From Lysobacter sp. (GTDB lineage Bacteria; Pseudomonadota; Gammaproteobacteria; Xanthomonadales; Xanthomonadaceae): 64,000 bases of DNA. Under the pieces are notes generated by a model. That model made no database searches, was not told the origin of the DNA, and saw only the letters and a list, made by a program, of their open reading frames with translations. The position numbers were made by a program, and so were the translations under genes. The stretch is from contig SSGH01000008.1 in NCBI GenBank assembly GCA_008015835.1, positions 69,165 to 133,164 on the forward strand. Reading direction: 5' to 3'. Of the stretch, positions 1 through 64,000 are shown piece after piece. Positions within the stretch are counted from its first letter, which is position 1, and each line of letters starts with the position of its first letter.

Positions 1-1266
1 GAGGCGATCGGGTTCGACACCGCCAAACTCGATACGCTCGACACGCTTCGCATCGAAGGCTTCGATGCCGAAGCCCCGAAGATCGCGGCGCCCGCGCCAG
101 CGGCCGAAGCGTCCGGCGTGCAACCGCTCCAATTCGACGACGACGCGTTCTTCCTCGAATCCCTGTCGGCGGATACGACCCGACCGGTCGCGTTCGACGA
201 CGCGCCGTTGGCCTCGTTCGAACCCGAGTTCGCGCTCGACACGAGCTTCGACGCTCCCGTTATGCCGCCGCCGCTGCCGGATGCGTCGCCGACGCGCGCG
301 CCGGCCGTCGACGATGTTGTCCCGGACGCCTTGGCCGCGAACGAGCTCGCCGCCGGCGAATCCCTCGGTTTCGCGCTCGACACGTTCGACGCCGGCGCAC
401 CCCAGACGAACGACGCGGCCGCGCCCGTCGCCGACTCGCGATCGACCGCACGCAACGTCGATCTGACGTCGCTGGAAGCGCGCATCTCGAGCCTCTCGCT
501 GGTCGATATCGACCGCCCGGCGGAACCCGCGCCCAAGGACATGCCGGCCTACGTCGATTTCACCGATGCCGACGCCGGCTCGATCGATTCCGCGCCCGCG
601 TCGAGCGCACAAACCGTCGCCGTGCCCGAACCGCAGCCCGAAATGCCGCCGACGCTGCCGCCGCCGGTGTGGGACGCGCCGTCGCCGTCGGCCGCTGCCG
701 CTCAGGCGCCGACGCGCTTCTCGCCGCCCAGCGATATCGGCCGCGGCTTGGTCGTGATCGAAGCGGGCTTGGGCGGCCCGGATCCGGTGCGGCAAGTCCT
801 GGCCGGTTTGCCGGCCAGCTTCCCGATGCCGGTGTTGGTGCGTCTGCATCTGCAGGGCGGGCGTTACGACCGCTTGGTCGCGCAGATGGAGCGCGCCGCC
901 TCGTTGCCGGTGATGCTGGCCGAAGTGGGCGATTTCGTGCGCACCGGCTGCATCTACTTCCTGCCCGAAGGCGTCGGCCTGAATGCGCTGCGCGACGGCT
1001 TCGAATTCATCGCGCATCCGTCGCCTGCGCTGACGATCTTCGCGGCGCTGCCGGCGCAAGACAGCGCGGTGTTGTTCCTCAGCGGCAGCGACGCCGGCTT
1101 GATCGAAGACGCGATGCAGGCCGTCGACGACGGCGCGCTGGTCGTCGCGCAGTCGCCGGAGGATTGCTACGACGGCGCCGCGTGCGCCTATCTGCGTTCG
1201 CGCGGCGCGGCCTCGGGCCTGCCGCCGGAACTCGCCGCGCGCCTCGTCGCGCGTTGGCCGTCCTGA
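1..1266 (+). CDS. chpB: CheB-like (ChpB-type) chemotaxis protein, 5' truncated by window edge; long acidic Pro/Ala linker plus a degenerate methylesterase domain
   Basis: Frame is open from base 1. C-terminal CheB-like fold (GLGGPDPVRQVLAGLPASFP...VRLHL) is followed by a CheW-like gene, as in Pil-Chp operons. Confidence 0.7.
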   Translation, partial: EAIGFDTAKLDTLDTLRIEGFDAEAPKIAAPAPAAEASGVQPLQFDDDAFFLESLSADTTRPVAFDDAPLASFEPEFALDTSFDAPVMPPPLPDASPTRAPAVDDVVPDALAANELAAGESLGFALDTFDAGAPQTNDAAAPVADSRSTARNVDLTSLEARISSLSLVDIDRPAEPAPKDMPAYVDFTDADAGSIDSAPASSAQTVAVPEPQPEMPPTLPPPVWDAPSPSAAAAQAPTRFSPPSDIGRGLVVIEAGLGGPDPVRQVLAGLPASFPMPVLVRLHLQGGRYDRLVAQMERAASLPVMLAEVGDFVRTGCIYFLPEGVGLNALRDGFEFIAHPSPALTIFAALPAQDSAVLFLSGSDAGLIEDAMQAVDDGALVVAQSPEDCYDGAACAYLRSRGAASGLPPELAARLVARWPS

Positions 1267-1333
1267 TCGTCGGCCGCGCACGCCGCACCGCAACGTCACC
1301 GCTCACGCACGTCACGCCACCGACTCCGAAGCC

Positions 1334-1864
1334 ATGAACGCCAACGCCTCCAGCACGTCTTCCGCCCACGCGTCCGTCGACGAAGTCCGCGGCGTGCTCA
1401 TCCAAATCGTCGGCGGACAAGTGCTGTTGCCCAACGCGTCCACCGTGGAAGTGCTGTCCTACGCCGAACCCGATCCGGTCGAGAACGCGCCGAATTGGAT
1501 GCTCGGCCGCATCCGCTGGCGCGGTTGGCGCGTGCCGATGATCGCCTACAGCCGCATGGTCGGCGTCGGCTCCGAATCGTCCACCATCGGTACCAAGGTG
1601 GTGATGCTCAAGGCGCTCGGCGGCGACCCCAAGCTGCCGTATTTCGCGCTATTGGCGCAGGGCTTCCCGCGCTTGGTCACCATCGGCCGCGATTCGCTGA
1701 TCGTCGATACCGCCGAGGACGAAACGCTGCCCGAGAGCGTGCGCACTCGCGTGATGTTCAACGACGCGCCCGCGCTGGTGCCCGATCTGGACGCGATCGA
1801 ACGCATGATTTCCGATGCGCTGCGCCCGGTCGAAACGCCGGCCGAGGTCGTTTCGGACGAGTGA
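1334..1864 (+). CDS. chpC: CheW-like chemotaxis adaptor (ChpC-type)
   Basis: VRGVLIQI...LLPNASTVEV, WMLGRIRWRGWRVPMI are CheW-like; directly follows the CheB-like gene. Confidence 0.8.
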   Translation: MNANASSTSSAHASVDEVRGVLIQIVGGQVLLPNASTVEVLSYAEPDPVENAPNWMLGRIRWRGWRVPMIAYSRMVGVGSESSTIGTKVVMLKALGGDPKLPYFALLAQGFPRLVTIGRDSLIVDTAEDETLPESVRTRVMFNDAPALVPDLDAIERMISDALRPVETPAEVVSDE

Positions 1865-2043
1865 TCCGACGCGTGCGTTGCGTTGCGTTCGGGGCGACTT
1901 CTCGCCTGATGCTCGCGCGATTTTCGATCGCGATGGCGTTCCCGAAAATCGCTCCGCGTCTCCGATCTTGATGCCGGCCGATGAGATTCGACGTTTTTTG
2001 CGTTAGTACGCATTTGCGCTGGTGCGGCAGTCCGAGAGGAAGC

Positions 2044-2274
2044 TTACTGCGAGCTTCTGTTCTGCTCGAAGGCCGTCGCGCTTTTTCCTCTCACCCGGGC
2101 GTAATTGCGCTTGGCGACCCAAAAAGAAATCGCACCGAGAAAAAGAAGAAGCGCATCGACTGATTCGGGCGCTTGCCGCGTATAGATCTTATAGAAGAAA
2201 TAGAGCGAGACCCTCAGAAAGACGCTTGCCCAAAAGAGCAAGAGCACGAAGCTCACGACTTTTCTGATGTTCAT
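2044..2274 (-). CDS. Small AT-rich membrane protein, hypothetical
   Basis: 76-aa ORF with two hydrophobic stretches; GGAG about 8 nt upstream of the ATG; local GC is below flanks. Confidence 0.55.
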   Translation of the reverse strand: MNIRKVVSFVLLLFWASVFLRVSLYFFYKIYTRQAPESVDALLLFLGAISFWVAKRNYARVRGKSATAFEQNRSSQ

Positions 2275-2344
2275 GAAGCGGTCTCCGGTATGCCGAGAAG
2301 GAAGGCGATCGAGAGCGAAGAGACGTTCGAGCGATCGGCGCCCC

Positions 2345-3076
2345 TCACAAATCCCCGAATTTCGCCTGCAGCGCCGCGATGGCGGAGAGGCCAGCGGTTT
2401 CCGTGCGCAGGATGCGCGGGCCGAGACGTAAGCCGGCGAAGCCGCTCTCGCGCAGCACGGCGCGATCCTTCTCCGACCAACCGCCTTCGGGGCCGATGGC
2501 GACGACGACTTCGGCCTGCGGCGGCGATAACGTTTCGAAGCGATGCTCGCCCTGCGGGTCGAGCGTGAGTTTCAGCGCGTCCGCGGCGAACGCGGCGGCG
2601 GCTTCGGCCAAGCCGCGTGCGGGCGCGAGTTCGGGAATCCGCGCGCGGCCGGACTGTTCGCAGGCCGACACCACGACGCTGCGCCAATGCGCCATGCGTT
2701 TGTCCAGGCGGTCGCCGTCGAGTCGCACTTCCGTGCGATCGGCGAACACCGGGACGATGCCGGCCACGCCGAGTTCGGTGGCTTTCTGCAAAATCAAATC
2801 CATCTTCTCGCCGCGGGCGATGCCCTGCAGCAGCACGATCCGCAGCGGCGATTCGTTGTCGATCGCACGCGCATCCAGTACTTCGGCTTCCACGACCCGT
2901 TTGTTCGCCGCCAGCATGCGCGCGTCGTAATCGCGGCCGTCGCCGTTGAACAACACGCAGGCCTCGCCTTCGCGCAGGCGCAGTACGCGCACCAGATGCG
3001 CGCCCGCGCTTTCGGGCAGCGCGACGCGCGCGCCGGGCGCGAGCGGGGCATCGACGAACACGCGGGTCAAACGCAT
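2345..3076 (-). CDS. rsmE: 16S rRNA m3U1498 methyltransferase
   Basis: MRLTRVFVD start, HLVRVLRL, KMDLILQKATELGV, IGPEGG, LGPRILRTETA; overlaps the bioA stop. Confidence 0.95.
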   Translation of the reverse strand: MRLTRVFVDAPLAPGARVALPESAGAHLVRVLRLREGEACVLFNGDGRDYDARMLAANKRVVEAEVLDARAIDNESPLRIVLLQGIARGEKMDLILQKATELGVAGIVPVFADRTEVRLDGDRLDKRMAHWRSVVVSACEQSGRARIPELAPARGLAEAAAAFAADALKLTLDPQGEHRFETLSPPQAEVVVAIGPEGGWSEKDRAVLRESGFAGLRLGPRILRTETAGLSAIAALQAKFGDL

Positions 3077-4488
3077 GCGAGGGGCTCCTGTTCTGCGGCC
3101 TCGCCGCCAGCGGCGGCGATCGCGGCGCGCGTGGCCTCGGCGAGCGTCGCGAGCTGCGCGTCGTCGACGCAATACGGCGGCATCCAGTACAGCACGTCGC
3201 CCAGCGGGCGCAGCAGCGCGCCGTGCGCCTGCGCCGCGCGGTACATCCGCAGCACGCGCTTGTCCGCGATATCGCGCGGCGGCGGCGCGTCGCTCGGTTC
3301 GGGGTGCAGCTCGATGGCGAGGATCATCCCGGTTTGGCGCACTTCCGCCACGGCCGGATGCGACGCGAACGGAGCGGCCAATGCGGCCATCTTCGCCGCG
3401 GTGTCGCGATTGCGCGCGATCACGTCCTCGTTCTGCACAATCTCCAGCGACGCCAGCGCCGCCGCGCAGGCCAGCGGGTTGCCGCTGTAGCTGTGCGAAT
3501 GCAGGAACGCGCGTTCGCGCGAATCGTCGAGGAATCCGTCGTAAATACCTTGCGTCGCGAGCACCGCGCACAGCGGCAAAAAGCCGCCGGTGAGGCCTTT
3601 CGACAAACAGAGAAGATCCGGTTGGATGCCGGCCTGCTCGCAAGCGAACAAGGTGCCGGTGCGGCCGAAGCCGGTGGCGATTTCGTCGGCGATCAAAAAA
3701 ACGCCATGCGCATCGCACAGCGCGCGCGCGCGCCGCAGATACGAGGGCCGATACATGCGCATGCCGCCCGCGCATTGCACCAGCGGTTCCAGGATCAGCG
3801 CGCAGACCTCACCGCGATGCGCGTCCAACAGGGCGGCGAGCGCATCCGCGGCGGCCTCCGCGCAGCGCTCCGCCTCGGCGTCGTCGCGCGCGCCGAAGGC
3901 ATCGGGCGAGGGCGCGAACAGCGCCTCCATCAGCAGCGGCGCGTAGGTGCGGCGATACAGCGGCACGTCGCCCACCGCCAGCGCGCCGATGGTTTCGCCG
4001 TGGTAGCCGTTGCCGAGCGCGATGAATTGGGTGCGTCGGCCGTCGCCGCGGTTGCGATGCCAGTGGAACGCCATCTTCAGCGCGACTTCCACCCCGGCCG
4101 AACCGTTGTCGGCGTAGAAGACTTTGGCCAGCGGCGTGCGCCCGGATTCGCGCGGGGCGATGGCCAGCAATCGCTCGGCCAATTCCACGCCCGGCGCGTG
4201 CGAAAAGCCGGCCAGGATCACCTGCTCCAGCGTGCGCGCCTGCCGGGCGATGGCCTCGGCGATCCGCGGTTCGGCGTGCCCGTGCAGATTCGTCCACCAA
4301 CTGCTGACGCCGTCGACCAGCCGGCGGCCGTCGTGACCGATCAACCATGCGCCTTCGCCGCGCGCCACCGGCCACAGGGGCAAGGCGTCGGGGTGTTCCC
4401 GCATCTGCGTGCAGGGGTGCCACAGCACGGCCAGATCGCGCGACCGCCAGCGGTCGGCGTCGTTTATCATCGCGGGATGCGTGTTCAT
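3067..4488 (-). CDS. bioA: Adenosylmethionine-8-amino-7-oxononanoate transaminase
   Basis: WHPCTQM, DGVSSWWTN, GYHGET, ADEIATGFGRTG, LSKGLTGG (PLP Lys), HSHSY. Start uncertain (4470, 4488 or 4494). Confidence 0.95.
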   Translation of the reverse strand: MNTHPAMINDADRWRSRDLAVLWHPCTQMREHPDALPLWPVARGEGAWLIGHDGRRLVDGVSSWWTNLHGHAEPRIAEAIARQARTLEQVILAGFSHAPGVELAERLLAIAPRESGRTPLAKVFYADNGSAGVEVALKMAFHWHRNRGDGRRTQFIALGNGYHGETIGALAVGDVPLYRRTYAPLLMEALFAPSPDAFGARDDAEAERCAEAAADALAALLDAHRGEVCALILEPLVQCAGGMRMYRPSYLRRARALCDAHGVFLIADEIATGFGRTGTLFACEQAGIQPDLLCLSKGLTGGFLPLCAVLATQGIYDGFLDDSRERAFLHSHSYSGNPLACAAALASLEIVQNEDVIARNRDTAAKMAALAAPFASHPAVAEVRQTGMILAIELHPEPSDAPPPRDIADKRVLRMYRAAQAHGALLRPLGDVLYWMPPYCVDDAQLATLAEATRAAIAAAGGEAAEQEPLACV

Positions 4489-4520
4489 CCCCACATTATC
4501 GCCTGCGGCGCGGGTGCGCC

Positions 4521-5078
4521 GTGAGCCGCCCCCTGCCGACCGTCCACGCCGTACGCCGCCATCGCGGCGATCCCGAGCGCGTGATCGAAGAGGTCGATCT
4601 GGAATTCGCCAACGGCGAACGTCGCTTGTATCACCGCGCGCCGGCGACCGGTCATGGCGCGGTGATCGTGGTGCCGATGCTCGACGACGACACCGCGCTG
4701 TTGATCCGCGAATACGCCGCCGGCACGCATCGCTACGAATTGGGCTTGGTGAAGGGCAAGATCGACCCCGGCGAAACCCCCGAGGACGCCGCGAACCGCG
4801 AGTTGAAGGAAGAAGCCGGCTACGGCGCGCGTTCGCTGCGGGTGATGCGGCGGATCACGCTCGCGCCCACCTACATGGGCCACGAAACCATCTTGGTGCT
4901 CGCGCGCGACCTGTACGAAGAGCGCTTGGCCGGCGACGAGCCCGAACCGCTCGATGTGGTGCCGTGGCGACTGGACGCGCTGCACGAATTGATCCTGCGC
5001 GACGATTTTTCCGAGGGCCGCTCGATCGCCGCCTTGTTCCTGGTCCGGGAGTGGTTCCGTCATGCCGATGCTGCTTGA
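4521..5078 (+). CDS. nudE: ADP-compounds hydrolase (Nudix)
   Basis: Nudix box GKIDPGETPEDAANRELKEEAGY, EEVDLEFANG; GTG start; sits upstream of cysQ. Confidence 0.9.
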   Translation: MSRPLPTVHAVRRHRGDPERVIEEVDLEFANGERRLYHRAPATGHGAVIVVPMLDDDTALLIREYAAGTHRYELGLVKGKIDPGETPEDAANRELKEEAGYGARSLRVMRRITLAPTYMGHETILVLARDLYEERLAGDEPEPLDVVPWRLDALHELILRDDFSEGRSIAALFLVREWFRHADAA

Positions 5079-5901
5079 GCCCGAACTGCGCGAACGCGTG
5101 ATCGCGCTCGCCGTGGAAGCCGCGCAGCGGATTCTCGAGGTCTACGAACGCGGCGATGCCCGCGACGCCAGCGGCATGGATTTGCGCCATAAGGCCGACG
5201 ACAGCCCGCTGACCGCGGCCGATCTGGCCTCGCATCGCTGCATCGTCGACGGTCTGGCCGCGTTGACCCCGGAAATTCCGGTGCTGTCGGAAGAATCGGC
5301 GGACGAAGTGCCGACCGAAGAACGCTTGCGCTGGACCCGGCTGTGGTTGGTCGATCCGCTCGACGGCACCCGCGAATTCGTGAAGCGCAACGGCGAGTTC
5401 ACCGTGAATATCGCGCTGATCGAAGACGGCGTCGCCACCTTCGGCGTGATCCAGGCGCCGACCACCGGCGTCGTGTGGTGGGGCGATCGCGCGCATGGCG
5501 CGTATCGCCGCGACGAGAGCGGCCACGAGATCGCCTTGTCCACGCGCACGCCCGCGCTCGCGCCGCTGCGCGTCGCCGCCAGCCGCTCGCATCGCGACGC
5601 GCGCACCGAAGCGTTCATGGCGAAGATGACCGCCGACACCGGCCCGACAAACGACGTGGGCGTCGGCTCGTCGCTGAAGTTCTGCCGCATCGCCGAGGGA
5701 GCGATCGATATTTACCCGCGCTTCGGCCCCACCAGCGAATGGGACACCGCTGCCGGCCAGATCATCCTCGAAGCGGCGGGCGGCGCGGTGCTCGACCCGC
5801 GCGGCCGACCGTTCCGCTACAACCAGCGGGCCACCGTGCTCAACGGCGACTTCGTGGCGATGGGCGATGCGACGCTGCCTTGGGCGAGTTGGTGCGCGTG
5901 A
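5062..5901 (+). CDS. cysQ: 3'(2'),5'-bisphosphate nucleotidase
   Basis: KADDSPLTAAD, LSEE, WLVDPLDGTREF, GSSLKFC, EWDTAAG. Confidence 0.95.
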   Translation: MPMLLEPELRERVIALAVEAAQRILEVYERGDARDASGMDLRHKADDSPLTAADLASHRCIVDGLAALTPEIPVLSEESADEVPTEERLRWTRLWLVDPLDGTREFVKRNGEFTVNIALIEDGVATFGVIQAPTTGVVWWGDRAHGAYRRDESGHEIALSTRTPALAPLRVAASRSHRDARTEAFMAKMTADTGPTNDVGVGSSLKFCRIAEGAIDIYPRFGPTSEWDTAAGQIILEAAGGAVLDPRGRPFRYNQRATVLNGDFVAMGDATLPWASWCA

Positions 5902-5930
5902 GCTTGCGCCTCTACTTGCACTGCATTCGT

Positions 5931-6018
5931 TGTCATCCCGAGCGCAGCGAGGGACCTGTTTTTTCTTTTGGCGAGCTCGCTTCCGAACAGCAGGTTCCTC
6001 GCTGCGCTCGGGATGACA
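5931..6018. repeat. REP-like inverted repeat (28-bp arms, 1 mismatch)
   Basis: TGTCATCCCGAGCGCAGCGAGGGACCTG (5931-5958) and CAGGTTCCTCGCTGCGCTCGGGATGACA (5991-6018). Confidence 0.85.
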
Positions 6019-6043
6019 GCGTTATTCGTTCGGGCATAGCCGC

Positions 6044-6880
6044 ATGACCGCTGATCCCCTGCAACGTCTTCTCGCCATCATGGCCCGTCTGCGCGACCCG
6101 CAGGGCGGTTGTCCGTGGGATACGAAGCAAACCTTCGCCACCATCGCGCCGTACACCATCGAAGAAGCCTACGAAGTGGCCGATGCGATCGATCGCGGCG
6201 ATCTGGGCGATCTGAAGGACGAACTCGGCGATTTGTTGTTCCAAGTCGTGTTCCATGCGCGCATGGCCGAAGAGCAGGGGGCGTTCGCGTTCGCCGACGT
6301 GGCGCAGGCCATCGCCGACAAGATGGAGCGCCGGCATCCGCACGTGTTCGCCGGCATGAGCATCGAGGATAGCGATGCGCTGAACGCGATGTGGGACGCC
6401 GAGAAAAAGAAGGAGCGCCTCGCGAAATACGGCGCGGATCACGACGCTTCGGCCTTGGCGGGCATCGCATCGGGGTTGCCGGAATGGCAGCGCGCGATCA
6501 AATTGCAGAAGAAAGCTGCGACCGTCGGTTTCGATTGGCCCGGCTACGCGCCGGTGATCGAGAAATTGCGCGAAGAACTGAACGAAACCCAGGCGGAGTT
6601 CGAAGCGTTGGCCGCGACGCCGGGCGATCCTGCGGTGCGCGAGCGATTGGAAGACGAAATCGGCGACTTGTTGTTCGTCGCGGCCAACCTGGCCCGGCAT
6701 GCGAAGGTCGATCCGGGCGCCGCGCTGCGTCGCGCGAACCATAAGTTCGAGCGCCGCTTTCGCGCGATGGAAGCGATGGCCGCCGCCGACGGCGTGCGGC
6801 TTGCCGATTTGCCGCTGGACGCGCAGGATGCCTACTGGCATCGCGCCAAATGTCAAGAACGTTCGGAGTCTTCGTCATGA
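6044..6880 (+). CDS. mazG: Nucleoside triphosphate pyrophosphohydrolase
   Basis: LRDPQGGCPWD, EEAYEV, ELGDLLFQVVFH, RRHPHVF; second MazG domain EIGDLLF. Confidence 0.95.
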   Translation: MTADPLQRLLAIMARLRDPQGGCPWDTKQTFATIAPYTIEEAYEVADAIDRGDLGDLKDELGDLLFQVVFHARMAEEQGAFAFADVAQAIADKMERRHPHVFAGMSIEDSDALNAMWDAEKKKERLAKYGADHDASALAGIASGLPEWQRAIKLQKKAATVGFDWPGYAPVIEKLREELNETQAEFEALAATPGDPAVRERLEDEIGDLLFVAANLARHAKVDPGAALRRANHKFERRFRAMEAMAAADGVRLADLPLDAQDAYWHRAKCQERSESSS

Positions 6881-7182
6881 GCGACGGTTTCGCCAGTTTC
6901 CGCGAGTTCTATCCGTTCTATCTCGGCGAGCACCAGAACACGGTGTGCCGCCGTCTGCATTTCGTCGGCACCACCTGCGCCATCGCGTGCATCGCGACCG
7001 CCGTGTTCCAGCGCAATTCGTGGTGGCTGCTGGCGGCCTTGGTCAGCGGCTACGCATTCGCGTGGGTCGGCCATTTCTTCTTCGAAAAAAACCGGCCGGC
7101 GACGTTCAAATATCCGTTCTATTCCTTCGCCGGCGACTGGGTGATGTACAAGGATATTTGGATCGGCAAGATCAAATTCTGA
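6877..7182 (+). CDS. DUF962 (Mpo1-like) membrane protein
   Basis: FYPFYLGEH..CRRLHFVG, WVGHFFFEKNRPATF; ATGA overlap with mazG. Confidence 0.85.
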   Translation: MSDGFASFREFYPFYLGEHQNTVCRRLHFVGTTCAIACIATAVFQRNSWWLLAALVSGYAFAWVGHFFFEKNRPATFKYPFYSFAGDWVMYKDIWIGKIKF

Positions 7183-7271
7183 GCGGCGTCGCGTCGCTCG
7201 TTCGACGGCGTTCGGTTGTAAGGGATCGATTTTCGGGTCATCGGGTGTAGGAGCGGCATCGACGTTCGCGC

Positions 7272-7619
7272 TCACTCCAGGAAAATCAGCCAGGCGGCGG
7301 CGACGATGAGAGCAAAGCCAGCCCAATGATTCCACTTCAGCGGCTGCTCCAAATACCACGCCGAAAACCCGGCGAAGACGATCAGAGTGATCACTTCCTG
7401 CATGCCCTTGAGCTGCGGCGCCGAGTACACCGCGCTGCCCCAGCGATTCGCGGGCACCATCAGGCTGTACTCGAACAGGGCGATGCCCCAACTGGCCACG
7501 ATCGCCAGCGGCAGCGGCGCGGATTTGTACTTCAAATGTCCGTACCAGGCGAAGGTCATGAACACGTTGGAACAGACCAAGAGGAAGACGGGCAGGAGGC
7601 GTTCTAGGACGAATGGCAT
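7272..7619 (-). CDS. DMT family (DUF486) small membrane protein
   Basis: SNVFMTFAWYGHLK, SWGIALFEY, QLKGMQEVITL. Confidence 0.85.
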   Translation of the reverse strand: MPFVLERLLPVFLLVCSNVFMTFAWYGHLKYKSAPLPLAIVASWGIALFEYSLMVPANRWGSAVYSAPQLKGMQEVITLIVFAGFSAWYLEQPLKWNHWAGFALIVAAAWLIFLE

Positions 7620-7783
7620 GGCAGCGTCGGAGGCGGGTGTCGTGCGATGATGCGGTGGCCCTAGGCTTTCGCCAAGACCGCCGCCGCGGAACTCCCATCG
7701 GGAACCTTCGCGCGCGCGACGGGTCGACGCCGCCGTGTCCTCGTGCGCTCTCCCTCCATCCCCACGCGTTTCGTTCATTGCCC

Positions 7784-9304
7784 ATGCCCTCATCCCGCAA
7801 AACCGGTTCGCGCTTTCCCCGTATCGCCATCGCGGCCGTCGTGGTCGCCTCGATCGCCGTCGGCGGCTGGTACTGGACGCGGCGAAACGCCGACGACGCG
7901 CCCGCCTACCGCACCGCCGAGGTGGAGCAGGGCGATATTCGCGTCTCGATCTCGGCCACCGGCACGCTCAGCGCGCTGTCCACGGTGGACGTGGGCAGCG
8001 AAGTGTCGGGTCGGCTGACCGAAGTGCTGGTCGATTTCAACGACCGCGTGAGCAAGGGCCAGATCCTGGCGCGCATCGATCCCAGCACGTTCGAGTCGCA
8101 GATCGAACAGACCGACGCCAGCATCGCCAACGCGCGCGCCGCCTTGCTCAGCGCGCAGGCCGCGTTGCGCAATGCGGACTTGGATTTCGCGCGCAAGCAG
8201 CAACTGGTGCGGCAGGATTTGGTGTCCCGCAGCGATCTGGATCAGTCGCGCGCGGCGCTGGATCAGGCGCGCGGCCAAGTCGCGCAGGCGCAGGCGCAAA
8301 TTCGTCAGCAGCAGGCGTCCACGCAGAATGCGCGGTTGAACCTGGCGCGCACGGTGATTCGGTCCCCGGTCGACGGCGTGGTGCTCAATCGCGCGGTGGA
8401 ACCCGGCCAGACCGTGGCCGCCAGCCTGCAAGCGCCGGTGCTGTTCAAGATCGCCGAGGACTTGGCGAAGATGGAAATCGTGCTGGCGGTGGACGAATCC
8501 GACATCGGCCAAGTCAAACCCGGTCAGCCGGTGAGCTTCACGGTCGATGCCTACCCCGATCGCCAATTCAAGGGCGAAGTGCGGCAGGTGCGCGTCGCCG
8601 CGACCAACACCAACAACGTGATCACCTATCCGGTGGTGATCGCGGTGGACAACAGCGATCAAGCGCTGTTGCCGGGCATGACCACCAATGCCGAAATCGA
8701 AGTCAGCCGCCGCGACAACATCCTGAAAGTGCCCAATGCGGCCCTGCGCTTCAAACCGCCGGAAAGCGCGCTCGGCGCGCCGGGCGGCACGACACCGCAG
8801 CGCATCGGCGCCCGCGCCGGCATCAGCGACGACCTGCCGAAGGTCGCGGCCATGTTGAAGCTCGACACCGCGCAGCAGGCCCAATTCGACAGCGCCTTGG
8901 CGCAGATGCGCGAACGTGCCGCCGCGCGCGTCGCGGCCCCGCCGCAAGGCGGCAATGCAGGGCCGACGCTGTTCGGACGCCCGCCTGGCGGCGGGCCGTC
9001 GGGCGGCGGCAACGGCGGCGCGCCGAACGGACAGATGCGTCAGCGCATGCTCGAACGTTTCAATCAGCAATTCGGCGCGTTCCGCGGCAGCTTGAGCGAC
9101 GCCCAGCGCCAGCGCTGGGACGCCGAGATCAACACGTTGGTCGGGTCGCGCCGCGCGCCGATCTATCGCTTGGTCGATGGCGTGCCCACGCCGGTGACGG
9201 TGCGCATCGGCGCCTCCGACGGCAGCAGTACGGAAGTCGCGGGCGAGATCGCGGCCGGCGATGCGATCGTCGTCGGCACGCAGGCGGTCGAGGTCGCGAA
9301 GTGA
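7784..9304 (+). CDS. MacA-like periplasmic adaptor subunit with helical insertion
   Basis: N-terminal TM, VDVGSEVSGRL, IRSPVDGVV, GQTVAASLQAPVLF, LLPGMT. Confidence 0.9.
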   Translation: MPSSRKTGSRFPRIAIAAVVVASIAVGGWYWTRRNADDAPAYRTAEVEQGDIRVSISATGTLSALSTVDVGSEVSGRLTEVLVDFNDRVSKGQILARIDPSTFESQIEQTDASIANARAALLSAQAALRNADLDFARKQQLVRQDLVSRSDLDQSRAALDQARGQVAQAQAQIRQQQASTQNARLNLARTVIRSPVDGVVLNRAVEPGQTVAASLQAPVLFKIAEDLAKMEIVLAVDESDIGQVKPGQPVSFTVDAYPDRQFKGEVRQVRVAATNTNNVITYPVVIAVDNSDQALLPGMTTNAEIEVSRRDNILKVPNAALRFKPPESALGAPGGTTPQRIGARAGISDDLPKVAAMLKLDTAQQAQFDSALAQMRERAAARVAAPPQGGNAGPTLFGRPPGGGPSGGGNGGAPNGQMRQRMLERFNQQFGAFRGSLSDAQRQRWDAEINTLVGSRRAPIYRLVDGVPTPVTVRIGASDGSSTEVAGEIAAGDAIVVGTQAVEVAK

Positions 9305-10077
9305 ACGCAACGGCCGCGCGATCCGCGCAGCAGACCGATAAGCCGTCCATGAAGCCGCCGGTGATCGAAACCCGCGGGCTGGGCAAAGTCTATTCGCCGC
9401 ACAGCGAAGCCGAAGTGATCGCGCTGCAGGACGTGAATCTGCGCATCGAACACGGCGAATTCGTCGCCATCGTCGGGCCGTCTGGCTCCGGCAAATCGAC
9501 GTTGATGAACCTGATCGGCTGTCTGGACACGCCCAGCAGCGGGACGTATTTGTGCGACGGCGTCGATGTCGCCGAACTCGACGCCGAGGCGCGCGCGGCG
9601 CTGCGTCGCGACAAGATCGGCTTCGTGTTCCAAGGCTTCAATCTGCTTTCGCGCATGGACGCCATGGACAACGTCGCGATGCCGCTGAGCTACGCGCGCG
9701 TGCCGGTGGCCGAACGCCGCCGTCGCGCCGCCGAAGCGCTCGCGGCCGTCGGGTTGGGCGAGCGCATGCACCATCGCCCCAACGAACTGTCCGGCGGTCA
9801 GCAGCAGCGCGTGGCGATCGCGCGTGCGTTGATCCACAAGCCCGCGATCCTGATGGCCGACGAACCCACCGGCGCGCTCGATTCGCGCACCGGGCAAGAC
9901 ATTCTCGCTCTGTTCGAGCGCCTGCGCGACGAGGGCCACACCATCATCCTGATCACCCACGACGCCGATGTCGCTGCCCACGCCGACCGCGTGTGCGTGA
10001 TGCGCGACGGGCGCTTGCATGCCGATACCCCGAGCGCGCGCCGCGCGTCCGCCGACGGCGCGGAGGCGCAGGCATGA
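9301..10077 (+). CDS. ABC transporter ATP-binding protein (MacB/LolD-like)
   Basis: Walker A GPSGSGKS, signature LSGGQQQRVAIARAL, ADEPTGALD, H-loop. Start at GTG 9301 or ATG 9349. Confidence 0.92.
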   Translation: MNATAARSAQQTDKPSMKPPVIETRGLGKVYSPHSEAEVIALQDVNLRIEHGEFVAIVGPSGSGKSTLMNLIGCLDTPSSGTYLCDGVDVAELDAEARAALRRDKIGFVFQGFNLLSRMDAMDNVAMPLSYARVPVAERRRRAAEALAAVGLGERMHHRPNELSGGQQQRVAIARALIHKPAILMADEPTGALDSRTGQDILALFERLRDEGHTIILITHDADVAAHADRVCVMRDGRLHADTPSARRASADGAEAQA

Positions 10078-11357
10078 GCGGCGGCGCGACGCACGGCGCT
10101 TCGGACGCCGCCGCGGGCGGCATGAGCCTCGGCGAAGTGCTGCGCACGGCGGCGTTCGCGCTGCGCGGGAATTGGCTGCGCAGCGCCTTGACCTCGCTCG
10201 GCGTGATCATCGGCATCGCGGCGGTGATCGTGATGGTGTCGGTGGGCCAGGGCACGCAGCGCGAGATCGACAAACTCGTCTCCGGCCTCGGTTCGCAGCG
10301 GCTCGACATCAATCCGGGCGGCGCGCGCGGTTTCGGCGGCGTGCGCGTCTCCAGCGGCAATTTCTTCACGCTCACGCAACAGGACGCCGAAGCCATTCGT
10401 CGCGAAGTGCCCGGCGTGCAGTACATCGCCGGCGTGCTGCGCGGCAGTTCGCAGGTGATTTACGCCGAGAACAATTGGCAAACCTCGTGGCAGGGCGTCG
10501 AACCGGAGTGGTTCGAGATCAACGGCTGGGAATTGGGCGAGGGCGACACCTTCGACGCGCGCGATTACAGCAGCGGCGCGAAATCGGTGCTGATCGGCGA
10601 AACCGTGCGTCGCGAACTGTTCGGCGACGAGCGCGGCATCGGCGAAAGCATTCGCATCGGCCGCGTGCCGTTCGTGGTGATCGGCATTCTCAAATCGAAA
10701 GGCCAGGGCGGTTTCGGCCAGGATCAGGACGATATCGCGGTGATGCCGCTGCAAACCGCGCGTCGGCGCATGGCCAGCAGCGCGGCGCTGCCGCCGGGCG
10801 CGGTGCAGCAGATTTCGGTCGGCGTGGCCGATCCGGATGCATTGTCGGCGACGCAGGCGGAAATCGAAGCCCTGCTGCGCCAGCGCCACAAAATCCAACC
10901 GGGCGAAGACGACGACTTCAGCGTGCGCAATTTGGCCGAGATTGTCAGCGCGCGTACGCAGACCACCAAGCTCATGTCGCTACTGCTCGGCGCGGTGGCC
11001 GGCATTTCGCTGATCGTCGGCGGCATCGGCATCATGAACATCATGCTGGTGTCGGTGACCGAGCGCATCCGCGAAATCGGCCTGCGCATGGCGGTCGGGG
11101 CCGGGCCGCGCGACATTCGCCGTCAATTTCTCGCCGAGGCGATGCTGATTTCGTTGATCGGCGGCGTGGTCGGCATCGCGCTCGGCATCGTCGGCGCGTT
11201 ATTGGTGAGCAAGTTCGGCTCGCTGCCGGTCGCGCTCAACGAAAAAGTGATCGGCTTGGCCGCCGGGTTCTCGATCGCCACCGGCCTGTTCTTCGGCTAT
11301 TACCCGGCGAGCAAAGCGGCGAAACTCGATCCGATCGAAGCGCTGCGGCAGCAATAG
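10074..11357 (+). CDS. ABC transporter permease (MacB-PCD/FtsX)
   Basis: LTSLGVIIGIAAVI, GGIGIMNIMLVSVTERIREIGLRMAVGA, PIEALR. Confidence 0.92.
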   Translation: MSGGATHGASDAAAGGMSLGEVLRTAAFALRGNWLRSALTSLGVIIGIAAVIVMVSVGQGTQREIDKLVSGLGSQRLDINPGGARGFGGVRVSSGNFFTLTQQDAEAIRREVPGVQYIAGVLRGSSQVIYAENNWQTSWQGVEPEWFEINGWELGEGDTFDARDYSSGAKSVLIGETVRRELFGDERGIGESIRIGRVPFVVIGILKSKGQGGFGQDQDDIAVMPLQTARRRMASSAALPPGAVQQISVGVADPDALSATQAEIEALLRQRHKIQPGEDDDFSVRNLAEIVSARTQTTKLMSLLLGAVAGISLIVGGIGIMNIMLVSVTERIREIGLRMAVGAGPRDIRRQFLAEAMLISLIGGVVGIALGIVGALLVSKFGSLPVALNEKVIGLAAGFSIATGLFFGYYPASKAAKLDPIEALRQQ

Positions 11358-11363
11358 GCTCGC

Positions 11364-11545
11364 TGTGGGAGCGCCGGAAGGCGCGATCGCTTCGCCGAAC
11401 CTCTGTGCGTTGCGTTTTCCGTCGCTATTCGCTTGTGATTATTTCGATCGCGCCTTGCGGCGCTCCCACAAATCGGCGAAGCGGTCGCGCCTTGCGGCGC
11501 TCGTGCAAATTCAGCGGAGCGGTCGCGCCTTGCGGCGCTCCTACA
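11364..11545. repeat. Cluster of four ~25-nt REP-type palindromic units
   Basis: TGTGGGAGCGCCGGAAGGCGCGATC (11364), then three reverse-oriented copies G(A/G)TCGCGCCTTGCGGCGCTC... at 11446, 11483 and 11521. Lies between convergent genes. Confidence 0.85.
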
Positions 11546-11560
11546 TCGGCGCGATGCCGA

Positions 11561-11989
11561 TCAGCCGGAGGAGACGGTCGCCGTTGCTTCGAACGCCTGC
11601 CGCACGCTGTCGCGCGCCAGCACCAACAGCGTGAACACGCCGAGCATCGTGCCGAACGGCACCTGCAGCACGTTCAGGCCGGCGACGACCATGCAGAACG
11701 TGCGATGGCGCCGCGCTTTCAGAAAGCGCGCCGACATGACATTCAGGGTCATGCCGATCAAGCACATCACGGCCATGATCACGTAGATCCAGATGAAGAT
11801 GTCCATGAACGCCTCTGGCGGTGGGTTGTTGCCGCCTTTGGCGTGCTCCATCGACATCATCGTGTTCAAAAACGTGTAGTGCAGCGCGACGAAGCTCAGA
11901 CCGCAGACGCCCAAGCCCGCGAAAACGTAATGGAAAATCGTCAGCAGTCGCAGATGGTCGCGATCCTGCGTGGTCAACGAATCGTTCAT
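11561..11989 (-). CDS. Hypothetical membrane protein (3-4 TM)
   Basis: DHLRLLTIFHYV, hydrophobic helices, PFGTMLGVFTLLVL; start inferred at MNDSLT. Confidence 0.75.
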   Translation of the reverse strand: MNDSLTTQDRDHLRLLTIFHYVFAGLGVCGLSFVALHYTFLNTMMSMEHAKGGNNPPPEAFMDIFIWIYVIMAVMCLIGMTLNVMSARFLKARRHRTFCMVVAGLNVLQVPFGTMLGVFTLLVLARDSVRQAFEATATVSSG

Positions 11990-12183
11990 CGTGCGCTCTC
12001 CTGTATGCGTCGCGGGCATCATCGCGCCCACGGCGCAGGCGGTCAACGGCGCAAGCGGTCATTAACAAAAGCGCCCAAAAGCGCTGGTTTGCCGGATTTG
12101 GCGCGAACGAGGCGAACCAGCGACCGGCGAGCGCCGATCGCGTTCGTTTGCCGTCCGCATCGACAACGATCGCGCGGTCTGCG

Positions 12184-13641
12184 CTACCCGTTGGGCAGGG
12201 TGCGATCCGCGTGACGTTTCGCGATATTTCCGCGCCGCTCGCGGGCGACGACGATGCGATCGACGACGACGAACGCCAACAAGGCGGCGCCCGCCAGCGG
12301 AAACAGCGCAGCCAGCGCGATCATCGCCACGATCATCGAGCGCGGCAGCGCGTGATCGCGCGCGTCGGGAACGCCCATCCGCCCGCTCGGCCGGCGTCGC
12401 CACCACATCACGATGCCCGCGAACACGGCGACGAGCAGCCCGACGCAGATCGCGAGCGCGAGCAAGCGATTCGGTTCGCCGAATTGCCGGCCCATGTGCG
12501 CCATCACGCCCCATTCCACCGCGCGTCCCAGCGGGCTGTAATCGCGCCAGCCGATGTCCTGCAGCACGCGGCCGGAATACGGATCGACATACAGCGTGCG
12601 TTGATCCTGCGCGCGGTCCGGTATCAGACTGAGCGTGTACACATCGCGTTCGCCTTCGGGATAGAACACGCGCAGACGCGGCCCGATGCGGGTGAGGCCG
12701 CGCCGTTCCGCGATCCGCATGACGTCCTGCAGCGCGATGCGAGCGGCGCCCGTTCGCGTCGCTTGCGGCGGCGCGCGGCCCGATTCGCGCACCGCCCAGG
12801 GCAATGCGGCGGTGTCGTCGCGGTCGCGATGTTGTGCATGCGGGTCGACGCCCGCGGCTGTCTCGACGGTGCCGAGCGAATCGAGCGTCGGCGCTGCGCT
12901 GAAGTTCGGCGTCGGTCGCGTCGCTTCGCTCAGGGTGCCGAGTTTCGCGAGTTGTTCGCCCCAGAATCCCGACCACGGCAGCCCCGACAGCACCAGAAAC
13001 ACGATCCCGACGGCCAGCAGCGCCGAGGGGATCGCGTGCAGATCGCGCCAGAACGCGCGGCCCGTCGCGCCCAGACGCGGCACCAGCACGCCGCGCACCC
13101 GCCAACGCGCGGGCCACCACAGCCACAGCCCGGTCAGCGTCATGATCAGCGCGCCGCTGGCGGTGAGCTCCACGAACCAGTCGCCGGGCCGGCCGAGCAG
13201 CAGCTCGCCGTGCAGATCGGAGATCACGTGCATCAATCGGCGATGTTCGGGAATCGAACCGGTCACGCGCGCTGTCCACGGATCGACCAAGACCGCGCGC
13301 CGCGCGCCGCGTGGATCGACCACGGCCCAGGCGGCGACATGCGTACGATCGTGCGGCAATACCACCGACGCCAGTCGCGCGCCCGGAAACGCGCGCCGCA
13401 CCGCCGATTCTTGATCGGCGATGGGCGCGCGTCGTTCGCCGGGTTCCACGTTCATCAATTCGCCGTACCAAGCGCGCTCGATCTCGCTGTCGTAGAGATA
13501 GAGCGCGCCGGTGATCGCCAGCACCGACAGCACCGGCGCGATCAACAGGCCCATGTAGAAATGCCAACGCCAGATCGCGCGATACGATTTCTTGCGCGGG
13601 CCGGTGTCGATCGCGTCGGCGGTGTCGGCGGCGTCGTTCAT
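12184..13641 (-). CDS. PepSY-associated TM helix domain protein
   Basis: YRAIWRWHFYMGL, DLHGELLLG, RDLHAIPS, WGVMAHMG; directly downstream of a TonB receptor. Confidence 0.9.
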   Translation of the reverse strand: MNDAADTADAIDTGPRKKSYRAIWRWHFYMGLLIAPVLSVLAITGALYLYDSEIERAWYGELMNVEPGERRAPIADQESAVRRAFPGARLASVVLPHDRTHVAAWAVVDPRGARRAVLVDPWTARVTGSIPEHRRLMHVISDLHGELLLGRPGDWFVELTASGALIMTLTGLWLWWPARWRVRGVLVPRLGATGRAFWRDLHAIPSALLAVGIVFLVLSGLPWSGFWGEQLAKLGTLSEATRPTPNFSAAPTLDSLGTVETAAGVDPHAQHRDRDDTAALPWAVRESGRAPPQATRTGAARIALQDVMRIAERRGLTRIGPRLRVFYPEGERDVYTLSLIPDRAQDQRTLYVDPYSGRVLQDIGWRDYSPLGRAVEWGVMAHMGRQFGEPNRLLALAICVGLLVAVFAGIVMWWRRRPSGRMGVPDARDHALPRSMIVAMIALAALFPLAGAALLAFVVVDRIVVARERRGNIAKRHADRTLPNG

Positions 13642-13645
13642 GGCC

Positions 13646-15757
13646 TCAGAACGCCCAGTTCAGACGCAGACTGACATGGCGCGGATCGCCCGGCAGCACG
13701 TTGAACACATTGCCCGACGCGGCGTAGTAGCGTTTGTCGAGCGCGTTGTTCACGGTGAGATCGGCGGACCACGCGTCGCGGGCGTAATGCACGCCGAGAT
13801 CGACCAGACCGTAACCGGGCAGGCGCACATCGCTGCCGTTCACCAAGCGCCGCTCCGATACGCCGTAGACGCCGCCTTGCAACGACCAGGGCGTGCCGGC
13901 GAAGGCGTAACGCGCGCGGACGAGGCCGGTGAGTTTGGGGGTGTCGCCGAGCTCGGCGTCCTGGTCGCCGTCGTAACTGCGCGTGACCTTGCCGTCGAGT
14001 CTCGCCAGACCCCAGTTCAAGGCGAGGTTCTCGCCCAGCCGCGAATCGCCTTCCAGCTCGATGCCGCGCACGCGCTGTTCGCCGTCCTGCACGCTGAAAT
14101 CCGGATTGGTCGGGTCGGTGGTCAGCGCATCGATGCGGCGCAGATCGAAGACCGCGGCGCTGAGGCGATGCCGCTCGGTGTTCCAACGCAGGCCGGCTTC
14201 GACTTGTCGCGAACGTTCCGGGTCGAACGGTTGGCCGTTCGCGCCGCGGGCGCCGAGCGTACTTTCGGTATCGAAGCCTGTGTTCACGCCGCCGAACAGC
14301 GACCAGCGGTCGGAGAGGCGAACGTTCGTCGCCAACTGCCACGTGGTCGCCGAGACTTCGGAGCTGTCGCGCACGCCGTCGTTAGTTTGCGTGTAGTCGA
14401 AGCGGCTATGACGCACGCCCACGATCGCGTCCCACGTCGGCGTCAGCGCGATCAAGTCCTGCGCGTAGAGCGCGGTGCCGTCCCCGAGGCCGGCGAAGTC
14501 GAAACCGAATACGGTGGTCGGCGCGACCGCAGGATAAGTGTAGGTCGGACGATAGATATCGACCGCGCCGACGTTGGTCAGGTTGTACTGCAGGAAGGTG
14601 CTGTCTTCGCGGCTGGCTTCCACGCCCAGCAACACTTGATGCCCGACCGAACCGGTGTCGAAGCGGCCCGACAGGTCCAATTGCGCGATCTGGTAATCGT
14701 CGTCTTCCGTGCCGAAGCGGCCGTTGCGGTTCACGGTGGTGCCGTTGGCCTGCATCGCGCGCAGACGGATCTGGCTGAAGTCGGTGCGGAAACCCTGATA
14801 TTGATAACGCGGCGTCAGCGTCCACGCATCGGACAGCCGAATATCCGCCCACAGTTGGATGAGCGGCGAATCGGCGGTGAGCGGACGGATCGACGGCTCG
14901 CCGAGGAAGACATCGCGCGAGACGCGGCCCTGGCCGTTGTTCGCCACCGTGCCGATCACCGGCAGGCCGGAATAGCCCAGGGTTTCGCGTTCGATGTACT
15001 CCGACAACCAATGCACCGTGACCGCATCCGACACAGTCCAACGCGCGGCCAGCGCGATGTTGTTGCGGTCGATGTCCTGACGATCGACGAAGGTGCCCGA
15101 ACGTTCGATTTCGCCGGTCAGACGCGCGGCGAAACGGCCGTCGCCACCGAGGCCGCCGGTCAGGTCGAAGCCGGCGACGCGTTCGTCGTCCTCGCCGACG
15201 CGCACCCAGGCGCTGCCGCCGAAAGCGTCTTCGGGGCGTTTGGTGATGATGCTGACGATGCCGCCGATCGCCGACTGCCCGTACAGCACCGACGACGGGC
15301 CTTTCAGCACTTCCACGCGATCGACGTTCGACATCGCCGAGGCATCGATGTCTTCGTAATAGCGCTGACGAATGCCGTTGCGCATTTGATCGGCGAGAAA
15401 ACCGCGCACTTTCAAGCTGAAACTCTGATAGCGCGACACGCGCGATTGCCCGGCGTTCGCGCTGGGCACGTTGCGCAGCAGGTCGCCGACGCTGCGTGCG
15501 CCTTGCGCTTGAATCTGTTCGCCGGAGATCACCTGCACGCTTTGCGGCATGCGCGACAGCGGGATGCCGGATTTCTCGCCGAAGGCATCGTCGGTCTTGG
15601 TGCCGGTCACGACGATGGTGTCGAGGGTGTCGGCGGACGCGTCGTTCGTGTCGTCGGCGGTGGGCGTCGCCGACATCGCCGGAAAAGATAAGCCGCAGGC
15701 GATGGCCAAGGCGAGACCGGCGCGGCGTGGGAGGAGGTTGCGTCGAGTGAGGTTCAT
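13646..15757 (-). CDS. TonB-dependent receptor
   Basis: Signal peptide, TonB-box-like DTIVVTG, plug RVEVLKGPSSVLYGQ..GGIVSIITK, C-terminal NNALDKRYY...LRLNWAF. Confidence 0.93.
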   Translation of the reverse strand: MNLTRRNLLPRRAGLALAIACGLSFPAMSATPTADDTNDASADTLDTIVVTGTKTDDAFGEKSGIPLSRMPQSVQVISGEQIQAQGARSVGDLLRNVPSANAGQSRVSRYQSFSLKVRGFLADQMRNGIRQRYYEDIDASAMSNVDRVEVLKGPSSVLYGQSAIGGIVSIITKRPEDAFGGSAWVRVGEDDERVAGFDLTGGLGGDGRFAARLTGEIERSGTFVDRQDIDRNNIALAARWTVSDAVTVHWLSEYIERETLGYSGLPVIGTVANNGQGRVSRDVFLGEPSIRPLTADSPLIQLWADIRLSDAWTLTPRYQYQGFRTDFSQIRLRAMQANGTTVNRNGRFGTEDDDYQIAQLDLSGRFDTGSVGHQVLLGVEASREDSTFLQYNLTNVGAVDIYRPTYTYPAVAPTTVFGFDFAGLGDGTALYAQDLIALTPTWDAIVGVRHSRFDYTQTNDGVRDSSEVSATTWQLATNVRLSDRWSLFGGVNTGFDTESTLGARGANGQPFDPERSRQVEAGLRWNTERHRLSAAVFDLRRIDALTTDPTNPDFSVQDGEQRVRGIELEGDSRLGENLALNWGLARLDGKVTRSYDGDQDAELGDTPKLTGLVRARYAFAGTPWSLQGGVYGVSERRLVNGSDVRLPGYGLVDLGVHYARDAWSADLTVNNALDKRYYAASGNVFNVLPGDPRHVSLRLNWAF

Positions 15758-16032
15758 AAGTGGCTGCGTTCCTGTGGATGAATGAAGGTGTCCGACGCGC
15801 GCGCTGGACGCGCGTCGCGCGGAAAGTCGCGATGCGTGAGCGTGGGGCGAGACGAAGGACCGCAATGTCCCGGCGCCGGCCGAATTCGACCGACGGAACG
15901 ATGCGTTGAGTTGGGTGGGCGGGCGGTTCGCGACCGATGGGGGGCGCAAATGCCCCCATCGATCGCGAAGCGTGGACGCTGCCGATGTTCGACACCCGCG
16001 GTGCGATGTCGAAGCGACGGCGGCGAGACGCG

Positions 16033-16548
16033 TTATCGGCTGCCCATCTCGCGGACTTCGAGTTTCACCTCGCGCGTGCCGGCGCGTTCGAAGCGCAACG
16101 TCGCGGTAACGGTTTCGCCGCGCACGAAGGGATGCTTCGGGCCGATGAACATCAGGTGATAGCCGCCGGGTTTGAGCTGCGTGCTTGTCTTTGCCGGAAT
16201 TTCCAGTCCGTCGTCGAGTTTGCGCATGCGCATCACGCCGTCGGTCATGCTCATCTCGTGGATTTCCACGCGCTCGGCATCCGGGCTGGTCGCCGACAGC
16301 AGACGATCGGCGCGCGCGTCGTCGTTGCGCACGGTGAGGAACCCGCCGGCCACCGGCGCTTTCGGCGGCGTGGCGCGCGTCCATGCGTTTTCGATGGCGA
16401 GCATGGCCTTGGCTTTCGCCTTGGGGCCGGCGGCGAACGTCGCGGTGGACAACGCCAGCGAAGCGGCGGTCACAGCGACGATCACAGCGGCGATGCCGAA
16501 GCGGGCACGGAGGGCGACGCGTGGGGAAGGGGAATGCATGGCGTTCAT
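16033..16548 (-). CDS. Copper chaperone PCu(A)C
   Basis: AWTRATPP, ERVEIHEM...GVMRM, LKPGGYHLM (H-x-M...H-x-M Cu site). Confidence 0.92.
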   Translation of the reverse strand: MNAMHSPSPRVALRARFGIAAVIVAVTAASLALSTATFAAGPKAKAKAMLAIENAWTRATPPKAPVAGGFLTVRNDDARADRLLSATSPDAERVEIHEMSMTDGVMRMRKLDDGLEIPAKTSTQLKPGGYHLMFIGPKHPFVRGETVTATLRFERAGTREVKLEVREMGSR

Positions 16549-16679
16549 AGTTCGATCTCGATGTCGTCTAACAGGGTGTGGGAATGGACGCGGCGGCCGT
16601 CGCGTTCGGCCAGCGCCGACAGCAGAAACACGGCCCAGCCGATCAGCCAGAACAGCGCGAAGAAAAAGAAGGCTTCCAT
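16545..16679 (-). CDS. Unannotated 44-aa single-TM peptide (MEAFFFFALFWLIGWAVFLLSALAERDGRRVHSHTLLDDIEIEL)
   Basis: Below the ORF-track cutoff. RBS-like AAGGGAGAG upstream; begins 3 nt after the DJ-1 stop; its TGA overlaps the PCuAC ATG. Confidence 0.7.
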   Translation of the reverse strand: MEAFFFFALFWLIGWAVFLLSALAERDGRRVHSHTLLDDIEIEL

Positions 16680-16682
16680 CGC

Positions 16683-17522
16683 TCACTCTCCCTTCGTCGG
16701 CTGCGTATCGCGCGCGATCCGTCGTGCGCGTGCGATGAACCCGGGGAACATGCCGCCGATCATGTCGACGACGGCCTGCGGCGCGGTGGCGGGCGTTCCC
16801 GCATCGAACGGCGGCTTCGGCGCGTACTCGGCGAGCAATTGCACGCCTTCGGCGTAACTGCGGTCGCGCAGTTCGGCGACCATCGTCAAACCGAGATCGA
16901 GCCCTGCGGAGACGCCCGCGCCGGTCACGCGATTGCGATCCCGCACGACGCGTTCGTCGACCGGGATCGCGCCGAAGTCGCGAAGCACGTCGCGCGCGAC
17001 CCAATGCCCGGTGGCGCGATAGCCGGTGAGCAGACCCGCGCGCGCCAGCAGCAACGAACCGGTGCACACCGAAGTCACCCATTTGGCGCGCGCGCCGCGA
17101 TCGGCGACGAACGCGACCAGCGCCGGGTCTTCCATCGCGTCGAGCACGCCGCCGCCGCTGCCGGGCACGAACAGCACGTCGAGCTGCGAGGGGCATTCGT
17201 CCAGCGTCGCCGTCGGTACGATCGACAGCCCGGTGTCGCTGGTGACCGGTGCGTGCGTCTTCGCCACCAGATGCACGGTCGCGCCCATCAGATTCGCGAA
17301 GAAATACTGAGGCCCGACCAGATCCAGCGCGGTGAACCCAGGGTAGAGCAGCATCGCGATCTTGTCGGTGCCCATCCACGAGGCCGGCATCGCGCTCATA
17401 TCGTGGTCGGGCGGCGCTTCGCGCGTCGCCGGAGTTTCGGCGGCGCTCGTCGCCGCCGCGCCGGCCAAGAGCGAAGCGGCCGAAGAGGTCGCGGCGATCA
17501 AAAAACGTCTGCGGTTGGACAT
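16683..17522 (-). CDS. Tat-signal DJ-1/PfpI family protein, isonitrile (isocyanide) hydratase-like
   Basis: MSNRRRFL Tat motif; LDLVGP (Asp), VTSVCTGS (Cys-Thr), EYAPKPPFDAGTP as in InhA/ICH; DHDMSAM linker. Confidence 0.85.
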   Translation of the reverse strand: MSNRRRFLIAATSSAASLLAGAAATSAAETPATREAPPDHDMSAMPASWMGTDKIAMLLYPGFTALDLVGPQYFFANLMGATVHLVAKTHAPVTSDTGLSIVPTATLDECPSQLDVLFVPGSGGGVLDAMEDPALVAFVADRGARAKWVTSVCTGSLLLARAGLLTGYRATGHWVARDVLRDFGAIPVDERVVRDRNRVTGAGVSAGLDLGLTMVAELRDRSYAEGVQLLAEYAPKPPFDAGTPATAPQAVVDMIGGMFPGFIARARRIARDTQPTKGE

Positions 17523-17531
17523 GACGACTCC

Positions 17532-17931
17532 TCAGTAATCCACGCGAAACGTCAGCAGCGCGTTGCGCGACGCGCCGGGCTGATTCCAGTCCGTCACGTG
17601 CTGATGGCTGCCGGTGAAGTACGCGCGATCGAACACGTTGTTGATGTTGAACTGCACCTGCGCTTTCGCATCGCCCAGCGGGAATCGATACGCCGCCATC
17701 GCATCGTTCTGCGGCGTACGACGGACGCAGGCCGATCACTTCGACCGTGTCGAGAGACTCCGGCGAGGTTTCGGGGGAAGCCTGCGAAGGCGAGGGGGCC
17801 TCCGCTGCGGATGCTGAGGGGGAGGTTTGAGCGAGGGCGGACAGCGCGGGAATCAGCGCGGGAATCAGCGCGGCCGTCACGGCCACGGACAACAGCGATG
17901 CGCGCGGCATCGCCTTCGGTGCGAATGGCAT
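17532..17931 (-). pseudogene. Internally deleted TonB-dependent receptor (N-terminus fused out of frame to C-terminus)
   Basis: Signal peptide plus SLDTVEVIGLRPSYAAE, then in another frame DAMAAYRF...QVQFNINNVFDRAYF...RNALLTFRVDY-stop (17532-17534). Plug and barrel are missing. Confidence 0.85.
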
Positions 17932-18000
17932 GAAGGAGGGCTCCGGAAAGACGCGGAACCGCGCCGGAAATCCGGGCGCGGTCGTGGAGTGAGTCGTGCG

Positions 18001-18429
18001 TCAGACCGTGAGCGGCGGGCCGCGAGAACCGAGGCCGAGCGGGTAATGCCAAATGGGCGCAGGAACGCCGCGAGCGGGCGATGCGACCGCGACGACGGGC
18101 GCGAGAGCGATCGCCGACGTCGGAACGGGAACGAGGGAAGCGGCGGCGATCGCGCAGTAATCGCAGTCGTCGCCGGTGTGCGGCGGCAGCGGCGTTTCGC
18201 TGTCGGTCCGCAGCGAGAAGCCGGCCGCTTCGACCGCTGCCGCCGTCGCGTCGTACGCCAGTCCTTTCGCGGTGCACATCGCGCCCAGCGCGGCCGCGAT
18301 CTCGCGATTACCGTCTTTGGGCGCCGTCTCCTGCGCGAGGCGCCCGATGCTCGGAAGCAGCGTGAGCGCCAGCATCGCCGCGAGGGCGAGCCGGCTCATG
18401 CAGCGCTGGAAGGCGTGATACCGAGACAT
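18001..18429 (-). CDS. DUF2946 / CruR-like copper-responsive leader protein
   Basis: N-terminal hydrophobic segment, CDYC (CxxC), C-terminal GSRGPP; heads a TBDR/PCuAC/PepSY operon. Confidence 0.85.
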   Translation of the reverse strand: MSRYHAFQRCMSRLALAAMLALTLLPSIGRLAQETAPKDGNREIAAALGAMCTAKGLAYDATAAAVEAAGFSLRTDSETPLPPHTGDDCDYCAIAAASLVPVPTSAIALAPVVAVASPARGVPAPIWHYPLGLGSRGPPLTV

Positions 18430-18436
18430 CGCGGCC

Positions 18437-18442
18437 AGTATA
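18437..18442 (-). promoter_or_regulatory. Putative sigma70 -10 box (TATACT) for a leaderless DUF2946 mRNA
   Basis: Minus-strand TATACT lies 7 nt before the ATG at 18429; no Shine-Dalgarno sequence. Confidence 0.45.
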
Positions 18443-18571
18443 CCGGCTTAGGTCGGCCGCGCCGCGAGCCGGTCGCGCGGGCGCTCGCGTCGAACGTTCG
18501 CCGACTGGGGGACGAAAAGGCCGCGACGACGACGAAGCGCATGCCTTCGTCGCCGCCGCGACACCACCCAT

Positions 18572-19183
18572 TCACTTCTTGCAGGGAATCGTGTTGCCGT
18601 TCGGGTCGTAGCAGGTCGCGGTGCGGGTCAAGCCATCGTCCTTGTTGCCGCTGACCGAGGCTTCGTAGCTGTTGCCGCTGCGGCCGGTGGCGTCGACGCT
18701 GCGATCGAGTTGGCCGTTCGCGTACTGCGTGTCGGCGTTGTAGCTCCCGCCTTGCGCGCCGGCGACGTTGGTCGTGCGTCCGCCGCTGACGGTGCCGTCG
18801 GCGCTGCGGACGAATTCGCCGTTGGTGCTGCCGCTGCTGTTGGCACCGTTCCATTGCGCGCCGCTGTGATGCTGCAGGCTGCCGTCGGCGTTGCGCGCGG
18901 TGCTGCCGGCGCGCGCGCCGGTACCGCCGTTCGGGCCGCGATAGGCGCCGCCGCTGACGACTTTGCCGTTGCCTTGGCCGTCGGTGGTCGCAGCGCGGCC
19001 GCGGATCGCGCCGCCGCCGTTGGGGCCGCGCACCGCCGACGCGCGACCGGCGCCGACGCCGCCCTCGGGGTTGGCGTGTGCGCCGCGGGCTTTGACGCGG
19101 CCGGCGGCGTCGGCCGGCGGCGCGGCGAGCGAAAGCGCGAGGCCGAGGGCCAGCGCGGGCAGGGCGAGAAGCGTGGTGTTCAT
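18572..19183 (-). CDS. Secreted Gly/Ser/Asn-rich repetitive protein, hypothetical
   Basis: Signal peptide; repeats of RGPNGG, NADG/SADG; C-terminal TCYDPNGNTIPC. Confidence 0.8.
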   Translation of the reverse strand: MNTTLLALPALALGLALSLAAPPADAAGRVKARGAHANPEGGVGAGRASAVRGPNGGGAIRGRAATTDGQGNGKVVSGGAYRGPNGGTGARAGSTARNADGSLQHHSGAQWNGANSSGSTNGEFVRSADGTVSGGRTTNVAGAQGGSYNADTQYANGQLDRSVDATGRSGNSYEASVSGNKDDGLTRTATCYDPNGNTIPCKK

Positions 19184-19289
19184 GTCGAAATCTCCGAATC
19201 CGAATCGAAAAAGAGAGGGGAGGGAGCGGGGGCGAGCGTGGGCGTGCCGACGCGAGCGCGCGGGCAGGTCGACCCGCGCGCTCGATGCG

Positions 19290-19838
19290 TCAACCGCGGG
19301 CTTCCCACATGCCGATCAGGCGTTCGCGCAGTTGCGCGAAACGATCCAGCCGTTCGGCCATCGCCGCGCGGACTTTCGCCTGCTCGGCGGGCGTCAGCGA
19401 TTCGTAGAGGTCGAGCTGGCGGTCGCGCAGCGCGCGCGCTTCGGCCATGTGCGCATCGACGCGGCGCTGGGATTCGTTCGAGAACGCGCGCAGATCGGGC
19501 GAGGATTGATCCAGCAGCGTGCGGAATTCCTGCATGCCGTCGCGCAAGTCTTCGCGGCCGACGCGGCGCAGCGCAATGGCTTCCTGGCGCAGCGCATCCC
19601 ACTGCTTGGCGTGCGCGCCGGCGATGCCGATCTGCGCGGCGGTGGGCGGCGCGAAGCGTTCGGCGTCGGCGAAGCGCGGCGCGGCGACGGCGGTGGCGAC
19701 GGTGAGCGCCGCGGCGACGGCGGCGACCAGATACAGCGATTTCGGCGAGAAGGCGCGGCGGGATTGCGCGCCGCTCCGAACGGTGCGGGCTTGAACGGTG
19801 CGGGTCTGGACGGTGTGGGGCGAGCGGGAGCCGGTCAT
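19290..19838 (-). CDS. Spy/CpxP-like periplasmic helical protein
   Basis: Signal/TM segment; SLTPAEQAKV (LTxxQ-like); all-helical; divergent from the TCS. Confidence 0.6.
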   Translation of the reverse strand: MTGSRSPHTVQTRTVQARTVRSGAQSRRAFSPKSLYLVAAVAAALTVATAVAAPRFADAERFAPPTAAQIGIAGAHAKQWDALRQEAIALRRVGREDLRDGMQEFRTLLDQSSPDLRAFSNESQRRVDAHMAEARALRDRQLDLYESLTPAEQAKVRAAMAERLDRFAQLRERLIGMWEARG

Positions 19839-20054
19839 GGCGAGGTCCTTTGCGTTGGGGGCGGGCGTCGGGCGACGCCGTGGACGCAGAATGCGGAAAG
19901 CCCGAGCGCGAAGGGTGTCGGAGCCGCGTCGGCGTGCAAGCGAAGATGTCGCGATGGCGCGGCGGACACATTCGTTTACAACTCGGCCCGCGCCGCGGGC
20001 GCGCGCGCGGCGATCGCCGCTTGTCGCGGACGCCGCGGCGGCGACAATGGCGGC

Positions 20055-20807
20055 ATGAACGTTTCTACCGCCATCCCCGCCGCCGCGTCCGCCCCCTGCG
20101 TCCTGGTCGTCGACGACGACGAGCGCCTGCGCGCGCTGTTGCTGCGCTACTTGGAACAACAGGGCATGCAGCCGCTGGGCGCGGCCGATGCGCGCGAACT
20201 CGATCGACAACTCGCGCGGCATCACGTCGATCTGATCGTGCTGGACCTGATGCTGCCCGGCGAAGACGGCCTCTCGATTTGCCGTCGCCTGCGCGGCCAA
20301 GGCGTGGAGACGCCGATCGTGATGTTGACCGCGAAAGGCGACGAGGTGGATCGCATCGTCGGCTTGGAGATCGGCGCCGACGATTACTTGCCAAAACCCG
20401 GCAATCCGCGCGAATTGGTCGCGCGGATTCGCGCGGTGCTGCGCCGCGGGCGACCCGCGCCCGGCGCGCCGAAGGAAGACGGTGGGCGCATCGCGTTCGG
20501 CGCCTGCGTGCTGGATCTCGGCGCGCGCACGCTGCATCGCGACGGTCGCGAATTGCGCATGACCACCGGCGAATTCGCGGTGCTGGCGGCGCTGGTGCAG
20601 CGGCCGCGGCAAGCGTTGACGCGCGATCAGTTGATGAGCGCTGCGCGCGGGCGCGAACACGATGCGTTCGAGCGCAGCATGGACGTGATGGTCAGCCGGC
20701 TGCGCAAATTGGTCGAACAGGACCCGAAACATCCGCGCTGGCTGCAAACCGTGTGGGGCACCGGCTACGTGTTCGTGCCCGACGACGCGGCGGAGCCCCG
20801 CGCATGA
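20055..20807 (+). CDS. ompR: OmpR-family response regulator
   Basis: VLVVDDD, LIVLDLMLPGEDG, MLTAKG, GADDYLPKP, winged helix LQTVWGTGY. Confidence 0.85.
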   Translation: MNVSTAIPAAASAPCVLVVDDDERLRALLLRYLEQQGMQPLGAADARELDRQLARHHVDLIVLDLMLPGEDGLSICRRLRGQGVETPIVMLTAKGDEVDRIVGLEIGADDYLPKPGNPRELVARIRAVLRRGRPAPGAPKEDGGRIAFGACVLDLGARTLHRDGRELRMTTGEFAVLAALVQRPRQALTRDQLMSAARGREHDAFERSMDVMVSRLRKLVEQDPKHPRWLQTVWGTGYVFVPDDAAEPRA

Positions 20808-22150
20808 GCGGCGCGTCGCGCGCGGCGTCGAAGCGCGCGCGCATCTTCGCGGCGCTGTCCGATGCGTTCGGACGGCTGCACACGCGATTGCTGCTGCTGT
20901 TGGCGGCGGTGGTGATCGCATCGGTCGCCGCCACGGCGTTCGCGTTCGGTTTGACCACGCGCGAAAGCAGCGCGGAACGCGCGGCGCGCATGCTGCATGC
21001 GCAGGTGATCGCCGCCGACGCGCTGTTGGCCGAGTCGGACCGCGTCGCGGCCGAGGCGCAGTTGCGTCGGCTCGGCCTGCGGTGGCGCGACCGTTTGCCG
21101 GAGGAGACGCGCGCCGAGATGCCCTGGCTGCGCAAAATCGAAACCCGCGCCGCTGCGCGTCTGCCCGGCCGCGCGATGCGGCTGAGCGGTTCGCCGCCGC
21201 GGCTGTGGGTGCGCGACCGCAGCGGCGACGGCTGGATCGGCGTTCCGCTGCTGGCCGGCGCCGAACCGTTCAAACGCGGCTTGGCGCTGTCGTTGCTCGC
21301 CATCGTGACGCTGGTGCTGGCGGCGGCGGCGATCTTCGCGCGTACCCTGACCCGTCCGCTGCGACGGCTGGCCGACGTCGCCCCCGCCATCGTCGCCGGC
21401 GAGGCGCCGCCGCCGCTGCGGTTCGCCAGCGCGGAAATGCGCGAACTGCAGGATTCCTTGGCCCAGGCCGCGGACGCGACCCGCGCCGTCGCCCGCGACC
21501 GCGAATTGATGCTGGCCGGGCTGTCGCACGACATGCGCACGCCGCTGGCGCGGCTGCGCTACGGCTTGGCGCTGATGGAAGGCGACGGCGATGCCGAGGG
21601 CCGCGAAGCGATGGAGCGCGATATCGACGAGATCGACGCGATCGTCGGCCAGTTCATCGATTACGTCCGCGACGGTCGCGACGAGGCCGAGACCGAGGTC
21701 GATTTGGCCGAACTTCTGCGCGAACAGGAGGATGCGGAGGCCCGCGCGGGCCGCGACTGGGCGCTCGTCGCGCCCGAATGCGCCGCGCTGCACGGGCGGC
21801 CGCTGGCGCTGCGCCGCGCCATCGGCAATCTGGTCGCGAATGCGGTCAAACACGGCGCCGCGCCGTTCGAACTGCAGCTCGAGGCCTGTCCGCCCGACCC
21901 CGAATCCGGTCTGGCCGAAGGCTGGCGACTGCGCGTGAGCGACCGCGGCCCCGGTGTGCCGCAGGAGCGGCTGAACGACCTCGGCCGCCCGTTTCACCGC
22001 GTGGACACCGCGCGCGGCACCCCCGGCAGCGGTCTGGGACTGGCTAGCGTCGCCCGCGTGGCCGCCGTCCACCGCGGCGCGCTGCGCCTGCGTAACCGCG
22101 AGGGCGGCGGATTGGAAGCCGAGCTGCGGCTGGCGTTCCGGCCGGACTGA
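20804..22150 (+). CDS. EnvZ-like sensor histidine kinase
   Basis: Two TM segments, HAMP, H-box LSHDMRTPL, N-box NLVANAVKHG, DRGPG, GSGLGLA; ATGA overlap with the regulator. Confidence 0.9.
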   Translation: MSGASRAASKRARIFAALSDAFGRLHTRLLLLLAAVVIASVAATAFAFGLTTRESSAERAARMLHAQVIAADALLAESDRVAAEAQLRRLGLRWRDRLPEETRAEMPWLRKIETRAAARLPGRAMRLSGSPPRLWVRDRSGDGWIGVPLLAGAEPFKRGLALSLLAIVTLVLAAAAIFARTLTRPLRRLADVAPAIVAGEAPPPLRFASAEMRELQDSLAQAADATRAVARDRELMLAGLSHDMRTPLARLRYGLALMEGDGDAEGREAMERDIDEIDAIVGQFIDYVRDGRDEAETEVDLAELLREQEDAEARAGRDWALVAPECAALHGRPLALRRAIGNLVANAVKHGAAPFELQLEACPPDPESGLAEGWRLRVSDRGPGVPQERLNDLGRPFHRVDTARGTPGSGLGLASVARVAAVHRGALRLRNREGGGLEAELRLAFRPD

Positions 22151-22219
22151 AAACGTCTCCGGATAGCGCATTGGTCGCTTGCATCGCGTCGCATCCTTCG
22201 CGTCGGCGCCCACGGCTTG

Positions 22220-22591
22220 CCCCTCATCCGGCCTTCGGCCACCTTCTCCCCGCATGGCGGGGAGAAGGGAGTTCGATGCGAGAACGCGCGATCCGAACTG
22301 CGCCAACCGAACGACATAACCCGAACCGCACGACCCGAAGTGCCTCCCGGAATCCTGCGACCCCAATCCCGAATCCCGAATCCCGAATCCCGAATCCCGA
22401 ATCCCGAATCCCGAATCCCGAATCCCGAATCCCGAATCCTGCGCTAAGAACCCCACTATTCGGACCGCACGCATCGCCCCCCCCTACGATCCCGATTGGG
22501 TATTCCAGGCTAGGCGATCTCGCGCTAAAGGCATCACCCCTCCCTTCTCCCCGCCGCGCGGGGAGAAGGTGGCCGAAGGCCGGATGAGGGG
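22220..22591. repeat. Composite element: two inverted 50-bp REP-like arms flanking a heptamer microsatellite
   Basis: CCCCTCATCCGGCCTTCGGCCACCTTCTCCCCGC..GGCGGGGAGAAGGG at 22220-22269, with its reverse complement at 22542-22591 (48/50 identical). Confidence 0.9.
22364..22440. repeat. (GAATCCC)n tandem repeat, 9 perfect plus 2 imperfect units
   Basis: Read directly from the sequence. Confidence 0.95.
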
Positions 22592-22739
22592 CCGGCGCTA
22601 CCCGATACCCTCCCGCGCCCGGGGATCGCCGGGCTTGTGGCAAAATCGTCGGCCGCTTCGCACGAGACCCCGCCCATGCCGCCAGTCGTCGCCCGACCGC
22701 GCGCCGCTCGTCCGCTCGCCCCTGGGCGGAGCGCCTGAG

Positions 22740-23120
22740 ATGGCGGACCAAACCGGACATCTGCCGCGCACGCCGGGCCGCATCTTCAAGGCCGCGGTCT
22801 GGTCGATGCAGGGCCTGCGCGCCGCCTGGTTGCACGAGTCCTCGTTCCGGCTGGAGGTCTACCTGCTGATCGTGCTCGCCCCGCTGGCGCTATGGCTGGG
22901 CGACAACGTGATCGAACGCGCGCTGATGATCGGCAGTTGTCTGCTGGTGCTCAGCGCGGAGCTGTTGAACTCCGCGGTGGAAGCGGTGATCGAACGCTAC
23001 GGCCCCGAATTCCACGAACTGGCCGGGCGGGCCAAGGACATGGGCTCCGCCGCGGTGTTCGTGCTGATGATGAACGTCTTGCTGGTTTGGGGTTTGATCC
23101 TCGGCGAACGCTTCTTTTGA
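22740..23120 (+). CDS. dgkA: Diacylglycerol kinase
   Basis: SMQGLRAAWLHESSFRLE, ELLNSAVEAVIE, AKDMGSAAV. Confidence 0.95.
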   Translation: MADQTGHLPRTPGRIFKAAVWSMQGLRAAWLHESSFRLEVYLLIVLAPLALWLGDNVIERALMIGSCLLVLSAELLNSAVEAVIERYGPEFHELAGRAKDMGSAAVFVLMMNVLLVWGLILGERFF

Positions 23121-23169
23121 TCGCGACGCCTCGCCGCGCGCCCCGACGAATTTCTAGGAAACGAACTCG

Positions 23170-23904
23170 ATGTTGGAATTGCTGACCGATCCGCAGACGT
23201 GGATCACCCTGATCACCTTGAGCGCGATCGAAATCGTGCTCGGCATCGACAATCTGGTGTTCATCTCGATCGCGGTCTCCAAGCTGCCGTACGAGAAGCG
23301 CGAGAAGGCGCGCAAATTCGGCATCGCCGTGGCCTGCATCACCCGCGTCGCGCTGCTGCTGACGCTGGCGTGGTTGGCCGGACTGACCCGCGACCTGTTC
23401 AGCGTATTCGGCCAGGGCATTTCGGTGCGCGATCTGGTGCTGATCCTCGGCGGCGTTTTCCTGCTGGTCAAAGGCACTGGCGAAATCCGCGACATCCTGC
23501 AGGGCGAGGGCGAAAGCGAGGACATCGACACCAAACCCAAGACCGCGTTCTGGGCGGTGATCGCGCAGATCGCCGTGATCGACATCGTGTTCTCGCTCGA
23601 CTCGGTGATCGCGGCGGTGGGCATGGCCAACCAAACCCCGGTGATGGTCGCGGCGATCCTGCTGGCGGTCGCGGTGATGCTGCTGGCGGCCACGCCGATC
23701 GGCAAATTCATCGACCACAACCCGACCATCAAAATGCTGGCGCTCGCGTTCATCGTGCTGGTCGGCGCCTTCCTGATCGCCGAGGGTTTCGAGGCCCACG
23801 TGCCGAAGGGCTACATCTACTTCGCGATGGCGTTCTCCGCAGCGGTGGAAATGCTGAATCTGTGGGCGAAAAAGCGCGCTCAGCAGCGCTTGGTGTCGGA
23901 GTAG
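23170..23904 (+). CDS. TerC family membrane protein
   Basis: EIVLGIDNLVFI, DIVFSLDSVIAAVG, KGYIYFAMAFS. Confidence 0.92.
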   Translation: MLELLTDPQTWITLITLSAIEIVLGIDNLVFISIAVSKLPYEKREKARKFGIAVACITRVALLLTLAWLAGLTRDLFSVFGQGISVRDLVLILGGVFLLVKGTGEIRDILQGEGESEDIDTKPKTAFWAVIAQIAVIDIVFSLDSVIAAVGMANQTPVMVAAILLAVAVMLLAATPIGKFIDHNPTIKMLALAFIVLVGAFLIAEGFEAHVPKGYIYFAMAFSAAVEMLNLWAKKRAQQRLVSE

Positions 23905-24074
23905 CGCCCGCCGCTTCCTTGAGGCTCGTCGTTGTGCGGCGGCGTCGACGCGCCGAATCGATCGCGTGGAACGCTGCGTTGCCGTCGCGCTCGTGACCAA
24001 GGGCACTTATTGCCCGTGCGGCGCATGCGCATAGTCCGCCCGCGCCGCGCATGCGGCCCTTGGGAGATGGACCG

Positions 24075-25085
24075 ATGAGAGCGCTTGGAAGTGCGCGTTC
24101 GCTGGCTTGGTGGTTGGGGGCGATGCTCTGGGCCGTGGGATGCGCGGCGGCGCAATCGCCGGTGGCGATTCCCCCTCTGGATTCTCCGGTCGTCGATCTC
24201 ACCGACACGCTTTCGATGCAGGATCGACAACGGTTAGAGGCGCGTGCGCGGGAATTGCGCTCGCGCAGCGGCGCGCAGTTGCAGATTCTGATCGTGCCGA
24301 CCACCGCGCCGGAGGACGTCGCGGACTACGCCCAACGCGTGTTCGATACGCAGGGACTCGGGCGCCGCGGTTTCGACGACGGTCTCTTGATCGTGGTCGT
24401 CAAGAACGATCGCCGTACCCGCATCCACACCGGCACGGGGCTCGAAGCCAAGATTCCCGACGCCACCGCAAAACGGTTGATCGACGAATATCTCGTGCCG
24501 AAATTCCGTCGCGGCGATTTCGGCGGCGGACTCGACGACGCGACCTTGGTCTTGGCGTCGTTGATGAACGGAGAGCCGCTGCCTGCGCCGAAGCGAGCGC
24601 TTCGCTTGCCGGCTGCCCTCACCTTCATACTTGCCATATTCGCGGCGCTGGCCGCGCGTCTACTGCCTCGGGCGCTGGGAAGGCTCACGCGGGTAGGGAC
24701 TGCGATCACTGCGGCGGTGTTGGTCTCGTCGCTGTCGCACAACACGATCGTCGTTTGGTCGGCGGCGATCATAGGCGCGTTGCTGGTCCTGGATTTTTCC
24801 CGCAAGGACGTCTCTCGCCTCAAGGCGTTCGCGACCGATCTGGCATCCGCTCCTGAGCTTGAGCGCGGCCCCAACGCTCCAGGCCGCCAATGGAATCCCG
24901 ATGAACTTACCTTCGACCCCGACGATCCCGAGGTGGTGCGTCGCAGGGAGGCGCGCGAGCGTCAAGAACGCGAAGCCGCTCGGAACCAGAGCGACAACGA
25001 TATGGATTGGGGCGGAGGCGGCTCTTCGAGCGGATCGAGCGGCGGCGGCGGAAGCAGCGGCGGTGGGGCCTCGGGCGGATGGTGA
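24075..25085 (+). CDS. TPM domain (YgcG-like) membrane protein
   Basis: VVDLTDTLS, QILIVPTT, RIHTGTGLEAKIPD, Gly-rich tail GGGASGGW. Alternative start 24051. Confidence 0.88.
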   Translation: MRALGSARSLAWWLGAMLWAVGCAAAQSPVAIPPLDSPVVDLTDTLSMQDRQRLEARARELRSRSGAQLQILIVPTTAPEDVADYAQRVFDTQGLGRRGFDDGLLIVVVKNDRRTRIHTGTGLEAKIPDATAKRLIDEYLVPKFRRGDFGGGLDDATLVLASLMNGEPLPAPKRALRLPAALTFILAIFAALAARLLPRALGRLTRVGTAITAAVLVSSLSHNTIVVWSAAIIGALLVLDFSRKDVSRLKAFATDLASAPELERGPNAPGRQWNPDELTFDPDDPEVVRRREARERQEREAARNQSDNDMDWGGGGSSSGSSGGGGSSGGGASGGW

Positions 25086-25155
25086 TCCCGTCGCGGCCTG
25101 CGCATTCGGGCATCCTCCGGCACAATAGGCGCCCCCGCCCACGATTCCGGCTCCG

Positions 25156-26031
25156 ATGACCTACCTGCACCAAATCGATCCGATCGCGTTCACGCTCGGC
25201 CCGCTGAAGGTGCATTGGTACGGGATCATGTACATGCTCGGCTTCGCCGCGGCCTGGGCGTTGGGCCGGCGTCGCGTGCGCGCCGGCCGCTTGCCCGGCG
25301 TGGACGAGCAGGCGTATAGCGATCTGCTGTTCTACAGCATGCTCGGCGTGATCTTCGGCGCGCGCATCGGCTACGTGCTGTTCTACGACCTCGATAACTA
25401 TCTGCGCGAGCCGCTGCTGATCTTCAAGATTTGGCAGGGCGGCATGAGTTTCCACGGCGGTTTGCTCGGCGTACTCGCCGCCGGCCTGTGGTGGTCGCGC
25501 AAATACAAGACGCATTTCTTCGACGTGATCGATTTCCTGGCCCCGCTCGTGCCGCCGGGGCTCGGCCTCGGCCGGTTGGGCAATTTCATCAACGGCGAGC
25601 TGTGGGGCAAATACACCGAAGCCGGTTGGGGCGTGATCTTTCCGTATGCCGAAGCCGGCATGGCGCAGATGGATACCGCCGCGCTGCGCGCGCAGCACGC
25701 CACCGGCGCGTTCGATGCGCTGGCGCGGCATCCCAGCCAGTTGTATCAATTCGCGCTGGAAGGCGTCGCGCTGTTCTGCATTCTTTGGTGGTTCTCGCGC
25801 AAACCGCGCCACCGTTACGCGGTCTCCGGCGTGTTCGCACTGTGCTACGGCTGTTTCCGCTTCCTGATCGAATTCGTGCGGTTGCCGGACGAGCAAATCG
25901 GCTATCTCGCTTTCGGTTGGTTGACCATGGGCCAACTGCTGAGCCTGCCGTTGGTCGTGTTGGGGCTCGCGCTGTTGTGGTTTTCGCGCAAAGCGCCGGT
26001 GCTAGAGCCCGCCGCGAGCGGCCGCGGCTGA
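25156..26031 (+). CDS. lgt: Prolipoprotein diacylglyceryl transferase
   Basis: [35 protein letters not shown]. Confidence 0.97.
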
Positions 26032-26055
26032 AGCCGTCCCTACGAGACTTCATCG

Positions 26056-26850
26056 ATGCGCGCCTATCTCGATCTTCTGCGGCACGTTCTGGAACACGGC
26101 CACGAAAAAGCCGATCGCACCGGCACCGGCACGCGCAGCGTCTTCGGCTGGCAGATGCGCTTCGATCTGAGCGAAGGCTTTCCGCTGGTCACCACCAAGA
26201 AGCTGCATCTGCGCTCGATCGTGCACGAACTGCTGTGGTTCCTGAAAGGCGAGACCAACATCGCCTATCTGAAAGACCACAAGGTCAGCATTTGGGACGA
26301 ATGGGCCGACGCCGACGGCGAACTCGGCCCGGTCTACGGCAAGCAGTGGCGGCGTTGGGCCGACGCCGACGGCGTCGAGATCGATCAGATTCGCTGGGTG
26401 GTCGACGAAATCAAACGCAATCCCGATTCCCGTCGGTTGATCGTCAGCGCATGGAACGTCGCGGATCTGCCGCGGATGGCGCTGATGCCTTGCCACACGA
26501 TGTTCCAGTTCTACGTCGCGAACGGCAAACTCAGTTGCCAGCTCTACCAGCGCAGCGGCGATATTTTTCTGGGCGTGCCGTTCAATATCGCCAGCTACGC
26601 GCTGCTCACGCACATGGTCGCGCAAGTCTGCGGCTTGGGCGTCGGCGATTTCGTGCACACCCTGGGCGATGCGCATCTGTATTCGAATCACGTCGATCAA
26701 GCGCGCGAGCAACTCGCGCGCGCGCCGCGGCCGCTGCCGCGGCTGCGCTTGAATCCCGAGGTGCGCGATATTTTCGGCTTCGCGTACGAGGACATCGCGA
26801 TCGAAGACTACGACCCGCATCCGGCGATCAAAGCGCCGGTCGCGGTGTGA
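26056..26850 (+). CDS. thyA: Thymidylate synthase
   Basis: [44 protein letters not shown]. Confidence 0.98.
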
Positions 26851-26866
26851 TCGCCGCGCTCGCGCG

Positions 26867-27376
26867 ATGACCGCGCTGGTTTTGATCGCCGCGCTCGACC
26901 GTAACCGCGCCATCGGTCGCGACAACGCCATGCCCTGGCATTTGCCGAACGACCTGAAGCGGTTCAAGGCGAAGACGTTGGGCAAACCCGTGCTGATGGG
27001 ACGCAAAACCGCCGAGTCGCTGGGCCGTGCGTTGCCCGGGCGGCGCAATCTGGTGCTGACGCGCGGCGATCGCGCCCCGTTCGCGGCCATGGATGCGGTT
27101 CCGAGCCTCGACCGGGCGCGCGCGATCGCCGCGCAGGACGGCGCCGCCGAGCTGTGCGTGATCGGCGGCGGCGAGCTGTATGCGCTGACCTTGCCGCTCG
27201 CGGCGCGCATGCATCTGACTCATGTCGATACCGCGATCGACGGCGGCGATGCGTTTTTCCCCGCGTTCGATCCCGGAGAATGGCGCATCGTCTTCCGCGA
27301 ACCGCATCCGACGGACGCGAAACATACGTATTCCTTCGCGTTCGTGGATTACGAGCGCGTCGGGCTCCTGCCATAA
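26867..27376 (+). CDS. folA: Dihydrofolate reductase
   Basis: AIGRDNAMPWHLPNDL, MGRKT, LPGRRNLVL, IGGGELY, DAFFP. Confidence 0.96.
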   Translation: MTALVLIAALDRNRAIGRDNAMPWHLPNDLKRFKAKTLGKPVLMGRKTAESLGRALPGRRNLVLTRGDRAPFAAMDAVPSLDRARAIAAQDGAAELCVIGGGELYALTLPLAARMHLTHVDTAIDGGDAFFPAFDPGEWRIVFREPHPTDAKHTYSFAFVDYERVGLLP

Positions 27377-27430
27377 ACGGCAGGTCTCGCGCACGCTGCG
27401 CGCTTCTGCCCCTCCTATCGTGGAATCCGC

Positions 27431-27913
27431 ATGAAAACACCGTTGTCGATCTTGCTCGCGTTGTCGTTGGCCTTCGTGTCCGCCGCGCGTTCCGAACCGC
27501 CGAAGCGCTCCGCGCTGATCGGCCGTTGGGCGGTGGATGTCTCGAGATTGCCGATGCCGCCGGAGGCGCGGCCTCAGCGCGTGACGATCGCGTTCGATCA
27601 GCCCGAACCCGGGCGCTGGTCCACGACGGTGGAGGTGATCGATGCGGCCGGCGCGACCCACCGCGCCGAGGGCGTGCAGCCGCTGGACGGCACGCCCGCG
27701 CCGGTGACCGGCGGCTTCGAGTCCGACATCGCCTCCGCGACGATGCCCACGCCGGACGTACTGATCCTAACGCTCGGCCATGACGGCGTGCCCGGCTCGA
27801 CGCGCATCTACACCGTCGTTCGAGGCGGCGAATCGATGATCGAAACCTCCAGCTATTTCGGCGACGACGGCCGGCCGATCGTGCGCACGCATTATTTTCG
27901 TCGTTTGCCGTGA
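27431..27913 (+). CDS. Hypothetical secreted beta-rich protein
   Basis: Signal peptide; LIGRWAVD lipocalin-like start. Confidence 0.75.
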   Translation: MKTPLSILLALSLAFVSAARSEPPKRSALIGRWAVDVSRLPMPPEARPQRVTIAFDQPEPGRWSTTVEVIDAAGATHRAEGVQPLDGTPAPVTGGFESDIASATMPTPDVLILTLGHDGVPGSTRIYTVVRGGESMIETSSYFGDDGRPIVRTHYFRRLP

Positions 27914-28001
27914 ATGGGCCCGTTCCGCGGCACTTGACCCGTCCGATCGCGCGCGCCAGGCTGCGGCCTGAGATCGCTCGATACGTCACCATGGAGGCGC
28001 T

Positions 28002-28400
28002 ATGTGGTTGAAGCTTTACGCCATCACGCTGCCGGTGTTTTTCGCCATCGACATGCTGTGGTTGGGCGTCGTGGCGCGCAGTTTCTATCGCGCTCAGATC
28101 GGCAGCCTGCTGAAAACCGACGTGAATTGGACCGCGGCGGTGCTGTTCTATCTCGTGTTCATCGCCGGCATCGTGTTCTTCGTGCTCGCGCCCGCGCTGG
28201 AGAAATCTTCGTGGCGCTACGCGTTATTCGTAGGCGCGGCGTTCGGTTTCGTCACCTACGCGACGTACGATCTGACCAATCTCGCGACGATGAAGGATTG
28301 GCCGCTGCTGGTGACGGTGGTCGATCTGGCCTGGGGCAGCGTGCTGACCGGATCGGTGTCGGTGGTCAGCTACGCCATCGCTCGAAAATTGGGGATGTGA
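28002..28400 (+). CDS. DUF2177 family membrane protein
   Basis: IDMLWLG, YATYDLTNLAT, VDLAWG; RBS GGAGG. Confidence 0.88.
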   Translation: MWLKLYAITLPVFFAIDMLWLGVVARSFYRAQIGSLLKTDVNWTAAVLFYLVFIAGIVFFVLAPALEKSSWRYALFVGAAFGFVTYATYDLTNLATMKDWPLLVTVVDLAWGSVLTGSVSVVSYAIARKLGM

Positions 28401-28404
28401 TCCG

Positions 28405-29184
28405 ATGAATTTCGCCGGGCTGGCCGAATTGTGGTTCCCGTTTTCGATCATGCTGGCGATGGCGTTCGTCGCCTGGTCGGTCAGCTTGAAACTGCGCGAC
28501 GTCAGCATCGTCGATAGCCTGTGGTCGATCTTTTTCCTCGCGTTCGCGCTGTCGTTCGCGTGGCGCGTCCGCAGCGATGCGACGGCGGCGTACGCGGCGC
28601 TCGGGCTGCTGTCGTTTTGGGGGCTGCGTTTATCGGGCTACATCACGGTCCGTAATCACGGCAAAGGCGAGGACCGGCGCTATCAGGCGATTCGCGCACG
28701 CAATCAGCCGAATTTCGAATTCAAAAGTCTCTATCTGGTTTTCGTGCTGCAGGCGGTGCTGGCCGCGATCGTGGCGATGCCGTTGCTGCCGATCTTGAAC
28801 GGCGCCGAAAGCGCGAACGCGTTGACGTACGTCGGTTTCGCCGTCGCCGCGTTCGGCGCGATTTTCGAAACCGTCGCCGATGCGCAAATGGCGCGATTCA
28901 AAGCCACGCGAAGCTCGCAAGATGAAGTGATGAATCGCGGCCTTTGGCGCTACAGCCGGCATCCGAATTATTTCGGCGAAGCCGTGTTCTGGTGGGGCAT
29001 GTGGACCGCCTCCGTCAGTATGGGCGGCGCATGGACCGTCTTCTCGCCGCTGTTGATGACATGGCTGCTGACTCGCGTCTCGGGCGTGCCGCTGGTGGAA
29101 GCCGATCTTCAGAAGCGCAGCGCCGCGTATCGCGAGTACCTGACGACGACGCCGCGGTTCGTCCCGGGGCGACCGAAACGTTGA
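28405..29184 (+). CDS. DUF1295 family (steroid reductase-like) membrane protein
   Basis: SIVDSLWS, GEDRRY, GLWRYSRHPNYFGE. Confidence 0.9.
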   Translation: MNFAGLAELWFPFSIMLAMAFVAWSVSLKLRDVSIVDSLWSIFFLAFALSFAWRVRSDATAAYAALGLLSFWGLRLSGYITVRNHGKGEDRRYQAIRARNQPNFEFKSLYLVFVLQAVLAAIVAMPLLPILNGAESANALTYVGFAVAAFGAIFETVADAQMARFKATRSSQDEVMNRGLWRYSRHPNYFGEAVFWWGMWTASVSMGGAWTVFSPLLMTWLLTRVSGVPLVEADLQKRSAAYREYLTTTPRFVPGRPKR

Positions 29185-29328
29185 TCGACGCGGTCGCATC
29201 GCCCATCCCGGCATCCGAACGGAACAGCATTCGTCGATAGACGCCGGGCGATGGATGTCTCGGCGAAGTCGCCCGCGGCAGACGAAATGGCGTATGGTGC
29301 GCGCCAAGCGAGACGAATCGGAGGGGCG

Positions 29329-29796
29329 ATGACCTTCATGGGGAAAACGTTGGGCGCGATCCTGTTGGCGATGTCGCTGCACGCGCAAGCCTCCGAGCGC
29401 CCGGAGCGCTTCGAGGTCGGCGTCGGCGGCTTTTTCGGGCCGTCCTTTGCGGTGGAATTGAACGAAACGGGCGAACTGGTCTATTCGCGCAACGCGAAGA
29501 CCTTCGTGACCGCGGACGGCACCGTGCGCGAAACGGTCGAAGCGTCGCCGCAGGCCTGGCGGGCGTTCTGCGACGAGTTGGACGCGATCGGCGTGTGGGC
29601 GTGGAAGCCGCGCTACGAAAATCCCGACGTCATGGACGGCACGCAGTGGCGAGTCGACATCGCGGCGTGCGGGAAATCGGTGACGTCCTCCGGTTACAAC
29701 GCGTATCCCGGCGGCGCCTCGCCGCCCGACGGCGACGCGTTCGCGCGATTCTTGCGCGCCGTCGGCGAATTGTTGGGCGGACGCGAGTTCAGATAA
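29329..29796 (+). CDS. Hypothetical secreted protein
   Basis: Signal peptide ending AQA; W.P.Y.NP..MDGTQW motif; RBS GGAGG. Confidence 0.7.
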   Translation: MTFMGKTLGAILLAMSLHAQASERPERFEVGVGGFFGPSFAVELNETGELVYSRNAKTFVTADGTVRETVEASPQAWRAFCDELDAIGVWAWKPRYENPDVMDGTQWRVDIAACGKSVTSSGYNAYPGGASPPDGDAFARFLRAVGELLGGREFR

Positions 29797-29871
29797 TCGC
29801 CGATCGAGCGGTCGGTGTTCGAAGGCACGATGCGCCGCGTATCGTCGGATGCGAGGACAACGGGGGAACGC

Positions 29872-30618
29872 ATGTTTTGGATATTGCCGTGGGGACAGGA
29901 GAACCGCGTCAAGCACGTACCCTGGGCGACGTACGCGCTGATCGCGATCAACGTCGCGGTGCATGCGCTCGTCGCGCTGAACGTTTCGCCCGACGACGAC
30001 GGGTTTTTGATGCGCTACGCCTTGCCGGCGGACGGCTGGCGGCCGTATCAACTGTTGACTTCCAGTTTTCTGCATGCCGACGTGTTCCATTTGTTCGGCA
30101 ACATGTTGTTCTTGTGGCTGTTCGGGGAAAGCATCGAAGACGCGCTCGGGCCGTTGGCCTTCCTGACTGTTTATTTCGTCGGCGGCGTGCTCGGCGACTT
30201 GGTCTATGTCCATAACAATGTCGGTTCGATCCCGTCGCTCGGCGCGTCCGGCTGCGTCGCCGCCATCGCTGGCGCCTACGGCGCGATGTTCTACGACCGC
30301 ACCATCGATATTCGCGCGTTTTTCTTGATCTTCCCGATCGGCACGTTCGCGGTTCGCGCCTTCGTGGTGGTGTTGCTCTGGTTCGGTCTCGATCTCTGGT
30401 TGACCTGGACGTCCGCGGGAAGAATGGACGAGACGGATACCGTGAACTACGTCGTTCACGGCGTCGGTTTCGCCGTCGGCGCGTTGGTCGGCGTCGTCGC
30501 GCGTCTGCAGGGGGTGATGCGACGCTACGAGCGCTTGAGTCGCGGCCACGCCTGGTGGGGATATTGGCCGGATTCGCTCGAACGGCGCTACGGACGCGCG
30601 CCCTCGCGCCGCCGCTGA
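29872..30618 (+). CDS. Rhomboid family intramembrane serine protease
   Basis: FLHADVFHLFGNMLFL, GASG (catalytic Ser), HGVGF (His). Confidence 0.9.
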   Translation: MFWILPWGQENRVKHVPWATYALIAINVAVHALVALNVSPDDDGFLMRYALPADGWRPYQLLTSSFLHADVFHLFGNMLFLWLFGESIEDALGPLAFLTVYFVGGVLGDLVYVHNNVGSIPSLGASGCVAAIAGAYGAMFYDRTIDIRAFFLIFPIGTFAVRAFVVVLLWFGLDLWLTWTSAGRMDETDTVNYVVHGVGFAVGALVGVVARLQGVMRRYERLSRGHAWWGYWPDSLERRYGRAPSRRR

Positions 30619-31150
30619 GCGCGATACGTTCGGCGACGATGCGCCTCGGGCGACGGCACGCGCGCCTGGTCGGGGCGATGCGACGGCTCGAACGCTGAGC
30701 CCGACGATGCGTGGCGGCGGCCCAGGATCGCGATCGTTCGACGCTCTAACGATCTTTTAACCGGTGCGGCGCTACGGTTTCCATCGCAGGGGATGCCACC
30801 ACGACAAGGACGACGTCATGACCGGTCTTCGCCGGACTGTCTCGACTGCCGCGTCCCGTGTGTTCTGCGCGATCGCCGCGCACGCTGTCTCTGCGGACGT
30901 CATCGAATGAGGACGGCCTTTTCCGCCGGCCCGTCTCGCACCGGACGACCCGCCTCGTCCGCGCTCGACCTTCGCGCTCGAGTGGACGGCCGAAACGGCG
31001 GCTCCGCTCGAACGCTCGCATCGCACGCGCACGAATGCCGCCGTTTCCGAAAAATCCGCGGCACCGGAAGCCGCTTTCGACCCGCATCGTCCGGTCGGCG
31101 CATTCGCGCCTCGGTTCGGGGCGCAACGCAATCTTTAGGAGTTCCGAACC

Positions 31151-31957
31151 GTGCAATCGCTTCGATCGCTGGCGCGCTTTCGCCGCGCACTCGGCCGCAT
31201 CGCCGTCGCCTTACTGTTGGTCGGCGTGTCCATGCAGCAGTCCGTCTTCGCGCAGACGTTGAATTACACCATCTCGTACAACGCCGTCAGCCGTAGCGCG
31301 ACGGTCGCTTCCTCGCACTACGGCACTTGGCAAGCGTTTCCGTCCGGTCCATGGGGTGTGCTGCATCTGGTGTCGACCGGCCCCGGTACGACCCAGCCGC
31401 CGAACACCAGCCGACACGTGATCGAATTCGAGTTCATGTCGCCCAACTATTTCGGCAACAGCGGCGGGCATTTCGGTCTGTTCGCGCGCGGCGATATGTA
31501 CACGCCGAATCCGATCAATCCGGATTATCCGTATCGCGGCCACGGCGTGATTTTGGGCGACGTGTCGGGGTATCCGACCCACCTGCACCCCAACGGTTTT
31601 TACTGTACGCCGACGGCGGGCCAGAATCGCGTCGCCATCGAAGTGGCCGGCGCGGTGCAGTACGCGGCATTGCCGAACTGCGTGTTCGGGCAGCAGACCG
31701 ACAACGGATATTCGCTGGTCAACAACGCGTGGTATCGCCTGCGTCTGGTGTCCGAATTCGTCGGTTACGGTTATCGCACGAGCTATTCCCTCTATCACCC
31801 GAGCATGGTCGGGTGGCTGGAGTACGCCCGTCGCGAGGTGACGTATCAGTACCCGCAGTTGCCGACGCCGCTGGGCGGCTGGTTCCTCGCCGAGACCTTC
31901 AATCGCTCGAACAATTGGACGCTCTACGTCCGCAATCTGAACGCGCGTTGGGAGTGA
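31151..31957 (+). CDS. Hypothetical secreted aromatic/beta-rich protein
   Basis: GTG start after AGGAG; signal peptide ending VFA; Tyr/Gly/Asn-rich; C-terminal WE. Confidence 0.8.
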   Translation: MQSLRSLARFRRALGRIAVALLLVGVSMQQSVFAQTLNYTISYNAVSRSATVASSHYGTWQAFPSGPWGVLHLVSTGPGTTQPPNTSRHVIEFEFMSPNYFGNSGGHFGLFARGDMYTPNPINPDYPYRGHGVILGDVSGYPTHLHPNGFYCTPTAGQNRVAIEVAGAVQYAALPNCVFGQQTDNGYSLVNNAWYRLRLVSEFVGYGYRTSYSLYHPSMVGWLEYARREVTYQYPQLPTPLGGWFLAETFNRSNNWTLYVRNLNARWE

Positions 31958-32033
31958 TTCGATCGCCGTTGCCGATCCGCGCCGAATGAGGTCGTACCGA
32001 ACAAAACGGTACCGAACGAAACGGCGCGTATCG

Positions 32034-32903
32034 CTATCGCCGCCTCGAGCGCGCGCGTGTCGCGGCCACGGCCAGGATCGGGCCGCACAACGCCTCCATC
32101 GCCGCGTAGCCCGCGGCGTTGGGGTGCACGCCGTCGTCGGAAAACGCCGCGCGCAGCCCGCCTTCGCCGTCGTCCAGCGCGCGGTGATAGTCGAGCCACT
32201 CGCAGCGGCGGGTCCGCGCCAAATCGGCGAGTCGCCGATTGAGCGCGACGATCCGCGCGGCCGGGCGCAATTCCGGTCGCCAGCCGAAGATCGCGGCGGG
32301 TGGGATCGCACCGAGCAATACCTCGATGCCCGCGTCCTGCGCGATCGCGATCATCATCGCCAGATTGCCGACGATCGCGTCGTCGTCGCTGGGCCCGGTG
32401 TTGCCCGCCACATCGTTCGTGCCGGCCAGTAAATGCAGCCGTTGGGGCTTGAGCCGCAGCACGTTCGCGGGCATGCGCAGCACCATCTGCGGCGTGGTTT
32501 GACCGCTGATGCCGCGGCAGATCCGCCGCGCCGGAAAGAAATCGGGACGCGCGCGCGGCCAGCCTTCGGTGATCGAATCGCCGAGAAACACGGTGTCGAC
32601 CGCGAAACCCGAGGCGATCAAGCGGCGGTCGTCCGCGTCGTAGCGCGACAGCCACGGCCAGTCGTCGAGCATCTGTCGCTCGTCGCGGCCGGGTTCGGCC
32701 CGGGCGGGCGCGACCGGCAACGCGGGCAGGACGAGCGCCGCGGCGGATGCGGCGGCCCCCGCGAGGAAACGACGACGATTCGGGCGCGTCGGTGGGCGCC
32801 GATCGTCGGCAGGACGATCCGCGGCATGATCGGCGGGTGGGTCGGAGAGAGGATCGGCGAAAGCGTCGGCGAGACGATTCGCCGAGGGGGCGATGGGGCG
32901 CAT
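32034..32903 (-). CDS. Tat-signal SGNH/GDSL hydrolase
   Basis: NRRRFL Tat motif; FLGDSITE, GISGQTT, AGTND, DGVHP. Start uncertain. Confidence 0.88.
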   Translation of the reverse strand: MRPIAPSANRLADAFADPLSDPPADHAADRPADDRRPPTRPNRRRFLAGAAASAAALVLPALPVAPARAEPGRDERQMLDDWPWLSRYDADDRRLIASGFAVDTVFLGDSITEGWPRARPDFFPARRICRGISGQTTPQMVLRMPANVLRLKPQRLHLLAGTNDVAGNTGPSDDDAIVGNLAMMIAIAQDAGIEVLLGAIPPAAIFGWRPELRPAARIVALNRRLADLARTRRCEWLDYHRALDDGEGGLRAAFSDDGVHPNAAGYAAMEALCGPILAVAATRARSRRR

Positions 32904-33038
32904 ACGGGGTCCGAGCGTGAGCCGGAGATCGGCGTTCGCCGTCGAGCATAATCCGAAGCGCGAGGCCGCCGCCGTCCGGCGTGCTACAACAGCGCCGCGC
33001 TCTTCGCGTAGCGCGCCCGCCATCTTCGGAGATCGCCG

Positions 33039-33917
33039 ATGCTTCGCTCACGATTCGCTTCGATCCGTCGTTGCGCCTGGCTCGCGCTCGCATGCGCGCT
33101 GGTCGCATGCGGCGCGGCGCACGCGGAGCGTCTGCGCGTCATGTCGTTCAACGTGCGCTTGCCGGTGGCCGCCGACGGCGACAACCGCTGGGAAGCGCGG
33201 CGTCCGCTGATGATCGACACGATCCGCCGGGAACGCCCCGATCTCATCGGCACGCAGGAGTTATTCGGCTCGCAGGGCGACGCTTTGGTCGAAGGGTTGC
33301 CCGCGTATCGCTGGTTCGGGCGCGGACGACGCGGCGGCGGTCGCGACGACGAGCATATGGGCGTGCTGTATCGCGCCGATGCCTATGCCGTGATCGAATC
33401 CGGCGATTTCTGGCTGTCGGACACGCCGGAGGTCGTCGGCAGCATCAGTTGGGGCAATCTCTATCCGCGCATGGTCACGTGGGCGCTGTTCGAATCGCGG
33501 CGCAGCGGCGCGCGCTTCTATCTGTTCAACACCCATTTTCCGTACCGCGACGAGGACGCCGAGGCGCGAACCCGCTGCGCGCGGTTGCTGCTCGCGCGCA
33601 TTCGCGCCTTGCCCGACGGCGTGCCGGTGGTGCTGACCGGCGATTTCAACACCGGCGACGAGAGCGAGGCCTATCGCGTGTTGACCGCCGAGCTGACGGA
33701 CGCGTGGCGCGCCGCCCCGCGTCGGCGCGGACCGGAGGGCACGTTCCATGCGTTCAGCGGAACGCCGCAGCGGCGTATCGATTGGATTCTGGTGCGCGGC
33801 CTGGAGGCGCATTCGGCCGAGACCGTGACGACGCATCGCGGCGCGCGCTATCCGTCGGATCATTTTCCGGTAGTGGCGGACTTGCGCTGGCCGAAGCCGC
33901 GGCGGCGAACGCCATAA
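33039..33917 (+). CDS. Endonuclease/exonuclease/phosphatase family protein (secreted)
   Basis: VMSFNVR, GTQE, NTHF, LTGDFN, IDWI, SDHFPV. Confidence 0.9.
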   Translation: MLRSRFASIRRCAWLALACALVACGAAHAERLRVMSFNVRLPVAADGDNRWEARRPLMIDTIRRERPDLIGTQELFGSQGDALVEGLPAYRWFGRGRRGGGRDDEHMGVLYRADAYAVIESGDFWLSDTPEVVGSISWGNLYPRMVTWALFESRRSGARFYLFNTHFPYRDEDAEARTRCARLLLARIRALPDGVPVVLTGDFNTGDESEAYRVLTAELTDAWRAAPRRRGPEGTFHAFSGTPQRRIDWILVRGLEAHSAETVTTHRGARYPSDHFPVVADLRWPKPRRRTP

Positions 33918-34055
33918 GCCGAACGCCATAAGCAGAGCGTGCGGGTCGACCCTGCGAACCGAGCGGCGCCAGGCCTAGTGCGCTGCGCGAATGCGATACG
34001 AGGCGAATGTGATACGTTGCCGCCAACGCCTTCTGCGTTGCAGGCAAAGACGACC

Positions 34056-34568
34056 ATGCGCACTTCCGCGTTCATCGCACCGATGCTGGCCTTGTTCGGG
34101 TTCGCCGCGCTGCGCCCGTTCTGCGCGTTCGCGGAGGAGCCGCGGTTCGACAGCGCGTACACGGATCTCGCGAAAGACTGCCGCGCGGCGTTCGCCGCCG
34201 CGGAGATCGAGGAAGGGCAGGACATGCCGCTGCGCTGCGCGGGACCGGCCGGCTACGCGCTGTACCTGTATTTTTCGGCCGAGGATGCGTATCTGCAGGT
34301 CGAGTCGACCGACGATGGCGCACCGCAACTGGCGCAGCCGTTGAAGCTGAGCGATGTCGATCGCGGTAAGGCGGAGTGGCGTCTCGCCGACGGCGTGCCG
34401 TTCGCGATCATCGTGCGCGTTCGCGGCGGCGAAGGGCATACGCTCGAACTGCGCGGCATCGGCGCTTATCGCGCGATGTCCGACAGCATCGACACCGCCC
34501 GCCGTTCGTCGGCGAACGCCGATGCGCGTTCGGTCGCCGACGACGAATTCCTGCGCGCGCAGCGCTGA
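34056..34568 (+). CDS. Hypothetical secreted protein with an N-terminal Cys pair
   Basis: Signal peptide; SAYTDLAKDC...CAGPAGY; KAEWRL.DG.PFAII.R. Confidence 0.7.
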   Translation: MRTSAFIAPMLALFGFAALRPFCAFAEEPRFDSAYTDLAKDCRAAFAAAEIEEGQDMPLRCAGPAGYALYLYFSAEDAYLQVESTDDGAPQLAQPLKLSDVDRGKAEWRLADGVPFAIIVRVRGGEGHTLELRGIGAYRAMSDSIDTARRSSANADARSVADDEFLRAQR

Positions 34569-34836
34569 TCCAATCGCGCCCAGAGCGCCGGCCGCGGCAT
34601 CGCGCTGCCGCAGCAGACCGCGATAACGACCCGAATTTCAGCGACGCAAACCCGCGCGCGCCGTTGCCGCGGCGCATCATCGTGCGCATTCCGGACCGGA
34701 TAAGATGCCGGTCGCCGGCATGCGAGCGGTCGCGCAAGCGACGCGGGGAGGGGGCTCCGACGGACACACGATGGACATCTCGCGCCGGGACAATCGTCCG
34801 TTCCTCACGCTGTCTTCGGTCCTCCCGGGAGCCCTT

Positions 34837-35730
34837 ATGAACCGTGCCGCACAACGTTTCGCCGCGCGCCTCGCCCGTCGCGCCCTCGTCGCGATCCTCG
34901 GACTCGGCCTCGCCTTCGGCGCCGCCGACGCGAGCGCGCAGTCGTACCTGCGCGTGGTGTCTTGGAACATGTTGCACGCCGGTTGGAGCGGCCAGCAGGA
35001 TTGGAACGGCTACGCCACCCAAATCTGGACCAATTTCGGCAGCGCGGCCGGCGCCGCGAACGGCGTGGATTTGGTCTTCGGCCAGGAAGTGATGTACGCG
35101 GAATCGGCCGCCAGCGTCGCCGCCGCGTTGACCGCCGTCAGCGGCTACACCTGGGACTATCGCGTCACCGCCGCCGTCGGCCGCACCAGCTACAAAGAAC
35201 GCTACGCGGTGTTCTTCCGGACCGACCGCGTGCAGTTGTTGTCGGAAAGCCTGTGGGTGGATACTGGCGACAAATTCGAGCGCGAGCCGCAAATCGTGAA
35301 AGTGCGGCATCTTCAGACCGGCGCGGATTACACCTTCATCAACTGGCACACGGTGTTCGGCACCACCGCCGAACGTCAGCTCGAAATCCAACAGATCGCG
35401 AGCGTGTTCCAGTCGATCCAAAACGGCAGCGGCAGCGATCAGGACGTGGTGCTGCTCGGCGATCACAATCGCGAAGCCACTTCGCCGTGGTGGGCGAACC
35501 TCACCGGCACCTCGCCCACGGTGGGCTGGCGCGTGAACGACAAGACGTCGATCAACACCAGTTGCGCCTTCGCCAGTGCGTACGACCATTTCTGGATGCA
35601 GACTAGCTACGTCACCGAGTATTCGACCTCGGGTCGCGACTACATCTCGAACATGTGCGCGTTCCGCAACGGACTGTCGGACCACGCGCCGATCTACATC
35701 TCGTTCTACTCGACCGCCGACACCGACTGA
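34837..35730 (+). CDS. Secreted DNase I-like nuclease (EEP superfamily)
   Basis: Signal peptide; SWN, QE, YKERYAVFFR, FEREP, H, GDHN, AYDH, LSDHAPI. Confidence 0.85.
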   Translation: MNRAAQRFAARLARRALVAILGLGLAFGAADASAQSYLRVVSWNMLHAGWSGQQDWNGYATQIWTNFGSAAGAANGVDLVFGQEVMYAESAASVAAALTAVSGYTWDYRVTAAVGRTSYKERYAVFFRTDRVQLLSESLWVDTGDKFEREPQIVKVRHLQTGADYTFINWHTVFGTTAERQLEIQQIASVFQSIQNGSGSDQDVVLLGDHNREATSPWWANLTGTSPTVGWRVNDKTSINTSCAFASAYDHFWMQTSYVTEYSTSGRDYISNMCAFRNGLSDHAPIYISFYSTADTD

Positions 35731-35742
35731 TCGCGACGTTCG

Positions 35743-37476
35743 ATGGCGATGCCGTTCCGTTCCGAGCGCACGCTTGCCGTCGGCGGGGTCGCGTTGGCGG
35801 TCGTGTTGATTGGTGCGGCGGTGTGGTGGCGCGCGTCGCGGATGCCCGCCGATGCGCTGTCGGTCGCCGCCAGCGATGCCGATTCGCGCGACGTGCGGAA
35901 CGACGGCGCATTCGTCCTGCGCATGCGCCTGTTGCCCGATGCCGGCGTCTCCGCATCGTCGACGTCCGTGCGCGTCGGCGCGGCTGCGGTCTCGCCGGAC
36001 GATGAGGCGGCCTATCGCGCATGGCAGCGCGGCGGCCGCGAAGGCGCGGGGCCCGCGGAGTACGGCGATCTCGCGACCGTGACGCGCTGGACGAACGCAC
36101 CGGCGCGCGCGCTCGCCGACGGTCGCGTCGAGGTCGGGCCGATCGCTCTGCCCGCCGCGCCGCGCTACGCGCTGCAGGCGCGCGCCGACGACGGCCTGCG
36201 CTTCTACGAAGCGCACTTCGCGCGCGGCGACGCGCCGGCCGAAGTGCGCCCGCGCGTCGCCGCCGGTTTGCGCGTGCGCGCGCCGAACGGGGCCGATCCC
36301 GCCGGCATCGCGTTCGGGGTGTTGTTCCGTCGCGTGGCCGGTTCGGAAGACGCCGCGTGGCAATCGCTGCTGCGGCGCGAAACGCCGGCCTTGCTCGATG
36401 CGTTCGACGAGCGCGCCTGGCCCGTCTCGGGCGAGACCCGCATCGCGCCGCTGCCGCCGGGGCCGATCGATGTGGTCGCGGTGGCGAACGGCGTCGAAAC
36501 CGAACGGCGACGGGTCGTGCTGATCGCCGGTCGGTATGTCGCGTTCGATCTCGACCCCGCCGCCGCCGAACTGGGCGCGGCGCTCTCGTCGACGGTGGCG
36601 TTGCGTTTGGTCGAAGCGGGCAGCGGCGCGCCGGTGCGCGAAGCGCTGGCGGTGTGGCTTTCCCCGCGCGGCGAAGTGCGCGTGCGCGCCGATGCGAAGG
36701 GCGTGGTGCGCTTGCCGGGCGTGGATCTCTCCGGGCCTCTGCGCTTGGAATTGCGCTTCGAGTCGAAAGAATCGTCTTCGCTCGTGGTCGACGCCCTGCC
36801 GCGTTGGCCCGAGCGCATCGCGTTGGCGCTCGATCTCGACGATGCGCGCGCGGTCGGCGATACGCTGGAGAAGACCGTCGCGCTGCAGCCGCTGCGCTGG
36901 TTGATCGTGGAAACCCCGGGCATCGACGTGCCGCGTCGCCCGCGCGTCGACGACCCGTTTCCGGTGTTCGTGCTGCAGCGCGCCGAGGGTGCGACATGGC
37001 GCGACGCCAGCGCCGAGGCGTTTCGTCCGGTGGACGAGGGCATCGCGGTGTCGTTGGACGCGCCGGGCCGCGTGCGCGTCGCGGCCGCGATCGCGCCGTG
37101 GCGCATCGCGTACAGCGACGCCGTCGAATCGCGCACCGGCGATGCGCGTCGGCGCACGCGACTCCGCGCGACCGGCGGACGCGACCTGTCGCTGCGCTTC
37201 GTCGCCGATGCCCGCCCGCTGGCGTTCGCGCCGGTGCGGTTGGTTTCGCCTTTGCGGGGCGTGCCGCCGAAAACGATGACGACCGACGCCGCCGGCCGGG
37301 TCGTACTGCCCGGCGCCAATGCGCCGGCCCTGCGCGCGGAAGCCCCGGGGTTCGAGCAGGTCGAGGTGCGGCTGGATCGGGTCGAATCGAATCGGGCCGA
37401 ATCGGGCCGGAACGAGACGGACCGGAACGAGACGGACCGGAGCGAAACGGTCGTGTCGCTGCGGCGCGGCGGTTGA
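35743..37476 (+). CDS. Membrane-anchored hypothetical protein with carboxypeptidase-regulatory-like beta-sandwich repeats
   Basis: N-terminal TM; TTDAAGRVVL...RAEAPGF and ADAKGVVRL repeats; 12 nt after the DNase stop. Confidence 0.7.
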   Translation: MAMPFRSERTLAVGGVALAVVLIGAAVWWRASRMPADALSVAASDADSRDVRNDGAFVLRMRLLPDAGVSASSTSVRVGAAAVSPDDEAAYRAWQRGGREGAGPAEYGDLATVTRWTNAPARALADGRVEVGPIALPAAPRYALQARADDGLRFYEAHFARGDAPAEVRPRVAAGLRVRAPNGADPAGIAFGVLFRRVAGSEDAAWQSLLRRETPALLDAFDERAWPVSGETRIAPLPPGPIDVVAVANGVETERRRVVLIAGRYVAFDLDPAAAELGAALSSTVALRLVEAGSGAPVREALAVWLSPRGEVRVRADAKGVVRLPGVDLSGPLRLELRFESKESSSLVVDALPRWPERIALALDLDDARAVGDTLEKTVALQPLRWLIVETPGIDVPRRPRVDDPFPVFVLQRAEGATWRDASAEAFRPVDEGIAVSLDAPGRVRVAAAIAPWRIAYSDAVESRTGDARRRTRLRATGGRDLSLRFVADARPLAFAPVRLVSPLRGVPPKTMTTDAAGRVVLPGANAPALRAEAPGFEQVEVRLDRVESNRAESGRNETDRNETDRSETVVSLRRGG

Positions 37477-37588
37477 GGTCGCGCGCATCGCGTCACCCCG
37501 TTTGCGCCGCTCGCGCGTTCGGTCGCTGCGGTACGCGCGTCGCGTATCGCGCGGCGCCACTTGCGCCGACTCGACCGGGGAACCGCAC

Positions 37589-38521
37589 ATGATTCGATTT
37601 TTCTTCTTGCCCGAGCCTTCTTCCGCCCGGCGGCGCCCGTGGATGCCCATCGCCGCCGCGATGCGGGTCGCCGTCGTCGTCTGCGCCGCGCTGCCGATGC
37701 CCCTGGCCGCGGCGACATCGCCAGCGCCCGATGCGAACGATGAGGCGGCGGTCGAAGGCCAACGCCGAGCGATCCGACAGGAAATCGCCGGTCTCGGCGC
37801 GCACCGCTGGGCCGGCGATTACTACGAGGGCGATGGCCTCGGCGCGAATATCGCGTTCACGCTCGCGCCGAATCGCGGCGTCGCCGCGACATGGCGCGGC
37901 TGTCTGGGCCTGTACGGCGCCAACCGCGGACGCGTGGTCGAAGAGAACGGCGTGCTCCGCATGCGTTACGACCGCCCCAACGCGTCCGGCTTCGGTGGGT
38001 TCCCCGATGCGCTGCGGCCGGTCGCATGGGGCGAACGTCGGTACCTGATTCCGGAGGCGAAGATGATGGCTTTCGTCAATGCGCTCCATCATGGGTACGA
38101 GCCGCGCAAGCAGATGCACGGCATGTTCCTGCTCGCGCAAGGCGACGAGAAACGCGCGGTCGTGGGGTTGCCGGATCTGCCGCTGCGTTATCGCGCGTTG
38201 CTGCGCGCGCAGCCGCTGAACGTACGGGTCGTCGCCTCGGCGCTCGAAGACAAGAAAAAAGAGAGCAACCCGAGCCTGGGCTGCAACTACCGCTACCGGT
38301 TGACGCTCGATCGCGGCGCGCGCGATGGCTTAGCGCTCGACCTGGAACTCAAGACCGCCGTGCCCGCCACGGTTCACGAGACCGCGAAAATCCTGACCGT
38401 CGGCGAACGCACCTCGACGGCCACGTTGACCGTGCTGTTTCACGACTGCGCACGGCCGAAGATCGTGCCGAGCGCGCAGTGGCGATTGACGACCGGCGCG
38501 TATGCGCCCGCGAAGCGTTGA
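37589..38521 (+). CDS. Hypothetical exported protein
   Basis: Hydrophobic leader; WAGDYYEGDGLG, TWRGCLG. Start uncertain. Confidence 0.7.
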   Translation: MIRFFFLPEPSSARRRPWMPIAAAMRVAVVVCAALPMPLAAATSPAPDANDEAAVEGQRRAIRQEIAGLGAHRWAGDYYEGDGLGANIAFTLAPNRGVAATWRGCLGLYGANRGRVVEENGVLRMRYDRPNASGFGGFPDALRPVAWGERRYLIPEAKMMAFVNALHHGYEPRKQMHGMFLLAQGDEKRAVVGLPDLPLRYRALLRAQPLNVRVVASALEDKKKESNPSLGCNYRYRLTLDRGARDGLALDLELKTAVPATVHETAKILTVGERTSTATLTVLFHDCARPKIVPSAQWRLTTGAYAPAKR

Positions 38522-38570
38522 AGCGCGTCGCGACACTGCGTTGCCGGGCCGCGCGCGCTATCCTGCGCGC

Positions 38571-39344
38571 ATGCGCGACGACGCTTCCGCCATCGGCTCC
38601 GATCTCGATAATCCGTTTTGGTCTTCGTTGCGGACGCGCCATGCGGCGATCGCGTTGGGCGACGACGAAGTGCGGCGCTATCCCGCCGACTACGCGCCGT
38701 TTCTGGGCATCGCGCATGCGGGCGTCGCGCCGGAGGCCATCGCCGCGTGGCTCGCGCCCGACGAAACCGCGTATCTGATCGGCGTCGCGCCCGAGCGCAC
38801 CGAAGGCCTGACGCTGCGTGCGTTTCGGCCGCTGGCGCAGATGGTGCGCGAGACGCCGTTCGAATCGTCCTCAGAATCGCATTCCGATCAAAGCGATGTC
38901 GGCGGAGGCGATGCCCGTGGAAGCGATGCTCGTGGAAGCGATGTCGATGCCGACGACATCGCGCCGCTCGATGCGCGCCATCGCGACGACGTGCTCGCGC
39001 TGACCGCGTTGGTGTCTCCGCATTATTTTCGCGCGCGGACGATGGACATGGGCGCGTACTACGGCATTTATCGCGGCGGTCGGCTCGCGGCGATGATCGG
39101 CGAGCGCCTCGGTACGCACGACGCGACGGAAATGAGCGCGATCTGCACGCACCCCGATTTCAATGGCCGCGGCTATGCGCGCCGATTGACGGCGATGCTC
39201 GCCAATCGAACGCTGGCGGCCGGCCGCCTGCCGTTCCTCCACGTCAGCTACGAAAATGCGCGCGCGAAATCGCTGTACGAACGCATGGGCTTTCGACTTC
39301 GCGCCGATGTCGGGTTTTGGTCGCTGCGGTTGAAGAACGACTGA
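38571..39344 (+). CDS. GNAT family N-acetyltransferase (FR47-like)
   Basis: LDNPFWSSL, AMIGERL, EMSAICTHPDFNGRGYA, LYERMGF. Confidence 0.9.
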   Translation: MRDDASAIGSDLDNPFWSSLRTRHAAIALGDDEVRRYPADYAPFLGIAHAGVAPEAIAAWLAPDETAYLIGVAPERTEGLTLRAFRPLAQMVRETPFESSSESHSDQSDVGGGDARGSDARGSDVDADDIAPLDARHRDDVLALTALVSPHYFRARTMDMGAYYGIYRGGRLAAMIGERLGTHDATEMSAICTHPDFNGRGYARRLTAMLANRTLAAGRLPFLHVSYENARAKSLYERMGFRLRADVGFWSLRLKND

Positions 39345-39379
39345 AATCCCAGGACGCGTCGAATGCGATTCCCCTGATC

Positions 39380-39409
39380 GCGAGAGGCCCGCATTCGCGG
39401 GCCTCTCGC
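39380..39409. terminator. 13-bp perfect hairpin between convergent genes
   Basis: GCGAGAGGCCCGC-ATTC-GCGGGCCTCTCGC. Confidence 0.65.
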
Positions 39410-39432
39410 ATGTCGAGCGTTCGCGCATTCGC

Positions 39433-41895
39433 TCAGAAGGTGATGCTCCAACTGTCGATGTAGCCGGTGTCCTGCGTCGCGTTGTCGTTCACCCGCAATT
39501 TCCAGGTGCCGTTCAGCGCTTCGGTGGAGACGTTCACGGTGTACGTGCTGTTGATGTTGTCCGCGCTGCCGCCGGTGCGGTTATGCAGGACGTACACGCT
39601 GCCGTCCGGCGCGACCAGATCGACTTTCAAATCGCCGATGTAGGTATGGACGATGTTGACGGCGACCGGCGTGGCGCTCGGCGCGTTGCCGCTGCGGCCG
39701 GACACGACGATCGAACTTTCGACCGTGGCGTTGTCGGCGATCGCGACATCGACGGCGTTGGTGTAGGTCTGCGCGCTTCCGCCGCCTCCGCTCACCGTCA
39801 CCGCTTGCGCCTTGCTTGCGGTGAGCCCGCCGTTGTCGGTCACGGTCAACACCACGTTGTACGTGCCGGCGCTGGAGTACGTTTTGCTCGGATTCGCGGC
39901 CGTCGAGAGCGTGCCGTCGCCGAAACTCCAACTGCGCGAGGCGATGGTGCCGTCGCTGTCGGTGGAGGTATCGGTGAAATTCGCGGTCAAGCCGGTCGTG
40001 GCGACGGTGAAGTTCGCCGTCGGCGCGACGTTGCCGCCGCCGCCACCGCCGGTGATCGTGAGGATCGCGGCATTCGGCGTGCCCGGTTTGCCGGCGGCGT
40101 CGGTGCCTTGCACGTAGATCAAATGCCGGCCCGCGGCCAACCCGGTGGTGTTCAGCGTCGCGGTCGCGGTCTCGCGCGTGGCGTTGAAGCTGCCGTCGCT
40201 GGCGGTCATCGTCAGCCCGTTGGCGCCCACTTCCCATGGCGCCACGTCCACATAGACTTTCGCCGAAGCGATCGCCTGCGTCGTCTCGGTGCCGTTGGTT
40301 TGATTGAACTGGCTGTCGTCGAGAATGGCGCTGATCGTGACCGGCGTGCCGGCGGCGACCGAGGCGCTGGACGTCGAAACGCTCACCGTATTCGGGCCGG
40401 AGGGATAGCGATACGGCGCGGTCAGATTACGGGCGGCGTATTTCAGCGCGGCGAGGTTCTTCGGCAGCGTGCTGGAGGTGAAGGTCGAGCACGATTCGAA
40501 GAACGAGACGCCCAGCTCGATGGTATAGCTGGGCACGCCGAGCAGCCCGTACATCGTGTCGTCGGTGGTGCCGTCGGTGGCGTACAGCTCATCCGATTGT
40601 TGCGGACGGTAGCCGTTGAAGTACGCCATGCGCCGACCCAGCGTGCGCAGCGCGGGGCCGTTGGGCGCCTGCGCGGTGGTGTCGCCCCAGGACCACAGCA
40701 CGAGTTGCGAATAGCTGTGGATATCGAGGAACAGGCCTTGATAGTCGTCCGGCGCAGCGCTGGTGGCGGCATCGGCGCGGCGGTCGGGGAAGATGCCGCC
40801 GCTGTACGCGCCGCCCGCGCCGGGCGTGCCGGCGACCAAGCGCACCAGATTCTGGCTTTCGGGTTCCGACTGCGCGCTCGGGCCGCGATAGGTTTCGGCG
40901 CAGGCATTGCCGCTGGAACCCACGCCGCCGGTGATATTCCAGTGGAACGGGAAATTGCGATTCAGATCGATGCCGACGCTGTTCGCGCTGCAACTGCCGT
41001 TGGTGTTGTTGACGTTCTTGCGCCAGGACAGCCCGGTTTCGGCCTTTTTGCGGCCATCGGGATTGGCTTGCAGCACCAGATGGAAGGTGTAATGGTCCAT
41101 CAGCCACGTCGCTTCCGGATCGGTGCCGTAGCCGTTCACCAGCCACTCGGCGAAACGGGTGACCAATTCGGCCGGGGTGTATTCGCGCGCGTGGATCGAG
41201 CCGAACACCACCATCGGCGGTTTGTTCGGGCGCGATGCGTTGGTGGCGGAATTCGTCAGTCGCAGCACCCTCATGTCGTAACCGCCGGTGCCGCGCGATT
41301 TCAACCACGTCGGACCGATGTTGGTGACGCTGGCGAGCGTCGGTTTGCTGGCGACCAGTTGATCGATGGTGGCATAGGTCTCTTCGACCGTGCGATAGCA
41401 GGCATAGCCGGAAATGCTGCGGGTGCCGAAGCGTCCGCTGGCGATCGCCGCTTCGGCGTTGCGGATGGTATCGGTCGCGGCCTGATCGACGGTCACGCGA
41501 AATCCCGCGCGCTGCAGTTCCGCGATCTCCGCGGCGCTGGCCTCGGTGCGCGCCGTGCGCGCGTCGCGGTCGACGATCAAATGCTGGAAGCGCGACGCGA
41601 TGCGCTGCAATTCCGCACGATTGCGATAGGCGATCTCGACGAAGGACAACCGATCGTCCGTCGCCTCCTCACCCTGCGGCGTCGAGTCGGCGGCGATGGT
41701 CGGGCCGACGCAGCCGAGCGCGAGCGAGAATGCGAACATCGGTGCGAGAATCGAGCGCGCGCCGAGAGGCGCGGCCAGGCGGGCGGCGAGGCGCGACCAA
41801 CGAGAGGCGACGGCGTCGCGATCGGCGCGGCTGCCCTCTATGCGAGCCTTGAGGCGACCGTCGCGACGGCCGCCGTGCGGTGGAGAAACGAGCAT
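39433..41895 (-). CDS. Secreted M14 zinc carboxypeptidase with PKD and proprotein-convertase P domains
   Basis: HAREY, NRNF, DIHSYS, YTIELG; PKD SWSFGDG...YSSAGTY; P domain VHTYIGDL...NGTWKLRV; RBS AAGGAG. Confidence 0.92.
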   Translation of the reverse strand: MLVSPPHGGRRDGRLKARIEGSRADRDAVASRWSRLAARLAAPLGARSILAPMFAFSLALGCVGPTIAADSTPQGEEATDDRLSFVEIAYRNRAELQRIASRFQHLIVDRDARTARTEASAAEIAELQRAGFRVTVDQAATDTIRNAEAAIASGRFGTRSISGYACYRTVEETYATIDQLVASKPTLASVTNIGPTWLKSRGTGGYDMRVLRLTNSATNASRPNKPPMVVFGSIHAREYTPAELVTRFAEWLVNGYGTDPEATWLMDHYTFHLVLQANPDGRKKAETGLSWRKNVNNTNGSCSANSVGIDLNRNFPFHWNITGGVGSSGNACAETYRGPSAQSEPESQNLVRLVAGTPGAGGAYSGGIFPDRRADAATSAAPDDYQGLFLDIHSYSQLVLWSWGDTTAQAPNGPALRTLGRRMAYFNGYRPQQSDELYATDGTTDDTMYGLLGVPSYTIELGVSFFESCSTFTSSTLPKNLAALKYAARNLTAPYRYPSGPNTVSVSTSSASVAAGTPVTISAILDDSQFNQTNGTETTQAIASAKVYVDVAPWEVGANGLTMTASDGSFNATRETATATLNTTGLAAGRHLIYVQGTDAAGKPGTPNAAILTITGGGGGGNVAPTANFTVATTGLTANFTDTSTDSDGTIASRSWSFGDGTLSTAANPSKTYSSAGTYNVVLTVTDNGGLTASKAQAVTVSGGGGSAQTYTNAVDVAIADNATVESSIVVSGRSGNAPSATPVAVNIVHTYIGDLKVDLVAPDGSVYVLHNRTGGSADNINSTYTVNVSTEALNGTWKLRVNDNATQDTGYIDSWSITF

Positions 41896-42043
41896 ACGAA
41901 CTCCTTGCTTGGATGCGGTCGACTCGACGTCGGCCGGGAACGCCGCTTGCGTGCGGCGCGGGTGCAGCCCCCTGCGCGTTCGAATCTATCCCAGAATTCG
42001 GGCCGAAAATGTGGACGGGCGAGCGGTTCGGTTTCGCGCGCGC

Positions 42044-42075
42044 AAAAAAAGACGCCGCGTCGGCGACGCGGCGTC
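42044..42075 (-). terminator. Rho-independent terminator downstream of the OMP gene
   Basis: GACGCCGCGTC / GACGCGGCGTC stem with an A7 tract, which is U7 on the minus strand. Confidence 0.8.
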
Positions 42076-42133
42076 CGGTGTCTCCCGTCGGCCGACCGAG
42101 CGGTCGACCGACGGAGCGGATCGGCTAGGACAA

Positions 42134-42892
42134 TCAGAAGCGGTAATCGACGCCGATGCGGAAGGTGTCGAAATCCAGATCCTGATTGAAGGTTTCGGTG
42201 TACGCCGGCGTGACAAAGGCGCTGCCCGGGCGATAGACCGAGGCGTAATCCACGTCGCCCACGTCGGTGCGCAGGTATTCGGCGCGCAGCGACCACTGGT
42301 TGCCGAAATCGAAGGCGTAACCGACGCCCCACTGGATGCCGTCCTGGGTGTCGTTCTTCGAACCGATCTTCGAGTAGTTGCCGTTGCTCAGCACTTCCGC
42401 GGTGAACTCGGCGTCGACCTGGGTCCAGCCGGCGGTGGCGTAGATCTGATGACGGTCGATCGCATAGCCGAGCTTGGCGCGCACGGTCGCCTGATCGTTG
42501 ACTTCCACCGAGTTGCCGAAGTTGTAGCTCAGCGACGGGAACGGAACGGTCGGCACCGGGCCGGTGCTGCGCGAATCGTCGGCATTGAGTTTGCTGTATT
42601 CGACTTCCGCGCCGAGGATCAGATTGCTTTCGAACTGGTGGTCGTAGCCGAACTGGATGCCGTAGGCGCTGCCGCTCGGGCTAGCGTCGTCGGACCAATT
42701 GCCGACGACGTGATCGCGCAGGGCCTGGGACTCGCTCGTCCATGCGCCGCCGAGGGCGACATCGGTCTGGGAATCGCCGCTGGCGTGACCGGCGTTGACG
42801 CCGATATGCCAACCCGACCAATCGCCGTCGGCGGCGAATGCGGCAGTGCTGAAGAGCGAGCCGGCGATGAGAAGGCTGAGACGCTTGAACAT
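42134..42892 (-). CDS. Outer-membrane beta-barrel protein (Omp25/RopB-like)
   Basis: Signal peptide; DWSGWHIGVNAG, WSLRAEYL, C-terminal GVDYRF. Confidence 0.88.
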   Translation of the reverse strand: MFKRLSLLIAGSLFSTAAFAADGDWSGWHIGVNAGHASGDSQTDVALGGAWTSESQALRDHVVGNWSDDASPSGSAYGIQFGYDHQFESNLILGAEVEYSKLNADDSRSTGPVPTVPFPSLSYNFGNSVEVNDQATVRAKLGYAIDRHQIYATAGWTQVDAEFTAEVLSNGNYSKIGSKNDTQDGIQWGVGYAFDFGNQWSLRAEYLRTDVGDVDYASVYRPGSAFVTPAYTETFNQDLDFDTFRIGVDYRF

Positions 42893-43241
42893 GGAGAGAT
42901 CCTTACGGTGAGTTGCGAGAGTGCGCCGGATGCGATGGACTCCGGCTTGATCGACAGTTACGCGAACGGGACGAAAGGGCGGCCAAGCCCCCCGCGAGCG
43001 TCGTTCACGCTCGACGCCCCGCTCGAGCCGGACGATGCGACGCCGAACGTAAGGCGAGGCCCGAACAGGACATCGAGATCGGACGATGCCGGTCGTCGTC
43101 GTCCCGGCGTTCGGCGAAAATCGGAAGCGGGGTCACGTTCCGACCCCGTCCGGCTCGCGGAAGTCCCGCGCGCCGAAGTAAGGTAGGCGCCGCGCCGTTC
43201 GCCCCGAGGCGGGCGGTGCGCATGCCGCAGGGGGTCGTGAC

Positions 43242-45158
43242 GTGTCCACTATCGAGTCGGAGTCCTCGCGCGAGTTGATCGCATGCGAATGCCGTCAATT
43301 GGTGTTGAGTCAAGGCATCGCGGGCGCGCTGGCCACGTTCGCGGTCTCTACGCTGTTCCTGCTGGCGATGCGCACGGTGCATTCCCGCGAGCGTCTCGCG
43401 ATCTGGGCGGTCGCGGTGCTTTCGATTTCGCTGCTGCGGGTCGCGCTGGCGCTGTGGACCAAGCGCCGCGCGCCGGTCGTCGGCCGTCTGCCGAATACGC
43501 GCGCGGTGTGCTTGATCGTCGGCGCGCTGGCCGGCGGCGTTTGGGGCGCGGCCGCCACATGGCTGTTCCCGGTCGGCCACAGCGAGTTGTACTTCGTCGC
43601 CGCGTTCCTGTTGATCGGCATGCCGGCCGGCGCCATCAGCAGCTTCGGCGCGTGGTGGCCCGCGTACGCCGCGTATGTGGTCGCCAGCGTCGGCCCGTTC
43701 GCGGCGTATTTTCTGATCGCCGGCGGCGCGGAGTTCGCGGTCGCGGGCTGGGCGGCCTGTCTGTTCGGTATGTTCTTGGTGCGCGAAGGCTATGTGATGG
43801 GTCGGACCATCCAGCGCAATCTCGCGCAGCGCATCGCCTTGCTCGACATGACCCGCAGCTTGGGCGAGGCGCTGGATCGCGCGGACGACGCCAATCGCGC
43901 GAAATCCACGTTCCTGGCGAACATGAGCCACGAATTGCGCACGCCGCTGAACGCCATCATCGGCATGAGCCAACTGCTGGCCGAGGCGCCGGACGCGCCC
44001 GAACACAAGCGCCTTCCCGACACCATCCGCCGCGCCGGCAACGCGCTGCTCGCGCTGATCAGCGACGTGCTCGATTTGTCGCAGATCGAAGCGGGCAAAT
44101 TCGCGCTGCGCCCGGTGCCGTTCGCGCCGATGCGGTTGATCGACGAGGTGATGGATATGTTCGAGCCGGAGGCGGCCGGAAAATCGCTGACCTTGACCGC
44201 GTACCGCGCGCCCGACGCGCCGGAACGCGTTCTCGCCGATCGCGCGCGTTTGCGGCAGGTGTTGGTGAATTTGGTCGGCAACGCCCTGAAATTCACCGAT
44301 GCGGGCGAGGTGCGCATCGAATGGCGCGGCGGGGCCGACGCGAACGACGCGCCGATGCTGGCGATCGATGTCGTCGATACCGGGCCCGGTGTGCCCGAGG
44401 CGGATCGCGAGCGTATCTTCAGCGCGTTCCTGCAGATCGACGCGTCCAGCGCGCGCGCGCATCCCGGGACCGGCCTGGGTCTGAAGATCTCGCGCGACCT
44501 GGTGCGGTTGATGGGCGGCTCCATCGACGTGGTCGGCGAACCGCAGGGCGGCAGTCGTTTCCGCGTTCGCATCCCGTACGCTGTCGTGAACGAGACGATC
44601 GAGGCGGGCATCGCGACGACTGCGAATTCGAACCCGAAATTGAACTCGAACGTCGAATCGCACGCGTCCTCCGATGCGGAATCGAATTCGCGGGCGGCAG
44701 CGGCCTCGCGCAGGGATCGCATCGATGCTCGCGTGCTGGTGGTGGAGGACAATCGGCTCAACGCCTCCCTGGTGAAGCTGATGCTGGAGCGGCAGGGCTG
44801 CGAGGTGTCCTGTATCGCCGACGGCGCCGCCGCGCTACTCTCGATGCGCAATACCGAATGGGATATCGTCTTGATGGATTGTCAGATGCCGCAATTGGAT
44901 GGTTACGACACCACGCGACGCTGGCGCGACATCGAGCGCGCCGACGGCCGCGCCCGCGTGCCGATCGTGGCGCTCACCGCCAACGCGATGGCCGAAGATC
45001 GCCAGAAATGCTTGGATGCGGGCATGGACGACTACCTGACCAAGCCGGTCGTGCTGGACGATCTGCGCGCGATGCTGATCCGTCGCGCGCGCCGCCGCGC
45101 CGAGACGGACTCCGACGCCGAGGCGCTTCGTCGAACGCGCGAAGAGGCGCATCCGTGA
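43242..45158 (+). CDS. Hybrid sensor histidine kinase/response regulator
   Basis: About 5 TM segments; FLANMSHELRTPLNAI, NLVGNALKFT, GTGLGL; receiver VLVVEDN...LMDCQMP...TKP. Confidence 0.92.
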   Translation: MSTIESESSRELIACECRQLVLSQGIAGALATFAVSTLFLLAMRTVHSRERLAIWAVAVLSISLLRVALALWTKRRAPVVGRLPNTRAVCLIVGALAGGVWGAAATWLFPVGHSELYFVAAFLLIGMPAGAISSFGAWWPAYAAYVVASVGPFAAYFLIAGGAEFAVAGWAACLFGMFLVREGYVMGRTIQRNLAQRIALLDMTRSLGEALDRADDANRAKSTFLANMSHELRTPLNAIIGMSQLLAEAPDAPEHKRLPDTIRRAGNALLALISDVLDLSQIEAGKFALRPVPFAPMRLIDEVMDMFEPEAAGKSLTLTAYRAPDAPERVLADRARLRQVLVNLVGNALKFTDAGEVRIEWRGGADANDAPMLAIDVVDTGPGVPEADRERIFSAFLQIDASSARAHPGTGLGLKISRDLVRLMGGSIDVVGEPQGGSRFRVRIPYAVVNETIEAGIATTANSNPKLNSNVESHASSDAESNSRAAAASRRDRIDARVLVVEDNRLNASLVKLMLERQGCEVSCIADGAAALLSMRNTEWDIVLMDCQMPQLDGYDTTRRWRDIERADGRARVPIVALTANAMAEDRQKCLDAGMDDYLTKPVVLDDLRAMLIRRARRRAETDSDAEALRRTREEAHP

Positions 45159-46288
45159 TGCGCGCAGGCCGACGCGCTGTCGTTCGCACGGCGATGGCGA
45201 TGTTCGCGCTGACGGGGCTCTGCGCGGCGTTCGGCGCGTCCGTCGCCGCATCGTCGCCGCGCGGAAGCGACGAGCGTCTCGCGCTGTATCCCACCACCGC
45301 GCGGACGCTGCCCGATGGCCGTCTCGCGCTGCGGATCGACGCTTGGGTGTACGAGCGCGAGAGGCGTCCCGGCGCGCGCACGCTGTTGGCGCGCTATCTC
45401 AAACTCGATCGCGAGGCCTTGACCGAATCCCAGCGCGCGCGGTTCGACGCGACGACGCAATGGTTCCGCGCCGATTCCGAACGCGGCAAGACGGTGCGCA
45501 TCGTCGATGCGCACGGCAGCGGTTATACGCTGCCGAAAACCGACGCGCACGGCCGCAGCGGCGCCGAACTGACCTTGCCGCTCGCGGCCGCCGACGATGC
45601 GATGTGGGTGACGGTGCGCGGCGCGCTGCTCGCGAAGGATCGGAGCGAGCGCGGAACGCCGATCGTCGGCCGCGCGCTGCGGGTGCCGCCGACCGGAATC
45701 TCGTTGGTCACCGACATCGACGACACGATCAAGGATTCGCGCGTGTTGGATCGGCGCGAGCTGCTGCTCAACACGTTCGTCCGCCCGTTCGCCGCGGTGA
45801 GCGGCATGGCCGCGCGCTATCGCGAATTCGCGGCGGCGAACCCCGATCTGCGCGTGCATTACGTCTCCGGCAGCCCGCATCAACTGCATGCGCCGCTCTC
45901 GGAGTTCCTGCAAGTCGAGCGCTTTCCGGGCGGCAGCCTGCATCTGCGCGACATCGACATCGCCCGCGAGATTTTCGGCGAGAAAAACGCGGAAGCCGGC
46001 GGCACCCGCGGCCACAAGCTCAAGACCATTCGGCGATTGATGGCGGATTTTCCAGCGCGTCGCTTCGTGCTGATCGGCGATTCGGGCGAACAGGATCCGG
46101 AAATCTACGCCGCCTTGGCGCGCGAATACCCGGACCGCGTGCTCGCGATTTGGATTCGCGACGTCACCGGACAGCCGCGCGCCCACGCGCGCTACGGCAA
46201 AGCCTTCGCGGGCGTCGATCCCGCGCGTTGGCGTCTGTTCGTCGATAGCGCTGAACTCGCGCTGCCGGACGCGTTCGCGAGCCGGTGA
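45158..46288 (+). CDS. App1-family phosphatidate phosphatase
   Basis: Signal peptide; TDIDDTIK (DxDxT), YVSGSP, LIGDSGEQDPEIY; TGATG overlap. Confidence 0.85.
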   Translation: MRAGRRAVVRTAMAMFALTGLCAAFGASVAASSPRGSDERLALYPTTARTLPDGRLALRIDAWVYERERRPGARTLLARYLKLDREALTESQRARFDATTQWFRADSERGKTVRIVDAHGSGYTLPKTDAHGRSGAELTLPLAAADDAMWVTVRGALLAKDRSERGTPIVGRALRVPPTGISLVTDIDDTIKDSRVLDRRELLLNTFVRPFAAVSGMAARYREFAAANPDLRVHYVSGSPHQLHAPLSEFLQVERFPGGSLHLRDIDIAREIFGEKNAEAGGTRGHKLKTIRRLMADFPARRFVLIGDSGEQDPEIYAALAREYPDRVLAIWIRDVTGQPRAHARYGKAFAGVDPARWRLFVDSAELALPDAFASR

Positions 46289-46290
46289 CT

Positions 46291-46321
46291 CGCGGAGGCG
46301 TCGCGGCGCGACGCCTCCGCG
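46291..46321. terminator. 14-bp hairpin between convergent genes
   Basis: CGCGGAGGCGTCGC-GGC-GCGACGCCTCCGCG. Confidence 0.65.
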
Positions 46322-46397
46322 CATGACCGCATATCCGATCGGACAGCGCGCATCGACAGGCCGGCATCGACAGGCACGCATCGTTCTCGAGACGTGC

Positions 46398-46976
46398 TTA
46401 CTTCGCCGCGTACGATGCACTACCGTCGAAATCGGCGAGATCGATCTCGCCGGCCAGCACCAGTTTGATGTCGTCCGACGATAGCAGCGTCTTCAACTGC
46501 GCCGCATGCGGCTTCAATTGTTCGTGCGCGACGCACAGCGACCAGATTTGCGCGATCAGCGTATCGAAGCCGACTTTCGGGTCGTATCGAACGGCGCCGC
46601 TCTGCGCGATGATCTGCAGCAGGCTGCGCGCGGTTTCGCGCGCCTGCCGCAGCTTCGACGCGGCGGGCTCCAGCGCGGACTGCACCGCGCTTTGCGCGTC
46701 GTAGACGAGGCCGATCGCGGCCGCTTCTTGTCGCTTGCGCGCGCCGCTGCGGACGCCGTCGTCGTAAGTCGGCGACAGAATGCGCGCTTTATAGCCCGCG
46801 AGCCGCGCCGCTTCGGCCATTCTGTTCGCGGACATCAGCGCTTCCGCCGAATCGATCCAGCGCAGGAACTCGCTCAGCGCCTGCGGCGATTTCCGCTCGA
46901 AGCCGCGCACGATCTCGGGAAGCTTCAGCAGCAAGTCCGTGGTCTGCTGCACCCAGGGCAATATCGAGGATCGCAT
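46398..46976 (-). CDS. Hypothetical all-helical protein, third gene of the DUF2589-like cluster
   Basis: 192 aa; GGAG RBS; starts 6 nt after the upstream stop. Confidence 0.8.
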   Translation of the reverse strand: MRSSILPWVQQTTDLLLKLPEIVRGFERKSPQALSEFLRWIDSAEALMSANRMAEAARLAGYKARILSPTYDDGVRSGARKRQEAAAIGLVYDAQSAVQSALEPAASKLRQARETARSLLQIIAQSGAVRYDPKVGFDTLIAQIWSLCVAHEQLKPHAAQLKTLLSSDDIKLVLAGEIDLADFDGSASYAAK

Positions 46977-46982
46977 GGCGGC

Positions 46983-47687
46983 TCACTCCGGCAGCAGGCG
47001 ACGTTCGACGCTGCCGTCGCTGCGTTCGATCGTCTGCCATTCCATGCCGTCTTCGCCGACTTTCAGGCGGATTCGGATCATGTCTTCGGGGCGCACATCG
47101 CGCAGTCGAGCGGTTTCGGCGATCACCGCCAGTTCGTCGACCACCTGCTTCTCGACCACGCCCTGCACGGTGGACAGCGCGTATTTCTGCAGCGCCCCGG
47201 CGATTTCGTCCGGGCGATTCCCGATCGCGATGCTGCCGTCGAATAGCCCGTACGTCTCGCCGATGCGAACGAAATCCTCGGCGATGGCTTTGCTGAAGAT
47301 CCAGATCGCCTCGTCCAAGGCGTAAGCGCGAATGTGCTCGCACAGCGTGGGCACGCGCTGCGTCAATGCGCCCTGCAGTTCGCGCGCGGCGCCGAGCGGC
47401 AGCGCGGCCGCGCCGGACACGCGCAGAACGAGTTGATACGCGTCGGTTTTGAAGCGGTCGTTGCCGTTCGGCGCGAGCTGCAGTTCGGTGCGCGAGCCGA
47501 CGCCTTCCAAACCGACCGGAATCGTCAGTTCGATGTCGCCGATGCGCATCCGCGGCACTGAAAAATGGCGCAGCAGATCGTGCTGCGCGTATTGCTCGGC
47601 GACTCGCACCGACTGCAGATCGGCCATGACTCGCGCCTGCGTGATGCTGTTGAAGATGCCGCCGATGTATTCGATGAGAGTGGGCAT
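46983..47687 (-). CDS. Hypothetical protein, divergent DUF2589-like paralog
   Basis: EYIGGIF...QAR and VPRMRIGDIELTI resemble VYIGGPL...QAQ and LPALRIEDMTIDF of the neighbouring gene. Confidence 0.75.
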   Translation of the reverse strand: MPTLIEYIGGIFNSITQARVMADLQSVRVAEQYAQHDLLRHFSVPRMRIGDIELTIPVGLEGVGSRTELQLAPNGNDRFKTDAYQLVLRVSGAAALPLGAARELQGALTQRVPTLCEHIRAYALDEAIWIFSKAIAEDFVRIGETYGLFDGSIAIGNRPDEIAGALQKYALSTVQGVVEKQVVDELAVIAETARLRDVRPEDMIRIRLKVGEDGMEWQTIERSDGSVERRLLPE

Positions 47688-47866
47688 GTCGTGATCCTGT
47701 CGTGGTGGCAACGGAACGCGTTGCGGTCGATGAAAACGCCGGACGCGCCCGTCCTGGACGCGTCCGGCGGCCGCGAGCCCGGCATCGCCGAACTCGCGTA
47801 CGCAACGCCGAACGCGCGTTCCTTAACGCGCTCGGCGGTCGCGGCCGTCCGTGGCCGCGTCGCGCA

Positions 47867-48448
47867 TCAGCCGCTGACGATGCTGTCTTCCAGCATGGTC
47901 AGGATGCGATCCAGACCGGCCGGAATGTCGTCGTTGACGGCATGGACCCGAACGCCGAGGTTGTACGTCTTCTCGGTGCTGGTGCCGCTGCTCGCGGTCC
48001 GCTTGTACGAGGCCGAGGCCTTGAAGTTGACGATCTTGTAATTGATCCCCAACTCGGCGCTGGCCGCGAACTCGCTGGAGACGTTCGAGGTTTCGGTCGA
48101 GGTGAGCTTCGCGTTGAAGTCGATGGTCATGTCTTCGATGCGCAGCGCCGGCAGCGTCAGCATCGTCAAGAACGGGACTTTGATGGTCACGGTCTGTTCG
48201 ATGAACTGCAGGTTGCCCGGACCCGGCGGCGAGGCGTTGTCGAAATCCGGATTGGGCACCGATTTCTTGTATTCGAAATCGACGTAACGCAGCTTCTCTT
48301 CGCCGCCGACGGTTTCGAAGCCCACTTCCTTGATGAAGCTCACTTGCGCCATCGACGCGGCGTTCTGCGCCTGCACGGCGGCCTGCAGCGGCCCGCCGAT
48401 GTACACGCTGAAGTCGAGGCTGTTCAGTTCTTGAACGAGGTTCGGCAT
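47867..48448 (-). CDS. DUF2589 family protein
   Basis: IGGPLQAAVQAQ, VPFLTMLTLPALRIEDMTIDF, Ser/Thr-rich segment, P.GL.RIL..L; strong AAGGAG RBS. Confidence 0.8.
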   Translation of the reverse strand: MPNLVQELNSLDFSVYIGGPLQAAVQAQNAASMAQVSFIKEVGFETVGGEEKLRYVDFEYKKSVPNPDFDNASPPGPGNLQFIEQTVTIKVPFLTMLTLPALRIEDMTIDFNAKLTSTETSNVSSEFAASAELGINYKIVNFKASASYKRTASSGTSTEKTYNLGVRVHAVNDDIPAGLDRILTMLEDSIVSG

Positions 48449-48828
48449 CTGTATCGCTCCTTGTCGTTTCGCCTACTCTGTTGCGGCTTTTCGGCATCCG
48501 CCGGCCGCGCGCTGCGCCGCGTGCGATGCCGTCGTCGTCGCGCCCGAAGGCGCGGCGAACGACGAACGTCGGCACGAGTCCCCCTGCGAGCGGCGATGGG
48601 AATCGCCCCTCCGGCGTCGACGATGGGATCCGCTCGGCACGCGTTCGAGCGGTCGTGGAAGTCGCGTCTTGCTTGCGTAGGAACGATTATCCGCAGCGCG
48701 ATCTCAGCCGACGCGATCTTCGGCGCGGCGTTTTTTTATTCAGCGGATGTTGTTTTCTATCGAGAAAAACGAGACTTTTTAAGTCGCTTCTCGCGAGACG
48801 GCCGCTTGCGCGGAAGATCGATCGGCGT

Positions 48829-49377
48829 TCAGTCCAGTTCGCGCAAATCGTCCAGCGTCTGCCGACGCAGGCGTTCGATCGCGTCTTCGATGTCCTCTTG
48901 CGCGAGCGGGTTTCGCTCGTCGATTTCGTGCGCGCGCTTCGCCCACACGTCGAACACCTGCTGCGCTTCTTGCCCGGTTCTCGGCGGCGCCAAATTGCCT
49001 AAATCGCGGATCAGCGCGGCCTTGCCCCAAGCCGATACCCAGGTCGACGTGCTGCGATCGCTGCCGTAATAGCGGATCTGCACGAGTTGCTGCAGCGCCG
49101 CGGATTCTTCGAGGATGATGAAGCACGATTGCCGGATATTGCGGTGCGCTTCCGTCGATTCGTTGCGCCAGGTGTTGTAGGCCAAACCGGTCATCGCGAC
49201 GACGAGACTGATGATGGCCAACGCCCGCCCGCTCCAGTCGCGTGCGGGGCGTATCGTCGCCGATCGCGTCGGCATCGCATCTTGCGCGGCGTTCGTCGAT
49301 GCGCGCGATGCAGGATTCGTCGACGCGGCGGGTGCGTCGTGCGCGGACACGGGCGGATCGCGATCGTCGCGCTGCAT
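48829..49377 (-). CDS. Hypothetical single-TM protein
   Basis: ALAIISLVVAMTGLAYNTWRNE followed by a helical domain. Start uncertain (49275 or 49377). Confidence 0.7.
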   Translation of the reverse strand: MQRDDRDPPVSAHDAPAASTNPASRASTNAAQDAMPTRSATIRPARDWSGRALAIISLVVAMTGLAYNTWRNESTEAHRNIRQSCFIILEESAALQQLVQIRYYGSDRSTSTWVSAWGKAALIRDLGNLAPPRTGQEAQQVFDVWAKRAHEIDERNPLAQEDIEDAIERLRRQTLDDLRELD

Positions 49378-49488
49378 GGCACGGACTCCCTCGGCGCACA
49401 CCGAAGCGCCGACCTTGCGACCGCTCGGCACGCCTTGTCAAGCCGCGCCCATCGACGATGCGACGGCGCGACCTCGCGCGAAGCGGCG

Positions 49489-51195
49489 TCAGGCGTGCAG
49501 CCAGAACGCGCTATCGGCGAATTGCTCCTGCGTCCACCAGCGCGCGCTGCCGTGGCCGTAGCGGAAATTCCGCACGCCGGCTTGGCTGATCAGAGGCGAG
49601 GTCACTTCGCCGCTCGCGTCGCGGCGGGCGCGTTCGTCCCCGGTCTCCGGCACCACCACCGCGATGTGCCCGGAACGATGCTCGACCTTGCGCAGCGCGA
49701 CGATCAAGCCGATCGCGCCTTGATTCGCTTCCTGCTGCAGCTTCGTCGCGGTGCCGGTGCGGCGCCAGCCGAACTCGGGACCGAAATCGCGCAACCAACG
49801 GAACAGGTCGTTGGCGCGCATCTCGAAAATCGTATCGCCGATCAACGGTTCGACGCGCTTGCCGGCCTGCAGATCGATCAGCGCGCGCGGCGACCACCAC
49901 ACGCGCGGCAAATACGCGCCGGCCAAGTGGCAGAAATCGTGCGCATAGATATTGCAGAACGTGGCGCCGCTGCGCGGGCGATAGCGCGCGTGGCTGAGTT
50001 TATCCACCGCCAACCAATCGACGATCTTCGCGATCTCGGCGCGCAGGGTGTCGGTGTCTTGGCCGCGCCGCGTCGGTTGTCCGTCTTCGTTCAAGGAATG
50101 CGCGTTCGCGGGATCCTTTCGACGCGTCAACGTGCCGGGTTTGCGCGGCATGCTGACCGCGACGATACCTTGCCGCGGCGGTTGCGGCGCGGGTTGCACG
50201 ACCGGAATCTCCTCGCGCGTCGGGTCGGCTTTGAGGAACTGCGTCGAGGCGAAGCCGCGGAGCAACGCGCCTTTCAGGCTGGTCTCCACTTCCATGAAAC
50301 CGTTCACCGCTTTGCCGGTGACAGCGCGCACCGGATGCCCATCGGGCAATTCGCCGATGACGTTCGCGGTCGGCGGCGCGCTGATCTTCGGTTCGCGGCG
50401 CAGGCGCAATGTGGAGACGCGCGTCTCGACTTTGAAGAAGCGGCCTTGCGCGGCGACCGGCGTGGGCGGCGCCACGATGGCTTCGCCCGGCGACGGCGTC
50501 GGTAAGGCCGGCGATTGCGGTGCGATCGCGACGGTCTTCGAGAGTCGGATGAAATCGAAAATCGCCTCGCCGTAGAACTTGGTGCCGTTGAAATGGCCTT
50601 GTTTCAGGCCTTTTTCGGGTTTGAAGCGCCCGGTGTTGTAGGCGATGGCCACGCTGGCCGATTCCATGTCGCTCAGCGCGTCGCGATGCTGCAACCCGAG
50701 TTGGTTCAGGCCGCGTTTGAGCTCGCCCAAGCATTGCCCGAGCGTGTCTTCGAAGCGTTCGTATTTGCGCTGCAGGAAGTATTGCGGATCGACCTTGAAG
50801 AACTGCAGATCGCGCTGGAACAGGCCGAAGCCGTGGCAGAACTTGTTCGGTCTTGCGGCGGCGGGGGCATACGCGGGGATTTGCGCGGCCATATCGACCA
50901 GAGCTTTGCGCGCGATGGCGAACATTTCCTCGCCGCGAGGCGCGGCGATCAGGTCTGCCTTGGTTTGCGGGAAGGCGCGGCGGCCGCGGTCGGCATCGAG
51001 CGTATCGCCGACGCACAGCGCGAGGATGGTGTCATCGCTCAGATTTTTCTTGCGCAGCACCGGCCAGACCTCGCCGGTTTCCTGGCAGGCGAGGGCGACG
51101 ATCAAATCGACGCCGATCGGAGTCCCCGCCAGCGTCGGTCGAATCCTGGCTTCGAAGCGTTCCTTGAACCAACGAATGTCGTCCGCGTTCGGCAT
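49489..51195 (-). CDS. Multi-domain peptidoglycan hydrolase (lysozyme-like + SH3b + Cys/His amidase-like)
   Basis: ACQETG and GFGLFQ (lysozyme-like); LRLRREP...IGELPDGHPV (SH3b); TFCNIYAHD and GHIAVV (CHAP/NlpC-P60-like). Confidence 0.75.
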   Translation of the reverse strand: MPNADDIRWFKERFEARIRPTLAGTPIGVDLIVALACQETGEVWPVLRKKNLSDDTILALCVGDTLDADRGRRAFPQTKADLIAAPRGEEMFAIARKALVDMAAQIPAYAPAAARPNKFCHGFGLFQRDLQFFKVDPQYFLQRKYERFEDTLGQCLGELKRGLNQLGLQHRDALSDMESASVAIAYNTGRFKPEKGLKQGHFNGTKFYGEAIFDFIRLSKTVAIAPQSPALPTPSPGEAIVAPPTPVAAQGRFFKVETRVSTLRLRREPKISAPPTANVIGELPDGHPVRAVTGKAVNGFMEVETSLKGALLRGFASTQFLKADPTREEIPVVQPAPQPPRQGIVAVSMPRKPGTLTRRKDPANAHSLNEDGQPTRRGQDTDTLRAEIAKIVDWLAVDKLSHARYRPRSGATFCNIYAHDFCHLAGAYLPRVWWSPRALIDLQAGKRVEPLIGDTIFEMRANDLFRWLRDFGPEFGWRRTGTATKLQQEANQGAIGLIVALRKVEHRSGHIAVVVPETGDERARRDASGEVTSPLISQAGVRNFRYGHGSARWWTQEQFADSAFWLHA

Positions 51196-51515
51196 GGCGA
51201 TCTTCCTCTCGGTCTAGGGCCCGCGGGGGCGAGCCCGGTGATGTGCCTCGCCGCTATCGGAACACACGCCGTGCGCAGGTCTCGCGACGGCGTTGCAGGT
51301 CTCGCGACGGCATTCTTGTCGGCTTCTGTGGCGAAAACGCTGCGGCCCGAGCCGGCCGGCCAGTTTTCCCGGCATCGATGCAGTATCCGATCGGTCTTCC
51401 GAACGGCGCTCGCTGTTCGCCGCTGCGCATAGGCCATTGGTTTACTCGCCGACGGCTTGCATAACGCCGCCTGCGGACGCATGTTCGAGGCCTCGCCACT
51501 TCTCGGACCGTAGGC

Positions 51516-52259
51516 ATGAAGACGCAAGGCTTTCTCGACCAATTGTTGAAGACCGCGCAGCAGAGCTTGGGCGGCGGCGGCTCCAGCGGTGGCTTGGGGG
51601 GCGGCTTGGGCGGATTGCTCGGGGGCCAATCGAGCGGCGGCAAGGGCCCGCTCAACGCCGACTTCGGCAAAGGCGCCCTCGCCGGTGGGGCCTTAGCGAT
51701 GCTGCTGGGCAGCCGCAAGGCGCGCAAAGTCGGCGGCAAGCTCGCCCTGTACGGCGGCGTGGCCGCGGTGGGCATGCTGGCCTACAAGGCCTACGGCGAG
51801 TGGAAGAAGCAGCAAGGCGGGACGGCGGCCTCCGCGAGCCCGCAGACCGTGGACGCGCTGCCGCCGCCGGAAGCCGAATCGCACAGCCAGGCGATCCTGC
51901 AGGCCTTGATCGCCGCGGCCAAGGCGGACGGGCACATCGAGGCCCGCGAGCGCGAAGTGATCGAAGGCGAGTTCGTGCGCGTCGGCGCCGATACCGAATT
52001 GCGCGGCTGGCTCTCCGCCGAGCTGGAAAAACCGCTGGACCCGGCGGAAGTGGCCCGGGCGGCCACCAGCCCGGAGGTCGCCGCGGAAATGTATCTGGCC
52101 AGCCTGCTCGCCGCGGACGAGCAGAGTTTCATGGAGCGCGCCTACCTCGACGAACTGGCGCGCCAATTGAAGCTGGACGACAGTCTGAAGGCGAAGCTCG
52201 AAGAACAAGTGGCGTCCGCGCAGGCCGAGGCCAACGCCTCTGGGCCGGCGCAGGCGTAA
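51516..52259 (+). CDS. DUF533 / YebE (TerB-like) protein
   Basis: Gly-rich N-terminus, AYKAY, AAKADGHI, EMYLAS, ERAYLDELARQL. Confidence 0.88.
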   Translation: MKTQGFLDQLLKTAQQSLGGGGSSGGLGGGLGGLLGGQSSGGKGPLNADFGKGALAGGALAMLLGSRKARKVGGKLALYGGVAAVGMLAYKAYGEWKKQQGGTAASASPQTVDALPPPEAESHSQAILQALIAAAKADGHIEAREREVIEGEFVRVGADTELRGWLSAELEKPLDPAEVARAATSPEVAAEMYLASLLAADEQSFMERAYLDELARQLKLDDSLKAKLEEQVASAQAEANASGPAQA

Positions 52260-52497
52260 TCGCGTCGCTTGGTCGTCCCATGTCGCGCCGTTCCGCGTCC
52301 GGTTTCCGGCGCGAACCGCGTGATCATCATCGACGCCGCAACGCGAACGAAAACCGCGTAGGGAAACGCAGGTGGTGGGAGGCCGGGTCGCATGCCATGC
52401 ATGCCCCGGCCTTCGTTTTTCCGAACCGCGGACGGCCCCGGTCGCGGAGGTCGCGCCACGGGATGCGCGCTCGCGAGGGATCGCGTAGGCTCTGAAC

Positions 52498-53166
52498 ATG
52501 ACCGAACTTTTGATCGTCGGCAGTACCGGACTGGTCGGCCGCAGCGCTTTGCGGCGCGCGTTGGCCGACCCGCGCGTGACCCGCGTCGTCGCGCCCACCC
52601 GCCGGCCGCTGCCGCAGCCCATGCCGCCCAAACTCGAAAACCCCATCGTCGATTTCGAGGAATTGCCGACCGACGCCGCCTGGTGGGAAGTGGATGCGGT
52701 GGTCTGCACCTTGGGCACCACGCTCAAGCAAGCCGGCTCACGCGGCGCGTTCCGTCGCGTGGATTTCGACTACGTGCTCGCCGCCGCGGAATCCGCGCAG
52801 CGCCACGGCGCGCTCGCGTTCGCATTGACCTCCGCAGGCAGCGCCGATGCGCGCTCGCGCAATTTCTACTTGCGCACCAAGGGCGAGGTCGAGGATGCGC
52901 TGCGTCGGTTGGGCTATCTCTCGTTGACGATCGTCCGGCCCTCTCTGATCGCCGGCGATCGCGGCGGCCACGGCGGTCCTCGTCCGATGGAGCGCCTCAG
53001 CCTGCGCTTGGCGCATACGATGCGCGCGATCATTCCCGCGCGCTATCGCCCGGTGTCCGCCGACGCCATCGCCGCCGCATTGATCGAAGCGGCGGTGACC
53101 GCGCCTTCGGGCGTGCGGACGATCGAATCCGACGCGTTGGGCGCGAAACCGACGCCCGGGGCTTAA
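52498..53166 (+). CDS. NAD(P)-binding oxidoreductase (YraR/TIP30-like atypical SDR)
   Basis: VGSTGLVG, CTLGTT, VDFDY, YLRTKGEVE, RPSLI. Confidence 0.88.
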   Translation: MTELLIVGSTGLVGRSALRRALADPRVTRVVAPTRRPLPQPMPPKLENPIVDFEELPTDAAWWEVDAVVCTLGTTLKQAGSRGAFRRVDFDYVLAAAESAQRHGALAFALTSAGSADARSRNFYLRTKGEVEDALRRLGYLSLTIVRPSLIAGDRGGHGGPRPMERLSLRLAHTMRAIIPARYRPVSADAIAAALIEAAVTAPSGVRTIESDALGAKPTPGA

Positions 53167-53269
53167 GACGACCGCCCGCGGGCTCGAAGCGGCCCGTGCG
53201 CGGGCGAATTGGAGCGACAACCCTAGGGCGAGGGCGCACAATGTCGGTTTGATCGTTCAGAGCATCGCC

Positions 53270-55219
53270 ATGTCCACCGAACAAGACCCGTTGCGTTTCG
53301 CCGATCTCGGCCTGGCCGAGCCGGTGATGGCCGCGGTGGCCGAGGTGGGCTACGAAACCCCGTCGCCGATCCAAGCCGCCACCATTCCGGCGCTGCTGGC
53401 CGGGCGCGATGTGCTCGGTCAGGCGCAGACCGGCACCGGCAAGACCGCCGCGTTCGCGCTGCCGCTGCTGTCGCGACTGGACCTGCGCGCGGGCAAGCCG
53501 CAGGTGTTGGTGCTCGCGCCGACCCGCGAACTGGCCATCCAAGTGGCCGAAGCCTTCCAGCGTTACGCCCACAAGCTGCCGGGTTTCCACGTGCTGCCGG
53601 TGTACGGCGGCCAGAGCTACTATCCGCAGTTGCAGGCGCTCAAGCGCGGCGTGCATGTGGTGGTGGGGACGCCCGGTCGCGTGATCGATCACCTCGAACG
53701 CGGCACGTTGGACCTGTCCGAACTCAAAGCGCTGGTGCTGGACGAAGCCGACGAAATGTTGCGCATGGGCTTCATCGAGGACGTGGAAACGGTGCTGAAA
53801 AAAGTGCCGGAAACGCGCCAAGTCGCCTTGTTCTCGGCGACGATGCCACCGCAGATCCGGCGCATCGCGCAAACCTATCTGCGCGAGCCGGTCGAAGTCA
53901 CCATCGCGGCGAAAACCACCACCGCGACCAATATCCGCCAGCGCTATTGGTTCGTCAGCGGTCTGCACAAACTGGACGCGCTGACCCGCATTCTCGAAGC
54001 CGAACCCTACGACGCGATGATCGTCTTCGCGCGCACCAAGTCGGCGACCGACGAATTGGCCGAGAAGCTGCAGGCCCGCGGCCTCGCCGCCGCCGCGATC
54101 AACGGCGATGTGCAGCAGGCGCAGCGCGAAAAGACCATCCAGCAGTTGAAGGACGGCAAGCTCGATATCCTCGTCGCCACCGACGTGGCCGCGCGCGGCC
54201 TGGACGTCGAGCGGATCAGCCACGTGCTGAACTACGACATTCCCTACGACACCGAAAGCTACGTCCATCGCATCGGTCGCACCGGCCGCGCCGGACGCAG
54301 CGGCGAGGCGATTCTGTTCGTCAGCCCGCGCGAGAAGAGCATGCTGCGCGCGATCGAACGCGCCACGCGCCAGCCGATCCAGGAAATGCAGTTGCCGAGC
54401 GTCGAAGCGGTGAACGACGTGCGCGTGACGAAATTTCTCGGACGCATCTCCGACACGATGGCCCAGGACGGCAGCAGCGGCGGCGAATTGGGTTTCTATC
54501 GCGAACTGATCGAACGCTACGAACGCGAGCACAACGTCCCCGCGATCGAAATCGCCGCCGCGCTGGCGAAGCTGGTGCAGGGCGATACGCCGCTGTTGTT
54601 GGCGCCGGAGCGCGTCCGCGAACCGCAGGCGTTCGCCGGGAACCGCGACTACGCCCAGCGCGCGGAGCGCGGGGGCGCGCACGAAGAACGATCGGGTCGT
54701 CCGGATCGCCATCACGAACGCGCCGATCGCGTCGACCGCGCGGAGGACGAGACCCGCGCGCCGCGGCCGAAGAAAGACATGCCGCCGCGTTCGGCGCCCG
54801 AACCGGGCATGGAGACCTACCGCATCGAAGTGGGGCATCGTCATGGCGTGAAGCCCGGCAACATCGTCGGCGCGATCGCCAACGAAGCCGATCTGGACAG
54901 CAAGTACATCGGTCGCATCGACATCCACGACGACCATTCGATTCTCGATCTGCCCGAAGGTATGCCGCGCCCGCTGCTGATGCACCTCAAAAAGGTGCGT
55001 GTGGCCGGCCAGCCGCTGCGATTGCAGAAAGTCGGCGAGGACGAAGGCCGTTCGGCGGGCGGCAACGCCTCGTTCAAGCCGAAAAATTTCAAACCGCGCG
55101 CTTCCGAGTCGCACGCTCCTAAAGCGCACGCCCCGAAAGCGCACGACAAAAAGCCTCGCGGCGCGAAGCCGCACAGCCCGAAATCCGGTGCCGGCAAGCC
55201 GCACCGCAAAGGCGCATGA
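53270..55219 (+). CDS. deaD: DEAD-box RNA helicase
   Basis: AQTGTGKT, PTRELA, DEAD, SAT, ARGLD, HRIGRTGRAG; C-terminal DbpA-type RBD (GNIVGAIANE). Confidence 0.93.
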   Translation: MSTEQDPLRFADLGLAEPVMAAVAEVGYETPSPIQAATIPALLAGRDVLGQAQTGTGKTAAFALPLLSRLDLRAGKPQVLVLAPTRELAIQVAEAFQRYAHKLPGFHVLPVYGGQSYYPQLQALKRGVHVVVGTPGRVIDHLERGTLDLSELKALVLDEADEMLRMGFIEDVETVLKKVPETRQVALFSATMPPQIRRIAQTYLREPVEVTIAAKTTTATNIRQRYWFVSGLHKLDALTRILEAEPYDAMIVFARTKSATDELAEKLQARGLAAAAINGDVQQAQREKTIQQLKDGKLDILVATDVAARGLDVERISHVLNYDIPYDTESYVHRIGRTGRAGRSGEAILFVSPREKSMLRAIERATRQPIQEMQLPSVEAVNDVRVTKFLGRISDTMAQDGSSGGELGFYRELIERYEREHNVPAIEIAAALAKLVQGDTPLLLAPERVREPQAFAGNRDYAQRAERGGAHEERSGRPDRHHERADRVDRAEDETRAPRPKKDMPPRSAPEPGMETYRIEVGHRHGVKPGNIVGAIANEADLDSKYIGRIDIHDDHSILDLPEGMPRPLLMHLKKVRVAGQPLRLQKVGEDEGRSAGGNASFKPKNFKPRASESHAPKAHAPKAHDKKPRGAKPHSPKSGAGKPHRKGA

Positions 55220-55386
55220 TCGCGTGCGTTAGACGCGCCGCCCGCGCTCGGCGAACGCGTCGTGCGTTCGTCGTCTCGGCGTCGTTCGGGCGAGTCGTGA
55301 CGCCAATCGCACCATACGCCTGCGCACGCATTGCGATGTCATATCGAAACCCCCACAATCGCGCCATCTCCGAGGAGAACTAGAGC

Positions 55387-56418
55387 GTGATCGATACTGC
55401 GACGGTCGTTTCCTCCGCCAAACAGCACGCCGCGCAATTGCGGCAACGTTGCGCGGAATTCGCCCAACCCATCGCCGGCCGCGCGGTGTGGCAACTCATC
55501 AACACCTTGGTTCCGTTCGCCGCGCTGTGGGGCCTGATGGCCTGGAGCGTGCTGGCCGACTGGAATTACCTTTGGACGCTGCTGCTGGCCCTGCCCACCG
55601 CGGGCCTGTACGTGCGGACGTTCATCATTCAGCACGATTGCGGCCACGGCTCGTTTTTCGCCAGCCAACGCGTGAACGACATGGTCGGCCGCTGCTTGGG
55701 CGTGATCACGTTGTTCCCCTACGGCTACTGGAAAAAAACCCACGCGATCCACCACGGCACGTCCGGCAATTTGGATCGCCGCGAAATCGGCGACATCGCC
55801 ACCTGGACCGTCGCCGAGTACCGCCAGCGCTCGTGGTTCGTGCGCCTGTGCTACCGCTTCTACCGCAGCACGCCGGTGCTGCTGGGCATCGGCCCGATCT
55901 ACCAGTTCGTGATCAAACATCGCTTCCCCTTCGACATGCCGTTCGCGTGGAAGAAGGAATGGTTGAGCGTGCTGCTCAACAACGCGGTGTTGGCGATCGT
56001 TTTCGTCGCCATGTGGTGGACGATCGGTTGGCATATCGCCCTGCTGGTGCATCTGCCGGTGGTGATGATCGCGGGCGCCGCGGGCGTGTGGCTTTTCTAC
56101 GTCCAGCACAATTTCGAAGGCGCGTACTGGGTGCGCGGCGAAGAATGGAATTCGGTCGAGGCCGCCGTGGCCGGCAGTTCGTTCTACGACTTGCCGCGCG
56201 TGGTGCATTGGTTCACCGGCAACATCGCGTACCACCATATTCACCACCTCGCCAGCCGCATCCCCAACTACCGACTGCGCGAAGCCTTCGAATCCAGCCC
56301 GCTGCTGCAAATGGCGCCGCGGCTGACCTTCTGGTCCAGCCTGCGCTGCGTGAAATTGAAGCTCTGGGACGAGGACATGAAGCGGTTGGTGGGCTTCCCG
56401 AAGCGCGCCCAGGCCTGA
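55387..56418 (+). CDS. Membrane fatty acid desaturase (DesA/Delta-12-like)
   Basis: His boxes HDCGH, HAIHH, HHIHH; RIPNYRL. Confidence 0.92.
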
Positions 56419-56610
56419 TTCCCGCGCAATCCCGCGACGCCCTGGCCTTAAGGCCGACGCTTCCGGGCCGCCGCGCAGCCGCGTATCGCTCTCGACCGCC
56501 GCCGCGTCGACTCCGGCGGCGGTTTCGCGGCCGCTGCGCGCGCCATCTTGCGGCCGACCTCGCTTTTATCGATGATCGCGCGGAACGGATCGTTCTCGCG
56601 AGGGGGCGCT

Positions 56611-58506
56611 ATGCATCGTATTTCGTATTGGCTGTCGCCGCTGCTCGCGGCGGCTTCGTTTTCCGTCGCCGCGGCGCCGCCGTCGCTCGACGAACTGCTC
56701 AAGCCGGCGCAGCACGACTTGGTGAGCATCTCGCCGGGCGGTACCTACATCGCCGCGACCTTCCGCAAGACCGAAAACAAAGAAGACAAGATGATGATGG
56801 TCATCATCGACCGCGCCACCAGCAAGCCGGTGCGGCTGCTGGACCCGGAGGAGCGCGGCGGCGTCGATCGCATCTGGTGGGCCAACGACGAGCGCCTGTT
56901 CCTGATGAATTCGCGCTACGGCCGAAAATTCGCGGAGCAGTACGTCGAAGGCTATGTCCTGGCGATCAACGTCGATGGGACGCGCAAGCGGGTGGTGCAT
57001 GGCAGTCTCATCGATTCGTTGATCGACGACGACGACAGCATCCTGGTCGAGTTTTGCTCGAAGCGCACTCTCAAGGGGTGCATGAGCTACATCGAAAAGA
57101 CCGACAACGACGGCAGCCGGAACGGCAAACGCATCGTCGATTCGCCGGACGATCGCTCCAATTTCTATGCCGACAACGCCGGCCAAGTGCGGTTCGCCTA
57201 TTCCTGGGACGATGAGGATTCGCAAAAAGTCTGGCTGATGAAGGCAGGCCAGTGGACGATCTTCAACGACGAGCGCGAGAGCGGCGTCGAGATCGAGCCT
57301 TTCGGCAGTACGCGCGACGGTTCGGCGGCCTTCTTGTACAGCGAGCGCAAATCCGGCCCGAACGTCATCGAGAAATACGTGTTCGCCACCGGCGAGCGTA
57401 CTGTGGTAATGAGCGATCCGCTGCTCAATCCGGCTTTCTTCGTGTGGTCCGCCGACAGCCGCGAGCCGATCGGCGCCGCGTACGGCACCGGCGTGCCGCG
57501 CGCGCGGTTCTGGAACCCGAACGACCCGGACGCCAAGCTGCTGCGGCAGTTGGAGGCCGCGTTCCCCGAGGACGCCGTGTGGTTTTCCAGCGGCTCGCGC
57601 GATGGCCAGCATCTGGTGATCGGCGTGTCCAGCGATCGCGACCCGGGCAGTTACTACCTGATGGACCGCGCTAAGAAAACCACTTCGTTGTTGGCGCGCG
57701 CGAAGCCGTGGTTGAATCCCGAAGCCCTGGCGCGCGCGCAGCCGTTCGCGTTCAAGGCGCGCGATGGCCTGGAGCTCAACGGCTATCTGACCTTACCGCT
57801 GGAGACGAAAAGCCCGCCGCCGCTGGTGGTGATGCCGCACGGCGGCCCCTACGACATCCAGGACGAGTGGTCGTACGACGAAGAAGTGCAGATTCTCGCC
57901 GCGCACGGGTACGCGGTGCTGCGCGTGAATTTCCGCGGCTCCGGAGGTTACGGACGCAGTTTCGTCGAAGCCGGCCGACTGCAGCGCGGCAAAAAGATGC
58001 AAGACGACGTGACCGACGCCACGCAGTGGGCGATCGCCAGCGGCAAGATCGATCCGAAGCGCATCTGCATTTTCGGGACCAGCCACGGCGGCTATGCGGC
58101 GTTGATGGGCGTTTCTCGCGAGCCGACGCTGTACCGATGCGCCGTTTCCACGGCGGGCCCGACGGATCTGAATATCACCCGCAAATGGGGCGATACGCAT
58201 CGCAGCGAGTCCGGTCGGCATTTCCTCGACACCTTCATCGGCGACGACCCGGCGGACCTCTACGAACAATCGCCGATCGCGCACGTCGCGAAGATCCAAG
58301 CGCCGATTCTGTTGGTGCACGGCGAACACGACCAGCGGGTGTCTTTCGAGCACGCCAAAGCGATGCAGGCCGCGATGCAGAAAGCGGGCAAGCCGCTCGA
58401 AACGTACTTCTTCGCCAACGAAACCCACGGCATCTACAGCGACAAGAACCGCAAGGAATACTACGACCGCGTGCTGAGCTTCCTCTCCGCCCACCTCAAA
58501 CCATAG
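56611..58506 (+). CDS. S9 (prolyl oligopeptidase) family peptidase, secreted
   Basis: Signal peptide; PHGGP, NFRGSGGYG, GTSHGG (Ser), HGEHDQRV (Asp), ETHG (His). Confidence 0.92.
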   Translation: MHRISYWLSPLLAAASFSVAAAPPSLDELLKPAQHDLVSISPGGTYIAATFRKTENKEDKMMMVIIDRATSKPVRLLDPEERGGVDRIWWANDERLFLMNSRYGRKFAEQYVEGYVLAINVDGTRKRVVHGSLIDSLIDDDDSILVEFCSKRTLKGCMSYIEKTDNDGSRNGKRIVDSPDDRSNFYADNAGQVRFAYSWDDEDSQKVWLMKAGQWTIFNDERESGVEIEPFGSTRDGSAAFLYSERKSGPNVIEKYVFATGERTVVMSDPLLNPAFFVWSADSREPIGAAYGTGVPRARFWNPNDPDAKLLRQLEAAFPEDAVWFSSGSRDGQHLVIGVSSDRDPGSYYLMDRAKKTTSLLARAKPWLNPEALARAQPFAFKARDGLELNGYLTLPLETKSPPPLVVMPHGGPYDIQDEWSYDEEVQILAAHGYAVLRVNFRGSGGYGRSFVEAGRLQRGKKMQDDVTDATQWAIASGKIDPKRICIFGTSHGGYAALMGVSREPTLYRCAVSTAGPTDLNITRKWGDTHRSESGRHFLDTFIGDDPADLYEQSPIAHVAKIQAPILLVHGEHDQRVSFEHAKAMQAAMQKAGKPLETYFFANETHGIYSDKNRKEYYDRVLSFLSAHLKP

Positions 58507-58543
58507 CGACGATGCGCAGGCGCGCATCGGAACGGAGCCGAGC

Positions 58544-59530
58544 ATGATCATCCCGCAGCATTGGGCCGAAGCCAGATTGCAGCACCGCGAACGCGGGCGG
58601 CAGATCACGATTCGCCGGTTCGGTTGGTCCGACGACAGCCTCGACGCCGCGCAGGCGCACGCCGAAACCCGCGCGCGCGAGGCGATGGCGCGCGCATTGG
58701 CGGGCGAAACGCTTCCGCGTCGCGAACGCCGGGCGGCCTACAACGGCAGCGAGGGCGTGCCGATTCGCGAGGAGATCGTCGAGCGCGACGGCGAAACGGT
58801 GATCACGCGCAACGGTTATGGCGCGCTGTGTCTGAATACCCCGAACGTGTTCTTCGCCGACATCGATTTCGACGAGAAACCCGGGTGCCGCGCCGTGCTG
58901 ATCGCGACGCTGCTGGTGGGCGTCGCGGTCGCCGTCGCGATGCGGGTCGCGCTCGATCTGAGCCTCGTGCGCGCGATCGTGATCGGCGTCGCCGCCGCGG
59001 TCCTGCTCGGCTACGGCGCCGTCGGCGCTTGGCGGCGCGCGATCTCCGCGCTGCAGGGCGGACAAGAGGGCCGCGTGCGCAAGCGCGTCGCGCGGTTCGT
59101 TGCGCAGAACCCGAGTTGGCGTTTGCGCCTGTATCGCACGCCGGCGGGCATGCGCCTGCTGGCGTTGCATCGCACTTTCGATCCGCGCGAAGCCGAGGTG
59201 ACGCGCGCGTTCGACGACTTGGGCGTCGATCCCACCTATGCGCGTATGTGCCGCAACCAAAATTGCTTTCGCGCGCGCGTCACGCCGAAACCGTGGCGCC
59301 TGGGCATGCCGCGTCTGCATTCGCCGTATTCCGCGGTGTGGCAGAGCGCCCATCGCGACTTGCCCGGGCGGCGGGAGTGGATAGAGACCTACGGACGCGA
59401 GTCCGAGGGCTATGCCGCGTGTCGATACTTGGAAACCTTCGGTGCCGGTGCGGTGGATGCGGCCGCCGATCATGTGCGCGAGCTGCACGATCTGATGTGC
59501 TCGGCCGAGCGCGAATTGCCTCTGGCCTGA
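58544..59530 (+). CDS. Conserved hypothetical two-TM protein
   Basis: FFADIDF, two TM helices, RLYRTPAGMR, CFRARVTPKPWR. Confidence 0.8.
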   Translation: MIIPQHWAEARLQHRERGRQITIRRFGWSDDSLDAAQAHAETRAREAMARALAGETLPRRERRAAYNGSEGVPIREEIVERDGETVITRNGYGALCLNTPNVFFADIDFDEKPGCRAVLIATLLVGVAVAVAMRVALDLSLVRAIVIGVAAAVLLGYGAVGAWRRAISALQGGQEGRVRKRVARFVAQNPSWRLRLYRTPAGMRLLALHRTFDPREAEVTRAFDDLGVDPTYARMCRNQNCFRARVTPKPWRLGMPRLHSPYSAVWQSAHRDLPGRREWIETYGRESEGYAACRYLETFGAGAVDAAADHVRELHDLMCSAERELPLA

Positions 59531-59653
59531 CCCCGCCGAAACGTCGGCGGCCCACTCCTCACCGGGTTCCGAGCCTCGATTCCCATCCGCCGTTCGTCGG
59601 CAAAGGTCTAAAGTCGCTTGCCATCAATTCCGTATTTCTGGAAATATAGAATC

Positions 59654-59974
59654 ATGGATCACATCGCGACCATCGCCGCGCTCAAGGCGCTCAGTCAGGA
59701 GCATCGTCTCGCCGCGTTCCGCGCCCTCGTCGCCGCGGGCGAGGGTGGGTTGGCGGTCGGCGAACTGCGCGAGAGGGTCGGCGTGCCGGCCGCCACGCTC
59801 ACCGCGCATCTGAACGTGCTGCGCAATGCGGGCTTGGTGCTGGATCGCCGCGAAGGCCGTTCGATTCGGGTCCGCGCCGACTACGCGCGCATGACCGCGT
59901 TGCTGGCCTATCTCACCGAAAACTGCTGCGCCGGCGCCGCAGGCGCCTGCGCGACGCCCACCGACTGCTGCTGA
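59654..59974 (+). CDS. arsR: ArsR/SmtB family repressor
   Basis: ALSQEHRLAAFRAL, HLNVL..AGLV..RREGR, C-terminal ENCC...TDCC. Confidence 0.88.
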   Translation: MDHIATIAALKALSQEHRLAAFRALVAAGEGGLAVGELRERVGVPAATLTAHLNVLRNAGLVLDRREGRSIRVRADYARMTALLAYLTENCCAGAAGACATPTDCC

Positions 59975-59999
59975 GCGGTCGCCGACCGAGGAATCCCCG

Positions 60000-60602
60000 A
60001 TGAAGCGTTTCCATGTGCACGTCTCCGTCCGCGATTTGGACGAAAGCGTTCGTTTCTATTCCGCGCTATTCGCCGAGCGGCCCACGGTGCACGAAGCGGA
60101 GTACGCGAAGTGGATGCTGGACGACCCGCGCGTGAATTTCGCGATCTCCACGCGCAGCGGTGCGCCGGGCGTCGATCATCTCGGAATTCAGGCGGAAAAC
60201 GCCGACGAATTGGCGGAGCTCGGCGCGCGCTTGGATGCGGCGGGTCAAGCGGTGGTGCCCGAAGCGGGCGCGGAATGCTGCCACGCGCGTTCCGACAAGT
60301 TCTGGACGCAAGACCCGCAAGGGACGCGTTGGGAAACCTTCCACACCGTCGGCCGCATCGCGACGTACCACGGCGCGAGCGGCGCCTGCGAGATGAGCTC
60401 CGCGCGCGCGGCGGATTTGAATGCGCTCGCCGCCGATGCGGGCGGATCGAAGACCGACGTGTGCTGCGACGAGACGACGCCGCAGGGTGTGTGCTGCGCG
60501 CCGAAAACCGACCGTGCCGCCGATGCGTCGTGCTGCGGCCCTGTCGTCGCGGTGGCGAAAAACGTCGGGTGCGCGCTGTCCGGCTGCGGCGACGGTCGAT
60601 AA
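60000..60602 (+). CDS. arsI: ArsI/CadI family VOC enzyme with a Cys-rich tail
   Basis: MKRFHVHV, YAKWMLDDPRVNFAIS, DHLGIQ, ECCHARSDKFW.QDPQG..WETF. Confidence 0.85.
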   Translation: MKRFHVHVSVRDLDESVRFYSALFAERPTVHEAEYAKWMLDDPRVNFAISTRSGAPGVDHLGIQAENADELAELGARLDAAGQAVVPEAGAECCHARSDKFWTQDPQGTRWETFHTVGRIATYHGASGACEMSSARAADLNALAADAGGSKTDVCCDETTPQGVCCAPKTDRAADASCCGPVVAVAKNVGCALSGCGDGR

Positions 60603-60666
60603 CGCAACGCTTCGCCGCCTACCGACTCGTCAGAAACGAACATCGACAATATCGAGGACATCCTCC

Positions 60667-61206
60667 ATGAGCGAAAACTCCGGCATCGCGCGCCCCTACC
60701 ACGTGTTGGTGCTGTGCACCGGCAATTCCGCCCGCAGCGTGATGGGCGAAGCGCTGTTCAACGTGCTGGGCAAAGGTCGCTTCGTCGCCTACAGCGCCGG
60801 CAGCCGGCCGAGCGGCGCGATCCAGCCGATGGCGGCGGAATTAGCCGCCGAGTTGGGTTACGACGTCTCGAAGCTGCGCAGCAAATCGTGGGACGAATTC
60901 GAGCGGCCCGATGCGCCGACGATGGATATCGTGATCACCGTCTGCGACAACGCCGCGGGCGAAGCGTGCCCGGTGTGGTTGGGCTCGCCGATGACCGCGC
61001 ATTGGGGCGTGGACGATCCGGCGGCGGTCGTCGGCGACGAATCCACCCGTCGCCACGCCTACATGAAGGCCTTCTCCGAATTGCGCCGCCGCGTGGAACT
61101 CTTGCTCGCGCTGCCGGTGGAAAAACTGGATCGTTTGGTCGTGCAGCGGCATCTGCGCGATATCGGCGAGCGCGCAGCCGCCGACGCATCGGCGCACGAC
61201 GCATGA
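60667..61206 (+). CDS. arsC: Arsenate reductase (LMW-PTP fold)
   Basis: LCTGNSARS, SKSWDEF, VITVCDNAAGEACPVW, HWGVDDPA. Confidence 0.9.
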   Translation: MSENSGIARPYHVLVLCTGNSARSVMGEALFNVLGKGRFVAYSAGSRPSGAIQPMAAELAAELGYDVSKLRSKSWDEFERPDAPTMDIVITVCDNAAGEACPVWLGSPMTAHWGVDDPAAVVGDESTRRHAYMKAFSELRRRVELLLALPVEKLDRLVVQRHLRDIGERAAADASAHDA

Positions 61207-61904
61207 CGCGCACGGATTCGATGTTCGGACGCGCGGCGTCGCGCGCGCTGGTCGCGGAATTCGTGGGCACCGCCGCGTTGCTCGCCATCGTGGTCGGCAG
61301 CGGCATCATGGGCGAGCGTTTGGCGCAGGGAAATACGGCGGTTGCGCTGTTGGCGAACGCCGCGGCCACCGCCGGAGGGCTGTATGTCTTGATCGTCGCG
61401 TTCGGCCCGCTGTCGGGCGCGCATTTCAATCCGGCGGTGACCGCGGCGATGCGGCTGCGCGGCGAACGTTTGCCCGCGCCGCTGTTCGCGTACGTCGGCG
61501 TGCAGGCGATCGCCGCGATCGCCGGCGTCGCCATCGCGCATGCGATGTTCGGCGAAGCCTTGTGGCAACCGGGCGACCAGGCGCGCACCGGCGCGGCGCA
61601 ATGGTTCAGCGAGGCGGTCGCCACGTTCGGGCTGTTGACGATGATTCTGTTCGGCGCGCGGCATCGGCCGCAGGCGGTGCCGGCCTTGGTCGCGGCCTAT
61701 ATTTTCGCGGCCTATTGGTTCACCGCCAGCACCTCATTCGCCAATCCTGCGGTGACTTTGGCGCGCGCGTTCACCCAAACGTTCGCCGGGATTCGTTTTG
61801 CCGACGTTGGCGGTTTCGTGCTGGCCCAGTGCGCAGGCGCGGGCGCGGCGTTGGCGCTGGCGCGGCTGACGCTCGACGCGAACCCGCGCGAGACGGGCGC
61901 CTGA
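61203..61904 (+). CDS. MIP/aquaporin family channel (AqpS-like)
   Basis: AEFVGTA, HFNPAVT, SFANPAVT; ATGA overlap with arsC. Confidence 0.9.
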   Translation: MTRTDSMFGRAASRALVAEFVGTAALLAIVVGSGIMGERLAQGNTAVALLANAAATAGGLYVLIVAFGPLSGAHFNPAVTAAMRLRGERLPAPLFAYVGVQAIAAIAGVAIAHAMFGEALWQPGDQARTGAAQWFSEAVATFGLLTMILFGARHRPQAVPALVAAYIFAAYWFTASTSFANPAVTLARAFTQTFAGIRFADVGGFVLAQCAGAGAALALARLTLDANPRETGA

Positions 61905-62212
61905 TCGAACGCCGGTAGTGCCTAAGTTTGAAATCCGACCTTGGGGTGGCTTGGCCAGGTTCGGCACTGGGTAACGTCTCACTAGTAAGACTGTGACTTA
62001 CTGCACGCATCGCAGGATTTGATACGTATTATGATTATTATCAATGACTTATGCGCTTCTAGTGCAGATGAACAGTGTTAAGCCTTGACACCAGCGGTAG
62101 TTGTGATAAGCGCAGTTATTGGCTAATCTATTGTCCGTAACCGGTAACGCGGCCAGCCGCAAAACCAAAGTGGCCGCCCTTGGGGCGGCTTTGTCGTCAA
62201 CAGGGGTTATGG

Positions 62213-62557
62213 ATGAGCAGCAAAAAAACGGAGCAAGATCTGATCCCTCATATTTGGGATTTGGTAATTGGAGTTGTAAACAAGTTGATTGAAACCCATG
62301 ATCTTTATGGGTTCGGAAAATTCCAGGAGGGGATGAACCCGCGCCTTGATGTTGTTGTCAAAACTTTCAATGTGGTCGATGCGATGCTGAAGACCTTGGC
62401 CGAGAGTGGACAACTAGACCCGGACGAGTACAGGCAAGTTATCAATAGCCGACAATGCATTTATCACACGAAACGTTTGGCATTGGCGCTGGATTCCGAC
62501 GACCAAGACGAATATGACAACTTGATTTCCCTGCTTTCAAAGCAGGCACCAGTGTAA
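62213..62557 (+). CDS. Orphan 114-aa acidic helical protein
   Basis: ATG at 62213 after CAGGGG; MSSKKTEQDL...SKQAPV. Confidence 0.7.
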   Translation: MSSKKTEQDLIPHIWDLVIGVVNKLIETHDLYGFGKFQEGMNPRLDVVVKTFNVVDAMLKTLAESGQLDPDEYRQVINSRQCIYHTKRLALALDSDDQDEYDNLISLLSKQAPV

Positions 62558-62581
62558 TGAGACAGAGATAAAGGGGCCGAT

Positions 62582-62758
62582 ATGAACACCACCGCCATTA
62601 ATTTTGACTTGTACGCCATGACGAATCCGAAAAACCGTCAGGACGCGATGCTATTGGCTCGGGAAATCATCGACCAGCTTGAGTTCATCCACGAATGCAT
62701 CGATGCCGCAATTGCATATTGCGAGGAAAAAACTCGCTCGGGCTTGTGCTCTGCGTAA
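62582..62758 (+). CDS. Unannotated 58-aa orphan (MNTTAINFDL...GLCSA)
   Basis: AAGGGG RBS; 24 nt after the previous stop; ends just before a terminator; below the ORF-track cutoff. Confidence 0.6.
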   Translation: MNTTAINFDLYAMTNPKNRQDAMLLAREIIDQLEFIHECIDAAIAYCEEKTRSGLCSA

Positions 62759-62779
62759 CGGAATACTTCATTCTGCGTG

Positions 62780-62809
62780 AAAAAACCCCGCAATAGCGGG
62801 GTTTTTTTT
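62780..62809. terminator. Bidirectional rho-independent terminator
   Basis: AAAAAACCCCGC-AATA-GCGGGGTTTTTTTT. Confidence 0.9.
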
Positions 62810-62853
62810 GTGCGGCGCGCGAGGCTGAGCGCTCAACAAAGGCCAATTTCAAA

Positions 62854-63096
62854 CTAAGGCACTACCCGGACGCCGACCACATCGATCATCGTGCGTTCGC
62901 CGGGACCGTCCAGCGTGACGCGCTGTCCCGCGCGGATTTTGCAGGTTTTGCGCGACTCCACCGCGCCGTCGACGCGCACCGCGCCGCTGGCGACCAAATG
63001 TTTGCCGGCGCCGCCGCTATCGCACAGGCCGCTGAGCTTCAGCAGTTGATGCAGTTCGACGTAGTCGCGGTCGAGTTCGAAACGCAGATGCGGCAT
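62854..63096 (-). CDS. RNA-binding S4 domain protein (YbcJ-like)
   Basis: YVELHQLLKLSGLCDSGGAGK, VRVDGAVESRKTCKIRAG. Confidence 0.9.
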   Translation of the reverse strand: MPHLRFELDRDYVELHQLLKLSGLCDSGGAGKHLVASGAVRVDGAVESRKTCKIRAGQRVTLDGPGERTMIDVVGVRVVP

Positions 63097-63152
63097 GAGC
63101 GTACGTGCGAGCGCCCGGTGGGCTTCGGGCGTAGCATAGCCGCCCGAGCCTC

Positions 63153-63173
63153 TGCTGACACTTGCTGTCAGCA
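63153..63173. promoter_or_regulatory. Palindromic operator-like site TGCTGAC-N7-GTCAGCA (copy 1)
   Basis: TGCTGACACTTGCTGTCAGCA, 40 nt upstream of VOC gene 1. Confidence 0.6.
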
Positions 63174-63213
63174 TCCTCGGCGCAGACTGTCGCTTCCCAA
63201 CCGGAGACCTCCC

Positions 63214-63588
63214 ATGCTCGCTTACGCCACGCTCGGTACCGCAGACCTCGCTCGCGCCGCCGCCTTCTACGATGTCGTTCTCGCCGAACTCGGCGCCAAA
63301 CGCTTCATGGAAGAGCCCGATTACTTCATCGCTTGGGGCAACAGCCAAGACGGCGCGGGCCTCGCCATCACCTATCCGTTCAATAAAGAGAAAGCGACCG
63401 TCGGCAACGGCACGATGGTGGCGTTGAACGCGACCAGTCGCGAGCAGGTCGATCGCGTCTACGCGAAAGCGCTGGAACTCGGCGGTACCGACGAAGGCGC
63501 GCCGGGACAACGCTCGCCCGGTTTCTACGCGGCGTACTTCCGCGATCTCGACGGCAACAAGCTCAACTGCTGCTACATGGGCGAATAA
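63214..63588 (+). CDS. VOC/glyoxalase family protein
   Basis: YATLGTADL.RA.AFYD, GNGTMVAL, DEGAPG.R, AAYFRDLDGNKL. Confidence 0.9.
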   Translation: MLAYATLGTADLARAAAFYDVVLAELGAKRFMEEPDYFIAWGNSQDGAGLAITYPFNKEKATVGNGTMVALNATSREQVDRVYAKALELGGTDEGAPGQRSPGFYAAYFRDLDGNKLNCCYMGE

Positions 63589-63605
63589 GGCGACGCGCGT
63601 ATCGC

Positions 63606-63626
63606 TGCTGACGCGTTCCGTCAGCA
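63606..63626. promoter_or_regulatory. Palindromic operator-like site TGCTGAC-N7-GTCAGCA (copy 2)
   Basis: TGCTGACGCGTTCCGTCAGCA, 51 nt upstream of VOC gene 2. Confidence 0.6.
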
Positions 63627-63677
63627 GCGGTAGCGCAAGCTGCGGCTTCCTTCACCGCTCAACCGAACGAGGTCGCC

Positions 63678-64000
63678 ATGCGTCATGCTCATCGAAACGC
63701 TTTGAATTGGTTCGAAATCCCCGTCGCCGACATGGATCGCGCGCAACGTTTCTACGAAACCGTTGTCGATGCGCCGCTGCGACGCGAAGCGATGGGGCCG
63801 GCGGCGACGCTCGCCGTGTTCCCTTACGACCCGGCGGGCGTCGGCGGTTGTTTGTTCGCCGCCGAAGGCAGCCGCCCCAGCGCCGATGGCGCCGTCCTGT
63901 ATCTCAACGCGGGCGAATCGCTCGATGCCGCATTGGAACGCGTGCGTGCGGCCGGCGGACGTATCGTGCTGCCGCGTACCGAATTGCCCGAAGGCATGGG
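63678..64000 (+). CDS. VOC family protein, 3' truncated by window edge
   Basis: LNWFEIPVADMDRAQRFYE, VLYLNA...LDAAL.RV.AAGG.IVLP.T. Confidence 0.88.
   Translation, partial: MRHAHRNALNWFEIPVADMDRAQRFYETVVDAPLRREAMGPAATLAVFPYDPAGVGGCLFAAEGSRPSADGAVLYLNAGESLDAALERVRAAGGRIVLPRTELPEGM

Follow-up and report, generated by a model that had tools for sequence, protein, structure and literature searches.

A putative copper-acquisition locus of Lysobacter sp. with a CruR-type leader and an exported isocyanide-hydratase-family enzyme beside a deleted receptor

We report here on a locus in a 64,000-nt stretch of Lysobacter sp. DNA (the window) that we read, with a probability of roughly 0.6, as serving copper acquisition under a CruR-type arrest-peptide leader, with a ligand processed by an isocyanide hydratase (ICH)-like enzyme and Cu(I) passed on to the chaperone PCuAC; within this reading we infer the control by copper, the arrest of the ribosome and co-transcription. 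Comparison with relatives shows an ancestral cargo made up of a first TonB-dependent receptor (TBDR1), a Tat-exported ICH-family enzyme, a 44-aa peptide and PCuAC. In this strain, TBDR1 was destroyed by an 1812-nt out-of-frame deletion, and the genes for enzyme, peptide and PCuAC are intact and under purifying selection.

Layout of the locus and its leader

All seven co-directional minus-strand units that an earlier note had listed are present at the coordinates given there, as seen from ORF listing, sequence, Pfam and NCBIfam. With their flanking and intervening elements they are:

18520..18562, minus strand: terminator-like hairpin (18 pairs, then CTTTTCG), closing the upstream 203-aa gene; 5' locus boundary
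18001..18429, minus strand: CruR-type leader, DUF2946, 142 aa (PF11162; C52, C89DYC92, R136GPP139)
17960..17980, minus strand: hairpin in the leader-to-receptor spacer, conserved in six loci
17532..17931, minus strand: TBDR1 remnant (comparison with the intact gene; TIGR01783)
16683..17522, minus strand: predicted Tat-exported ICH-family protein, 279 aa (PF01965, ICH homology)
16545..16679, minus strand: predicted single-pass membrane peptide, 44 aa (conserved, lineage-restricted ORF)
16033..16548, minus strand: PCuAC, periplasmic Cu(I) chaperone, 171 aa (PF04314)
15758..16032, minus strand: structured spacer, 275 nt (z -3.8; long GC hairpin without a U-tract)
13646..15757, minus strand: TBDR2, intact siderophore-type TonB-dependent transporter, 703 aa (plug and barrel)
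12184..13641, minus strand: PepSY_TM inner-membrane protein, 485 aa (PF03929)
12070..12085, minus strand: terminator-like hairpin and T-run 3' of PepSY_TM; 3' locus boundary

Synteny of all locus genes is kept in five congeners and the 44-aa ORF is conserved with more synonymous than non-synonymous changes (among L013-L016), so these units are not chance ORFs. The peptide itself, which is 44 aa long in each of 22 database clusters and has an invariant tail (TLLDDIE), is a conserved membrane protein restricted to this lineage. As for the tight DJ-1/peptide/PCuAC and TBDR/PepSY junctions that had been claimed, measurement agrees: 3 nt separate the DJ-1 (enzyme) gene from that of the peptide, whose stop codon shares an ATGA overlap with the start of PCuAC, and 4 nt lie between TBDR2 and PepSY_TM, while the junction between the remnant and the enzyme gene measures 9 nt with a GGAG inside. 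The gap between PCuAC and TBDR2 (275 nt), on which the earlier note laid no weight, may mark where one transcription unit ends and another begins, TBDR2 and PepSY_TM then perhaps being a unit of their own. Relatives carry a hairpin followed by a T-run at this position, which together with the structured gap suggests that the leader may gate the first five units only. Since that hairpin and T-run went unflagged by a terminator scan, which in the relatives detected nothing of canonical terminator type in the PCuAC-TBDR2 gap, we put forward the two-unit structure as a suggestion only.

By its sequence the leader has every feature looked for in a CruR, in keeping with the earlier note's claim of a CruR/DUF2946 leader. 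It scores 32.5 bits against PF11162 (cut-off 23.7) with profile positions 2-117 covered, starts with a signal-like N-terminus, holds a further cysteine (C52) and ends in C89DYC92, 43 residues, R136GPP139 and a tail of 3 residues (LTV) before the stop. This motif spacing agrees within 1-2 residues with CruR of Bordetella pertussis, where C90xxC93 is followed by 45 residues, RAPP and 3 residues (PMC9426467). Ribosome arrest has been demonstrated for the RAPP motif of CruR, and RGPP is called arrest-prone alongside it (PMC12992588). The leader is the first gene, with the terminator-like site upstream and TBDR1 directly 3' in five congeners; in this strain it adjoins the TBDR1 remnant only. A pyrimidine-rich stretch lies inside the leader gene (18152-18123), and the 69-nt spacer towards the receptor has its hairpin set between a C-rich, G-poor stretch on the 5' side and a T-rich tract with GGAG on the 3' side, a structure kept in the six loci with one compensatory pair.

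The closest known arrangement is B. pertussis cruR-crtA-crpH (Roy 2022, PMC9426467; Hachmi 2026, PMC12914433, PMC13038864), which likewise starts with a DUF2946 leader ahead of a TonB-dependent transporter, combines CxxC with an R(A/G)PP arrest motif that leaves three residues to the stop and includes a transporter-PepSY_TM pair. The window locus differs in that RGPP takes the place of RAPP, the spacer measures 69 nt as opposed to 162 nt, both receptors fall outside the CrtA sequence cluster, and our locus, which originally had two receptors (the first being now deleted), adds an exported ICH-family enzyme and the 44-aa peptide. A few cruR-type operons are reported to include PCuAC, and the papers on these name PCuAC and Sco but neither a DJ-1/ICH enzyme nor such a peptide (PMC9426467, PMC12914433), consistent with the previous statement that both are unfamiliar from the characterised operon. 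Literature searches brought up no relevant work that links DJ-1/ICH proteins to systems for TonB-dependent uptake or copper.

The TBDR1 deletion and the enzyme next to it

What had been called a TBDR remnant proved to be the product of a real 1.8-kb internal deletion, out of frame and with breakpoints that can be mapped. Positions 17931-17711 correspond to nt 1-209 and positions 17706-17532 to nt 2022-2196 of the intact TBDR1 gene, and the 1812 nt in between are replaced by AGAA (17710-17707) with a shift in frame; the portion that holds signal peptide and TonB box is fused, in another frame, to the final 55 residues (a match to TIGR01783 profile positions 598-648). An assembly artefact was considered and ruled out because the junction is spanned without gaps and at 99.9-100% identity by independent Logan contigs of two other assemblies (L106, L107), with a third in agreement as far as the junction. 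All 5 of 5 congeners and the nearest relative have an intact TBDR1 in the adjacent position, which upholds the proposal that the locus originally had two receptors. With TBDR1 destroyed, the proposed first import route has lost its gate here and, as this genome has no paralog of the partner receptor, that route may fail entirely in this strain. Loss of the receptor and retention of the enzyme in one and the same strain amount to a natural dissection of the system.

The enzyme belongs, as far as sequence and predicted structure tell, to the ICH family and would be exported by the Tat pathway. Of the view in the earlier note that a Tat DJ-1 protein extends the system, the Tat and DJ-1 assignments hold, but the enzyme is no casual add-on: it is better described as the conserved exported ICH-family partner of the deleted receptor. 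It matches PF01965 (E 1.6e-28), begins with MSNRRRFLIA (Tat leader SNRRRFL) and has as further landmarks a conserved HDMSAMPxxW, Asp67, Cys153-Thr154 and EYAPKPPFDAGTP near the C-terminus. Similarity to Pseudomonas fluorescens ICH is high in sequence (E about 1e-58, 47% identity) and in the model (TM 0.92, rmsd 1.5 A, 47% identity by Foldseek), whereas other DJ-1 proteins match much less well, at about 22% identity. Asp67, Cys153 and Thr154 align with Asp17, Cys101 and Thr102 of that ICH, whose roles (Cys as nucleophile, Thr adjacent to it, Asp as the residue that tunes it) we take from the titles of mutant PDB entries, and are invariant in 24 homologs. As in P. fluorescens and P. putida ICH/InhA (DJ-1 superfamily), the catalytic Asp/Cys/Thr equivalents and a C-terminal EYAPxPPFxAG are kept. 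Unlike the cytoplasmic ICHs, however, the window protein carries a twin-arginine signal along with an additional conserved N-terminal segment that contains His and Met residues and is missing from cytoplasmic ICH, alignments to which begin at query residue 54; within this segment, H40, M42, P46 and W49 do not vary among 24 close homologs, and the model is moderately ordered (pLDDT about 81). Closest among solved relatives is PDB 3EWN (E 1.5e-83; fold alignment at 56% identity), a P. syringae ThiJ/PfpI family protein with no assigned function, whose alignment covers the N-terminal extension and pairs PDMGPDM with HDMSAMP of the window protein.

Relaxed selection on the enzyme after loss of the receptor was also considered and rejected, its dN/dS against the nearest relative (0.15) being similar to that of neighbouring genes (peptide, 0; PCuAC, 0.23). 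PCuAC matches PF04314 (E 3.7e-40, 136.6 bits), has an N-terminus that is hydrophobic as judged by eye and carries H97-x10-M-x22-H-x-M, which exceeds the consensus Cu(I) motif H(M)x10Mx21HxM by one residue.

Receptor linkage among exported homologs

Exported and cytoplasmic ICH homologs split into clades at 100/100 support, and the window enzyme lies in the exported clade, outside that of the characterised cytoplasmic enzymes. A directly adjacent, co-directional TBDR gene accompanies 22 of the 42 exported but none of the 41 cytoplasmic homologs (Fisher 1e-8), the other 20 exported ones being without an adjacent receptor. A CruR-like leader lies upstream at 9/22 of the TBDR-linked and 0/41 of the cytoplasmic loci, and PCuAC is present at 8/42 exported as against 0/41 cytoplasmic loci. 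Of 40 relatives in the genus, 5 have a TBDR1 ortholog, and precisely these 5 have an ICH ortholog too. Conservation of DJ-1 in homologous DUF2946 operons, on which the earlier note had staked its reading beforehand, was found in the genus as well as in remote Proteobacteria. One such locus (L023) reads DUF2946-TBDR-PepSY_TM-PCuAC-ICH; further afield, a verrucomicrobial locus has the order ICH-PCuAC-SCO1-cytochrome c and an armatimonadotal one has ICH followed by an HMA protein. The module of TonB receptor and exported ICH occurs in methanotrophs and other bacteria with high copper demand. That the enzyme adjoins an outer-membrane receptor in many bacteria suggests that imported copper carriers may be chemically stripped in the periplasm.

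Possible mechanism and alternative readings

By homology with B. pertussis CruR, low cytoplasmic copper would cause the ribosome to stall on RGPP three codons before the leader stop, and the stalled ribosome would shield the C-rich spacer so that transcription could run on into the cargo genes; copper bound to the nascent CDYC would release the stall, and transcription would end at the spacer hairpin or at a rut region. TBDR1 is envisaged to import copper bound to an organic carrier, which the exported enzyme would modify in the periplasm through its Cys153 nucleophile so as to release the metal, and PCuAC would then take Cu(I) and deliver it to Sco and haem-copper oxidases.

As to the carrier, a tentative and rather doubtful extension is that receptor and exported ICH-like enzyme make up a widespread, undescribed module for "xenochalkophore" piracy, which may import Cu(I)-isonitriles made by other microbes and hydrate them to formamides; the ligand would thereby lose its affinity for copper, and Cu(I) would be left to PCuAC/Sco for haem-copper oxidases. 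Isonitriles are known copper-binding natural products, and this, together with the conserved, clade-specific pairing of a metallophore-type receptor and an exported enzyme that has isonitrile hydratases as its closest characterised relatives, provides a concrete and testable ligand class and release mechanism. In a search confined to PvcA/IsnA-type isonitrile synthases (PF05141), in which the control genomes gave no positive by which to calibrate sensitivity, none was found in this genome or in 4/5 carriers, which argues against self-production by that route. The 2026 CrtA study, for its part, found no high-affinity chalkophore and proposed xenometallophores. If true, such a module would do for copper what siderophore esterases do for iron, would point to a class of natural ligands of copper-regulated TonB transporters and might give the ICH family a physiological role beyond defence.

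Defence is indeed what characterised ICHs are thought to serve (PMC10792529, PMC10462001), and the enzyme may, in a reading that to our minds is unlikely, only detoxify isonitrile antibiotics (xanthocillin-like) that enter through TonB receptors, with no copper delivery at all. The ICH active-site residues are conserved and, with no PvcA/IsnA-type synthase found in this genome, its substrate would have to come from outside. Defence alone, however, leaves unexplained the copper-sensing leader ahead of 9 of the 22 receptor-linked loci, the recurrence of PCuAC, Sco and HMA neighbours across phyla and the strict pairing with one receptor gene; besides, detoxification would be compatible with copper release.

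A shade more improbable is non-enzymatic copper handling, where the DJ-1-fold protein would bind and transfer Cu(I) via Cys153 and the H40-D-M42-S-A-M45-P segment, thus bridging receptor and PCuAC. Binding of Cu(I) by the reactive cysteine has been reported for human DJ-1, and the invariance of H40, M42, P46 and W49, the lack of the His/Met segment from cytoplasmic ICH and its moderate order in the model all fit such a role. That segment is not kept, though, in more distant receptor-linked members such as those from Methylococcaceae, Phreatobacter and Bordetella loci, and the full ICH catalytic set kept along with EYAPxPPFxAG argues for retained catalysis.

For this copper-acquisition reading, TBDR2 and PepSY_TM would make up another, separable module, for the uptake of a metal chelate from which reduction frees the metal. 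Both receptors exceed the TIGR01783 siderophore-receptor cut-off, have FhuA, FoxA and FetA as best solved relatives (FetA and FhuA score 1e-58) and match the CrtA structure 9RVQ only partially, with no full-length stretch passing (TBDR2, E 1.2e-21; TBDR1 from G013, E 2.3e-23), so that neither is CrtA-type and both are siderophore-type. PepSY_TM (PF03929: E 1.8e-60, 205.7 bits) had no detectable match to any solved structure among PDB sequences, FoxB included, but by its domain would join the family of haem-dependent periplasmic metal-chelate reductases, with His27, His144, His202 and His382 in hydrophobic contexts. The coupled TBDR2/PepSY_TM pair recalls FoxA-FoxB ferrisiderophore uptake by a transporter and a PepSY_TM reductase (TBDR2 against FoxA, E 2e-49), except that it sits behind copper genes. 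An iron system, with the two siderophore-type receptors and PepSY_TM serving the uptake and reduction of ferric siderophores next to incidental copper genes, albeit in line with the receptor matches and with known PepSY_TM enzymes being ferrisiderophore reductases (PMC13038864), is very improbable in view of the leader's copper-type CxxC and R(A/G)PP architecture, the translational coupling of PCuAC inside the unit and the recurrence of Sco and PCuAC with the exported enzyme in unrelated phyla.

Layout of the locus and its CruR-type leader

All seven co-directional minus-strand units claimed in the earlier note are present according to the ORF listing, the sequence and Pfam and NCBIfam scans, and the block that they form is flanked by terminator-like hairpins.

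Features of the locus (genes from the ORF listing, the sequence and Pfam/NCBIfam)
18562-18520, terminator-like hairpin 3' of the upstream 203-aa gene, flanking the block
18001-18429, minus, DUF2946 protein
17532-17931, minus, remnant of a first TonB receptor (TBDR1)
16683-17522, minus, DJ-1/PfpI protein, N-terminus MSNRRRFLIA
16545-16679, minus, 44-aa ORF
16033-16548, minus, PCuAC
13646-15757, minus, second, intact TonB-dependent receptor (TBDR2)
12184-13641, minus, PepSY_TM
12085-12070, terminator-like hairpin 3' of PepSY_TM, flanking the block

The tight coupling proposed for DJ-1/peptide/PCuAC and for TBDR2/PepSY_TM agrees with the junctions measured (3 nt, an ATGA overlap between peptide and PCuAC, and 4 nt, respectively), and the remnant is separated from the DJ-1 gene by 9 nt that include GGAG. 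Between PCuAC and TBDR2 lies a gap of 275 nt (15758-16032), which is strongly structured (z -3.8 vs shuffled sequences) and includes a hairpin (GATCGATGGGGGC...GCCCCCCATCGGTC; about 19 pairs, no U-tract). Since it exceeds its counterparts in relatives by some 65-160 nt, it could be an inserted repeat element. The gap of three relatives contains a hairpin with a T-run a few bases beyond it, a combination that a terminator scan did not flag. TBDR2 and PepSY_TM are both missing from the locus of one congener (G002) and thus make up a separable module.

The DUF2946 protein has 142 residues, with C52 and, 43 residues apart, C89DYC92 and R136GPP139, the latter three residues from the end, which compares with C51, C90xxC93, 45 intervening residues, RAPP at 139-142 and a stop three residues on in B. 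pertussis CruR (PMC9426467). Hence, the CruR/DUF2946 leader claimed before holds up in every sequence-level feature (CxxC, RGPP, spacing, tail), and we infer that it would function as CruR does. RAPP-dependent arrest of CruR has been demonstrated in vitro, and RGPP, along with RAPP, is reported to be the most arrest-prone variant (PMC12992588). Furthermore, a pyrimidine-rich 30-mer 3' of the CxxC codons resembles the C/T-rich unstructured region of B. pertussis cruR. The 69-nt spacer between leader and receptor comprises, 5' to 3', a C-rich G-poor stretch, a hairpin (17980-17960), a T-rich tract and GGAG. Six related loci keep this hairpin, one compensatory change (U-A to C-G) included, which, as a small sample, is weak evidence.

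Upstream of the block, the minus strand encodes a 203-aa Gly/Asn-rich secreted protein (18572-19183) that matches nothing in Pfam or NCBIfam; its gene closes with a strong terminator of 18 pairs and was found in congener loci L015 and L017 but not in L013, L014 or L016. Also directly upstream of the locus (19290-22150) is an exported protein of 172 aa that carries an LTPAEQ-type motif, together with a divergent OmpR-type response regulator/histidine kinase pair. This layout, kept in the nearest relative (L103, 594-3442), looks like a CpxP/CpxRA-type envelope-stress module.

An exported isocyanide hydratase-family enzyme and its receptors

The DJ-1 protein matches PDB 3EWN, a P. syringae ThiJ/PfpI protein without assigned function (E 1.5e-83), and isocyanide hydratase (ICH) from P. 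fluorescens (about E 1e-58), with which it shares the C-terminal EYAPxPPFxAG segment. By alignment, Asp17, Cys101 and Thr102 of ICH are Asp67, Cys153 and Thr154 of the window enzyme, whose AlphaFold model (mean pLDDT 85.6) superimposes on ICH with a TM of 0.92, an rmsd of 1.5 A and 47% identity vs about 22% with other DJ-1 proteins. Many of its roughly 4900 homologs are auto-annotated as cyclohexyl-isocyanide hydratase. The mature form of the window enzyme would span about residues 30-279. Among 24 close homologs, an RRxF leader is near-invariant and the mature N-terminal segment H40-D-M-S-x-M-P-x-x-W, which cytoplasmic ICH lacks, keeps H40, M42, P46 and W49 invariant; the segment varies in remoter members.

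We examined 83 ICH-homolog loci: 79 distinct ones (one genome per species), from a sample limited to the top 80 among some 600 or more matches, plus four retrieved to represent distant homologs in the databases. In a maximum-likelihood tree two clades separate with 100/100 support: one is cytoplasmic, with no signal in any of its 37 rows, the other is exported and has 47 rows, and linkage to receptor, leader and chaperone is specific to the latter. While 22/42 signal-bearing loci have a directly adjacent co-directional TonB receptor, none of the 41 cytoplasmic ones does (Fisher 1e-8); a same-strand upstream leader, scored with a profile from CruR-like ORFs, precedes 9 of the 22 receptor-linked loci vs 0/41, and PCuAC occurs in 8/42 vs 0/41. 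All four database homologs (from Sphaerotilus, Variovorax and two metagenome genomes, at 58-70% identity) follow a TonB-dependent transporter (TBDT) gene at spacings from a 4-nt overlap to 130 nt, and each TBDT-ICH pair has a DUF2946-type leader ahead of it, recognised by recorded Pfam in two cases and by the CxxC/R(A/G)PP pattern plus profile in the other two. One Burkholderiales locus reads DUF2946-TBDR-PepSY_TM-PCuAC-ICH. The enzyme is thus conserved in homologous DUF2946 operons, the opposite of the outcome that the earlier note would have taken as a refutation, in congeners as well as in Sphaerotilus, Variovorax and the Burkholderiales genome. Beyond Proteobacteria, the gene orders seen include ICH-PCuAC-SCO1-cytochrome c in a verrucomicrobial locus and DUF4198 ... 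ICH-HMA protein in an armatimonadotal one. Methylococcaceae and Methylosinus are among the carriers, and culturable carriers whose locus is intact include Variovorax sp. 770b2, Sphaerotilus mobilis, Phyllobacterium myrsinacearum DSM 5892 and Xanthobacter sp. KR7-225.

In the genus, the 5/40 relatives that have a TBDR1 ortholog are exactly those that have an ICH ortholog. Receptors adjoining ICH-like genes are diverse, only two being clear TBDR1 orthologs. TBDR1 and TBDR2 both score above the cut-off of the siderophore-receptor model TIGR01783 and are similar to FhuA, FoxA and FetA (E 1e-50 to 1e-58). As they match the structure of CrtA, the TonB receptor of the B. pertussis operon (9RVQ), only in part (E 1e-21 to 1e-23), neither receptor is a CrtA-family member.

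Published partners of cruR/crtA are TBDT, PepSY_TM, PCuAC, Sco, YcnI, CopC, MbnPH and AhpC (PMC9426467, PMC12914433). DJ-1 is not among them in these papers, the terms DJ-1, PfpI and isocyanide are absent from the CrtA paper supplements (PMC12914433), and full-text literature searches returned no paper that connects ICH-like enzymes with TonB or with the uptake of copper. The locus in the window is thus a probable CruR-led copper operon that differs from known cruR/crtA operons by its non-CrtA receptors and by an exported ICH-clade enzyme as a conserved partner of the receptor.

In two loci, small ORFs without Pfam matches separate the DUF2946 leader from the receptor gene that precedes the ICH-like gene: 85 and 64 aa in Variovorax (L019, 5372-5820), 38 and 83 aa in a Burkholderiaceae genome (L020, 5362-5726). 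In L020 a convergent operon on the opposite strand (8922-12899; DUF2946-like, SCO1, PCuAC, PepSY_TM, methionine sulfoxide reductase) adjoins the DUF2946-TBDT-ICH unit, which makes this a copper island with two leaders.

Deletion of TBDR1 and the genes retained

An intact TBDR1 of 722 aa lies between leader and DJ-1 gene in five congeners (G002, G004, G009, G013, G017), and one of 731 aa is encoded by the nearest relative, whose DJ-1 protein is 91% identical and which was seen on more than 20 contigs, in line with the proposal of a receptor remnant in an operon that originally had two receptors. Measured against TBDR1 of this relative, the window retains nt 1-209 and 2022-2196, the intervening 1812 nt being replaced by AGAA (17710-17707) with a shift in frame. 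Two Logan contigs, assembled from other sequencing runs, cross the junction at 99.94% and 100% identity without gaps, and a third matches the window until just short of the junction; the deletion is thus real and strain-level. The window's genome (G000) contains neither another TBDR1 ortholog nor a second ICH-like gene. Comparison with the nearest relative gives dN/dS values of 0.15 (enzyme), 0 (peptide), 0.23 (PCuAC), 0.11 (TBDR2) and 0.19 (PepSY_TM), and as it reveals no decay in the retained genes, the deletion is probably recent.

The 44-aa peptide is represented by 22 database clusters, all of this length, and has a single hydrophobic helix at its N-terminus and a tail, TLLDDIE, that is invariant; in L013-L016 synonymous changes (16-23) outnumber non-synonymous ones (3-4). 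It is absent from distant ICH loci. The ORF is a real, lineage-restricted gene.

Through the deletion, the TBDR1 start codon is in frame with a 632-codon open frame (16033-17931, minus) that crosses the enzyme gene out of frame and merges with that of PCuAC, so translation from the old start would cross the enzyme and peptide starts and end at the PCuAC stop codon.

A possible route for chelated copper

ICH has been described as defensive, and isonitriles can serve as chalkophores (PMC10792529, PMC10462001). A scenario may be envisaged in which the ribosome would stall at RGPP when copper is low and so permit cargo transcription, the receptor would bring in chelated copper, and Cys153 of the exported enzyme would attack the ligand, most simply by isonitrile hydration as in its relatives, so that Cu(I) becomes available to PCuAC and haem-copper oxidases. 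A reductive release route could come from TBDR2 and PepSY_TM. Since the G000 genome has no PvcA/IsnA-type isonitrile synthase, the ligand is more probably foreign than self-made. The sole match of this type among 41 genomes (G000 and 40 relatives) is in G002 (contig C11:26447-26848, L102; 74 bits, N-terminal half of the profile), which also holds an intact TBDR1-ICH locus.

In the window strain the first route would be without its receptor. Elsewhere in G000 (contig C13:143297-146107), a second DUF2946 leader (CGYC ... RGPP with a 6-residue tail) precedes a 796-aa TonB receptor that is not followed by a PepSY_TM gene. In its plug region this receptor is similar to the TonB-copper model TIGR01778, at 113.7 bits and so below cut-off; copper uptake may be covered by this DUF2946(RGPP)-TBDT pair.

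Follow-up and report, generated by a model that had tools for sequence, protein, structure and literature searches.

How copper passes the outer membrane of Gram-negative bacteria is poorly understood, and a 2026 study of CrtA notes that no natural ligand has yet been identified for the copper-regulated TonB-dependent transporters (PMC12914433). The window, which is the whole 64,000-nucleotide stretch of Lysobacter sp. DNA analysed here, raises a question that touches on both points: what does a relative of isocyanide hydratase (ICH) with an export signal do in a copper operon? The presence of a TonB-dependent receptor (TBDR) beside the exported ICH relative suggests a periplasmic step in which certain Gram-negative bacteria may remove copper from isonitrile-type carriers that they have imported.

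The ICH-like gene, for which the initial annotation gave no strand, is located at 16683..17522 on the minus strand, as are all the operon features given below, and encodes a DJ-1/PfpI protein of 279 residues with a twin-arginine (Tat) leader. Residues 54-216 matched the Pfam profile DJ-1_PfpI (PF01965) with 100.1 bits against a cut-off of 26.6, and the match to the ICH of Pseudomonas fluorescens (PfICH) reached an E-value of about 1e-58 at 51.8% identity. In the HMMER alignment to PfICH (3NON/6NI4), the catalytic Cys153-Thr154 (17061..17066) corresponds to Cys101-Thr102, the partner residue Asp67 (17322-17324) to Asp17 and Val204 to Ile152. The segment VTSVCTGS is found in PfICH letter for letter, and LDLVGP, which includes Asp67, aligns with LDLTGP. 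Residues 232-244 form the C-terminal segment EYAPKPPFDAGTP with the EYAPxPPFxAG extension of the ICH type. All three elements that the initial annotation had named, the LDLxGP aspartate, the Cys-Thr of VTSVCTGS and the C-terminal EYAPxPPFxAGxP, were recovered. Asp67, Cys153 and Thr154 were each invariant in 61 homologues. An Asp in place of Glu near the nucleophile sets the ICHs apart from other DJ-1 proteins (PMC12570138); this hallmark is present as Asp67 and invariant in the family. The AF2 model of the protein had a pLDDT of 95.7 and was superimposed by Foldseek on 3NON and 6NI6 with TM scores of 0.85/0.93 and an rmsd of 1.0 Å over 219 columns, whereas the next non-ICH family scored a TM of only 0.67. 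Its sequence, catalytic residues and fold support the protein as a member of the ICH structural subfamily.

The first 28 residues (17439..17522) are predicted to be a Tat signal peptide. The motif SNRRRFL occupies residues 2-8, and the leader reads S-N-R-R-R-F-L-I, in line with a (S/T)RRxFLK-type motif, followed by the hydrophobic region and TSAA with an AxA-type cleavage site, together AATSSAASLLAGAAATSAA, and then E. Among 30 diverse homologues R5 was invariant and R4 at least 90% conserved. The twin-arginine leader SNRRRFL that had been claimed is indeed there, and an RR pair within the first 15 residues was kept in 109 of 120 homologues. Support from Tat profiles was weak: PF10399 (UCR_Fe-S_N, the Rieske TAT signal) matched with E = 0.002, below the cut-off, and TIGR01409 was absent among the matches listed for the protein. 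We infer from the conserved leader of the Tat type that the ICH-like protein is exported to the periplasm.

Between the leader and the core lies the segment PPDHDMSAMP (residues 37-46), which had been described as a His/Met linker. Its presence was confirmed, but the label of a linker did not hold. Residues 40-51 (HDMSAMPASWMG, 17370..17405) follow the pattern HDMSxMPxxWxG, in which H40, P46 and W49 were invariant and D41, M42, S43 and G51 at least 90% conserved among 30 diverse sequences. Since these three residues are invariant and 114 of 120 homologues carry the H[DE]M...P..W motif, the segment is a conserved motif and no spacer. In the AF2 model this arm is ordered (pLDDT of about 91 for the mature residues 11-20). 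Over the 20 residues that precede the core, His and Met together account for 10.5% of the positions, compared with 4.3% within the core itself (p about 1e-13), and their mean count was 3.3 in the receptor-adjacent members and 1.5 in the others (p = 2e-4). The arm His is missing from the subclade of the PDB entry 3EWN. We regard the arm as a His/Met motif that may bind Cu(I).

The operon is ordered as a CruR-like DUF2946 leader, TBDR1, the ICH-like gene, a 44-aa ORF, PCuAC, TBDR2 and PepSY_TM. The leader ORF of 142 aa (18001..18429; Pfam PF11162, E = 1.6e-7) has a signal sequence, CDYC at 89-92 and RGPP at 136-139, three residues from its end. The gap from CxxC to RGPP is 43 residues, where CruR proteins have as their hallmark a spacing of about 45 ± 2 residues and an arrest motif that leaves three residues to the C-terminal end (PMC9426467). 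Because the motif is RGPP and not RAPP, the arrest activity of this ORF is assumed. The 44-aa ORF with a single TM segment (16545..16679), which was read from the sequence, starts 3 nt past the stop codon of the ICH-like gene and overlaps with the start of PCuAC by ATGA. Its product is 100% identical in a relative (dN = 0), where a neighbouring gene has 89% nucleotide identity, and it is annotated as a gene in the loci L082-L088. It could not be assigned as CcoS/FixS-like, as no Pfam match appeared even at E = 10.

PCuAC, the periplasmic Cu(I) chaperone (171 aa, 16033..16548), matched Pfam PF04314 with E = 3.7e-40 and 136.6 bits. Its Cu(I) motif is intact as H-x10-M-x22-H-x-M (HEMSMTDGVMRM...YHLM), with a gap of 22 compared with 21 in H(M)X10MX21HXM. 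TBDR2 (703 aa, 13646..15757) has the Pfam Plug and barrel domains and belongs to the siderophore-receptor class, and the PepSY_TM membrane protein (485 aa, 12184..13641; PF03929, E = 1.8e-60) is FoxB/CrpH-like, has an additional weak cytochrome-b561 match and is syntenic in all relatives. The syntenic block ends with a 161-aa membrane protein (11561..12046), found at the same position and 82% identical in locus L082, with a weak DUF5657 match as its sole family assignment. The divergent two-component system at 20055-22150 was considered as a copper sensor of the CopRS/CusRS type and rejected: the heavy-metal models stayed far under their cut-offs, and the system is OmpR/EnvZ, with 359 bits for the OmpR equivalog against a cut-off of 331. 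The claim of a Cu-uptake operon was borne out by the CruR-type leader, PCuAC with its intact motif, the TonB-dependent receptor and PepSY_TM. Leader, PCuAC and PepSY_TM together support the assignment of the operon, as judged from its genes, to genuine copper acquisition.

TBDR1 is present in the window only as a remnant (17532..17931), which was found by three-frame translation and by a tblastn search that used the intact TBDR1 (731 aa) from a relative as the query. The window matched residues 1-70, comprising the signal peptide and the TonB box, and residues 675-731 only, and the two parts are joined out of frame. About 1.8 kb of the plug and barrel is deleted. In the loci L082-L093, TBDR1 is full-length. 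As the partner receptor is deleted, the module of receptor and enzyme is perhaps impaired in this genome. The frame of the remnant extends across the ICH-like gene and may lower the translation of the ICH-like protein.

The class of the two receptors was examined with TBDR2 and the TBDR1 of the relative. TIGR01783 (siderophore receptor) was the top NCBIfam match for both, with 339 and 319 bits, the latter for TBDR2 against a cut-off of 223.5. The best PDB matches of TBDR2 were FetA, CntO, FoxA and FhuA, and both receptors matched these four with E-values from 1e-46 to 1e-59. An assignment to the CrtA family (B. pertussis CrtA, PDB 9RVQ/9RVX) was rejected, as the matches to 9RVQ covered residues 57-266 only in TBDR2 (E = 1.2e-21) and residues 416-705 only in the TBDR1 of the relative (7.1e-21). 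The OprC/NosA type was likewise rejected, with TIGR01778 absent from the best 25 NCBIfam matches of either receptor. By these profile matches, both receptors are of the metallophore class (TIGR01783) and the generic siderophore type, not of the free-ion OprC type.

A phylogeny of leader-bearing and cytoplasmic ICHs with their neighbourhoods had been proposed in the initial annotation. The tree did not place the window protein among the characterised ICHs. The exported clade, with 55 sequences and a support of 99%, holds the window protein and 3EWN, and 53 of its members have signal peptides. PfICH is found in a cytoplasmic clade of 30-32 sequences (support 96-97), and the window protein lies across a split supported with 99. 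The exported clade is the sister of the cytoplasmic ICH clade, and the window protein is outside the clade of characterised ICHs. Because of this position, its substrate specificity may differ. No orthologue of the exported clade was found in 299 sampled genomes of the class, four of which had cytoplasmic-type matches only, and a co-occurrence analysis across the class was accordingly not informative.

When the neighbourhoods were compared, a TBDR gene was adjacent on the same strand at 13 of 22 exported-clade loci but at none of the 39 cytoplasmic ICH loci (Fisher p = 7.6e-8). An adjacent TBDR was also present in all four further diverse members of the exported clade, and a TBDR lies beside the ICH-like gene in all close relatives. 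The order of receptor and then enzyme is kept across alpha-, beta- and gammaproteobacterial families. The idea that the enzyme co-evolved with one family of orthologous receptors was not supported: orthologues of TBDR1 (48% identity) occur in the Burkholderiales only, and outside this order the adjacent receptors share just 25-28% identity with TBDR1 and likewise with TBDR2. The coupling of the exported ICH-like gene to a TonB-dependent receptor is strong and spans lineages, and the two form a conserved two-gene module.

PCuAC was encoded within 8 kb of the gene at 5 of 22 exported-clade loci, MbnP adjoins the gene in locus L013, the locus L100 of Variovorax sp. 770b2 has DUF2946 and locus L101 has two PCuAC genes. 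About three quarters of the sampled exported-clade loci showed no obvious copper marker within 8 kb, and because of this the metal could differ there. Neighbours in other loci of the clade included α/β-hydrolases, a radical-SAM protein and FecR with a sigma factor.

The possible source of a ligand was sought in the genome itself. A profile search for a PvcA/IsnA isonitrile synthase (PF05141), which was validated by 2 matches in 300 genomes of the class, found none in this genome. The sole TauD homologue is encoded on contig 37, which is none of the NRPS contigs. A self-made isonitrile ligand was rejected on these two grounds. Since no gene for isonitrile biosynthesis was found, any isonitrile ligand would have to be foreign.

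The membership in the ICH subfamily, the Tat leader, the His/Met arm, the copper operon and the coupling to a TBDR fit a periplasmic unloading of an imported ligand. The most likely function, in which our confidence is evenly balanced, is that a periplasmic, Tat-exported enzyme of the ICH branch hydrates the ligand of an imported copper-isonitrile complex and that the copper goes to PCuAC. The receptor would import the copper complex of an isonitrile-type ligand that was probably made by other organisms, and the ICH-like protein would cross the membrane in a folded state via the Tat pathway. Cys153, aided by Asp67, would then hydrate the isonitrile carbon to a formamide, and formamides bind copper no longer. 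The arm (HDMSxMP) would catch the released Cu(I) and pass it via PCuAC to periplasm-facing cuproenzymes. An isonitrile is here the presumed substrate and PCuAC the presumed acceptor of the copper. As a tentative extension, we propose a chalkophore-stripping relay in the periplasm of Gram-negative soil bacteria, in which a TBDR would import foreign copper-isonitriles, for which actinomycete diisonitriles and fungal xanthocillins are candidates, the Tat-exported hydratase would destroy the ligand, and the arm would deliver copper through PCuAC to heme-copper oxidases.

It is unlikely that the same architecture serves another substrate. The protein would then use Cys-nucleophile chemistry to process a different TBDT-imported compound, for example as an amidase or a thioimidate-type hydrolase whose target is a metallophore or nutrient other than an isonitrile. 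It would be analogous to the periplasmic siderophore esterases, and in many lineages iron or zinc could be the metal concerned. The position in the sister clade to the characterised ICHs, the generic siderophore-receptor class of both receptors and the diverse reactions across the DJ-1 superfamily (PMC12570138) are in line with this, as are the many exported-clade loci, the majority, without PCuAC, DUF2946 or PepSY nearby and those with α/β-hydrolases, a radical-SAM protein or FecR and a sigma factor. However, the full ICH-specific catalytic set including the Asp for Glu is invariant in the clade, the protein shares 52% of its residues with PfICH and superposes on it with an rmsd of 1.0 Å, and copper is indicated by the His/Met arm as well as by the CruR, PCuAC and MbnP contexts.

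ICH is generally regarded as a guard against isocyanide natural products (PMC10792529), and the exported enzyme might be a defensive hydratase that detoxifies xanthocillin or rhabduscin-like antibiotics in the periplasm and has no role in import. It would shield periplasm-facing heme-copper enzymes or avert copper starvation. Isonitriles sequester copper, so co-expression during copper starvation would be sensible, and the lack of isonitrile synthases in the genome is also in keeping with this role. Nevertheless, we think it improbable, as a pure detoxifier would need neither translational coupling to an energy-dependent importer nor co-inheritance with it. The receptor-then-enzyme order is conserved in alpha-, beta- and gammaproteobacterial families, whereas the presumed detoxifiers, the cytoplasmic ICHs, were beside a receptor in 0 of 39 cases. 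Very improbable is a non-catalytic copper handler, a periplasmic Cu(I)-binding or thiol-redox protein with Cys153 and the arm as ligands that would act as a chaperone upstream of PCuAC: the conserved arm is similar to HEMSM, a segment of the PCuAC encoded nearby, the operon is copper-related and human DJ-1 is reported to bind copper via cysteines, but the complete catalytic set with the strained Ile152-equivalent and Asp67 would be needless for simple metal binding, and the 3EWN subclade lacks the arm His.

If periplasmic stripping of imported copper-isonitriles is true, copper-regulated TBDTs would have isonitriles as one class of their natural ligands. The pair of a receptor and an exported ICH-like protein in CruR, PCuAC and MbnP contexts offers Gram-negatives both a candidate ligand chemistry and a candidate enzyme for the release step. 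A function would thereby be assigned to a large exported clade, which has thousands of members in metagenomes and a single orphan crystal structure (3EWN), and the pair would bear on the competition for copper among soil microbes.

Among the known systems, the ICH/InhA of Pseudomonas fluorescens and P. putida N19-2 (3NON, EC 4.2.1.103) has the DJ-1 fold and the C-terminal extension in common with the window protein, as well as the Cys-Thr nucleophile elbow and the Asp replacing Glu beside the Cys. Unlike the window protein, PfICH lacks both a signal peptide and an N-terminal arm, and no TonB receptor adjoined the gene at any of the 39 loci of its clade. The closest solved relative is 3EWN, a ThiJ/PfpI protein of Pseudomonas syringae from structural genomics (E = 1.5e-83, 62% identity), which belongs to the same exported clade and whose construct opens with the equivalent arm PDMGPDMNKVPWMG. 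It has Cys-Ser where the window protein has Cys-Thr, and Pro/Arg replaces the arm His. In the Phyllobacterium locus L009, which is near-identical to 3EWN, the receptor is located downstream and not upstream.

The CruR-CrtA-CrpH operon of Bordetella pertussis shares the DUF2946 leader with CxxC and R(A/G)PP at the right spacing, followed by a TBDT and PepSY_TM. PCuAC is part of some CruR-type copper operons (PMC9426467, PMC12914433), and the main text of these two papers mentions no DJ-1 or ICH gene. The B. pertussis operon has CrtA, whereas the receptors of the window operon are outside the CrtA family. Periplasmic siderophore-processing enzymes encoded beside receptors are PfeE, with PfeA, and IroE, both esterases of the α/β-hydrolase type. 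The ICH-like protein would share with them the principle of TonB-dependent import followed by periplasmic breakage of the ligand, which frees the metal. Fold, chemistry and metal are unrelated, and the likeness is one of analogy, not of homology.

The initial annotation had known of no described system of this kind. The release of metal from diisonitrile metallophores through catalysis by ICH is in fact published for Rv0052 of M. tuberculosis (PMC8872721) and for Streptomyces thioluteus, and is restated in PMC13674278. Rv0052 hydrates the isonitriles of kupyaphores, which was proposed as a metal-release step (PMC8872721), and formamide analogues neither bound copper nor rescued growth (PMC13674278). 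Mycobacterial diisonitrile chalkophores supply heme-copper oxidases, again with isonitrile hydratase as the proposed release step (PMC8872721, PMC13674278). A periplasmic, TBDT-coupled form was not found in the literature searched on periplasmic ICH or on ICH and TonB, which gave incidental co-mentions only. Compared by their published description, Rv0052 and the S. thioluteus ICH, with kupyaphores and SF2768 as the respective ligands, share with the window enzyme the proposed logic that conversion of the isonitrile to a formamide frees the metal. They are described as intracellular and found in the producers of the ligand. For the window enzyme, a periplasmic location is predicted, together with a coupling to PCuAC and to an importer in the outer membrane, and its genome has no isonitrile synthase that could be detected. 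Metal release driven by ICH is already described for the cytoplasmic actinobacterial enzymes such as Rv0052, and the new part would be its periplasmic, receptor-coupled form.

The ICH-like gene (16683-17522, minus strand) encodes a DJ-1/PfpI protein of 279 residues that matches Pfam DJ-1_PfpI with 100 bits against a cut-off of 26.6. The twin-arginine leader SNRRRFL was found at residues 2-8, the His/Met segment PPDHDMSAMP at residues 37-46, and the features of an isocyanide hydratase (ICH) as LDLVGP with Asp67, VTSVCTGS with Cys153-Thr154 and EYAPKPPFDAGTP at residues 232-244. The initial annotation had named these features, and its observation is confirmed; its interpretation, a periplasmic ICH that strips copper from an imported copper-isonitrile complex, is partly supported. 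Since the window has a G+C content of 66%, long spurious ORFs are common in it. That this ORF is a real gene is supported by more than 4,800 homologues with a length of 265-290 residues. Compared with the closest relative, its dN/dS is 0.15, and the neighbouring genes have similar values.

A sequence search of the PDB returned two groups of strong matches. The first is 3EWN, an uncharacterised protein from Pseudomonas syringae labelled 'ThiJ/PfpI family protein' (E = 1.5e-83, 62% identity), and the second comprises the entries of the P. fluorescens enzyme PfICH (3NON, 6NI4 and others), which match residues 54-255 with E of about 1e-58 and 51.8% identity. In the PfICH alignment Asp67 corresponds to Asp17, Cys153 to Cys101, Thr154 to Thr102 and Val204 to the strained Ile152. 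A distinguishing mark of ICHs among DJ-1 proteins is an Asp beside the nucleophile, where a Glu usually stands (PMC12570138). The mature protein was modelled with AlphaFold2 (mean pLDDT 95.7) and the model was searched with Foldseek. The top match was 3EWN (TM 0.89/0.93), followed by eighteen PfICH entries (TM about 0.85/0.93, rmsd about 1.0 Å), and the first family beyond ICH was 3MGK with a TM of 0.67. Sequence, catalytic residues and predicted fold together place the protein in the ICH structural subfamily.

The maximum-likelihood tree, built from 109 sequences, was split with 99% support between an exported clade, which includes the ICH-like protein and 3EWN, and a group holding the cytoplasmic PfICH clade, at the base of which stand several other exported lineages. 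Signal peptides are present in 53 of the 55 rows of the exported clade, whose members carry the homology-based label 'cyclohexyl-isocyanide hydratase' in several databases. The protein of locus L009 (Phyllobacterium myrsinacearum) is about 90% identical to 3EWN of Pseudomonas syringae over 205 columns, which points to a recent horizontal transfer of the module.

The leader and the His/Met segment are both conserved. An RR pair lies within the first 15 residues in 109 of 120 homologues, and H[DE]M...P..W directly ahead of the first β-strand in 114 of them. When 30 diverse members were aligned, R5, H40, P46 and W49 were invariant, and R4, D41, M42, S43 and G51 were at least 90% conserved. The segment that had been described as a linker is thus rich in His and Met as proposed, but it is the conserved motif HDMSxMPxxWxG rather than a linker, and this arm is predicted by AlphaFold2 to be ordered (pLDDT about 91). 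Other exported lineages carry different His/Met-rich segments at the same position, such as EKEHMAHMQGM, QHMRRMMEM, YMYMPD, EMDMPND and HSMPEKP. His and Met make up 10.5% of the 20 residues before the core versus 4.3% in the core (binomial p of about 1e-13, which overstates independence because the sequences are related). Receptor-adjacent members have on average 3.3 His/Met residues versus 1.5 in the others (Mann-Whitney p = 2e-4, again overstated by kinship). The arm resembles HEMSM, with which the Cu(I) site of the nearby PCuAC begins, and may bind copper.

The gene stands in a copper operon on the minus strand. The first gene encodes a DUF2946 protein (18001-18429), a CruR-like leader, and the second is a remnant of the TonB receptor TBDR1 (17532-17931). 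The ICH-like gene is followed by an ORF for a 44-residue single-TM protein (16545-16679), PCuAC (16033-16548), a complete TonB-dependent receptor, TBDR2 (13646-15757), PepSY_TM (12184-13641) and a membrane protein of 161 residues (11561-12046). Besides an export signal, the DUF2946 protein carries the motifs CDYC and RGPP, the latter three residues before its end. The two motifs are separated by 43 residues; the published spacing in CruR is about 45 ± 2 (PMC9426467). Because these hallmarks are shared with CruR, the leader peptide by which Bordetella senses copper, copper is predicted to repress the operon. The PCuAC motif reads H-x10-M-x22-H-x-M. The flanking two-component system was considered as a copper sensor and rejected, being OmpR/EnvZ.

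Several features of the locus were recorded besides. The 44-residue ORF starts 3 nt past the ICH-like stop codon, has an ATGA overlap with PCuAC and is translationally coupled to it. All syntenic relatives have it, and its product (MEAFFFFALFWLIGWAVFLLSALAERDGRRVHSHTLLDDIEIEL), which belongs to no known family, is 100% identical in the closest relative (dN = 0). Between OmpR/EnvZ and the copper operon, a Gly/Asn-rich secreted protein of 203 residues without a family (18572-19183) and a weak LTXXQ (CpxP/Spy-like) periplasmic protein (19290-19850) are encoded on the minus strand, with synteny kept in the closest relative. A tandem DNA repeat (about 22345-22440) in the gap that follows the gene for the EnvZ-like kinase reads DSGFGIR three to four times in one frame and falls in two overlapping spurious ORFs. 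In one lineage, represented by L086 at 82% identity, PepSY_TM is directly followed by a protein of the avidin family (L086:15288-15758, Pfam E = 6.7e-18), a slot held in the window by the unrelated 161-residue membrane protein.

The operon was compared with that of a relative with a 91%-identical ICH-like protein, a second lineage at 82%, and all five same-genus genomes with an orthologue. Each has the order DUF2946, TBDR1 (717-731 residues), ICH-like gene, 44-residue ORF, PCuAC, TBDR2 and PepSY_TM. In the window, a deletion of about 1.8 kb has left residues 1-70 and 675-731 of TBDR1, joined out of frame, and the module is without its partner receptor. The remnant start codon opens a stop-free frame of 632 residues that runs through the ICH-like gene to 16033, out of frame over this gene and the 44-residue ORF and in frame in PCuAC. 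Its translation could interfere with that of the ICH-like gene and could occlude the start site; the product would be a chimera of signal peptide, nonsense sequence and PCuAC. Within the genus, 6 of 25 genomes, this one included, have an orthologue of the ICH-like gene; a sample of 299 genomes from the whole class contained none. Genomes with the module are few and scattered, although its relatives abound in metagenomes.

Neighbourhoods were surveyed at 80 loci, one genome per species. A same-strand receptor gene directly adjoins the ICH-like gene at 13 of 22 exported-clade loci versus 0 of 39 cytoplasmic ICH loci (Fisher p = 7.6e-8), usually upstream and with a short or overlapping junction. 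The 13 loci belong to Burkholderiaceae, Reyranellaceae, Nitrobacteraceae, Hyphomicrobiaceae, Alcaligenaceae, Phyllobacteriaceae, Phreatobacteraceae, Salinisphaeraceae and Methylococcaceae; the order receptor, then enzyme recurs in four other diverse members. TonB receptor domains rank first in the Pfam tally of neighbour genes. Across distant taxa the adjacent receptors are 25-28% identical and the enzymes 55-65%. Copper markers recur near exported-clade genes without being universal: PCuAC lies within 8 kb at 5 of the 22 loci, DUF2946 heads the operon in a Variovorax locus, and another locus has two PCuAC genes and TonB. In Phreatobacter (L013:11395-12291), PCuAC and a receptor gene precede the exported ICH-like gene, and MbnP (E = 3.7e-38) follows immediately, then a probable MbnH; this copper context is of a second kind, independent of the first. 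At L018, L019, L037 (Methylococcaceae), L007 and L014 the adjacent receptor is a transducer of the FecA type, accompanied by FecR and sigma-factor genes. Such loci occur in methanotrophs and some further taxa, and the enzyme arm there has a different His/Met segment, e.g. AHQAFM...KMHG.

Both receptors of the Lysobacter operon fall in the siderophore-receptor class TIGR01783 (339 and 319 bits), closest to FhuA, FoxA, CntO and FetA, which suggests that they take a chelated ligand and not the free ion. The OprC type was rejected by this class assignment, and the CrtA family because 9RVQ matched only partially, at 1e-21.

Family, fold, conservation and gene context are what was observed for the ICH-like gene; all else that we say of it is inferred. 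The protein is probably an exported enzyme tied in function to TonB-dependent import, and the reading with the best support is that it processes ligands in the periplasm jointly with this import. We give an even chance to the specific copper-isonitrile mechanism, in which the enzyme would hydrate an isonitrile that is imported as the ligand of a copper complex, and Cu(I) would be received by the His/Met arm and PCuAC. Hydration of an isonitrile would be the most likely chemistry because the ICH catalytic set is intact, and since PCuAC serves cuproenzymes that face the periplasm, this compartment is a sensible place for copper to be released. Neither a PvcA-type isonitrile synthase nor a TauD-type enzyme beside an NRPS was found in the Lysobacter genome. 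An isonitrile ligand, if any, would thus be foreign, which fits piracy; the missing synthase also fits the same architecture acting on a substrate other than an isonitrile, which we regard as unlikely though the strongest competitor. Pure detoxification of isonitrile antibiotics is more doubtful still, as the coupling to an importer is conserved and speaks against it. That the protein is a copper chaperone without catalytic activity is very improbable, since the full catalytic set is kept.

The initial annotation knew of no system of this kind. This holds for the periplasmic, Tat-exported, receptor-coupled form, of which we found no ICH in the literature, but not for metal release by an ICH. 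Rv0052 converts kupyaphore isonitriles to formamides, a proposed metal-release step (PMC8872721), and formamide analogues of the diisonitrile chalkophores of mycobacteria fail both to bind copper and to rescue growth (PMC13674278). Metal release mediated by an ICH has therefore been described before; what would be new here is the relocation to the periplasm and the coupling to TonB-dependent transport.

Follow-up and report, generated by a model that had tools for sequence, protein, structure and literature searches.

A syntenic three-gene DUF2589 cassette that may let signal-less wall hydrolases over the inner membrane without a holin

We asked what is encoded by a three-gene cassette in a Lysobacter sp. 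window, that is, the whole 64,000-nucleotide stretch of DNA analysed here. The genes, called P1, P2 and P3, are real and co-inherited: their order is kept, with similar spacing, in all 62 loci from other species that had enough flanking sequence. The cassette may let signal-less wall-cutting enzymes over the inner membrane, and it does not contain a holin, because none of the three proteins has a transmembrane helix. A literature search found no paper describing a function for the cassette or for the DUF2589 family to which P1 belongs; a Bacteroides fragilis transcriptome paper reports one differentially expressed DUF2589 gene, which gave no useful functional clue.

Layout and conservation of the cassette

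The genes lie on the minus strand in the order P1, P2, P3, and their coordinates were confirmed. The features of the locus are as follows.

47867-48448, minus strand: P1, 193 aa, DUF2589 protein and probable major subunit
46983-47687, minus strand: P2, 234 aa, remote DUF2589-like paralogue with a four-helix insertion
46398-46976, minus strand: P3, 192 aa, cassette-specific protein
48457-48462, minus strand: Shine-Dalgarno sequence AAGGAG of P1, seen in the sequence itself, 8 nt ahead of the ATG
48470-48504, minus strand: 5' leader RNA, Rfam DUF805b (RF02914), found by cmscan, its end lying 22 nt upstream of the P1 start codon
47737-47769, minus strand: stem-loop between P1 and P2, from a terminator scan, 14 bp with 12 G-C pairs and a TTTT tail
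46291-46321, minus strand: perfect 14-bp hairpin 3' of P3, from RNA folding, at the end of the unit
48829-49431, minus strand: single-pass membrane protein between the 568-aa gene and P1, hydrophobic segment at residues 70-88
49489-51195, minus strand: putative signal-less cell-wall hydrolase of 568 aa, a lineage-specific neighbour identified at the level of motifs

A sequence-only reading of this locus had proposed a DUF2589-type gene with a strong ribosome-binding site and an AT-rich upstream region, a divergent paralogue, and a coupled third gene followed by a 14-bp hairpin, with linkage of the three genes to be expected in other genomes. These proposals were borne out. P1 matches Pfam DUF2589 (PF11655) over profile positions 6-153 of 154 (E 1.4e-29, 103.8 bits against a cut-off of 23) and follows the AAGGAG listed above, and the AT-rich region is present at about 48725-48785. 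P3 begins 6 nt past the P2 stop codon and is preceded by GGAG; the hairpin beyond it is convergent with the adjoining plus-strand gene. The stem-loop at 47737-47769 is a second 14-bp G+C hairpin, which that reading had missed, and is probably an attenuator or partial terminator. A stem-loop stands 3' of P1 in the P1-P2 spacer at 62 of 63 loci, and its sequence itself is not conserved. We tentatively regard P1-P2-P3 as one attenuated operon.

The 62 loci belong to Gammaproteobacteria, Bacteroidota and Balneolia, and hosts of the cassette span at least three phyla; a 63rd locus, from Ignavibacteria, breaks off within P2 and is therefore outside the order count. Identity across loci is 65-95% for P1 and falls as low as 23-40% for P2 and P3. 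No conserved neighbour outside the three genes was common to the different taxa compared. The constancy of the three-gene order makes the cassette far more than a chance arrangement. Its spread is patchy: it is present in 10 of the 401 Pseudomonadota genomes and, in its own family, in 3 of 64 genera. Within genera it is conserved rather than strain-variable, at a stable chromosomal position among housekeeping genes.

P1, its probable tip-less paralogue and P3

The AlphaFold2 model of P1 (pLDDT 79) comprises an N-terminal helix, a small beta core, a long beta-hairpin and a C-terminal helix. The hairpin is built from strands at residues 102-134 and 141-172, about 65 residues with an amphipathic tip; confidence in this tip is low, with a pLDDT of less than 50 for residues 128-152. 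Averaged over 51 family members, hydropathy alternates strictly at residues 127-137 and 140-146, and the tip is flanked by Ser/Thr-rich tracts (residues 116-126 and 147-163) that are kept in the same 51 members. On this model, the hairpin may have the hallmark of the stems that beta-barrel pore formers insert into membranes. Neither signal peptides nor membrane helices were found in P1, P2 or P3, whose maximal 19-residue Kyte-Doolittle hydropathies are 1.30, 1.15 and 0.81 against a threshold of 1.6. Foldseek gave no significant match for the P1 fold in the PDB (best E 5.6e-3, TM at most 0.24); the weak matches are, with few exceptions, stems in the pore state or hairpins of phage tail channels. 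No relatives of P1, P2, P3 or the 568-aa protein turned up in the PDB by sequence or profile search. A Foldseek search of BFVD matched one viral protein.

We next considered whether P1 and P2 are paralogues, as the earlier reading had held. Both carry the motifs on which that claim was based, YIGG...QA(R/Q) and P-x-(L/M)-R-I-x-D-(I/M)-x-(L/I). BLASTP detects no similarity between them, P2 has no match in Pfam, and Foldseek gave no significant match for P2 in the PDB. Profile comparison and HMM ranking point to a relationship: hhalign places P2 at E 0.025 against the P1 family and at E 0.0032 against the second canonical paralogue, both with low probability, with the N-terminal helices and the first long strands brought into register, and a P2-family HMM, run on a database of 2,021 sequences of which 7% are DUF2589 proteins, has DUF2589 proteins alone as its ten best non-self matches. 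The two are probably a very divergent paralogue pair. In its AlphaFold2 model (pLDDT 83), P2 has a helical bundle at the place of the P1 hairpin tip; its N- and C-terminal thirds are conserved, and an invariant LLPE forms the end of the protein. Faint labels of Pfam AF_0414 (PF27375) attach to some P2 homologues.

In the DUF2589 family, which comprises roughly 1,300 clusters, paralogues usually come in tandem pairs (8 of 9 other Pseudomonadota genomes). Archaeoglobus fulgidus AF0414-AF0417 (PMC3949148) is an example of a DUF2589 gene cluster, and P1 is a full-length DUF2589 member. What distinguishes the present subfamily from canonical pairs is the fixed P1-P2-P3 order, the helical insertion in P2, the DUF805b leader and a third gene of its own, where canonical pairs have a partner of roughly 88 aa. 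P3 follows P2 at every locus examined. PDB and profile searches found no known relatives of it, and a third paralogue was ruled out by hhalign (E 0.63 and 0.14 against P1 and P2). Nothing points to P3 as the immunity protein that the earlier reading had suggested. That reading also saw no enzyme motifs in the three proteins, in agreement with the scans of Pfam, NCBIfam, PHROGs and PADLOC, none of which assigned P1, P2 or P3 to an enzyme family.

P1 is probably produced in excess, judging from its gene, because the stem-loop after P1 is present in 62 of the 63 loci and its codon usage resembles that of ribosomal proteins. The codon adaptation index of P1 falls in the 96th percentile of the genome, with P2 in the 54th and P3 in the 34th. 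Its leader scores 43.7 bits against a DUF805b gathering score of 35.6 (E 1.8e-10), is the one copy of the motif in this genome, and precedes P1 at 8 of 12 loci of other taxa with scores above gathering. The 35-nt fold consists of a 4-bp stem and a 3-bp pseudoknot; 95.7% of cells are paired, compared with 77% in shuffles, and compensatory changes occur in six of the seven pairs. In Flavobacteriia the leader also precedes genes for double-glycine-leader peptides and secreted proteins. The motif reportedly goes back to work by Weinberg and colleagues. DUF805 is not mentioned in the main text of Weinberg et al. 2017 (PMC5737381), and our literature search for 'DUF805b' found it solely in an alignment-method paper.

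Wall hydrolases and comparison with known release systems

The earlier reading had linked the cassette to cell-wall hydrolases and suggested an antagonism or export system. Comparative genomics upholds the link for the DUF2589 family: in 6 of 10 other Pseudomonadota genera the pairs adjoin same-strand wall hydrolases, which belong to four unrelated Pfam families, GH108 (three genera), GH25, GH19 (two genera) and Amidase_3, and most of which lack a signal peptide. It does not extend to most lineages of the three-gene subfamily, where no hydrolase adjoins.

In Lysobacterales the 568-aa gene is linked to the cassette in two arrangements, upstream or downstream. Its product had been called a leaderless peptidoglycan hydrolase. 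It is indeed signal-less, and it carries motifs like those of lytic transglycosylases, a middle part resembling SH3b and a Cys/His domain at the C terminus, with invariant residues in the alignment; profile support did not follow, since apart from a weak SH3_3 hint (E 0.083) it has no match in Pfam, NCBIfam, PHROGs or the PDB. A canonical SLT enzyme was not supported: Pfam SLT does not match, hhalign with six SLT domains taken from this genome aligned the AYNxG motif alone (E 0.052), and the spacing from Glu to GLFQ is about 85 residues, compared with about 16 in those domains. The single-pass protein encoded between this gene and P1 is present on the same strand, as had been noted, but only in the closest relatives (L002, L004 and L065); it could be spanin-like.

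Regulators beside the cassette vary by lineage, and many lineages have none. Rheinheimera has LytS/LytTR systems there; in Flavobacteriia an intramembrane-type HisKA_3 kinase, a LuxR-type regulator, a 5-TM protein and a lipoprotein adjoin the cassette divergently. These regulators are of the kind that controls holin-like genes or senses the envelope.

Holin-endolysin(-spanin) cassettes and the type 10 secretion systems derived from them in cells (for example in Yersinia entomophaga, PMC10847048; reviewed in PMC9527704) likewise combine a small conserved non-enzymatic module with interchangeable, mostly signal-less, unrelated hydrolases, and DUF2589 loci resemble type 10 systems in being chromosomal, not phage-borne, and near dedicated regulators. 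They differ from holin systems in that the cassette proteins have no transmembrane helix, the candidate membrane part being a soluble beta-hairpin protein in excess; most three-gene loci also have no adjoining hydrolase, and a spanin pair was not seen. An adjoining endolysin-type hydrolase, as expected of a holin, is thus found for the DUF2589 family and is putative in this window. As for type 10 secretion, the holin is absent here, the hydrolase is putative and the single-pass protein is confined to close relatives.

Two further groups of proteins invite comparison. Bacterial gasdermins, Pepco and EACC1 (bioRxiv 10.1101/2025.11.14.688446) are small, signal-less proteins whose beta-barrels, in some cases shown and in others predicted, act from inside on the membrane of their own cell, and they can be stored in latent form, and Pepco and EACC1 are a precedent for soluble cytoplasmic pore formers of this type in bacteria. 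They have an adjacent protease gate and a defence context, whereas the DUF2589 cassette has neither protease nor sensor, shows no sequence or significant fold similarity to them, and always includes P2 and P3. The stems of aerolysin-type and binary toxins share with P1 the alternating hydrophobic/polar hairpin and the Ser/Thr flanks, and are its top, though weak, structural matches (TM at most 0.24); at 193 aa, P1 has neither their signal peptide nor their receptor-binding domain.

A latent pore and its alternatives

The explanation we prefer, while placing it somewhat below an even chance, is that the cassette encodes a beta-barrel other than a holin, latent at first, which would breach the inner membrane from the cytoplasmic side to bring about lysis or release. 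P1 would be stockpiled as an abundant soluble cytoplasmic protein, the latent barrel former; upon a signal it would oligomerise, and its hairpins would enter the cytoplasmic membrane from inside. P2, a diverged paralogue that keeps the N-terminal helix and the hairpin base and has a helical bundle where P1 would have its membrane tip, would act with P3, a dedicated partner, as a substoichiometric gate, cap or nucleator, both being made in small amounts. Opening would give signal-less wall hydrolases, and perhaps other cargo, access to the periplasm, the cargo in the Lysobacter lineage being the 568-aa neighbour, and the outcome would be self-lysis or a lysis-type release. We infer that P1 oligomerises and enters the membrane, and likewise the side from which it acts and the parts played by P2 and P3. 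In favour of this pore are the conservation at 62 of 62 loci, the amphipathic hairpin, the lack of signal peptides and membrane helices in all three proteins, the precedent of Pepco and EACC1, the hydrolase neighbours, the likely excess of P1, the adjoining regulators and the 568-aa gene, which stays linked though its position flips. Against it, the hairpin is predicted, with a tip of low pLDDT, and its Foldseek matches are not significant (E above 1e-3); most three-gene lineages have no hydrolase, and the hydrolase identity of the 568-aa protein has no profile support; and the cassette has no protease or other obvious trigger.

The codon usage of P1 and its 65-95% identity are what one would expect of an abundant structural protein, more than of a toxin or a suicide device. 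P1 could accordingly build a non-lytic assembly (a filament, tube, shell or membrane-associated scaffold) with P2 and P3 as minor caps or adaptors, the hydrolases fitting or remodelling the structure through the wall or being coincidental. The much stronger conservation of P1 than of P2 and P3, the attenuator after P1 at 62 of 63 loci, a codon adaptation index within the ribosomal-protein range, the stable position among housekeeping genes within genera and the absence from phage genomes and defence-system models all agree with such an assembly. We nevertheless think it unlikely: it leaves the family-wide amphipathic tip between Ser/Thr tracts without explanation, chance is a poor explanation for four unrelated and mostly signal-less hydrolase families in 6 of 10 genera, and structure and profile searches matched no known filament, tube or shell fold.

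Pneumolysin is a signal-less toxin released through autolysis, and P1 might likewise be a stored pore-forming toxin against grazers or competitors, freed when the linked hydrolases lyse the producer. The hairpin resembles aerolysin-type and binary-toxin pore stems, P1 is signal-less and abundant, many hosts belong to Lysobacter, Tenacibaculum, Flavobacterium and Rheinheimera, genera regarded as lytic or antagonistic, and the flavobacterial leader RNA also stands before double-glycine-leader peptides and secreted proteins. A stored toxin is nonetheless quite improbable: an identity of 65-80% between phyla is seldom seen in toxins, the obligatory partners P2 and P3 are left unexplained, and signal-less hydrolases would still need a route over the inner membrane.

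We then asked whether the cassette might come from phages or act against them. Neither IMG/VR nor a set of 50,697 phage records contains a relative of P1, and canonical DUF2589 queries gave a single match in viral data, on a 4-kb metagenomic fragment; a phage origin was ruled out, the family being essentially absent from the phage data searched. Defence, by abortive infection or otherwise, would suit the patchy spread, the pore-former-like P1 and the precedent of Pepco, EACC1 and gasdermins; phage would then trigger P1 to kill the cell in the manner of a gasdermin or Pepco. We give this very little credence, as five proteins searched against PADLOC-DB (E up to 0.1) matched no defence system, no protease is among the conserved neighbours and no sensor is in the cassette, and P1 evolves slowly, with high codon adaptation, in a housekeeping context that is conserved within genera and not strain-variable. 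Scans of the five proteins against PHROGs and NCBIfam gave nothing useful. A PspA/LiaH-style envelope-stress module that repairs or stabilises the membrane under neighbouring two-component systems would draw on the abundance of P1 and on the regulators of Flavobacteriia and Rheinheimera, but is just as improbable, since searches linked the proteins neither to PspA/ESCRT-III nor to any other repair protein, the regulators differ by lineage and are often lacking, and the hydrolase linkage is left unexplained.

Extending the latent pore to the whole family, it is possible, if doubtful, that DUF2589 cassettes are a new class of holin- and protease-independent membrane-breaching machines, in which a soluble beta-hairpin protein, present in abundance, is combined with a paralogue lacking the tip, and which in many phyla of bacteria and archaea would release signal-less enzymes or lyse the cell on command, one subfamily being tuned by its own 35-nt leader pseudoknot that moved with the genes between phyla. 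This pseudoknot, a tiny structured RNA retained in different phyla, is a second, separate lead. How signal-less hydrolases and large cargo leave the cell without a holin is a question for type 10 secretion, explosive lysis and vesicle formation, and a compact, widespread and strictly syntenic cassette with a clear major subunit makes it directly testable. If true, P1 would also be a simple tool for controlled protein release, and holins, gasdermins and Pepco would be joined by a pore of new architecture, a regulated inside-out beta-barrel.

The three-gene DUF2589 cassette: synteny and distribution

The cassette comprises three minus-strand genes, P1, P2 and P3, the first of which is the only DUF2589 gene in this genome. 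Searches of P2 and P3 against Pfam, NCBIfam, PHROGs and PADLOC returned zero matches. The features of the cassette are as follows.

48470-48504 (-), DUF805b leader RNA (Rfam RF02914), directly 5' of the P1 Shine-Dalgarno; 43.7 bits, gathering score 35.6
47867-48448 (-), P1, 193 aa; Pfam DUF2589 across the whole domain (E 1.4e-29)
47737-47769 (-), stem-loop between P1 and P2; 14-bp G+C stem with a TTTT tail
46983-47687 (-), P2, 234 aa, the length being counted from the ATG at 47687
46398-46976 (-), P3, 192 aa
46291-46321 (-), hairpin 3' of P3; perfect 14 bp

The sequence-only reading described a strong ribosome-binding site for P1, an A/T-rich region upstream, a P3 coupled to P2 and a terminal 14-bp hairpin. 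Each of these is borne out: AAGGAG lies 8 nt ahead of the P1 start, the A/T-rich region is present near 48725-48785, P3 starts 6 nt past the P2 stop, and the hairpin is perfect.

Conserved linkage across genomes had been named as a test of the cassette. Scanning one genome per species gave 64 loci, each encoding a protein closely related to P1. P2 and P3 were found 3' of P1, in identical order and strand and with similar spacing, in all 62 loci with sufficient flank; of the remaining two, an Ignavibacteria locus stops inside P2 and another stops inside P1. Genes in the fetched loci were called by a simple ORF picker, and none beyond P1, P2 and P3 was common to all loci. The hosts include Gammaproteobacteria (Lysobacterales, Rheinheimera, Arsukibacterium, Oceanobacter, Thalassolituus, Alteromonas and Glaciecola), Bacteroidota (Flavobacterium, Tenacibaculum, Bacteroidales and Cyclobacteriaceae) and Balneolia. 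An additional triad was found in a different class of Pseudomonadota (locus L094); there, a 174-aa DUF922 protein (L094:6255-6779, E 6e-19) with no evident signal peptide is encoded on the same strand, 5' of the triad.

P1 is 65-95% identical between loci (76% between this genome and Flavobacterium), whereas for the same genome pairs the identity is 29-41% for P2 and 23-45% for P3. This comparison argues that transfers of the cassette are old and that P1 is under unusually strong constraint. At higher ranks the distribution is patchy: the cassette is present in 10 of 201 genomes and 3 of 64 genera of the window's own family, and in 10 of 401 genomes of a Pseudomonadota sample, the family tallies being samples rather than censuses. 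Inside genera it is stable and surrounded by housekeeping genes. Two kinds of mobile module were considered and rejected: P1 relatives were absent from 50,697 phage records and IMG/VR, and among plasmids a relative was found on three large ones only.

Leader RNA and expression architecture

DUF805b scored over the gathering score ahead of P1 in 8 of the 12 loci tested, a range that runs from Lysobacterales to Tenacibaculum and Balneolia, and its core words are present in 45 to 54 of the 64 loci. It is missing from the Oceanobacter/Alteromonas group, the Ignavibacteria locus and the canonical DUF2589 clusters, which are tandem DUF2589 paralogues outside the three-gene subfamily. Covariation across 33 distinct sequences is seen in the 4-bp stem and also in a 3-bp pseudoknot (loop NCC with tail GGN') that we added in the present analysis. 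Pairing was observed in 95.7% of cells, versus 77% in shuffles; compensatory changes were seen in 6 of 7 pairs, and one pseudoknot pair occurs as AU, UA, GC and CG.

The leader is single-copy and confined to P1 in this genome and in two other gammaproteobacterial genomes. Three Flavobacteriia genomes carry 3 to 11 copies over the gathering score, or 6 to 16 when hits with E up to 0.01 are counted, located 5' of double-glycine-leader peptide genes and secreted proteins, which suggests a leader-defined regulon in Flavobacterium/Tenacibaculum that includes the DUF2589 cassette. The downstream genes in these genera encode small bacteriocin-like peptides and signal-peptide proteins (L108:1558-1722; L112:1554-1733; L109:509-1483; L113:1555-2202; L114:2-1468; L117:1554-2279). 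In the Tenacibaculum loci L041, L043-L048 and L053-L062, a palindrome, TATTTCGAAATA, lies about 10-25 nt 5' of DUF805b and overlaps an apparent Bacteroidota-type promoter; it may be an operator site.

In 62 of 63 loci the short spacer between P1 and P2 is taken up by a strong stem-loop, unconserved in sequence and often followed by a T-run in A+T-rich genomes. Because most spacers are only about 60 nt long, with hardly enough space for a promoter, expression of P2 and P3 is probably by read-through past the stem-loop. In the closest relative the spacer is 323 nt long (L002:4224-4549) and holds at least 7 strong stem-loops (fold energy -194 kcal/mol, z -9), which looks like an expanded hairpin element.

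Codon adaptation (CAI) was referenced to 20 ribosomal-protein genes of the window's genome and ranked among 2,627 ORFs. P1 has a CAI of 0.73 (96th percentile), within the ribosomal range; the usage of P2 and P3 is average (54th and 34th percentiles). This agrees with read-through expression of P2 and P3 below that of P1, and the stem-loop and codon asymmetry together make P1 the probable major product.

The proteins and the question of paralogy

No membrane helix or signal peptide was found in P1, P2 or P3. The AlphaFold2 model of P1 (pLDDT 79) has an N-terminal helix (13-43), a small beta core, a C-terminal helix and one very long hairpin (strands 102-134 and 141-172) whose tip is of low confidence. 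The mean hydropathy profile of 51 family members shows strict alternation at residues 127-137 and 140-146, with Ser/Thr-rich flanks, and a distant canonical DUF2589 member shows the same pattern. Foldseek against the PDB gave zero significant matches; nearly all of the weak top ones were pore-state stems (anthrax protective antigen, iota/CDT binary toxins, aerolysin, lysenin) or phage tail-channel hairpins. On this model, the likeness to pore stems is that of the hairpin alone.

The P2 model (pLDDT 83) begins with a helix like that of P1 and a long strand (52-72), followed by four helices (76-173), a return strand and a small sheet; it had no fold match in the Foldseek PDB search. The P2 C-terminus (...EDGMEW...G...LLPE) is invariant in 38 sequences from several phyla, the middle 100 residues being freely variable, and looks like a docking or recognition tail.

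P2 had been read as a divergent paralogue of P1. BLASTP detects no similarity between the two, and the support comes from profiles, in which the aligned parts are the N-terminal helix (YIGG...) and the strand 'LL..(V/I)P.(L/M)RI.D.E(L/I)'. Against the P1 family the P2 profile reaches E 0.025, and against the second canonical paralogue E 0.0032; the control comparison, between the two paralogues of canonical clusters, gave a match at 98% probability. When a P2-family HMM was run on a set made up of 150 representatives of DUF2589, 8 of the second paralogues and, as controls, 1,863 ORFs of this genome, its top 10 non-self matches were exclusively DUF2589 proteins. P2 homologues also gave faint matches to Pfam AF_0414, a family named for an Archaeoglobus gene that is itself described as DUF2589-related (PMC3949148), and DUF2589 genes are adjacent pairs in 8 of 9 other Pseudomonadota genomes. 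P1 and P2 are thus likely, but not proven, remote paralogues. P3 had no detectable relatives in sequence and PDB searches, and profile comparison showed no relationship to P1 or P2.

Neighbouring genes and a possible role

A hydrolase adjoining the cassette had been suggested, and this stands more firmly for the family than for the window. In Lysobacterales the cassette is accompanied by a gene for a 568-aa protein (49489-51195 (-) in the window), upstream here and in L002, L004 and L065, and 3' of P3 in L005, L012, L026 and L028. The protein is signal-less, with lytic-transglycosylase-like motifs (CQETG, GLFQ, AYNTG), an SH3b-like middle (SH3_3, weak, E 0.083) and a Cys/His C-terminal domain (FCNIYAHD and GH..VVPE); about 40% of columns are invariant among seven homologues. 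It had zero profile matches in Pfam, NCBIfam, PHROG and PDB, comparison with same-genome SLT domains failed to place it as an SLT enzyme, and it is a putative hydrolase by motifs and invariant residues.

The canonical pairs of other genera provide the stronger evidence. Pfam-verified hydrolases of four unrelated families are their immediate same-strand neighbours in 6 of 10 genera, the window's own excluded: GH108 with PG_binding_3 (three genera), GH19 (two genera), Amidase_3 and GH25. The catalytic domain is right at the start in GH108, Amidase_3 and one GH19 enzyme; for the second GH19 enzyme the reading frame runs too long and the actual start is uncertain, and the GH25 protein carries an N-terminal anchor. 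Holin-endolysin cassettes are recognised by interchangeable lysins that lack a signal peptide and lie next to a conserved module with no enzyme in it. The DUF2589 pairs share this layout, but without a holin-like protein.

Among 33 neighbour ORFs of the canonical loci L089-L097, L070 and L071, one has a T6SS Tle1-like phospholipase domain (PF09994, E 2.8e-69), which fits the idea that cargo beyond wall hydrolases can also adjoin the cassettes. A protein of about 88 aa (VKRIVVG, LNRCL, IGEHQVV, YHVGF) without a Pfam family, 37-60% identical between genera, occupies P3's place in canonical clusters:

L089:8107-8373
L090:8317-8583 (-)
L092:6686-7039 (-)
L093:7434-7712
L070:5599-5859 (-)

Outside Lysobacterales most three-gene loci lack an adjoining hydrolase, and their recurrent neighbours are regulators only. 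LytS/LytTR systems adjoin the Rheinheimera cassettes, and in Flavobacteriia an intramembrane-type HisKA_3 kinase, a LuxR regulator, a 5-TM protein and a lipoprotein do so. The latter genes are divergent from the cassette (L068:5379-7398 (-), and likewise in L010, L013, L041 and L053), and the kinase has 249 aa, one TM helix and no sensor domain. This layout resembles envelope-stress two-component systems.

Our literature search on DUF2589 found mentions only and no functional description. The best-supported reading, which we hold tentatively, is that P1 would be a latent, abundant beta-barrel former, with P2 as a tip-less paralogue and P3 as a dedicated partner, and that the three would jointly breach the cytoplasmic membrane from within the cell, letting hydrolases without a signal peptide reach the wall. 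We go no further because the hairpin tip is of low confidence and because strong conservation and high codon adaptation fit equally well with P1 building a structural assembly, an alternative we regard as rather unlikely. That the cassette makes a released toxin, acts as a defence module or serves in envelope stress is less likely.

For the three-gene DUF2589 subfamily, the present analysis contributes the quantified synteny, the probable P1-P2 attenuator, the codon-bias asymmetry, the P2 rank test and the leader pseudoknot. If it opens the membrane, the cassette would be a functional relative of type 10 secretion (PMC10847048, PMC9527704) in which it replaces the holin, by a mechanism nearer to that of soluble barrel-forming death effectors such as Pepco (bioRxiv 10.1101/2025.11.14.688446).
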